This document shows, piece by piece, positions 1-32,000 of a stretch of 32,000 nt of DNA. The stretch is from positions 1-32,000 of the forward strand of contig JAPZAR010000008.1 in NCBI GenBank assembly GCA_027460535.1, read 5' to 3'. Positions within the stretch are counted from its first letter, which is position 1; each line of letters begins with the position of its first letter. The notes beneath the pieces were generated by a model, which worked only from the letters and a program-made list of their open reading frames with translations, was not told where the DNA came from and did not search any database. The translations under genes were made by a program, and so were the position numbers. Origin of the DNA: Candidatus Methanoperedens sp. (lineage in GTDB: Archaea; Halobacteriota; Methanosarcinia; Methanosarcinales; Methanoperedenaceae).

Positions 1-55
1 CAGGCAAATCTTTAATACTTTGAAAGTCTTAACCTTATTTTGCCTACGGGCCTTG

Positions 56-100
56 GGGTTCAACCGTACTTTAGTAGGTTCAGTTGAACCCTACGTTTTT
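56..100 (+). terminator. Perfect 9-bp inverted repeat hairpin followed by a T5 run
   Basis: GGGTTCAAC (56-64) pairs with GTTGAACCC (83-91) across an 18-nt loop, and TTTTT follows at 96-100. It lies in AT-rich non-coding sequence, and any upstream gene would be outside the window. Confidence 0.3.
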
Positions 101-531
101 CATGGTCAGTAAAATCCAGTTGTTAGAGTTATTATCTTTCAAACTGCCACTTTACCACCATTTGTGTACAGGATTTATTCATCTGTACGCCAAGTTATTT
201 TCATGTAATGTATATAAATTTATCGTTTTTATCGTGTTTAATCAGTTAAATGTGAAAAAGAAATCTTTAATATTAAAAAAAGTATCAATTACAAAAATGG
301 TTACTAAACGAAAAAAATGCGAGGAGTTGAAATTTTCAAAAACAATCCATACATTTCAATCCTTAAATTAAAAGGAAGTATCGTTGACATTTCCGTGGTA
401 GCGGTAACATGCGCTTTTCTGGGAGTCTGGGATTACAGGGCAGCCTTTGCAATCCTTGCGGGAATTATGATTCACAGCGGGTATTGACTGTTCCGAATAT
501 TATTATATTACTGATTAAGATGGAAGTATAT

Positions 532-1050
532 CTAAACTGATGAATTTTGCAATTCTTTTAATACATCAGACGTAACGGATCCAATCTGGAACATTTCTTT
601 CAATTTTTTAATTGCAGGCTTATCGATGAAAAAATCACTTATTGTTCTGTATTTATTAATAAGCAGACTTACTTTGATATCAGGATATATGCTGACAAGA
701 TAATTCTTGCAATAGACCGCAGCATCCTGGTCAGATGTTGCTCTTCCGATTATTATCGCCATCGTTTTATCACCGAAACAGTGGAAGACATCCTTAAGGA
801 TTACACAACCTGAGATTGTCTCCTTTACAACAATATCTCCTTGCTGCTGCATGGTGCGTGTGTGATATGCCGCAGAATTCCCGTCTTTGAATTTCAATAT
901 TTTTGCAAGCTCCGCATTGGTGATCGTACTGTCGGCAAGCAGGGTCAGCAAGATGAACATATCGGTTTCGTTTAAATGCGATACTTCGGATATTATTTGT
1001 GCGATTTTATTAACTCTGTCTGGAATTATTTCATTCATTATAATGCACAT
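532..1050 (-). CDS. Winged-helix DNA-binding protein with an uncharacterised C-terminal domain
   Basis: 172-aa ORF. The N-terminal segment TDMFILLTLLADSTITNAELAKILKFKDGNSAAYHTRTMQQQGDIVVKE looks like a MarR/ArsR-type wHTH. The true start may be the internal MNEIIP Met at 1038. Confidence 0.5.
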   Translation of the reverse strand: MCIIMNEIIPDRVNKIAQIISEVSHLNETDMFILLTLLADSTITNAELAKILKFKDGNSAAYHTRTMQQQGDIVVKETISGCVILKDVFHCFGDKTMAIIIGRATSDQDAAVYCKNYLVSIYPDIKVSLLINKYRTISDFFIDKPAIKKLKEMFQIGSVTSDVLKELQNSSV

Positions 1051-1142
1051 ACTAATTATTCGTTTAACTAAAATAAGTTTTCGTTTAGAAAGGTAACTCG
1101 CGCCCTATTTCATGCTTCATCCTTCTTTCGCGAAACCACTTT

Positions 1143-1460
1143 TCACAAAAAATCATCCATCAGCTTGCTTATATCAACATGGTCATTCAGCTCCAGCAGA
1201 TTACTCTTTTCTTCTGAAGCTGCATGCCATTTTCGGCTTTTCGACAATTTCCACACTATCTGTCTGCCATCAGCTTCACAGGATAACTGATGGATGATGT
1301 GGACTTATCATTGGTAATATCACTTTCCATGATTTGTCTACCCGATGTCCCTGAATGGCCGATTCTGCTAAGTGCCCATGAAAGCATGATTGCAATTGCA
1401 TCCAGAACAGTTGATTTTCCAGAGCCGTACGCGCCAACAAAGACCTTAAGTTTCGGATCT
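1143..1460 (-). pseudogene. Decayed P-loop ATPase gene (OLD/AAA_15/RecF-like Walker A), truncated at the 5' end, with a premature in-frame stop and a frame change
   Basis: The 84-aa ORF carries LKVFVGAYGSGKSTVLDAIAIM (Walker A GxxGSGKST) but lacks the usual ~25 aa before it. Its only start codon lies inside tRNA-derived sequence. The frame stops at 1256, and a second frame (1143-1255) reads VWKLSKSRKWHAASEEKSNLLELNDHVDISKLMDDFL-stop. Confidence 0.55.
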
Positions 1461-1509
1461 AAGGGGCTGGTCTCGTAGGAGTTCGTGGGTTCAAATCCCA
1501 TCCTCCGCA
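1459..1509 (+). tRNA. 3' fragment of a tRNA (anticodon-loop remnant to discriminator base), not a functional gene; probable att-site remnant
   Basis: T arm GTGGG-TTCAAAT-CCCAT (1485-1501), 3' acceptor strand CCTCCGC (1502-1508) and discriminator A (1509). A 17-nt variable region (1468-1484) with a CTC/GAG mini-stem suggests a class II tRNA. CTAA at 1459-1462 fits the end of an NCU anticodon loop, so tRNA-Ser(GCU) is a tentative identity. The complementary 5' acceptor strand GCGGAGG is absent from the preceding 200 nt. Confidence 0.65.
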
Positions 1510-1510
1510 T

Positions 1511-2017
1511 CTATACATTCTCATTCTGATAGATCCCGCAATATCCTTCCCTCACTTCTTCATCAAGCCTGAAAAACAGAAGCTGCAGAACTCGGGCATT
1601 TTTCTTGATCTTGAACCCTTTTTCATTATAAACAACAAGAAGGCTCTCACTCCTCCCGCTGTAGCCAGCATCCCAGACGGCGGTCTCCACTGTCACGCCG
1701 CACCTGAGGAGACTTGAGCGCGGTTTTGCGATCGCGGCTATGTTTTTAGGAATATTTACGACTTCATTGAAAACGATTTTATAAACGCCTTTGGGCAAAT
1801 GAACCCATCCTTCGTTATCAAAATCAATCTTGTTGGTTGGCGGGAGTTTTCGCTCGGAATTATCAAATGCCACCGCACCAGAACCATCATAGACCTCTAT
1901 GCGCTGCAGTGAGAGTTCAACACCGTTTGGCTGCACCTGTGCCTTCGGGTCTATCATTTGGTCGATAAGGGGCGGCTTATTATTGATCAAAGAAATTAAT
2001 TCATCGTGAGAAAGCAC
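1511..2017 (-). CDS. dut: dUTP diphosphatase, archaeal dCTP deaminase/dUTPase family
   Basis: 168 aa. Motifs QPNGVELSL, KPRSSLLRCGV, AVWDAGYSGRSE and NARVLQLLFF match archaeal Dut/Dcd-family proteins, and the size fits dUTPase. Confidence 0.85.
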   Translation of the reverse strand: MLSHDELISLINNKPPLIDQMIDPKAQVQPNGVELSLQRIEVYDGSGAVAFDNSERKLPPTNKIDFDNEGWVHLPKGVYKIVFNEVVNIPKNIAAIAKPRSSLLRCGVTVETAVWDAGYSGRSESLLVVYNEKGFKIKKNARVLQLLFFRLDEEVREGYCGIYQNENV

Positions 2018-2088
2018 AAGAACACAATTGGAGGATGATAGGATAAATATTGCTAACCAAAAAAAGAGAGGGAGTTCTCCCTCAAAGC

Positions 2089-2574
2089 TTACGGGTCCAC
2101 CTTAATGTGTCCTCCCATCAGCACATCACCACCCTTATATTTGAGCACTGGTATGAATATCATGAAAGTACCTGCACCTTTCTTGCCTGCCGTCACGATG
2201 ACTTCATACGGTAGCATCATTTTTGCTCCGGTGGCATCGGTAACTTTCGCCATTCCGCTGAAGGTCGCCGTCCCTGCTAATTTATCAATAACAAGCATTG
2301 TGACATTTCCTTTGACCTTAATATTGGCGCCATGGTCATAGTATTTCAGGTTTCCTTCTATCTTGGTGCCCTTCTTGTCTGGAATGTTTTTGGCTTCGAA
2401 CCCAAAGGTTGATTTGTTATCGGGAACAGTACTATTGATCCAGCCTCCACCCTTGGTTTCCATTTTTTCTTTTTTTTCTGGTTTTGCTGCCTTTGCCATT
2501 GTTGTGGGGACTACAAAAGCCGCAACCACAATTAGTGCTAACAGCAACGCAACTGTCCTGGTTCCTAATCTCAT
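2089..2574 (-). CDS. Secreted or membrane-anchored protein of unknown function
   Basis: 161 aa. N-terminal signal/anchor MRLGTRTVALLLALIVVAAFVVPTTMA, then a Lys/Glu-rich linker and a Gly/Lys-rich, probably beta-rich, domain. Confidence 0.6.
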   Translation of the reverse strand: MRLGTRTVALLLALIVVAAFVVPTTMAKAAKPEKKEKMETKGGGWINSTVPDNKSTFGFEAKNIPDKKGTKIEGNLKYYDHGANIKVKGNVTMLVIDKLAGTATFSGMAKVTDATGAKMMLPYEVIVTAGKKGAGTFMIFIPVLKYKGGDVLMGGHIKVDP

Positions 2575-2821
2575 TGTATTTTCCTCCCAAATTTTAAGTA
2601 TTTACCTTTCAAAGAGCGCTTTACGCGGAGCCCTCGACGCCTGATGCCTCAATGCCCTTATGAGCAAATCCCTATTCATCCAGGATATTTTAAAGCATTG
2701 AATAAGGTAGTTTGGATGGAAACCGCATATACCTTTAGGAAGGAGATGCATGTGCTGAAAGCATATGGAATTCATACATGGCAAAAAATCAAAGGTTATA
2801 AATAAGAATACTTAAAGTTAT

Positions 2822-3037
2822 ATGATTATTATTATGATTTTAATTGACAGAGTGCTGGAGTTGCTCCAAAATTCTCAATGGCACGACATTGAGGAGATAA
2901 AAAAGGAGATCTCTGCGCCTGAAGATACATTGAACGAGATCCTTAATTTCCTGCAAGGACAGGGATACATTATTAGAGAAAATGAAAAGCTGAGAATAAA
3001 ACCCAAAGGCTTAAGATTCCTGGAACTCCCAACCTAA
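2822..3037 (+). CDS. Small winged-helix protein
   Basis: 71 aa. IEEIKKEISAPEDTLNEILNFLQGQGYIIRENEKLRI resembles a minimal wHTH. The start may be an internal Met. Confidence 0.45.
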   Translation: MIIIMILIDRVLELLQNSQWHDIEEIKKEISAPEDTLNEILNFLQGQGYIIRENEKLRIKPKGLRFLELPT

Positions 3038-3315
3038 ACCAATTTTTTCACTTCATTCAATCTCCTGAACAGTTCCTTCCCTTTTTCAGTGAGTTCATAG
3101 TATTCATCCGGATTGGTTTTTGCTACAAAACCCTCCTCTAACAGGAAGTCAAAATATCTCTTAAAATTTCTCCAATCCAGATATGCCTTTTGCATAATTC
3201 GTGTCTTTTTTACATTATTTTCTTCCAGTATTATTCCCAGCACTTCGAGAATTATATCCCATCTGCTTCTTCCCTTCCTTTCTAAAATTATGATTTTTTT
3301 ATACCGCTCGTGCAT
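3034..3315 (-). CDS. Winged-helix DNA-binding protein (archaeal HTH_45-like)
   Basis: 93 aa. SRWDIILEVLGIILEENNVKKTRIMQKAYLDWRNFKRYFDFLLEEGFV matches the small archaeal wHTH family. The stop codon overlaps the stop of the convergent 2822-3037 ORF. Confidence 0.6.
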   Translation of the reverse strand: MHERYKKIIILERKGRSRWDIILEVLGIILEENNVKKTRIMQKAYLDWRNFKRYFDFLLEEGFVAKTNPDEYYELTEKGKELFRRLNEVKKLV

Positions 3316-3430
3316 TTTAAACCCATGTAATATTGGGCCAGAGCAAATCCTAATCTAACAAAGAACAAGGGATATGCAAATCTTGCCGCATAAACAACTC
3401 ATTAATGTAATCAGATACTATTTGATAGCA

Positions 3431-3679
3431 ATGACCACAATTGAACTTTATTATTCAGACACCTGCCATAACTGCCATCAATTAAGGGCGCTTATAATGG
3501 AAATTCTCCCCAAAAACATGAAATTCAAAGAAATTAACATCTCTTATCCAGAGGGACAGCGCAGGGCAAGCGAGCTCAATATAATGTCAGTTCCAACCGT
3601 TGCTATCGATGGAGAGGTTGTGTTTGTTGGAAGAGTTACAAAAGAGGAACTCTTAAGAGAGATTAATTTAAAAAAGTAA
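3431..3679 (+). CDS. Thioredoxin/glutaredoxin-fold CxxC protein
   Basis: From the internal Met the protein reads MTTIELYYSDTCHNCHQL...MSVPTVAIDGEVVFVGR: a CHNC redox motif plus the cis-Pro VP motif typical of small archaeal thioredoxin-like proteins. The longer 3374 start adds a non-homologous leader. Confidence 0.7.
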   Translation: MTTIELYYSDTCHNCHQLRALIMEILPKNMKFKEINISYPEGQRRASELNIMSVPTVAIDGEVVFVGRVTKEELLREINLKK

Positions 3680-3975
3680 ATATTTACTATACGCATCTTA
3701 TCATATTCGAATAAAACTCAATGCTATGCCTTTGAGAGAGAAGCCAGCAATTCCGTGTCAAGATATCGCGTAATGATTGAATTAGCAGGCATAGAGATTG
3801 CAGTTGAAATAAAACCGTAAATTTCCTCTACGTAATTACCTCGACCGTTAATTTTAAGCCCGTCTAAAAACTCTTGAATCAAAAATATCATCAAACAAAT
3901 CAAGCAATGACAGCAAAAACTACCTCTTCGAATCTCAACGAGGAATTAAGTCATTAAGTCACGTAGGAGCTGAGC

Positions 3976-5166
3976 ATGGAAGATCTGAAAAAATACAAGA
4001 ATGTCATGCGGGGAATCTCCGAAACTTACGTCAATGTGCACCCCATCCAGCGCGGCGGCGTGCTGACCGGAGAGGCGAGAAAAGCCCTCCTGGAGTTCGG
4101 GGACGGCTATTCTGTGTGCGACTACTGCTTCGAGTCAAGAGTGGACCTTGTAGATAACCCGCCGGTACACGATTTGACACAGGATGTCGCAGAGTTCCTG
4201 AACATGGATGATGTCAGGTTCACCGCAGGATGCAGGCATGCGAAATGGGCTGCAATGCATATGGTATGCGAACCTGGAGATACTGTTGTTCTCGATTCCC
4301 TGGCACATTACACATCATATCTTGCAGCCGAGGCGAACAGGTTGAACGTTGTTGAAGTACCTCACAACGGCTACCCAAAATTCGAGATAGATATCGATGG
4401 CTATGCCGGTAAATTTGAGGAAGTGGAAAAAAAGACAGGAAAACTTCCGGCGATGGCTGTGCTCACCCATGTGGATTACAGGTACGGGAATGTGGCCGAT
4501 GCTGAAAAAGTTGGAAGGATATGCAAGGAATATGGCGTCCCGTTCCTTCTGAACACTGCTTACTCCTCAGGCATAATGCCAGTGGACGGCAAAAAACTCC
4601 ACGTGGATTTCCTGTGCGGCTCGGGTCACAAGAGCTGGGCTGCGTCCGCTCCCATGGGAATACTTGCCACCACGTATGAATGGACTAGCAAGGTATTCAA
4701 TAAATCAACCGTCAGGGGCGACTGGAGCGGCAGGGGGTTCACAAAAAAAGAGGTGGCCTTATTTGGATGCTCCCCGGTTTTTGGAGCACCGGTTGCCACA
4801 CTTATGGCATCATTCCCCGCTGTTGTTGAAAGGGTCAAACACTGGGATGAAGAGGTGAAGAAAGCGCAGTATTTTGTGGGGGAGCTTGAGAAGATCGATG
4901 GATTCCACCAGATGGGCGTCAAACCAAAACAGCACACTCTCATGAATTTTGAAAGCCTTCCCCTGCATGAGATCGCTGAAAAAGATAAACGACGGGGATA
5001 TTTCCTGTACCATGAATTAAAAAAGCGAAAGATAGTGGGGCTTCACCCGGGTATGAGCAAGAATTTCAAGATCAATACCTATGGTCTGAAATGGGAACAG
5101 ATAAAGTATGTCGCGGATGCATTCAAGGACATCGCGAGAACAAATGGAATAAGAGTTGAGGAATGA
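3976..5166 (+). CDS. pscS: O-phosphoseryl-tRNA(Cys):Cys-tRNA synthase (SepCysS), PLP-dependent
   Basis: 396 aa. N-terminal VNVHPIQRGGVLTGEARKAL, the PLP-lysine context GSGHKSWAASAP and the overall fold-type I length match SepCysS of methanogens and Archaeoglobus. An AGGAG RBS lies 7 nt upstream. Confidence 0.8.
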   Translation: MEDLKKYKNVMRGISETYVNVHPIQRGGVLTGEARKALLEFGDGYSVCDYCFESRVDLVDNPPVHDLTQDVAEFLNMDDVRFTAGCRHAKWAAMHMVCEPGDTVVLDSLAHYTSYLAAEANRLNVVEVPHNGYPKFEIDIDGYAGKFEEVEKKTGKLPAMAVLTHVDYRYGNVADAEKVGRICKEYGVPFLLNTAYSSGIMPVDGKKLHVDFLCGSGHKSWAASAPMGILATTYEWTSKVFNKSTVRGDWSGRGFTKKEVALFGCSPVFGAPVATLMASFPAVVERVKHWDEEVKKAQYFVGELEKIDGFHQMGVKPKQHTLMNFESLPLHEIAEKDKRRGYFLYHELKKRKIVGLHPGMSKNFKINTYGLKWEQIKYVADAFKDIARTNGIRVEE

Positions 5167-5167
5167 A

Positions 5168-5290
5168 ATGAAATACTCTGAACTGTCCCACCCCGAGTCG
5201 CGCCTCGGGAGGGCGCATACACGTATGCCCTTCGGGCATACATGGATTCAATTATTGAACCATAAGGTTAACCTACACGGAGAATTATAA
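5168..5290 (+). CDS. Possible 40-codon upstream ORF created by the duplication (speculative)
   Basis: ATG at 5168 reads MKYSELSHPESRLGRAHTRMPFGHTWIQLLNHKVNLHGEL. Its TAA (5288-5290) overlaps the ATG of the DUF169 gene as TAATG. It is below the ORF-track size cutoff and there is no evidence of translation. Confidence 0.2.
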   Translation: MKYSELSHPESRLGRAHTRMPFGHTWIQLLNHKVNLHGEL

Positions 5291-5310
5291 TGAAATACGC
5301 TGAACTGTCA
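5168..5310 (+). repeat. 21-nt direct repeat (19/21 identical) that duplicates the start of the DUF169 gene and flanks a GC-rich hairpin-forming insert
   Basis: ATGAAATACTCTGAACTGTCC (5168-5188) versus ATGAAATACGCTGAACTGTCA (5290-5310). Between them are hairpins CCCGAG/CTCGGG (5192-5197/5204-5209) and GTATGCC/GGCATAC (5223-5229/5235-5241), plus competing partners GCGCC/GGCGC (5200-5204/5211-5215) and GCATAC (5215-5220). Confidence 0.85.
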
Positions 5311-6306
5311 ACCAAATTCAGGAAATTTTTTGAACTGCCTTCGTCGCCAGTGGCCGTGAGAATCATCAGTGATGGCTCTCAGGAGCAGAAAACCGGAACA
5401 CAGCCAATGCGATTCTGCGAAATGGTACGGCGAAGCGCGGTTTATGGCGAGAGTTTCATTTTTGGGGTTGAGGAGCTCACGTGCACGAGCGCTGAACTTG
5501 CGCTCGGATTCACTGAACCGTCGTACGGAGAAATCTATCCGCGGATAAAGCCTGCAAACACGAAATTCGTGAGCGTATCGCCGCTTGAAAAGACGGACAA
5601 GAAACCCGACGTGGTAATAATAGTGAGCACCCCCCGCAAAATAATGCGCGTTTCGACCATACTTTCCCAGCTGCACCAAAAACAGCCTGTGGAAGCGAAA
5701 TTCAAAGGTGAGTTCGCAGTGTGCGGAGAATGCACGGCAATACCCTATATGGAGAAAAAAGTCAACATGTCCCTTCTCTGTAACGGCGCAAGGATGTTTT
5801 CGGGTTACAGGGATGACGAGATAGTCATGGGATTTCCACTGGATGATTTTATCCGGATATCAGAGAGCACGGAAGAGAAAGAAATAACTAGTGCACTTTG
5901 CGGTTGTATCATGGACGACATCCCGGCAAATGCCGTTGCTGCAATAGAGAAGATAGGATTCGGAAAAGGGACGGACCAGTTCTTTGGAAGATTTGGTGAG
6001 GAGATAATACGGCTTTACACACCAAAAGACAAGGAGGGTAAGATCACTTCCCTGACGCTGCATGTGCCTGTAAAATTCAAGGATGACGCCACTGCCAGGG
6101 TGGTGAATGAAAAAGTGCATGAGTTCCTGCAACCGCCTGTTCTTCACAGGGTAAGGGATAACTGGGTGGACATCGCGCTGCCTTTAGATCTGGGAGAAAC
6201 CCTCAACAGGGCAAGCTTGAAGGGCAATAAATTCGAAGCGTTGGTCAAAGGCGGTATAGATACATTATTGAAGGAAGTCGAAAAGGTGAAGAGGAAAGCG
6301 GTTTAG
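5290..6306 (+). CDS. DUF169 (COG2043) family protein with a ~100-aa C-terminal extension
   Basis: 338 aa. The N-terminal two thirds (PVAVRII...MRFCEMV...LTCTSAELALGF...AVCGECTAIPY...LLCNGARMFSG) resemble the Cys-rich DUF169 family. The C-terminal part is unassigned. Confidence 0.6.
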   Translation: MKYAELSTKFRKFFELPSSPVAVRIISDGSQEQKTGTQPMRFCEMVRRSAVYGESFIFGVEELTCTSAELALGFTEPSYGEIYPRIKPANTKFVSVSPLEKTDKKPDVVIIVSTPRKIMRVSTILSQLHQKQPVEAKFKGEFAVCGECTAIPYMEKKVNMSLLCNGARMFSGYRDDEIVMGFPLDDFIRISESTEEKEITSALCGCIMDDIPANAVAAIEKIGFGKGTDQFFGRFGEEIIRLYTPKDKEGKITSLTLHVPVKFKDDATARVVNEKVHEFLQPPVLHRVRDNWVDIALPLDLGETLNRASLKGNKFEALVKGGIDTLLKEVEKVKRKAV

Positions 6307-6428
6307 GATATAAATATTTATTGAAAATTCTAGCAAACAGTTTTATCCCTGCAATACAATTAAGTACAGGAATATATAAAGGCATATAATTATTGGATTA
6401 TTCAAATATATCTGAGGGGATATAAAAA

Positions 6429-8642
6429 ATGGACGAAATACAGCTCACTGTTGCAAAAGCATATCCAAACGATTCGGGAAGAGGGATTGCCCGTCTTGAC
6501 CCGCACACATTGATGGTTCTGCAACTTACCCCTGGCGATGTCATAAAGATGGAGGGGAAGAAGAACACGTCAGCAAAAGTATGGCGTGCAGACCGTATAG
6601 ACTGGGACCAGGATATCATTCGTATTGATGGTTTCATAAGGCAGAATGCAGGTGTGGGCATAGGCGACCGTGTAAAAATTAGTAAAGCGGAAGTAAAGAT
6701 AGCTGATAGGGTAGTACTTGCGCCGCCTGAAGGTACCTCAATACAGTTCGGGGGAGAAGCAGAGGAAATGGTAAAGCGGCAGATAATGAAACGCCCGGTC
6801 ACAAAAGGAGATATTATTCCGGTAATGAGCACAATGGCGCACCCCTTCCTCGGGCGCGTGGTAACAGGTCAGACCATTCCGCTGATCGCGATAGAGGCCG
6901 AGCCAGAAGGAATAATTCTGATCACCGAAAGTACAGAGATCAAACTCAGGGAAAAGCCTGTGGTAGTAGATGTGACCGGGACTGGTATAACATATGAGGA
7001 TATAGGTGGTCTCAGTGACGAGATCCAGCGTCTTCGCGAAATGATCGAGCTTCCCATGAAACATCCTGAGGTATTTGAGAAATTGGGTATCGAATCACCC
7101 AAAGGCGTATTGATGTACGGCCCGCCCGGAACAGGCAAGACCCTGATAGCCAGGGCGGTTGCCAACGAATCCGGAGCAAATTTTTTCTCAATCGCCGGCC
7201 CTGAGATCATGAGCAAGTATTACGGTGAGAGCGAGCAGAGGTTACGTGAGCTGTTCGAGCAGGCCAACAAGGATGCCCCTTCCATTATTTTCATAGATGA
7301 ACTGGATTCCATCGCTCCCAAAAGGGAAGAAGTGACCGGTGAAGTGGAACGCAGGGTTGTTGCCCAGCTTCTGACCATGATGGATGGTCTTGAAGAGAGA
7401 GGCCAGGTTGTTGTGATAGGTGCAACGAACCGGATAGATGCGATCGATCCCGCGCTTCGCCGCCCTGGCCGCTTTGACCGCGAGATAGAAATAGGGGTGC
7501 CAGACAGGATGGAGAGGCTTGAGATCCTCCAGATACACACACGAGGCATGCCGCTTTCGAATGAGGTTAAACTTGAGGAAATTGCCGACAGGACCCATGG
7601 GTTCGTTGGCGCTGACATCTCGGCTCTTGCACGAGAGGCCGCAATGAAAGCTCTTCGGAGATATCTTCCCCAGATAAAACTTGATGAAGCTGTACCGCGG
7701 GAGATACTCAACAGCATGCAGGTTACAGGAAGCGATTTCGAGGAAGCGCTAAAAGATGTTGAACCTTCAGCTATGAGGGAAGTGCTGGTTGAGATCCCAA
7801 GAGTGGTCTGGGATGATGCTGGTGGCCTCGATGAGGCTAAGCAGGAGATAATAGAAGCCGTAGAATGGCCTCTTAAAAACTCTGCGAAGTTTGAAAAAAT
7901 GGGTATCCGTCCACCAAAAGGAATTCTGCTTTACGGTCCACCGGGCACGGGCAAGACTCTTCTTGCCAAGGCTGCTGCGAATGAAAGTTCTGCCAATTTC
8001 ATCAGCATCAGGGGTCCGCAGCTCTTGTCAAAATGGGTGGGAGAATCGGAAAAGGCAGTACGTGAGGTATTCAAAAAAGCGCGCCAGGTTGCACCATGCA
8101 TACTCTTCCTCGATGAACTGGATGCCATCGCTCCCATAAGAGGAGTGGACATGGGTTCTAAGTCTTCGGAACGTGTGGTCAACCAGCTACTGACAGAACT
8201 CGATGGCATTGAAGTCCTGAAGAACGTTGTGGTAATAGCTGCAACGAATAGACCCGAGATAGTCGATCCGGCACTTATCCGCTCCGGAAGATTTGACAGA
8301 TTGGTTTTTGTAGGACCGCCCAGCAGGTCGGGCAGGATCGAAATACTCAATATCCATCTTAAGAATATCCCTCTTTCAGATGATGTGGTAGTAGAAGAAT
8401 TGGCGGATCTTACTGATAATTATGTAGGGGCTGACATAGAATCACTGTGCAGGGAAGCAGTAATGCTGGCACTCCGAGAGAATTTTGATACTGAAAAAGT
8501 TGAGATGAAGCATTTCCGGGACTCATTGAAAAAGGTGAGACCTGCACTGGTTGAGGGTATGTTGGAATATTATGAAAAGCTCCAGGAACAATTCAAGGGT
8601 GGAAAGAAACAGGAACAGAAGTCTTATATAGGATATAGATAA
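6429..8642 (+). CDS. cdc48: Cdc48/VCP/p97-type AAA+ ATPase (two AAA domains plus N-domain)
   Basis: 737 aa. N-domain GRGIARLDP; two Walker A motifs GPPGTGKTL (D1 and D2); Walker B IIFIDELD and ILFLDELD; SRH regions [13 protein letters not shown] and [13 protein letters not shown]. Confidence 0.96.
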
Positions 8643-8661
8643 AAAGAAGACGGGAATTTTT

Positions 8662-8925
8662 ATGGCGAAGATACTTGCAAAAAATCTAGCGAATAAGAGG
8701 GTAATGCTCACTGACGGTTCAGAATTCGGAATTGCCACTAACGTGGTAATGGATACTCAAACCGGGGAACTGATATATCTTGTTGTGAAACCCGGCACCA
8801 TGGTGGATACATCGAAATACAAAACGCAGGATAGTTATGTACTGATACCTTTTGAGGCTGTCAGGGCTGCAAAGGATTACGCAATTGTCGATAAAAAGAT
8901 GATAACCGGCACCGATATGGATTGA
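8662..8925 (+). CDS. PRC-barrel domain protein
   Basis: 87 aa. LANKRVMLTDGSEFGIATNVVMDTQTGELIYLVV...VLIPFEAVRAAKDYAIV is the typical single-domain archaeal PRC-barrel pattern. Confidence 0.7.
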   Translation: MAKILAKNLANKRVMLTDGSEFGIATNVVMDTQTGELIYLVVKPGTMVDTSKYKTQDSYVLIPFEAVRAAKDYAIVDKKMITGTDMD

Positions 8926-8936
8926 TTTTATTTTTT
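8926..8936 (+). terminator. Oligo-T archaeal termination signal
   Basis: TTTTATTTTTT lies immediately after the TGA of the PRC-barrel gene. Confidence 0.4.
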
Positions 8937-8959
8937 GACCGATAGTAGAAGGCAGTGTT

Positions 8960-10336
8960 TTGAGCGGTGAAACAAAGACCACAATAATTTGTTCAACTCA
9001 GGACAGGGCCAGCCAGAATATCAAGACCAATCTATTGGCTCTCAAGAAATGGGAGCAGCTAAAATCTAATACTTTTTCTGTTTTTGAATTCAAGAATTTT
9101 CGGCTCGTAGAGATAAATGAACCTCTAATTCACCAGGACAGGCTTGATAAAAGACTATCCGAATGCGGGTTTCCTGCGAATCTCATAATATTTGCATCCA
9201 AGCACAGGAGCAAAGATGGGCGGGCTATTCTAACTGTTCATTCCACAGGTAACGTTAACGAAGCGAAGTTCGGGGGATCGCTAAAGCAACTTGCCGCCGC
9301 CGCTCCGCAGGCCTTGCGTTCTTTACTCCGGTCACTGAAAGTCCTGGTCGCGAACGAGGATTACGAGGTCACTCTTGAGTGCACGCATCATGGACCGAGT
9401 GACATCGATATGCCTTCTGTGTATATTGAGATAGGAAGTAATGAAGACCAGTGGCTTGATGAAGTGGCAGGCAGAATCGTCGCAAACGCTATCCTGATGC
9501 TGAAAGATGGTGACTCTCCAGTGGCTGTGGGCTTCGGGGGCACACACTACGCTCCCAGACAAACAGCCCTTGTCCTTGAAACCGATATCACTTTCGGGCA
9601 CATATTTCCATCGCATGCGCTTTTCGAACTTGATGAGTATATAATACGAGAGGCTTTTTTGAAATCCAAAGCTGATTTTGCCTATTTTGACAGGAAATCC
9701 ATGAAGGCAGAGCAGCGTGAAAAATTGGCTTCAATAATTGAAGGATTGGGATTTGAGGTGCTAAAAGAAAGCGATATAAGGGATATGGAAGGGGTCCCAT
9801 GGCAATTTTGCAAGCAGCTTCGGCAGAAGGTCAAAGAAGTATGCCCAAATGGCCGCCCTATGATCACAAACGGAATAAAATGCGAAATATCATCCTGCCA
9901 GAACTGCATATGCCCAAAGGTAAAAATCGCCCGCATCAATCCCGACCTTTTATCTGAAGCCGAGAAACTCGATAGAGATAGACTTAAAAAATTTCTTTCA
10001 GACCATAATATCGCCTATATCGAATATGAAGACGGGAGATTTGCCCATGTCATAATCGCTCTGGATAGCAACTGCGCAAGGTTAGTGGCAGAAAAATTAA
10101 AGAACGAATGCATAGATATCCTGAAAAAACATTATGATGTAGGGGTCAATAATGGAATATTACAGATAACAGAAAAGAAGTTCAGCCCGGAGCGCGCAAA
10201 ATCCCTGGGAATGTCCATGGGCCCGCTCTTTGGGAGATTAGCTCAGGGTCAATCTGTGATCATAGATGGAAAAACTATAAATCCAGAAATGGTATATGAA
10301 ATAAATAAAAGAACCATTAAATTAGGTTATGACTGA
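8960..10336 (+). CDS. dtdA: D-aminoacyl-tRNA deacylase, archaeal type (DtdA), with a ~180-aa C-terminal extension
   Basis: 458 aa from a TTG start. Residues 1-275 match DtdA (IIFASKHRSKDGRAILTVHSTGN, ECTHHGPSD, VYIEIGS, GFGGTHYAPR, FGHIFP). Residues 276-458 are an extra Cys-rich region. Confidence 0.85.
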   Translation: MSGETKTTIICSTQDRASQNIKTNLLALKKWEQLKSNTFSVFEFKNFRLVEINEPLIHQDRLDKRLSECGFPANLIIFASKHRSKDGRAILTVHSTGNVNEAKFGGSLKQLAAAAPQALRSLLRSLKVLVANEDYEVTLECTHHGPSDIDMPSVYIEIGSNEDQWLDEVAGRIVANAILMLKDGDSPVAVGFGGTHYAPRQTALVLETDITFGHIFPSHALFELDEYIIREAFLKSKADFAYFDRKSMKAEQREKLASIIEGLGFEVLKESDIRDMEGVPWQFCKQLRQKVKEVCPNGRPMITNGIKCEISSCQNCICPKVKIARINPDLLSEAEKLDRDRLKKFLSDHNIAYIEYEDGRFAHVIIALDSNCARLVAEKLKNECIDILKKHYDVGVNNGILQITEKKFSPERAKSLGMSMGPLFGRLAQGQSVIIDGKTINPEMVYEINKRTIKLGYD

Positions 10337-10346
10337 GGGATGAAAC

Positions 10347-11438
10347 ATGGAATCAATAATATCTGAGGCAATCGCACGGGCCGGAGAATCTAAAATTCCT
10401 TCTGTTGGGGAAACAGACGAGGAACTCCTGGCAATCCTGCAAGAATTAAAGACGAATATCGTGGTAATAGGATGCGGAGGATCGGGATCAAACACAATCC
10501 AGAGAATATCTGAAGAAGGAATACTTGGTGCAGATCTGTATGCGCTCAATACTGATGCCCAGCATCTACTGAACATTAAGGTCAAGAAGAAAGTCCTGAT
10601 CGGCCGGAGCAGGACGAGAGGGCTTGGCGCAGGAAGCATACCGCAGATAGGGCAGGATGCTGCCCAGGAATCCAAAGCCCAGATAGAAAAAGTGATAGGA
10701 AATGCAGATATGGTTTTCGTGACCTGCGGACTTGGCGGTGGAACGGGCACAGGATCAGCACCCGTGGTGGCTGAAGTTGCTCGGGATTCCGGAGCTCTCA
10801 CAATTGCTGTTGTAACATTGCCGTTCTCTGTAGAAGGATCTGTGCGTATGGACAATGCCGAAGCTGGTCTTGAGAGGCTACGCGATGTAGTGGATACAGT
10901 GATCGTTGTTCCCAATGATAAATTACTTGAAGTGGTACCGCATCTTCCACTGCAGGCAGCATTTAAGGTATGCGATGAGGTACTCATGCGCGCCGTCAAG
11001 GGAATAACCGAATTGATCACGAAACCCGGTCTTGTCAATCTCGATTTTGCCGACATAAGAGTCATAATGCAAAAAAGCGGTGTGGCCATGATAGGTCTTG
11101 GCGAAGCCGAAGGCGAGAACAAAGCGATAGAATCCGTCCAGAAAGCACTTAGAAGTCCACTCCTGGACGTAGATGTTTCGGGCGCTACTGCCGCTCTCGT
11201 AAATGTCGTTGGCGGTCCTGATATGACCATTGCTGAAGCAGAAAGCGTGGTGAATGAACTTTACACCCGGATCGATCCCAAGGCAAGGCTGATCTGGGGT
11301 GCCATGGTAGACCCGGAACTTGAGCATGTCATACGGACTATGATAGTAGTTACTGGAGTCAAGTCCCCCCAGATCCTTGGAAGGAACACGCAGGGGAATA
11401 TATCCACAGCTAGATATGGAATTGACCTGGTTAAATAA
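10347..11438 (+). CDS. ftsZ: Cell division GTPase FtsZ
   Basis: 363 aa. Tubulin signature [33 protein letters not shown] and the T7-loop region NLDFADI. Confidence 0.97.
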
Positions 11439-11456
11439 GATGCATCGGCCATTTTA

Positions 11457-12212
11457 ATGCATGCGCAGATAAAGGAGATATTTAATTCGATTCAGGGTGA
11501 AGGACTATATGTAGGCGTGCGCCAGGTATTTGTGAGGTTCGAAATGTGCCAGCTGCATTGTGCATATTGCGACACGCCTGAGAGCCGCACGACTTCAGCC
11601 GCCTGCAGCATCGAGGGCACGCCAGGAAAAAGGGATTTTCATTCGTTCAGCAATCCCATGAACAGGGATGATCTTGAGAAAGCAATACGTAAATTATGGT
11701 CCCCTTCAACCAGACACGTATCTTTAACAGGCGGGGAGCCTCTTATCCATTCAGATTTTATCAGGACGCTCAATCTTGAATATCCCTTATACCTTGAGAC
11801 AAATTCCGGTTTTCCGCAAAAGGCCCGGAAATTAAAAGATATTATCGCCATTGCTTCATGCGATATCAAATTGCCTGAACACGACTCAACACAACATTAC
11901 AGCGAGCTGTTGAAGAACGAGCTTGAGACAATATCAATATTTAACGAGACAGCAAAGACCTTCGTGAAAATAGTTGTTCTTCCGGAAACTACAGAACAAT
12001 CGTTAACTTCCGCAGTCGATGGAATTGCCTCGATTGACAATAACATTCCCCTGATACTTCAGCCTGTGACTCAAAAAGCCGAGGGAAGGTATGATCAAAA
12101 CAGCATGGCGAAGACTTCCAGGATGCTGCTTGAGCTGATGGATTTTGCGGGGAAAAAGTTAAAGGATGTGCGTGTCATACCTCAAACGCACACATTTCTG
12201 GGAATGCTCTAA
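11457..12212 (+). CDS. queE: 7-carboxy-7-deazaguanine synthase (radical SAM, QueE)
   Basis: 251 aa. EIFNSIQGEGLYVGVRQVFVRF followed by the cluster motif CQLHCAYCDTPES, and LTGGEPL. These are typical of archaeal QueE in the archaeosine pathway. Confidence 0.8.
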   Translation: MHAQIKEIFNSIQGEGLYVGVRQVFVRFEMCQLHCAYCDTPESRTTSAACSIEGTPGKRDFHSFSNPMNRDDLEKAIRKLWSPSTRHVSLTGGEPLIHSDFIRTLNLEYPLYLETNSGFPQKARKLKDIIAIASCDIKLPEHDSTQHYSELLKNELETISIFNETAKTFVKIVVLPETTEQSLTSAVDGIASIDNNIPLILQPVTQKAEGRYDQNSMAKTSRMLLELMDFAGKKLKDVRVIPQTHTFLGML

Positions 12213-12700
12213 TGAAGTGTTGCAGCTGCCAGGTTCAGCACCGAATTGGAATCGTTAGATGATCCAACTATTATCATTGAATCAACGTTTGCCCATATTA
12301 CAGTGAAAGTCATTAATTGCTTCCCATTTTTTGTTTCATAATCTTTAACTTTTGTGGCATTATGGCCGTTGAATAAAACTTCCTCAAAAGGATCGTACTT
12401 TGCATTTTTGTATGTCTGCTTGTACTGATCGACAAGAAAGCTGGGCTGATCGTTTTTTATGACCTGAATATAAATGTCTTCATTATTATTTCTATAAACA
12501 CCTTCAGTAGCATTCATCGATGATCCCCCGATGTCCACTGTAGCTTCATGGATGCCCATAAAAGTAAAACCTGAAGGTAAGTTCTTTTGCGGAATAACCT
12601 GAGATTGTGGAGTTACCTGCGTCGGTTTACTGAAAATACATCCCGAAATAAGAATTGCTGGAACGATTAAGATAAGGAATAATATACTTTTATTTGACAT
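12209..12700 (-). CDS. Putative lipoprotein of unknown function
   Basis: From the Met at 12700 (AAGGAG-like RBS upstream) the protein reads MSNKSILFLILIVPAILISGCIF, a signal peptide with a lipobox-like ISGC. The remainder is unassigned. Confidence 0.6.
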   Translation of the reverse strand: MSNKSILFLILIVPAILISGCIFSKPTQVTPQSQVIPQKNLPSGFTFMGIHEATVDIGGSSMNATEGVYRNNNEDIYIQVIKNDQPSFLVDQYKQTYKNAKYDPFEEVLFNGHNATKVKDYETKNGKQLMTFTVIWANVDSMIIVGSSNDSNSVLNLAAATLH

Positions 12701-12838
12701 ACTATTGTCTCCTTTCCTTCTAATACCCATCGGACTTAAAAAGGTAACGGTTACTACGAATTCAATTGAAGTTAAAGCAAGCTTATATATTCAATGTTTA
12801 TATTTTATATTGTAATGGAAATTTTCTTTAAATATGAC

Positions 12839-13522
12839 ATGAAAAAACTGGTTTTTCTTGCTATAACAGTCCTATTCATATTTGTTTCAGGCTGCATCGG
12901 GTTTGATAAGAATCCAACACCCGGTACTCCCGATATGTCATCTCCAACTGAAACTTCCAGCACCATAACTCAGATTGCGGACGTATCCAACAGTGAAGTT
13001 GGAGGGGGCACACCTCAAACAAGAATAAATCAGAGTGATTTGCTGATAGACAGGATAGCCGAGAACCTGACCATTATTTATAATAAAAAATGGTATGCTC
13101 TTTATCAGGAAGATGAACTTGACTGTTCAAGGATGTCCACGTACCTGTGGAATTACATCAGGAGCAATTACCATGTAGCGCCGAAAATAGTTGCTTCATA
13201 TCAAAGGCAGCATGCATGGTTAGCTCTGAAGGTCAGCGATGTGGGTAATTCATCTGAGTACAGGCACTGGAATATTAAAGGAACAGATTATTATTATCTG
13301 GAAGCCACAATACCAAAACTCGTTTTGGATGATAACCAGAGGTTCATAGTAAACGACCAGGAATACACCTCCGCAGAGTTCTATAATGCTACAGTTTATT
13401 TTTTTGATACGCCGCAGGATGCAAATGATTTCCATGCTGACAATTCATGGCTTGGTGGATGGAACCAGGAGTTCAGGTTGAAAAAAGATGATATTGATAA
13501 GATTGAAACGTTGATGAAATAA
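12839..13522 (+). CDS. Putative lipoprotein with a transglutaminase-like Cys-His-acid motif arrangement
   Basis: From the Met at 12839 the protein reads MKKLVFLAITVLFIFVSGCIGF (lipobox-like VSGC), followed by a Thr/Ser/Pro linker. It then has DCSRMSTYLW ... QHAWLALKV ... YYLEAT, spaced like a papain/transglutaminase-type triad. Confidence 0.5.
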   Translation: MKKLVFLAITVLFIFVSGCIGFDKNPTPGTPDMSSPTETSSTITQIADVSNSEVGGGTPQTRINQSDLLIDRIAENLTIIYNKKWYALYQEDELDCSRMSTYLWNYIRSNYHVAPKIVASYQRQHAWLALKVSDVGNSSEYRHWNIKGTDYYYLEATIPKLVLDDNQRFIVNDQEYTSAEFYNATVYFFDTPQDANDFHADNSWLGGWNQEFRLKKDDIDKIETLMK

Positions 13523-13527
13523 TAGTA

Positions 13528-13533
13528 TTTTTT
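13528..13533 (+). terminator. Oligo-T termination signal
   Basis: TTTTTT begins 6 nt after the TAA of the 12839-13522 gene. Confidence 0.35.
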
Positions 13534-13591
13534 GCCTGTAAAGCCTTATTAATGATAAATACCAACATTATACCGTGGAGGTTACATCGAT

Positions 13592-13861
13592 ATGTTGTTC
13601 ATGGACATCTGGACATGGGAACCAGAAAATAGGCGCGAAGTTGAAAAAAGATGGAGTGAATTCAAATATCCTGAAGAGCTGAAGGTCGCAGGCGAGTGGC
13701 TCGATCTCACGGGAAATCGCATATTTGTCCTGTATGAGGTTGACGACCCCAAAGCCATGCTGGCAGCCAATGATATGTGGCTGGATATCGCGAAGGTTGA
13801 TTCTGTCCCGGTGATGGAAGCGAAAGAAGTGGCGAAGATATATGCGGAGAAGATGGGATAA
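13592..13861 (+). CDS. DUF3303-like small protein
   Basis: 89 aa. MLFMDIWTWEP...IFVLYEVDDPKAMLAANDMWLDIAKVDSVPVMEAKE follows the DUF3303 pattern (MLFM start, W.D, VPV). A GGAGGT RBS lies upstream. Confidence 0.55.
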   Translation: MLFMDIWTWEPENRREVEKRWSEFKYPEELKVAGEWLDLTGNRIFVLYEVDDPKAMLAANDMWLDIAKVDSVPVMEAKEVAKIYAEKMG

Positions 13862-13910
13862 GGATATTATACCTTATCCTATAGGAGTCTCTGCAAATTG
13901 ATTGCACTCC
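13857..13910. terminator. Two hairpins between convergent genes; possible bidirectional terminator
   Basis: GATAAGG/CCTTATC (13857-13863/13872-13878) is a perfect 7-bp stem overlapping the TAA. GGAGT..GCAA/TTGC-ACTCC (13884-13910) forms 9 bp with a 4-nt bulge. Confidence 0.3.
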
Positions 13911-13916
13911 CGAAAA

Positions 13917-14705
13917 TTATTTTTTGCCTATGTAGTACAAACGAATAAAATCCACCTTTATTTTCCCATCTTTTGACTGTCTCTCAATCTCTTCCTTCAC
14001 ACCATTATTAAAACTGGTGATATAATCATCATCAATATCAATGTCGTAGTATTCTCTTCCAGTATATCCATTCGCAGTGCTTGAAAGATATATGTTGAAT
14101 GCATCTTCTGTTGAATAGTAAGTTTCCTCATACTCTACTTCAATTAAAACAGTAGAGAAACCCTGTCCTTCAAAAAAGAGCTTATAGTCATTCTTGGTTG
14201 GAAGGCGAAACCACGGGTCTCTCCAGTGAGAAAAGATAGGTTTAATCTTTTCATTCTGCACAACTTCAGATATAATTCTATCACTCCATGGCACCCAGTT
14301 ATAGGTTCCAGGACAGGCAAGCCCCAATCTACCGGATTTCTTCAATGATCTGAAAATTGCTTTTATTGCCTTGGCCGGATCCCTGAACCACGGCAGTGCA
14401 GAATTACAGAAGGCAATGTCGAATTCGTTATTGTAATCCAAATCTTCAGCCGCGATTTGCCTGAATTCTATCCCCGGATACAATGCTCTAGCCTGTTTAA
14501 TCATGCCATCAGAAATGTCTATACCTATTACTTTTCCGCTTGTGACTTTACTGAGCAAATTCGTAATATGCCCCGGTCCGCAGGCAACATCAATAGCGCT
14601 ATCTGTACTCCCGACTTTTAAGAGATCAAGCAGTTTCAGTGCTGCTTTTTGCTGAACCAGTGATTTTTCTTTATATTGACCTGATATATTATCGAAAGTG
14701 GTCAT
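13917..14705 (-). CDS. Class I SAM-dependent methyltransferase
   Basis: 262 aa. Motif I AIDVACGPGHIT, post-I GIDISDGMI and motif II/III FDIAFCNSALPW...LKKSGRL. The substrate cannot be told from sequence. Confidence 0.8.
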   Translation of the reverse strand: MTTFDNISGQYKEKSLVQQKAALKLLDLLKVGSTDSAIDVACGPGHITNLLSKVTSGKVIGIDISDGMIKQARALYPGIEFRQIAAEDLDYNNEFDIAFCNSALPWFRDPAKAIKAIFRSLKKSGRLGLACPGTYNWVPWSDRIISEVVQNEKIKPIFSHWRDPWFRLPTKNDYKLFFEGQGFSTVLIEVEYEETYYSTEDAFNIYLSSTANGYTGREYYDIDIDDDYITSFNNGVKEEIERQSKDGKIKVDFIRLYYIGKK

Positions 14706-14716
14706 GTTAAGCTACC

Positions 14717-17221
14717 TCACTCAGCCTCCTCCTCTTCCAGCTTCTCCTGCACCGCTTTCTCCTCCCCGCTCTCCTCCTTCGCAAGCGTCGCCACCCCCAC
14801 CACCCTGTCCTTCTCCCCCACATTCATTATCTTCACGCCCTGCGTATTCCTTCCCTGCACGCGAATCCCGCTCACAGGCACGCGGATGATGATGCCGTTC
14901 GAGGTCGTGACCATTATCTCGTCATCTTCATGGACGCTCCTTATGTCAACCACGCTCCCGTTCCTGATGTTAACATCGATAGTTATCACACCCTGGCCGC
15001 CGCGGTTGCTGGTGCGGTATTCCTCAAAGTCTGTGCGCTTCCCGAAGCCGTTCTCTGTCACCGTGAGAAGAGTAGCTCCTCCTTCCACCACTGCCATGCT
15101 CACCACTTCATCCTCGCCCATGAGCCTTACACCTCTGACGCCATAAGCGCCGCGCCCCATGTCGCGCACATCGTTCTCGTTAAAGCGAATCGCTTTTCCA
15201 TGCTTTGTGCCGATGACTGCTTCTTTTGTGCCGTCCGTGAGCTTCACCGATACAAGCTTATCCCCGTCATCAAGAGAAATGGCGATAATGCCTGTCTTTC
15301 TGGGATTTGAGAAATCAGTGAGAGCAGTTTTCTTAGCTGTACCTTTCTTTGTGACCATCAGTAGATAGTGTTTCTCATCAAACTTGCTGATAGGTATATA
15401 CGCGTTGATCTTTTCACCCTGTTCAAGTTGCAGCAGATTGACGATGGCCGTGCCCCGGGCCTGCCTTCCTGCCTCGGGTATCCCATATACTTTCAGCCAG
15501 TAAACCTTGCCTTTATCGGTGAAGAAAAGGAGGTAATCATGAGTATTGCCTATAAAAAGGTCGCTCACGAAATCCTCTTCTTTTGTCTCCATGCCCATCA
15601 CGCCCTTCCCGCCGCGGCGCTGCTGCTTATATGCATCCACTGCGATGCGCTTGATATAACCGCTGTTCGTGATTGTGATGACGTCATCCTCCTTTGGTAT
15701 CAGGTCCTCGGTCACAAGTTCTCCTGTGCTCTCGATGATCTCGGTCCGCCTTTTATCTGCGAATCGTGCCTTGAGGTCTGCAAGTTCTTCTTTTATAAGT
15801 GCAAGTATTTTTATTTCACTTGCAAGGAGTTCTTTGAGCCATTTTATTGTCTTTTGTAGCTCACCGTATTCAGTGTCTATCTTCTCGCGCTCTAAGCCGG
15901 TGAGGCGCTGAAGCCTCATGTCAAGGATTGCCTTTGCCTGTTCAATGCTCAGTTTGAACTTTGCAATTAGACCATCGCGCGCTTCATCAGGTGTATTTGA
16001 AGCTTTTATAAGCTTGATCACTTCATCGATATTATCAAGCGCAATTATCAAACCTTCGAGGATATGGGCACGCTGCTGTGCCTTTTTGAGCTCAAACTGG
16101 CTTCTTCTTATTATTGCATTCTTCCTGTGTGAAATATACTGGACGATTATTTCCTTTAACGGAAGAACAATTGGCCTCCCATCGACAAGTGCAAGGTTGA
16201 TAACGCCAAAAGTGGTCTCAAGCTGGGTATGCGAATACAGCTGGTTCAAAATGATGTTCGCCTGCGCCTGTCTTGATACTTCCATTACGATGCGGATGCC
16301 ATCTTTATCAGATTCATCACGAAGGTCGGTTATCCCCGCAATTTTCTTGTCCCTCACAAGACCTGCAATATCTTCTATCAATTTTGCCTTATTCACCTGA
16401 TAGGGGAGCTCATTGACGATTATTGTTTCCTTGTTCTTTACTTCCTCTATTATTGCCCTGGCACGCATCTTTATCGAGCCACGGCCATTTTGGTAAGCAT
16501 CTCGTATCCCCTGCCGGCCGTAGATGAATCCAGCTGTGGGAAAATCAGGCCCTTTGACTGCGGTCATGAGTTCGTTCCATTCGACAGCAGGATTATCTAT
16601 GACCATAATAATTCCGTCAATAACCTCCCCAAGATTATGAGGCGGCATGTTGGTCGCCATGCCGACGGCGATACCTGTCGAACCGTTAATGAGAAGGTTG
16701 GGAAGCTTACATGGAAGAACTGAAGGCTCTTTTAATGAATCATCGTAGTTGGGTACGAAATCAACGGTCTCTTTGTCGATGTCGCCCAGTATTTCATCTG
16801 CTATTTTTCCGAGTCTGACTTCAGTGTATCGCATCGCTGCGGCGCTGTCGCCGTCGATACTGCCGAAGTTCCCCTGCCCGTCGATAAGCGGATAACGAAG
16901 CGAGAACTCCTGTACCATCCTTACGAGAGAATCGTAAACAGCGATATCACCATGCGGGTGGTATTTACCCAGAACATCTCCCACGATCCTTGCGGATTTC
17001 TTGTATGGTTTGTCATGTGTCATACCCTGCTCGTTCATTGCATACAAAATGCGGCGGTGAACGGGTTTCAAGCCGTCCCTGACATCCGGAAGCGCGCGCC
17101 CCACGATGACGCTCATGGCGTAATCAATGTAGGAGCGCTTCATCTCGTCCTCGATGTTCACCGGGGTGATTTTTTCAACTACAAGTTTCTGCTGGGGGTT
17201 CTTAGGTTCTGGGTCGGTCAT
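14717..17221 (-). CDS. gyrA: DNA gyrase subunit A
   Basis: 834 aa. [27 protein letters not shown], active-site region AAMRYTE, and a beta-pinwheel C-terminal domain with an acidic tail. Confidence 0.98.
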
Positions 17222-17225
17222 GGTA

Positions 17226-17627
17226 TCAGCTCAATTTTGATTTTAATCTGGTTAAAACGAATTCTTTGATTTTCTTGGCATTTTTAAAAGCCAGTTGTGC
17301 CTCTTCAAAAGTAATCTCATAATCTTCTTCTAAAGGATATCTGACTTCGACTGCATATCCCGATAGTTCAGACGCAATATCATAAAAGTCAGTAAATTTA
17401 GAATCGATTTCTTTGCAAATTGAAATCAATTCCTCAAGGTCATGTATTTTTGGTGCTTCTTTTCCTTGAAAAGCAAGAAATCCTTTAAGATATTTTTCTG
17501 CGACCTGCTGGCTGTGAAAACATATTATATCTGTAGGAGGGCTTTGCATTGTGAACAGATATTCCACTGTTATAAGGTCATTATTTGCTTTATTGAACCA
17601 TTTTTTGGCTACATCTTTATTGTCCAT
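17226..17627 (-). CDS. HEPN domain protein (the type paired with a minimal nucleotidyltransferase)
   Basis: 133 aa. WFNKANNDL...[16 protein letters not shown]...IHDLEEL...YAVEVRYP is the HEPN four-helix pattern. It overlaps the MNT gene by 11 nt. No R-x(4-6)-H motif is present. Confidence 0.8.
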
Positions 17628-17949
17628 ATATGACCTTTCCTTTTCTAATGATTGAAGTTACAAAAGCAGCAGAAGCATTTTTCCATTTCTCAACTTCCTG
17701 CGGTGTATAAACGAGAATATCCTTCGGAACCCTGATGTCACGTAGTAATTTTCTTATCCGAACCCCCCTTTTATGCATTGGTTCCTTCGTCGGGAGAATT
17801 ACCAATAAATCCAGGTCGCTGTCTTTTGTCGGGTTTCCATAAGCGTATGAACCAAAAAGGATTATCTTTTCAGGATGGGCTTCGTTAACAATACGGTTTT
17901 TGATTTGCTGGATAAGTTCTTCGGTTATTGGTTGCATGGTTCTGTTCAC
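17617..17949 (-). CDS. Minimal nucleotidyltransferase (MNT, NTP_transf_2)
   Basis: 110 aa. ILFGSYAYGNPTKDSDLDLLVI is the GS-x(n)-DxD pol-beta-type NTase motif. The start is GTG at 17949 or ATG at 17937. Confidence 0.85.
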   Translation of the reverse strand: MNRTMQPITEELIQQIKNRIVNEAHPEKIILFGSYAYGNPTKDSDLDLLVILPTKEPMHKRGVRIRKLLRDIRVPKDILVYTPQEVEKWKNASAAFVTSIIRKGKVIYGQ

Positions 17950-18566
17950 AAAGTTACATGAATATCTTTAATTGGTATTTCTAATTCAAAATAGGTATTA
18001 TATCCCCACGACTTGGAAAGTTGTTTGTCACCAATAAAATCTATTTTTACATCATTAAGACGAATTCTAATAGAATTCTTTTTGCTTTCTTTTTTTAGTG
18101 ATTTTAGTATAGTTATAAAATTTGTATGCAAGGGTTGAAGTTTTGCACTATTCTTACTATGCTGTTGATGAGTTACTTCCATTTCTTCTATTGCTGGAAT
18201 TGGTGTTCCCAACTCATATTCATGACCAGATATATCCTCATAAATTGCACGCATAGTTATTTTTTTTGTTTTAAAATCAAATATGCTGAAGTTTAAAATT
18301 ACAAAAGTGAATTCCAACGACGGAGACGGATTATTATCTTCTGCTTTGATAACTCCCAACATTGAGTTAAATTCGATCATTGACGAGTATTTGTTTAAAT
18401 TCTCGTTACGAATTTCTTTCAACCGTGTTAGTTCTTGTTCCAAATTATTAAGTTGCACTTCTTTTGCAACCAAAGCATTTTCTTTTTTATTTAAATCAAA
18501 ATATTTCTTAAAATAAGAATATGCTCTATAAATAATAGAAATTGGAAATGATGTCCAATCAACCAT
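17946..18566 (-). CDS. Orphan 206-aa protein: predicted coiled coil followed by a probably beta-rich domain
   Basis: The ATG lies 2 nt after the gyrB stop and the TGA abuts the MNT start. The segment KENALVAKEVQLNNLEQELTRLKEIRNENLNKY is coiled-coil-like. I recognise no family motif. The sequence is very AT-rich. Confidence 0.55.
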   Translation of the reverse strand: MVDWTSFPISIIYRAYSYFKKYFDLNKKENALVAKEVQLNNLEQELTRLKEIRNENLNKYSSMIEFNSMLGVIKAEDNNPSPSLEFTFVILNFSIFDFKTKKITMRAIYEDISGHEYELGTPIPAIEEMEVTHQQHSKNSAKLQPLHTNFITILKSLKKESKKNSIRIRLNDVKIDFIGDKQLSKSWGYNTYFELEIPIKDIHVTL

Positions 18567-18568
18567 CT

Positions 18569-20835
<2,267 letters not shown>

Positions 20836-22119
20836 ATGAGAATTTCAGTGATCGGCACAGGCTACGTCGGTACCGTCAGTGCTGCCTGTTTTGCAGAACT
20901 CGGCCATAAAGTGATATGTGTAGATATCGATCAATCTAAAATAGACCATATAAATGCGGGCATCCCGCCTATCTATGAGGATGGACTTTCCGAACTTTTG
21001 AAAAAACATGCCGGAAATAGCTTGACTGCAACATCGGATTACGGTTTTGCTGTTATGAAATCAGATTTATCCTTTATTTGCGTGGGAACTCCATCTGACT
21101 CTTCAGGCAATATCGATCTTGGCATCGTAAGAGCGGCCAGCGCTAGCCTGGGGGATTCTTTGAAAAAGAAGAAGGAGTTCCATGTTGTAGTGGTGAAAAG
21201 CACAGTCGTCCCAGAGACCACAGAAAAGGTGGTTCTCCCAATTATAGAAAAACACTCGGGAAAACGCATTGGTGATTTCGGCATAGCCATGAACCCTGAG
21301 TTCTTGCGCGAAGGAAAAGCGGTGTATGATTTCATGCATCCGGACAAGATAGTTGTGGGTTCGCTTGACAAAAGGTCGGGTGATATGGTCGCTTCCCTTT
21401 ACAGCGGGCTTGATTGCGAGGTAACAAGGACAAACCCGCGCACAGCCGAGATGATAAAATACGCAAATAACGCATTTCTTGCAACCAAAATATCTTTCGC
21501 AAACGAGGTTGGGAATATCTGCAAGGAACTGGGGATCGATACATATGAAGTCATGTCTGCAATCGGTAAGGATTTCAGGATAGGACCGCACTTCCTGAAT
21601 GCGGGAGCCGGGTTTGGAGGTTCATGTTTTCCAAAGGATGTGAAGGCCCTGATAGGCAAGGCAAAAGAGATTGGATATGAACCAGTACTGCTCAGATCTG
21701 TAATTGCAGTAAACGAAGGACAACCTATCCGGATAGTAGAGATATTGAAAAATAAACTCGGGAGGTTGAATGGAAAAAAGATCGCCGTGCTTGGACTTGC
21801 CTTCAAGAACGATACCGATGATATAAGGGAATCAAGGTCTATACCCGTGATAAAAGAACTGCTAGATAATGGTGCAAGGGTTCTTGCCTACGATCCCATG
21901 GCAAATGAGAATATGCGGAGGCTTTTCGGTAGTGTCGAATACCAGCGCTCTGCGGAAGACGCCCTGCGCGGTGCAGACGCATGCCTCATAATGACCGAAT
22001 GGGATGAGTTCAGATCACTTGATAATGAATTTCATATTATGAAAAATAAGCTTGTAGTAGACGGGAGGCATATGATCACCCCCGGAAAAAATATAGAATA
22101 TGTTGGTCTTTGCTGGTAG
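20836..22119 (+). CDS. ugd: UDP-glucose 6-dehydrogenase
   Basis: From the internal Met the protein reads MRISVIGTGYVGTV (Rossmann fold), with NPEFLREG and the catalytic-Cys context GFGGSCFPKDV. The 34-codon upstream extension in the ORF track is AT-rich leader. Confidence 0.9.
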   Translation: MRISVIGTGYVGTVSAACFAELGHKVICVDIDQSKIDHINAGIPPIYEDGLSELLKKHAGNSLTATSDYGFAVMKSDLSFICVGTPSDSSGNIDLGIVRAASASLGDSLKKKKEFHVVVVKSTVVPETTEKVVLPIIEKHSGKRIGDFGIAMNPEFLREGKAVYDFMHPDKIVVGSLDKRSGDMVASLYSGLDCEVTRTNPRTAEMIKYANNAFLATKISFANEVGNICKELGIDTYEVMSAIGKDFRIGPHFLNAGAGFGGSCFPKDVKALIGKAKEIGYEPVLLRSVIAVNEGQPIRIVEILKNKLGRLNGKKIAVLGLAFKNDTDDIRESRSIPVIKELLDNGARVLAYDPMANENMRRLFGSVEYQRSAEDALRGADACLIMTEWDEFRSLDNEFHIMKNKLVVDGRHMITPGKNIEYVGLCW

Positions 22120-22140
22120 GTTGGTTACATAAATCAATAT

Positions 22141-23568
22141 ATGTTAAATATCAGAGCAAAAACTGCCGTTAAAAATCGAGGAGATGGAACTATAAAATCT
22201 ATAATTCTTGCAGGAGGATCCGGCACACGTCTATGGCCCCTATCACGCGAACAATATCCGAAACAGTTTCTAAAACTTGGCAAAACATCATTGTTCCAGG
22301 ATACGCTGGATAGATGCCTTGAGATATCTGATATCAAAGAAATTTTCGTCGTGACTAACGAATTCCAGAAGTTTTTCGCATTGGGGCAAATCAATGAACT
22401 GGGATATGATTTCCCTGTGGAGAATGTACTCATAGAACCGGAAGGGAAGAATACATTGCCGGCGATCTGTTTTGGGATGAGGGTAATCGAAAAACGATTC
22501 GGGAAATCCATCGTTGGGATTTTTTCTTCTGACCATGTGATGGGTAAAAGCGCGATGAAAACAATAGCGAGCGCTCAAAAATTGGCTTTGGATTACCTCG
22601 TTACCTTTGGGATAGTGCCAAAATCCCCTCATATCGGCTATGGGTACATCAAACCGGCAGAACCAATCGGGCCAGGATACAAAGTCTCCGAATTCAGAGA
22701 AAAACCTGCTCTTGATATTGCCAAGAAATACGTGAAGGAGGGGTGTCTCTGGAACAGCGGAATGTTCCTCTTCGATACAGATTTGTTCTTTGCTGAACTA
22801 AAGGCACATGAACCTTCGGTTTTGGAAGCTTTTGGTGTCTCTGATGATATGGATGCTGCATACAGTAAAGTGACAGCAATTTCCATTGATTATGGTATCA
22901 TGGAAAAATCAGATCGGGTGGCAGTTGTGAAGATTGAGGGTAAATGGAGCGACCTCGGAAACTTCGATGCGATGTATGAAGAGCTCGAAAAAGATGCAGC
23001 CGGGAATGTTGTATACGGTTGCGATGACGTTCTGCTAAATTCAACCGGTAATCTCATATACTCAAAACCTGGCAAGCTTGTTTCACTTATCGATATCAAT
23101 GATATGGTTGTAGTGGATACTTCTGACGCACTGCTTGTATGCCCCAGGAGCAGCAGTCAGAAGGTCAAGGATGTCGTGTCAAAATTGAAAAATAGAAATG
23201 ATGCGCGGGCATCCATTCATGAGACCGTGTACAGACCATGGGGCTCTTACACGATCCTTGAAAGCTCAGAAAGACATAAAATAAAGAACTTAACAGTCAT
23301 GCCAGAGAAGAGATTGAGCCTACAGCTCCATCACCACCGCAGCGAGCACTGGGTTGTTGTGAAAGGTATGGCAAGCGTACAGGTCGATAGCAGCGAGTTT
23401 TTTTTGCGGCCTGGAGAGAGTACGTTTATAAAAGGTGGTGTCAAGCACAGGCTTTCCAATCCAGGGAAGATCCCCCTGGAAATCATTGAGGTACAGCTCG
23501 GAGACACGGTGGATGAAAACGATATTGTCAGGTTTGATGATGAATATGGACGTGTTCAACAATCCTGA
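22141..23568 (+). CDS. manC: Mannose-1-phosphate guanylyltransferase / mannose-6-phosphate isomerase (type II PMI, cupin C-terminus)
   Basis: 475 aa. ILAGGSGTRLWPLSR, FGIVPKSPHIGYGYI, and the C-terminal cupin RPWGSY...LQLHHHRSEHWVVVKG. Confidence 0.9.
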   Translation: MLNIRAKTAVKNRGDGTIKSIILAGGSGTRLWPLSREQYPKQFLKLGKTSLFQDTLDRCLEISDIKEIFVVTNEFQKFFALGQINELGYDFPVENVLIEPEGKNTLPAICFGMRVIEKRFGKSIVGIFSSDHVMGKSAMKTIASAQKLALDYLVTFGIVPKSPHIGYGYIKPAEPIGPGYKVSEFREKPALDIAKKYVKEGCLWNSGMFLFDTDLFFAELKAHEPSVLEAFGVSDDMDAAYSKVTAISIDYGIMEKSDRVAVVKIEGKWSDLGNFDAMYEELEKDAAGNVVYGCDDVLLNSTGNLIYSKPGKLVSLIDINDMVVVDTSDALLVCPRSSSQKVKDVVSKLKNRNDARASIHETVYRPWGSYTILESSERHKIKNLTVMPEKRLSLQLHHHRSEHWVVVKGMASVQVDSSEFFLRPGESTFIKGGVKHRLSNPGKIPLEIIEVQLGDTVDENDIVRFDDEYGRVQQS

Positions 23569-23615
23569 AAAAGAATACCTATATATAATTGACAGATTTA
23601 CCAAGGGCGAATAGA

Positions 23616-24620
23616 ATGAAAGTAGTTATACCCGCTGCAGGTGCAGGCAAACGTCTTTTTCCGCATACCTTCACAAAACCCAAGCCCATGGTGTACATAG
23701 CTGGAAAACCCATTATCGGCCATATCCTTGACAGATTGAAAGATGTTGAACCTGATGAAATAATAATGGTGGTGGGCTATAAGAAAGAACAGATAATGTC
23801 TTATGTGGAGAAAAATTATTCAAAAATTTTCGATATAAAATATGTCGAGCAGGAAGAACAACTGGGCCTTGGCCATTCTATCCATGTTGCTGGAGAGGAG
23901 ATCGGGAATTCGGATATAATGATAGCACTCGGGGATATGATATTCAAAGCGGGCTATTCCGAGTTCCACAGGCATCATTTGACCAATGGCGATTGCTCCG
24001 GATCGATCGGGGTTCGTGAGGTTAAAGACCCAAAAAAATATGGCATCGTGGAAGTCGAAGGCGATTATATAAAAAGACTGGAAGAAAAGCCCGCACGCCC
24101 CAAATCCAATCTTGGAATAGCCGGGATATATTTCATTGAGGATACACCTGTACTCTTATCGATACTCGATGAGATGATACATAAAAATCTTCGCACACGT
24201 GGAGAATTCCAGCTTACGGATGCGCTACAGGAAATGGTAAAAAGAGGTTACCGTCTGAAAACCTTCCCCGTCTCAAGCTGGTATGATTGCGGGCATCCTG
24301 AATCCTTGCTTGAGACAAACCGCGTATTGCTGGATGAAAAAGAGGATATGGATAAAGTGGAGGTATTGAAAGATTCAGTGATCATCCATCCTGTTGCAAT
24401 AGGGGAGAATGTGACAATTATTAATTCGGTTATCGGACCGCACGCGTCGATCGCAAGCGATTCGATCATTGAAAGCAGTATCATCTCGGACAGCGTGATT
24501 GGATCGCGCTCCCACATCTCAAAAGTCAACCTTCAGCGCTCCATCGTTGGAGACGATGCCAGCGTTCACGGCAAGCACAATTCTCTTAATATAGGAGACT
24601 CTTCGTCCATAGAATTCTGA
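23616..24620 (+). CDS. Sugar-1-phosphate nucleotidyltransferase with a C-terminal left-handed beta-helix
   Basis: [25 protein letters not shown] (G-x-G-x-R-L signature), then hexapeptide repeats ([36 protein letters not shown]...). The NDP-sugar specificity is unknown. Confidence 0.8.
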
Positions 24621-24627
24621 AAGTAAC

Positions 24628-25566
24628 ATGAAAGCATTAGTAACCGGTGGGGCAGGATTTCTTGGATCGCATCTGTGCGATTTACTGCTCAAAAAAAATT
24701 TTGAAGTTATATGTGTAGATTCTCTTCTAACGGGAAATGAAGGGAATATTGCACACATAAAAACCGATAGATTCCAATTCATAAAGCATGACGTGACAAA
24801 ACCCCTATACCTGGAAGAAAAAGTCCAGTTCCTCTTCCATCTTGCCAGCCCGGCCAGTCCCATAGACTATCTGGAATTGCCTATCCAGACCCTGAAAGTT
24901 GGTGCTCTTGGCGCACATAACATGCTTGGCCTTGCCAAGGAACAGGGAGCACGATTTTTGCTGGCCTCGACCTCCGAGGTATATGGCGACCCCCTCGTGA
25001 ATCCCCAGAGCGAGGAGTACTGGGGCAACGTGAACCCTATCGGTCCGAGAGGCGTGTACGATGAGGCAAAAAGATTTGCCGAGGCCATCACGATGGCTTA
25101 CCATCGCTACCATAAGCTGGATACCAGGATAGTCCGTATCTTCAACACATACGGGCCAAGGATGCGTCCGAACGACGGAAGGGTCGTGCCCAACTTCATC
25201 GGGCAGGCTCTGCGCGGCGAGGGGATTACCGTTTATGGTAACGGTTCGCAAACAAGAAGTTTCTGCTACGTGAGCGACGAGATCGAGGGGATCTACAGGC
25301 TGATGATGTCTGATTATACGCTGCCAATGAATGTAGGTAACCCGGAGGAGCATACCATACTTGAGTTTGCAAGATTGATTGCAGAGATGACAGGTAGTAC
25401 TTCAAAAATTATTTTTAAAGAATTGCCTGTTGACGACCCAAAGCAACGAAGACCTGATATCACAAAAGCGCGACAACTCCTTGGCTGGGAACCAAAAGTC
25501 TCTCTTGAGCAAGGATTAAAGGAAACAATAAAATACTTCAAGGATATTCTGGAATGGAGTAAATGA
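24628..25566 (+). CDS. uxs: UDP-glucuronate decarboxylase (UDP-xylose synthase)
   Basis: 312 aa. [51 protein letters not shown] and [10 protein letters not shown]. These are close to the UXS signature. Confidence 0.88.
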
Positions 25567-26621
25567 AAATACTAATAACGGGCGGAGCAGGCTTCGTCGG
25601 CTCGAATCTGGCAATCGAGTTCAAAAAAAATAGGGATGCCCAGGTAGTAGCTTTTGATAATCTTAAAAGAAGAGGGTCTGAACTGAATATCCCGAGATTG
25701 AAAGAAAACGATGTGGAATTCATACATGGCGATATAAGGAACAGGGAAGATTTTGATCCTGTGGGTGATACCGATATTCTTATCGAGTGCTCAGCAGAAC
25801 CTTCTGTGCTGGCAGGTTTTGATTCCTCCCCGGATTATCTATTGAATACAAACCTTTTGGGTACCATCAATTGTCTTGAATACGCAAGGAAATGCGGGGC
25901 AGACATTGTATTTTTATCCACAAGCAGAGTTTACCCCGTTAGAACGATAAATAGCATCAATTTCATTGAAAAGCCGACACGCTTCGAACTATCGGATAAC
26001 CAAAGTATACAGGGCGTCTCTTCCAAAGGTTACACAGAAGAATTCCCTCTCAATGGCCCGCGTACATTATACGGCGCAACAAAGTTAGCATCCGAGTTGA
26101 TCATTCAAGAATACATAGAAATGTATGGATTGAGAGCGGTCATAAACCGTTGTGGCGTCCTCACAGGAAGCTGGCAAATGGGGAAGGTTGACCAGGGGGT
26201 TATAGTTCTATGGGTGGCTAAACATCATTATCAGCAGTCATTAAGTTATATCGGATATGGAGGCAAAGGGAAACAGGTGAGGGATATTCTACATGTAAAA
26301 GACCTGCAGCGCCTTTTAGAGATCCAGATTGCAGATATGGATGCACACAATGGCGAAATATACAATGTAGGAGGCGGACTAGAACGCACCGTATCCCTGC
26401 TTGAATTGACACGTCTCTGCCAGAAACATACTGGAAACAAAATACCTATAAAAAACGTTAATGAAGACAGGCCAGGAGATATACGAATATTTATAACCGA
26501 TAATAGCAAGATAACGGGAAAAACAGGCTGGAAGCCTGAAATTGAGGTCGAACAAATAATAGAAGAAATCTCCAACTGGATTGGAGAGAACTCGGAGTTA
26601 CTGAGACCAATACTTGCATGA
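25563..26621 (+). CDS. Extended SDR epimerase/dehydratase, CDP-paratose 2-epimerase-like
   Basis: 352 aa. [12 protein letters not shown], catalytic YGATK, and [18 protein letters not shown]. It overlaps the uxs stop as ATGA. Confidence 0.75.
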
Positions 26622-26641
26622 ATTAATGGAGGAGCTTACAA

Positions 26642-27709
26642 ATGGATATTGCCTTGATCACAGGTTCTGCAGGCTTGATAGGTGCTGAATCTGTCCGGTT
26701 TTTCAGCAAAAAAGGTTTTAAGGTCGTTGGAATTGACAACGATATGAGAAAGGTATTCTTTGGTGAAGAAGCGTCCACCGAGTGGAGCAGGAAAAAGCTC
26801 GAGTATGAAATAAAAAATTATATTCATTACAGGGAGGACATCCGGGATAGGGCAGCGATGGAAGCCATTTTTAAAAAATATAGTAATGAAATAAAATTAA
26901 TTATACACACTGCAGCACAGCCTTCTCATGATTGGGCAGCAAAGGACCCGTTCACTGATTTTACAGTTAATGCGAATGGAACCCTGACGCTTCTCGAAAT
27001 GACAAGACAGAACTGCCCTGATGCCGTGTTCATATTCACTTCCACTAATAAAGTATACGGCGACACTCCAAATAGTTTGCCACTGGTCGAACTTGAGACC
27101 CGGTGGGAAATTGATGAATCCCATCCTTATTATGAAAACGGTATTGACGAATCCATGAGTGTTGACCATACAAAACACAGCCTGTTCGGTGCTTCAAAAC
27201 TGGCTGCTGATGTGCTTGTCCAGGAGTACGGCAGGTATTTCGATATGAGAACCGTTTGCTTCAGGGGCGGGTGCCTCACAGGACCGGGACATTCGTCCAC
27301 AGAACTCCACGGGTTCCTGGCGTATCTTATGAAATGTGCTGTTACAGGGAACCATTATACGATATATGGCTACAAAGGCAAGCAGGTCAGGGATAATATC
27401 CATAGTTTCGATCTTGTGAACGCTTTCTGGCATTTTTATCAAAAACCAAGAAGAGGCGAAGTATATAACATGGGAGGGAGCAGGCATTCCAACTGCTCAA
27501 TGCTGGAGGCTATAAGCATGTGCGAAGAGATCTCCGGGAAAAAAATGAATTATTCGTATATTGAAAACAATCGTATTGGAGATCATATCTGGTGGATCAG
27601 CGATGTGAGCAAATTCAAATCCCATTATCCAGGATGGAACTACAAGTATAACCTCAAAGACATCCTGGTTGAGATATTCAACAATAGCGTTTTTTCACAA
27701 ATACAATAA
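26642..27709 (+). CDS. Extended SDR epimerase/dehydratase paralog, CDP-paratose 2-epimerase-like, with FGASK in place of YxxxK
   Basis: 355 aa. [37 protein letters not shown]. At the expected YxxxK position the sequence reads FGASK (27185-27199). Confidence 0.75.
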
Positions 27710-27735
27710 AATCAAAAAATTGTAATAAATACAAG

Positions 27736-29478
27736 ATGTCGAAAATATCAATTGTAGTTCCGGCCCATAATGAAGAGGAAAATCTTGCCAATCTACTTGG
27801 TGAACTACTACCTGTTCTCGAAGGGCATGAAGAAACACGGGACTATGAACTGATAATAGTAAACGACAATAGCACCGATAGAACACCCCAAATAATAGAA
27901 ACGCTTGCAGACCTGAATCCAAGAATCAAACCAGTGCACATGCTTTCCAACCCCGGGTTTGGCAATGCAATAAAAGAAGGGTTCAGGAATGCCAAGGGAG
28001 ATATCATAATACCTGTGATGGGCGACCTATCCGATGACCCCGAGGATATAATAAAGCTGGTCCAGAAGATCGAGGAAGGCTACGATATCGCCTATGGCTC
28101 GAGGTTCATTGAGGGAGGTAGAACCGATGGATATCCATATGCTAAAATGATCGCCAATCGCACTTTCAACAACAGTGTCCGGCTGCTTTTTGGGATAAAG
28201 CATAAAGATATCACCAATGCTTTCAAGGCATACAGAAAAGAGGTACTTGATAGGATCGGAATAGATAATCTGGAAGCAAACGGCTTTGATCTCACTGTAG
28301 AGATACCTCTTAAAGCGCATATCATGGGATTCACAAGTGCCGAGGTTCCAGTCACCTGGCATGGGAGGAAGCGGGGGGTGGCAAAGCTCAAACTTTCGGA
28401 GAATGCCACAAAATACGGGAAACGCCTCGTGAAATTGTTCATCATAGGGAATATTATAAGCCTGAGGGACCTTCTGGGTTCGGCGGTTTCAGGTTCAAAA
28501 ATAAAACTTCTGGCTGCACTGGTATTCGGAGTTTTGGTACTGATCGGGATATTTTCGTATTCCGGATACACTCAGGTCTATGACACCATAAAAAATGCAT
28601 CTTTATATTATGTTTCTCTTGGATTCTTTGCTGTATCAATGGCATTTTTCATGCGGACATGGAGGTGGAGTGTGCTTCTCAGGACATCAGGATATGTCGT
28701 GCCCAGGGATATTCTCTTCAAAAGCTTGATGTTCGGCTTTTTTATAAACTATTTAATTCCTGCAAGAGCCGGCGATATCGCAAGGTGTGCAGCCCTTAAA
28801 CCAACTGAAAAAATTCCTATGGGGGCAAGTCTTGCCACGATAGTTATTGAAAGGGCGATGGATATGCTCACACTCTCACTTCTTCTGAGCGCTGGCGCAA
28901 TGTTAGTATCAAAGAGCGACACAATGTTTTTTGTAGCCACAATTGCACTGGCAGTATCTATTCTGCTTGTACTAATGCTAATTATTGTTTACAGGTATGA
29001 CTCATTCATATCAAGGAAACTTGGAAAGAGATTTCCGGCTATTTCAGGTTTCATGAATACCATGAAGGAGGGGCTTTACAAAATTTATTCCAATCCCAGT
29101 GCACTGGTTTTATCGATAGCAATTTCAATACCTGTTTGGCTATTTGAAATATCCGGAGTATATATAGCATCCCTAGCTATTGGATATGAAATTCCTTTTT
29201 CACTGGCTATGATTGCAGGGATAACCTCATTTCTTGGCCAGACCATCCCAATAACCCCCGGAGGAATTGGGGTCTATGAGGGCACTATGGCAGGGGTTTT
29301 AGTGCTTTTCGGAATACCTCTGTCCACCGGGATTTCCCTGGCGTTAGTTGATCATTTCATCCGTGCTTCAGTGACGCTTATTTTCGGAATGATATCAACG
29401 ATACATCTTGGTTTTGCATCCAGGGAGTATTTTGCAGACATGAGACAGATTTCGCATGAATCTGATGATGCAACATGA
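27736..29478 (+). CDS. GT2 polyprenol/dolichol-phosphate hexosyltransferase (DPM1/AglD-like) fused to a multi-span flippase-like (LPG_synthase_TM / UPF0104) domain
   Basis: 580 aa. N-terminal SIVVPAHNEEENL...IIVNDNSTD...MGDLSDDPED...YGSRF. The C-terminal ~330 aa is hydrophobic, with FMRTWRWSVLL, LIPARAGDIARC and PITPGGIGVYEG. Confidence 0.8.
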   Translation: MSKISIVVPAHNEEENLANLLGELLPVLEGHEETRDYELIIVNDNSTDRTPQIIETLADLNPRIKPVHMLSNPGFGNAIKEGFRNAKGDIIIPVMGDLSDDPEDIIKLVQKIEEGYDIAYGSRFIEGGRTDGYPYAKMIANRTFNNSVRLLFGIKHKDITNAFKAYRKEVLDRIGIDNLEANGFDLTVEIPLKAHIMGFTSAEVPVTWHGRKRGVAKLKLSENATKYGKRLVKLFIIGNIISLRDLLGSAVSGSKIKLLAALVFGVLVLIGIFSYSGYTQVYDTIKNASLYYVSLGFFAVSMAFFMRTWRWSVLLRTSGYVVPRDILFKSLMFGFFINYLIPARAGDIARCAALKPTEKIPMGASLATIVIERAMDMLTLSLLLSAGAMLVSKSDTMFFVATIALAVSILLVLMLIIVYRYDSFISRKLGKRFPAISGFMNTMKEGLYKIYSNPSALVLSIAISIPVWLFEISGVYIASLAIGYEIPFSLAMIAGITSFLGQTIPITPGGIGVYEGTMAGVLVLFGIPLSTGISLALVDHFIRASVTLIFGMISTIHLGFASREYFADMRQISHESDDAT

Positions 29479-30914
29479 AAAAAAGATGGTTAATCGCATT
29501 AATAGCCACATATATTGTGGTGCGCACCTGCATCGCCACTTTTTCATCATACGGATATTATCACGGCTGGAATGAAGGCTATTATTCCCTCATAGCGAAG
29601 AATTATTTTTCAGGCTCGTTATGGGAGCAGATAGCCTATCCCGGAGGAGAACCTTTCTCCTCTGCCCCTCCATTGTTTTCCTATGCCGTATATACATCCT
29701 TCAAGATATTTGGCATCTCTGATATCAGTGCACGTCTCGTATCCATACTCTCGGAACTTATCGCGGTTTTGGGCGTGTATATACTTGCCAGGGAATTACA
29801 TAACGAAAGAACGGCAAGTATCGCAGCAATCATATTTATTTTCATTCCCTGGAATATACTCTGGTTCGGAAGAGTGGAGACTGACCCTTTGATGACTGCG
29901 CTTATGACGCTTGCCATTGCGTTGTATGTACGTGCTTATAAAAAAGATGAAAGCATGTTGCCTTTCGGGATCATGCTTGGTCTTGCTGTCTTTACCAAAC
30001 AACCCGCGCTTGCCGCATTGCCGATTGTTCTTATATGGAGCTATTTCCAGGGGATTAAGAAAAAACAGGTAATCAATGCGTTCGTATGCTTTCTTGTGGG
30101 AATGGTACCACTTTTGGTTTGGCTTTCTTATTATTTCATAAATGGGAATACTGCTTTCGTTTCACATTTTATATACGGGGAGCTCGTATATAGAAGCGAG
30201 CCATTCTCAGACCTTGGGAGGGTAGTTCTATTTACTGCAGCTGGAATAACGCCAATAATAATAGCTGCAACATACCAGATGTTCAAAGAGAGAGATGTAA
30301 AGAACATACTTGCTATCTGGCTTTTGATATACGGGGCTTTTGTGCTGATAAGAACGCCGCCAAGCCATGAATACTACTCACTGCCGCTGATGGCGCCATT
30401 GGCAATAATGGCGGCTGCCGGTATTGCTGGATTTTCCCATAAGCTGGATAAGAAATTCGCGTTGATACCGCTTGCAGTCGTAATTATTCTGGCAGTACCG
30501 ATCACCTATGCCCTTTTTGTTTATAGTGGGGATCTTGGCTATACCGCCACAAAGGATGCCGGGGAATTTTTGAAGGTTTATATGGACAAACATCCAGATG
30601 GTGATTATCTTGTATTGGTTCAAATGAAGTATAGCCCTCAGATAGCTTGGTATGCTGATTTGAGAGTTGATGGAAAGAGGCAGATATACAGCACAGGGGA
30701 CGACTTGTCTGTCCCGTATCTGACAGGGGTATTGAATAATTTTGATCCTGCAAAGACGGTTCTTCTGGTATCCGACTTTGAAAAGAATACAGGGAAGGCT
30801 TCGATTAATTACGATGTTTTGTATGAGTCAAGATACGAATCTGCTATAGCGAATCTTGATATCCTTTATAATTTAGGGACGTCATATGGATTGAAAATCG
30901 TCAGGGTAAGATAG
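29475..30914 (+). CDS. GT-C fold membrane glycosyltransferase (ArnT/PMT_2/AglS-like, polyprenol-phosphate-sugar dependent)
   Basis: 479 aa, with about 10 or more predicted TM segments. The first-loop acidic motif is HGWNEGYYSLIAKNYF and there is a soluble C-terminal domain. The start overlaps the upstream stop as ATGA. Confidence 0.72.
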   Translation: MKKRWLIALIATYIVVRTCIATFSSYGYYHGWNEGYYSLIAKNYFSGSLWEQIAYPGGEPFSSAPPLFSYAVYTSFKIFGISDISARLVSILSELIAVLGVYILARELHNERTASIAAIIFIFIPWNILWFGRVETDPLMTALMTLAIALYVRAYKKDESMLPFGIMLGLAVFTKQPALAALPIVLIWSYFQGIKKKQVINAFVCFLVGMVPLLVWLSYYFINGNTAFVSHFIYGELVYRSEPFSDLGRVVLFTAAGITPIIIAATYQMFKERDVKNILAIWLLIYGAFVLIRTPPSHEYYSLPLMAPLAIMAAAGIAGFSHKLDKKFALIPLAVVIILAVPITYALFVYSGDLGYTATKDAGEFLKVYMDKHPDGDYLVLVQMKYSPQIAWYADLRVDGKRQIYSTGDDLSVPYLTGVLNNFDPAKTVLLVSDFEKNTGKASINYDVLYESRYESAIANLDILYNLGTSYGLKIVRVR

Positions 30915-31085
30915 TGACAATGGCGGTCATTTCCCAGTTGAGGAGGAAAGAATTCCCAGCTGAACAATTTTTAATTTAATCCGTAACTCTGCATGTATTA
31001 CGTAATATCCAATAAAATAATGTTTCATGAGAGTTTAATAGCTCAACCGAAGTGTTTTGGGATCCCATATACATATTCAAACACT

Positions 31086-31139
31086 GCAAAGGGCGCAAAG
31101 GACGAAAATAACGATTGTCATAACCTTTGCCTTCTTTGC
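31086..31139. repeat. Nested inverted repeat built from four copies of GCAAAG(G)
   Basis: GCAAAG (31086-31091) and GCAAAGG (31095-31101) face CCTTTGC (31124-31130) and CTTTGC (31134-31139). This gives a 6-bp outer stem and a 7-bp inner stem with a 3x3 internal loop and a 22-nt apical loop. Confidence 0.6.
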
Positions 31140-31186
31140 GTTCTCTGCGGTGAGTTATTTGGAAATTACAGCTAATATATATTTAA

Positions 31187-31599
31187 ATAATATACAATTG
31201 GATTGATGAGATATATCCAAAATCAGAAGTGATGTCCACGAAATTATCTGGATATTATTGCTATTATGAACAGTACTTATGGATCGATGGAAGGCGGTTC
31301 TATTGATTGATTCAATACTAGATAAACCGGTAGAAGAGTCGATCGTCAATGATCTTGAATATGATACTGTCAAATCGTTTATTGAAAAAGCAATAAATGG
31401 GAAACCAGTTCATGCTATTACTACGGATCATCGACTGGAATATAAAAGCATAATGGATGAACTTAAAATAAACCATCAACTGTGTATTTTCCATCTCTTA
31501 AAGTCGGTTTTCCTAAGACCCTTGGAATTATATCTCAGCATCTTGATTGACAAACCTTTTTTCATCGCGTCCCTCTCAAAGGTAAGATATATATTATAG
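31187..31599 (+). mobile_element. Degenerate IS: frameshifted and truncated DDE transposase remnant
   Basis: Frame 2 (31187-31306) reads IDEIYPKSEVMSTKLSGYYCYYEQYLWIDGRRFY-stop. Frame 1 (31279-) reads ...AVLLIDSILDKP...GKPVHAITTDHRLEYKSIMDEL..NHQLCIFHLLK. The DEQY-like/G, D and TTD...Y spacing resembles DDE transposases, but the expected first Asp reads Tyr and the C-terminal part is missing. I found no terminal inverted repeats. Confidence 0.5.
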
Positions 31600-32000
31600 T
31601 TTTAGTATGTATGGTTTCGGAAGTGGAACAATAAATTCTCCCCTAAATCCTTTCTCCCTGAGCTTGGGAGCAAGTTCGTCCGCGATATGCCATGAAAGCA
31701 ATAAAGCGTATTCAGGCTGGTCTTCAAAGAGCTTGGACTCTTCCACAACCGGTATCAGCGTGCCAGGGATGTATTTACCAATTTTATGGGAGCCTTTGAT
31801 CTCCACGACGTAATCCATTATGCCATCATCAATACCCACATAGTTTATTAGTGTACTTGCGCGGGAAGGTGCCCCGACACCATAAATATGTTTCCCTTGT
31901 TTCTTTATGCCAAGGAGCAATGAATGAAGTTCAAGCTTGGAAACAACAACTCTTTTTTTGAATTCCAGAAGGTTTTTCTTGTCAAGAACCGTCTTTTTCT
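31594..32000 (-). CDS. C-terminal part of a sugar C-methyltransferase-like protein (Methyltransf_14-type C-terminal domain); continues beyond the window
   Basis: The frame is open to the window edge (KKTVLDKKNLLEFKKRVVVSKLELHS upstream of the track start). IYGVGAPSRASTLINYVGI...VVEIKGSHKIGKYIPGTLIPV...EYALLLSWHIADEL matches the C-terminal domain of NDP-hexose C-methyltransferases. Confidence 0.6.
   Translation of the reverse strand, partial: KKTVLDKKNLLEFKKRVVVSKLELHSLLLGIKKQGKHIYGVGAPSRASTLINYVGIDDGIMDYVVEIKGSHKIGKYIPGTLIPVVEESKLFEDQPEYALLLSWHIADELAPKLREKGFRGEFIVPLPKPYILKL

Follow-up and report, generated by a model that had tools for sequence, protein, structure and literature searches.

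An accessory-gene array carrying MNT-HEPN toxin-antitoxin-type modules at the gyrB-gyrA junction of Candidatus Methanoperedens

Introduction

Few toxin-antitoxin-type modules are as numerous in archaea as MNT-HEPN pairs, whose classical PF05168 type is, to our knowledge, essentially uncharacterised. Every HEPN toxin proven by experiment that we know of carries an Rx4-6H motif. Linkage of a toxin-antitoxin pair to a core gene is familiar from E. coli relA-mazEF, in which the pair is co-transcribed with the core gene and lies at the end of the unit. The closest described systems include the HEPN/MNT (HepT/MntA) type VII toxin-antitoxin pairs of Shewanella (SO_3165/3166), Aphanizomenon and Legionella (PMC4621449, PMC7641770, PMC11586414). 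Within PF05168, members of the AF0298-like subgroup keep the motif arginine and lack the histidine, and a second histidine between helices 2 and 3 has been proposed as an alternative active site (Anantharaman et al. 2013, PMC3710099); our literature search found no experimental demonstration of activity for this AF0298/TT1696-type subgroup. As for the position, a 4.7-kb gap separates gyrB from gyrA in Caldalkalibacillus thermarum (PMC7561548), and we find genes inserted between gyrB and gyrA in DPANN archaea as well. In the literature searched, neither toxin-antitoxin genes within a gyrBA operon nor the Methanoperedens locus reported here had been described.

Results

Five minus-strand genes in the order gyrB, orf206, MNT, HEPN, gyrA make up the locus, which lies in a 32,000-nt stretch of DNA analysed as a whole (hereafter the window). 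Their rechecked coordinates, strands and junctions agree exactly with the preliminary description of this DNA. The features are as follows.

20618..20667, minus strand: conserved block 5' of gyrB, candidate promoter of the whole gyrB...gyrA unit (10-locus alignment)
18569-20476, minus strand: gyrB, 635 aa, no intein; 89-99% identity to GyrB of Methanoperedens MAGs; dN/dS 0.03-0.05
17946-18566, minus strand: orf206, member of a Methanoperedens-specific family of the gyrB-gyrA array; no Pfam family above threshold
17617-17949, minus strand: MNT-A, minimal nucleotidyltransferase, predicted antitoxin (Pfam Polbeta/NTP_transf_2, PADLOC PDC-S09)
17226-17627, minus strand: HEPN-A, classical HEPN domain protein (HEPN-T group), predicted toxin (PF05168)
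17222..17234, minus strand: conserved 13-nt leader TTGAGCTGATACC, abutting the gyrA ATG (aligned Methanoperedens loci)
14717-17221, minus strand: gyrA, 834 aa, no intein; 87-95% identity to Methanoperedens GyrA; dN/dS 0.04-0.06

The gyrB TAA is followed by 2 nt (AG) and the ATG of orf206, the orf206 TGA overlaps a GTG (as GTGA) with the first MNT ATG (17937) 8 nt further on, MNT-A and HEPN-A overlap by 11 nt, and the HEPN-A TGA is followed by 4 nt (TACC) and the gyrA ATG, bearing out the earlier remark that the cassette leaves no space between genes for separate signals. The ATG at 17937 (MQPIT...), which matches the orthologues, is likely the true start of MNT-A. In composition, the cassette (G+C 0.326) differs from gyrA (0.492) and gyrB (0.485), and the local counts first reported, 19/60 at 18001-18060 in the cassette versus 35/60 at 15001-15060 in gyrA, are exact. 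GC3 is 0.22 in orf206, 0.38 in MNT and 0.27 in HEPN, compared with 0.56 in the gyrase genes and 0.35-0.55 in other genes of the window, and both the G+C (0.33) and the GC3 of the cassette are the window minimum. Rfam and tRNA scans across the window gave no matches.

Examination of the same junction in other genomes indicated that the three genes are one genome's version of an old, genus-wide and reshuffled toxin-antitoxin-type array and not a recent insertion. All 16 complete Methanoperedens gyrB-gyrA loci are filled, with arrays of 649-5803 bp, as are all partial Methanoperedens loci that reach the junction. A metagenome census of GyrA N-termini yielded, among the matches listed, at least four loci, three of them from Methanoperedens and all three filled. 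In the outgroups (Methanocomedens, Methanomethylovorans, Methanocellaceae, Methanomassiliicoccales, haloarchaea and many bacteria) 4-90 nt lie between the aligned gyrB and gyrA ends, and where the junction was read, 2-12 nt separate the gyrB stop from the start codon of gyrA. The search for an empty site that had been proposed for related genomes therefore turned up such sites in other genera only, and none among the Methanoperedens loci examined.

The arrays have a mosaic make-up, drawn from at least 11 cassette types that total about 67 genes. Four of the types are MNT-HEPN pairs; the others include the orf206 family, TPR, helicase-HNH and PD-(D/E)xK-like proteins, and several unknowns. Most loci come from metagenome-assembled genomes, in which chimeras could inflate the mosaicism, though the pattern recurs in independent assemblies. 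All recognisable array genes are co-oriented with gyrBA (no reverse-strand homologue was found), and their junctions typically range from -11 to +20 nt. Content varies from genome to genome and no cassette is universal; one array (L002) is without MNT-A and HEPN-A, and orf206 is missing from five. This variation, and a G+C of 0.32-0.39 in every complete array measured, differ from the alternative foreseen at the outset, in which relatives would all carry the same three genes with host-like composition. Since low G+C is common to all complete arrays measured, it provides no timestamp of acquisition. The site also accepts other cargo, as a locus of another archaeal lineage (L041) has a MazE/AbrB-PIN toxin-antitoxin pair between gyrB and gyrA.

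Synonymous divergence differs strongly between cassettes and gyrase genes. The window and L081 are close in gyrB (dS 0.22, 92-98% nucleotide identity) and distant in orf206 (dS 1.0) and MNT-A (dS 1.06), whereas the window and L001 are distant in gyrB (dS 1.28, about 80% nucleotide identity) and close in MNT-A and HEPN-A (dS 0.25 and 0.16, 95-96% nucleotide identity); relative to L084, orf206 has a dS of 0.23 but MNT-A one of 1.19. These divergences show that cassettes pass from one lineage to another uncoupled from the gyrase genes.

The possibility that a foreign selfish cassette was recently inserted into the gyrBA operon of this one genome draws on this mobility of alleles, exemplified by the near identity of MNT-A/HEPN-A to their L001 counterparts, and on the G+C and GC3 values, the lowest in the window. 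We consider it highly improbable and, by the sequence comparisons above, already largely refuted: every Methanoperedens locus examined has orthologous cassettes at this site, synonymous sites are saturated (dS > 1) between many pairs, and the low G+C is shared by all complete arrays measured. Scans of viral contigs gave no relatives of orf206 or HEPN-A, the window contains no integrase or transposase, and looking around the cassette for repeats of the attC or target-site kind gave only chance-level matches. Nor are the arrays of the integron type or another site-specific cassette type, defined by an integrase and attC-like sites, as the integrase is absent from them too and their junctions are too short for attC. 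The foreign origin originally suggested from composition thus stands for individual alleles, which are exchanged between lineages, and falls for a recent or unique insertion, with 16 of 16 complete loci filled.

The identification of the MNT-HEPN pair as a toxin-antitoxin-type module inside the gyrBA unit is upheld, and Pfam agrees with the domain calls. MNT-A matches Polbeta/NTP_transf_2 (PF01909/PF18765, E~1e-12) and carries the pol-beta nucleotidyltransferase motif hG[GS]x9-13Dh[DE]h as FGSYAYGNPTKDSDLDLLVI; none of the catalytic G-S...D-x-D residues (G29, S30, D41 and D43) varies among 14 array MNTs, orphan copies included. HEPN-A matches PF05168 (E=3e-25) as its sole Pfam family, and does not match DUF86/PF01934. 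The pair is an HEPN/MNT module in the broad sense, consisting of a co-oriented MNT-HEPN dyad with the MNT catalytic motif and the HEPN fold, and MNT lies 5' of HEPN on the same strand in the window, an order identical in all array pairs. The AlphaFold model of HEPN-A (pLDDT 92) is an all-helical bundle with TT1696 (1ufb) as its best structural match (TM 0.79-0.83), followed by the sacsin HEPN domain (TM 0.7) and AF_0298; Foldseek comparison with the HepT toxins 7ae6, 7ae8 and 7ae9 gave TM 0.35-0.50 and E>0.1.

The canonical Rx4-6H is absent from HEPN-A, which reads R96-Y97-P98-L-E-E-D-Y with no conserved histidine 4-6 residues past R96. In the alignments R96-Y97 and H62 do not vary and P98 hardly does, and for R96 and H62 this extends to 28 sequences with identities as low as 36%; H62 lies N-terminal to R96, in a loop between model helices 32-53 and 64-72. 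For HEPN-A, a PF05168-group protein, the lack of the Rx4-6H of the proven HEPN toxins weighs against the predicted toxicity. Y97, beside R96, is a candidate site of modification by MNT. Every context-resolved member of the HEPN-A clade (at least 57% identity) is located in the gyrB-gyrA site, and the next relatives (47-51%) are located elsewhere. Taken together, the locus would represent an MNT-HEPN toxin-antitoxin or defence islet fixed inside an essential operon, with toxicity as a prediction.

The gene described as an orphan, orf206, has homologues in Methanoperedens and belongs to a family tied to the gyrB-gyrA site. The family forms seven clusters among 5.8e9 proteins, all from Methanoperedens, and a profile search returned 26 representatives. 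All 11 members with resolved context are in the gyrB-gyrA array, mostly 2 nt 3' of gyrB: eight of ten resolved relatives directly follow gyrB (six at 2 nt, two at 9-11 nt), and those of L025 and L100 are deeper in the array. Strongly similar members were found nowhere else. In the AlphaFold model (pLDDT 78), residues 9-58 form an N-terminal hydrophobic stretch and a long helix, and residues 64-198 form a beta-sandwich, for which Foldseek returned ApaG, the TMEM106B luminal domain, AF_0446 and LEA14-type sandwiches (E~5e-5, TM~0.5), that is, a generic ApaG/LEA-2-type fold and nothing more specific. PADLOC and Pfam gave no assignment for orf206 or for the other unknown cargo genes. Its dN/dS is 0.31-0.57. 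We see in orf206 a fast-evolving, probably membrane-anchored beta-sandwich protein that is the usual occupant of the first slot after gyrB. The stop, 2 nt, ATG arrangement between gyrB and orf206 reproduces the ancestral coupling junction of gyrB and gyrA.

The dN/dS values of orf206, of MNT-A (0.05-0.18) and of HEPN-A (0.11-0.20) show that all three genes have been under purifying selection, as read from their substitution patterns. The predicted toxin and antitoxin genes differ in how they are lost. The arrays hold 15 intact pairs, 11 MNT genes alone, 3-4 cases in which both are lost and no intact HEPN gene alone; neither these losses nor the cassette acquisitions are phylogenetically independent events. 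All 16 arrays keep one or more intact MNT genes. The loss or truncation of HEPN 11 times with MNT kept, and never the reverse, fits the selfish-element interpretation that had been offered for the cassette. Traces of such events include a HEPN-C 3' remnant upstream of the gyrA leader in L006, L081 and L084/85, and a truncated HEPN-A in the M. nitroreducens genome. In L025 the gyrB 3' end is duplicated. Orphan MNT-A copies (L081 and L087) have a dN/dS of 0.05-0.08 and invariant catalytic residues; they likely retain some function, as pure addiction does not explain such strong purifying selection.

The constraint on orphan MNTs is also what a domesticated, gyrase-linked module would predict, for instance with MNT acting as a nucleotidyltransferase on a gyrase subunit or on some other target, with HEPN adjusting the B:A ratio by trimming the gyrBA message, or with growth arrest tied to DNA-topology stress through the gyrase promoter. 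Consistent with this idea, the site has been filled since before the genus diversified, an intact MNT is kept in every complete array, the strongly similar members of the orf206 family are confined to this site, and nucleotidylation of gyrase has a precedent in Fic-type toxins, which adenylylate GyrB. We nevertheless judge it unlikely: neither MNT-A/HEPN-A nor orf206 nor any other cassette is universal, HEPN is repeatedly truncated, the helicase-HNH, TPR and PD-(D/E)xK-like cargo resembles defence-island content, gyrase works without an insert in other genera, and the MazE/AbrB-PIN pair of L041 points to a permissive site and not to a specific partnership.

Alignment of 10 Methanoperedens loci revealed a single strongly conserved block upstream of gyrB, which has no second exact match in the window. 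Roughly 145 nt ahead of the gyrB start codon, at 20618-20632, the block contains the archaeal TATA-like element ATAAGGTATATATGC. It is a candidate promoter of the gyrB...gyrA unit. The region upstream of MNT-A has no conserved motif in the aligned loci, and its upstream neighbour varies. In front of gyrA, GAGCTGATA just precedes the ATG in 11 of 14 aligned Methanoperedens loci regardless of the upstream cassette; L084 and L085 have one substitution (GAGATGATA) and L090 keeps TGATACC only. This leader is Shine-Dalgarno-like, has TGA stops in two frames, contains the HEPN-A stop codon and occurs once in the window. The archaeal 16S 3' end is complementary to Shine-Dalgarno-type sequences, and from this complementarity the leader is a putative ribosome-binding site. 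An origin of the leader as a duplicated gyrB 3' end was considered and found unconvincing, with about 7/15 positions matching by eye.

These signals bear on whether the cassettes and gyrA are each transcribed independently from promoters embedded in upstream coding DNA, the tight spacing being compaction only. Some 30 nt of AT-rich DNA is enough for an archaeal promoter, and archaeal mRNAs are commonly leaderless or have short leaders; a cassette of 67% A+T could thus supply them, and AT-rich TTTAA-type stretches occur 22-36 nt upstream of gyrA in the loci checked by eye. Possible archaeal terminators are also present: sense-strand T5+ runs are not depleted across the arrays (49 versus 54.6 +/- 6.2 in shuffles), are mildly low in the window alone (1 versus 4.6 +/- 1.7), and reach T6-T7 in some arrays. 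On the other hand, the sequence 5' of MNT-A and of gyrA changes with the neighbouring cassette, the conserved 13-nt leader is too near the gyrA ATG for a TATA/BRE, and no TATA-like octamer is found within 480 nt upstream of gyrA. Within the cassette such octamers are at chance level (3 versus 2.7 +/- 1.9), with none 25-40 nt before a start codon, and it is difficult to see why at least 11 cassette types should all strictly face the same way unless read-through were needed or tolerated. Independent transcription accordingly strikes us as improbable. A bacterial-type promoter and terminator scan gave no terminator-like hairpin on the coding strand, a result that is not informative for an archaeal host. 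AT-rich coding DNA could in general conceal archaeal promoters.

Discussion

The explanation that we favor, and regard as reasonably probable, is that an ancient accessory-gene array occupies the gyrB-gyrA junction throughout Candidatus Methanoperedens (family Methanoperedenaceae). An ancestral junction of 2-12 nt would have been opened in the Methanoperedens lineage and come to accommodate as many as three or four MNT-HEPN modules, along with variable cargo. HEPN-A would be the toxin, presumably an RNase acting through an alternative H62/R96 site, and MNT-A the antitoxin, presumably nucleotidylating HEPN with the invariant Y97 as candidate target. A single gyrB...gyrA message would be made, most likely from the conserved promoter upstream of gyrB, with translation coupled at every junction and gyrA re-initiating from its Shine-Dalgarno-like leader. 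Indirect support for one message comes from the strict co-orientation, from the lack of a conserved motif upstream of MNT-A and from a conserved TATA block seen upstream of gyrB only. The array may owe its diversity to internal deletions and to cassettes swapped between lineages through homologous recombination, for which the conserved gyrase genes provide the arms. It would persist because toxins make antitoxin loss costly, because overshooting deletions would hit essential genes, and because there is no empty allele among the relatives examined.

A further and distinctly less likely proposal, which we would rank below the domesticated module, is that the junction is a dedicated docking site whose cargo is expressed solely via the gyrase promoter. 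Bacterial gyrase promoters are relaxation-inducible; if the same held here, the array could act as a topology-coupled switch for dormancy or abortive defence, with orf206 and the orphan MNTs as functional parts. Under such an arrangement the doses of toxin, antitoxin and defence proteins would track supercoiling, with viruses or Borgs, the large extrachromosomal elements of these archaea, as example targets.

The gyrB-gyrA site amounts to a natural experiment in which a single position can be followed across dozens of lineages, with repeated loss of the toxin while the antitoxin is kept and with exchange of cassettes; it gives comparative evidence on which MNT-HEPN partner is the toxin. It is also a concrete case of accessory genes that are hard to lose when lodged between the subunit genes of an essential enzyme. 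Both gyrB and gyrA serve as phylogenetic markers, and in this group recombination breakpoints lie at or inside these genes. If expression does run via the gyrase promoter, the coupling of toxin-antitoxin dosage to DNA topology becomes testable in an archaeon.

Among the known systems, the pair resembles HepT/MntA in having MNT upstream of, and overlapping, HEPN, an intact G-S...D-x-D, a conserved tyrosine beside the catalytic arginine, and a comparative signature that is toxin-like for HEPN and antitoxin-like for MNT. It differs in that its HEPN is of the classical PF05168 (HEPN-T) type instead of DUF86/HepT, lacks Rx4-6H and reaches a TM of only ~0.45-0.5 to HepT, and in that the pair sits inside an essential operon without an apparent promoter region of its own. 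HEPN-A is closer to the AF0298/TT1696-type proteins, sharing the retained arginine (R96), the missing motif histidine and a histidine (H62) between helices 2 and 3, whereas its gyrB-gyrA location is specific to Methanoperedens. The inserts of DPANN archaea and Caldalkalibacillus are, unlike the Methanoperedens arrays, of housekeeping type (HAD, HD, transport), and among such other lineages a toxin-antitoxin pair is present at the junction in L041 alone. Like defence and toxin-antitoxin hotspots, the array has a fixed position between core genes, variable cargo, allele exchange by recombination through its flanks and low G+C; unlike them, it is flanked by two subunits of one essential enzyme in one operon, and its cargo is co-oriented and operon-spaced, with no integrase or mobile backbone. 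Finally, as in relA-mazEF, the pair shares a (predicted) transcription unit with a core gene, but here essential gyrA lies downstream of the cassettes, so that any polarity would be lethal.

Organization of the gyrase unit

The gyrB and gyrA genes of the window are separated by three genes on the same strand.

18569-20476, minus strand: gyrB
17946-18566, minus strand: orf206
17617-17949, minus strand: MNT, a minimal nucleotidyltransferase (Pfam PF18765/PF01909, E~1e-12)
17226-17627, minus strand: HEPN (Pfam PF05168, E=3e-25)
14717-17221, minus strand: gyrA

Re-reading of the window confirmed all four tight junctions claimed in the preliminary description: only AG stands between the gyrB TAA and the orf206 ATG, the orf206 TGA overlaps a GTG with the first MNT ATG 8 nt downstream, MNT and HEPN overlap by 11 nt, and TACC alone separates the HEPN TGA from the gyrA ATG. 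The G+C counts given there for two 60-mers (19/60 in the cassette versus 35/60 in gyrA) were also exact, and overall G+C is 0.326 in the cassette versus 0.49 in the gyrase genes. GC3 is 0.22 for orf206, 0.38 for MNT and 0.27 for HEPN, compared with 0.56 for both gyrase genes and 0.35-0.55 in the remaining genes of the window, which represent ordinary core chromosome (CDC48, FtsZ, D-aminoacyl-tRNA deacylase, nucleotide-sugar genes); no second toxin-antitoxin pair was found elsewhere in the window. Since a class I SAM-dependent methyltransferase gene (13917-14705, minus strand) starts 11 nt past the gyrA stop on the same strand, the gyrase unit may extend beyond gyrA into this gene; in the related locus L001, its orthologue (92% identical) lies ~950 nt of extra sequence away from gyrA.

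Occupancy of the gyrB-gyrA junction

The window GyrB is 82-99% identical to GyrB of Candidatus Methanoperedens/Methanoperedenaceae MAGs. Loci containing gyrB-gyrA were drawn from one genome per species, contigs encoding orf206 homologues, contigs encoding HEPN homologues and a metagenome scan. The interval was filled at every locus spanning it whole (16/16; 649 to 5803 bp) and at the partial loci that reach the junction (L004, L091, L092 and L093). In outgroups (Methanocomedens, Methanomethylovorans, Methanocellaceae, Methanomassiliicoccales, haloarchaea and many bacteria), gyrB and gyrA nearly abut, e.g., TGA-gacg-ATG or TGA-gc-ATG. Thus, the empty site sought in the preliminary description does exist, but only outside the group, with none among the 16 complete Methanoperedens loci, and the occupied state looks fixed within Methanoperedens.

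We consider it probable that a toxin-antitoxin/defence islet became fixed within the gyrBA operon in the common ancestor of Methanoperedens; such an islet would be expressed by read-through, retained via addiction and the protection of essential flanks, and diversified through deletion and allelic exchange. A recent foreign insertion is contradicted by these comparative data and is very improbable. The low G+C that had been taken as a sign of foreign arrival is common to all complete arrays measured (0.32-0.39), and is a property of the array gene pool rather than a sign of recent arrival.

Array composition and decay

The arrays of accessory genes filling the interval are mosaics of cassettes, in which pair A is that of the window and pairs B, C and D occur in relatives.

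Cassette types found in the arrays
MNT-HEPN pairs, four types (A to D); MNTs 32-42% mutually identical where compared (A-C)
orf206 family
TPR protein, ~240 aa
Further proteins of unknown type, 210, 172+89 and 185 aa
289-aa protein with a PD...ESK motif
SNF2/DEAD helicase with HNH domain, 907 aa, after a 108-aa ORF; L097 only

Gene order in the window and related loci, from gyrB to gyrA
Window: orf206, MNT-A, HEPN-A
L001: MNT-B, HEPN-B, MNT-A, HEPN-A
L002: orf210, MNT-C, HEPN-C
L003: TPR, MNT-A, HEPN-A
L087: orf206, MNT-A, orf172, orf89, MNT-C, HEPN-C
L096 (3.3-Mb M. nitroreducens genome): MNT-A, truncated HEPN-A
L100: TPR, MNT-D, HEPN-D, orf206-like, MNT-A, HEPN-A

The order orf206, B, TPR, A, C is broadly kept across arrays, suggesting that an ancestral array with multiple cassettes underwent differential loss. 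Loss is documented by remnants: the HEPN-C 3' end (aaaatttaacttat) persists just upstream of the gyrA leader in four relatives (L006, L081, L084 and L085), a 49-aa HEPN-A stub is left in L081, and HEPN-C stubs of 40-41 aa are left in L084 and L097. In addition, the final ~65 nt of gyrB occur a second time within the L025 array, together with the start of an orf206-like gene (1754-1845; 83% identity to window 18631-18540), just after a truncated HEPN-B; this looks like the scar of illegitimate or unequal recombination joining two array types. In the window, the HEPN-A stop codon falls within the conserved gyrA leader; given the remnants at this leader in relatives, the tight HEPN-A/gyrA junction is thus a deletion product.

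Several individual cassettes merit description. The TPR-repeat protein, which has ~235-242 aa and is 69-90% identical from array to array, recurs at several loci (L003:9901-10629, L006:2754-3458, L090:1090-1806, L094:5209-5925, L097:3967-4677, L100:2346-3062 and L101:4777-5493); in L006 and L094 its gene directly follows MNT-B, the slot occupied by HEPN-B in L001, with a 4-nt overlap between the two genes in L006. The helicase gene of L097 (5839-8562; C-terminal HNH), which is defence-island-like cargo, lies between HEPN-A and MNT-C and brings the gap to 5.8 kb. First-slot genes encode a 289-aa protein in L094 (4024-4893), whose motif (IPDLVVKD...LILESKF) is suggestive of a PD-(D/E)xK nuclease, and a 210-aa protein in L002 (9916-10548); neither gene had a homologue in any other fetched locus, and neither protein had a Pfam or PADLOC match.

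The orf206 family

Although orf206 matched no Pfam family, its description as an orphan did not hold. A word-indexed search of 5.8 billion proteins returned only 7 clusters, all from Methanoperedens (45-87% identical), and a profile search of 1.8 billion representatives found 26 homologues, 18 with E<1e-10. All members with resolved context (8 protein look-ups, L025, L097 and the window) lie in an array, with the start codon 2 nt past the gyrB stop in six relatives and the window and 9-11 nt past it in two more; a remote relative (E=2e-8, partial match) does not adjoin gyrase. The AlphaFold model (pLDDT 78) has a hydrophobic stretch, a long N-terminal helix and a beta-sandwich, for which Foldseek returned only generic sandwiches (ApaG, TMEM106B-luminal, AF_0446 and LEA14 type; TM~0.5). 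Its dN/dS (0.31-0.57) points to a genuine protein that evolves fast.

Selection and loss in the MNT-HEPN pairs

For MNT-A and HEPN-A, dN/dS was 0.05-0.18 and 0.11-0.20, respectively, and for the gyrase genes 0.03-0.06. In none of the 14 array MNTs compared, with or without a partner, does the nucleotidyltransferase G-S...D-x-D motif vary. The strong constraint on orphan MNTs, together with the presence of MNT in every array, would fit a domesticated role of the array linked to gyrase, which we nonetheless regard as unlikely. Across modules A to D, we counted 15 intact pairs, 3-4 cases in which both genes were lost, 11 intact MNTs with HEPN missing or truncated (probably about 8 independent events) and no intact HEPN without its MNT, the asymmetry expected if HEPN were the toxin and MNT the antitoxin.

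No canonical Rx4-6H motif is present in HEPN-A; among 28 homologues (down to 36% identity), R96-Y97 and H62 are invariant and P98 nearly so. The same residue pattern was described for the AF0298-like PF05168 group, for which an alternative RNase site was proposed (Anantharaman et al., PMC3710099). The HEPN-A model (pLDDT 92) aligned with TT1696 (TM 0.8) and the sacsin HEPN domain (TM 0.7), but with experimentally studied HepT toxins at a TM of only ~0.45-0.5. A more distant MNT-HEPN pair (L098:4697-5399; HEPN 51% identical) is co-directional within a molybdenum-cofactor/molybdate cluster, where the base after the HEPN stop starts the next gene; operon-embedded MNT-HEPN pairs may be common.

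Putative transcription and translation signals

All recognisable genes in all arrays lie on the gyrBA strand (P ~5e-4 under random orientation of at least 11 independent cassette types). Upstream of gyrB, conservation among relatives within 20477-20733 is limited to a strongly conserved block (20618-20667) with a TATA-like element (ATAAGGTATATATGC, 20618-20632) ~145 nt 5' of the ATG. This divergent intergenic region (G+C ~0.28) separates gyrB from a UDP-glucose/GDP-mannose dehydrogenase gene (20734-22119, plus strand); since the gene in this position varies from one Methanoperedens locus to the next, synteny ends immediately 5' of the putative promoter block.

Upstream of MNT-A, no conservation was found except the 3' end of whichever gene precedes. 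Independent internal promoters have a low probability in our estimation, and co-transcription from gyrB to gyrA is the best-supported, if inferred, reading. In the cassette, TATA-like octamers are about as frequent as expected by chance, and none is well placed; oligo-T runs across arrays show no overall depletion. Directly 5' of gyrA, the leader motif TTGAGCTGATACC is kept regardless of the upstream cassette, with minor variants only in L084, L085 and L090. Because 9/11 bases of GAGCTGATACC are complementary to the archaeal 16S 3' end, we read the leader as a putative gyrA ribosome-binding site; it also provides TGA stop codons in two reading frames. A Shine-Dalgarno-like sequence is likewise found at the 3' end of gyrB (GGATGTG-stop), and first-slot genes share the stop, 2-nt, ATG geometry of gyrA in outgroups.

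Allelic exchange and inteins

The nearest relative of the window differs part by part. Its gyrB is closest to that of L081 (dS 0.22), with 92-98% nucleotide identity that covers all of gyrB and reaches into the first half of gyrA; between these matching flanks, the orf206 (dS 1.0, 56% amino acid identity) and MNT-A (dS 1.06) alleles of L081 differ from those of the window, HEPN-A is absent and MNT-C is present. The window MNT-A and HEPN-A are closest to those of L001 (dS 0.25 and 0.16; 95-96% nucleotide identity), whose gyrB is only ~80% identical (dS 1.28), and orf206 is closest to that of L084 (dS 0.23), whose MNT-A differs (dS 1.19). That the nearest relatives of the parts lie in different genomes shows that cassettes are swapped between lineages independently of the flanking genes, most plausibly by homologous recombination via conserved gyrase sequences. 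Pfam and repeat searches found no integrase, transposase or repeats at the locus, and no homologues of orf206 or HEPN were found in the viral contigs scanned.

Many Methanoperedens relatives have inteins in gyrB, gyrA or both, and the window genes have none.

Intein-bearing gyrase genes
L084: 1769-5998 and 7975-12039
L003: 11348-15466
L006: 29-2419
L096: 2285-4621
L089: 3596-5989
L101: 1400-3991
L097: 837-3227 and 9010-10396 (latter cut by locus end)

For example, L084 GyrB (1409 aa) has Intein_splicing and LAGLIDADG domains, and GyrA of L084 and L003 is ~1350-1370 aa. Two kinds of selfish element, inteins and toxin-antitoxin arrays, therefore cluster at the gyrase locus, and one could speculate that homing-associated gene conversion contributes to cassette exchange.

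Comparison with known systems

The window pair counts as an MNT-HEPN module in the broad sense, as originally called, by the order of its genes, its MNT motif and its HEPN fold. The window HEPN lacks the Rx4-6H motif and does not belong to the DUF86 family, both defining for the characterised HepT/MntA type VII systems, and the pair is therefore not filed there; the protein fits the uncharacterised AF0298/TT1696-like PF05168 group.

Other lineages also use the junction. In DPANN archaea (Pacearchaeota, Nanoarchaeia and Woesearchaeota), same-strand HAD-type hydrolase/HD-domain genes, assigned by eye, occupy the gap (L061:9900-11583, L062:9895-10536 and L072:9894-10502). In L041, from another archaeal lineage (labelled Methanobacteriota MAG; GyrB 69% identical, with intein), an unrelated toxin-antitoxin pair, comprising a MazE/AbrB-type antitoxin and a PIN-domain toxin, lies on the same strand between gyrB and gyrA (6510-7132), which looks like an independent use of the site. 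Evidently, several archaeal lineages tolerate insertions at the gyrBA junction, and a 4.7-kb gyrB-gyrA gap is reported for Caldalkalibacillus (PMC7561548). We found no report in the searchable literature of a toxin-antitoxin array combining presence throughout a genus, strict co-orientation, operon-like packing, a position between the genes for both subunits of an essential enzyme, and a lineage-specific family bound to that position. The arrays do share an already known theme, in which core genes flank a fixed site with variable toxin-antitoxin/defence cargo.
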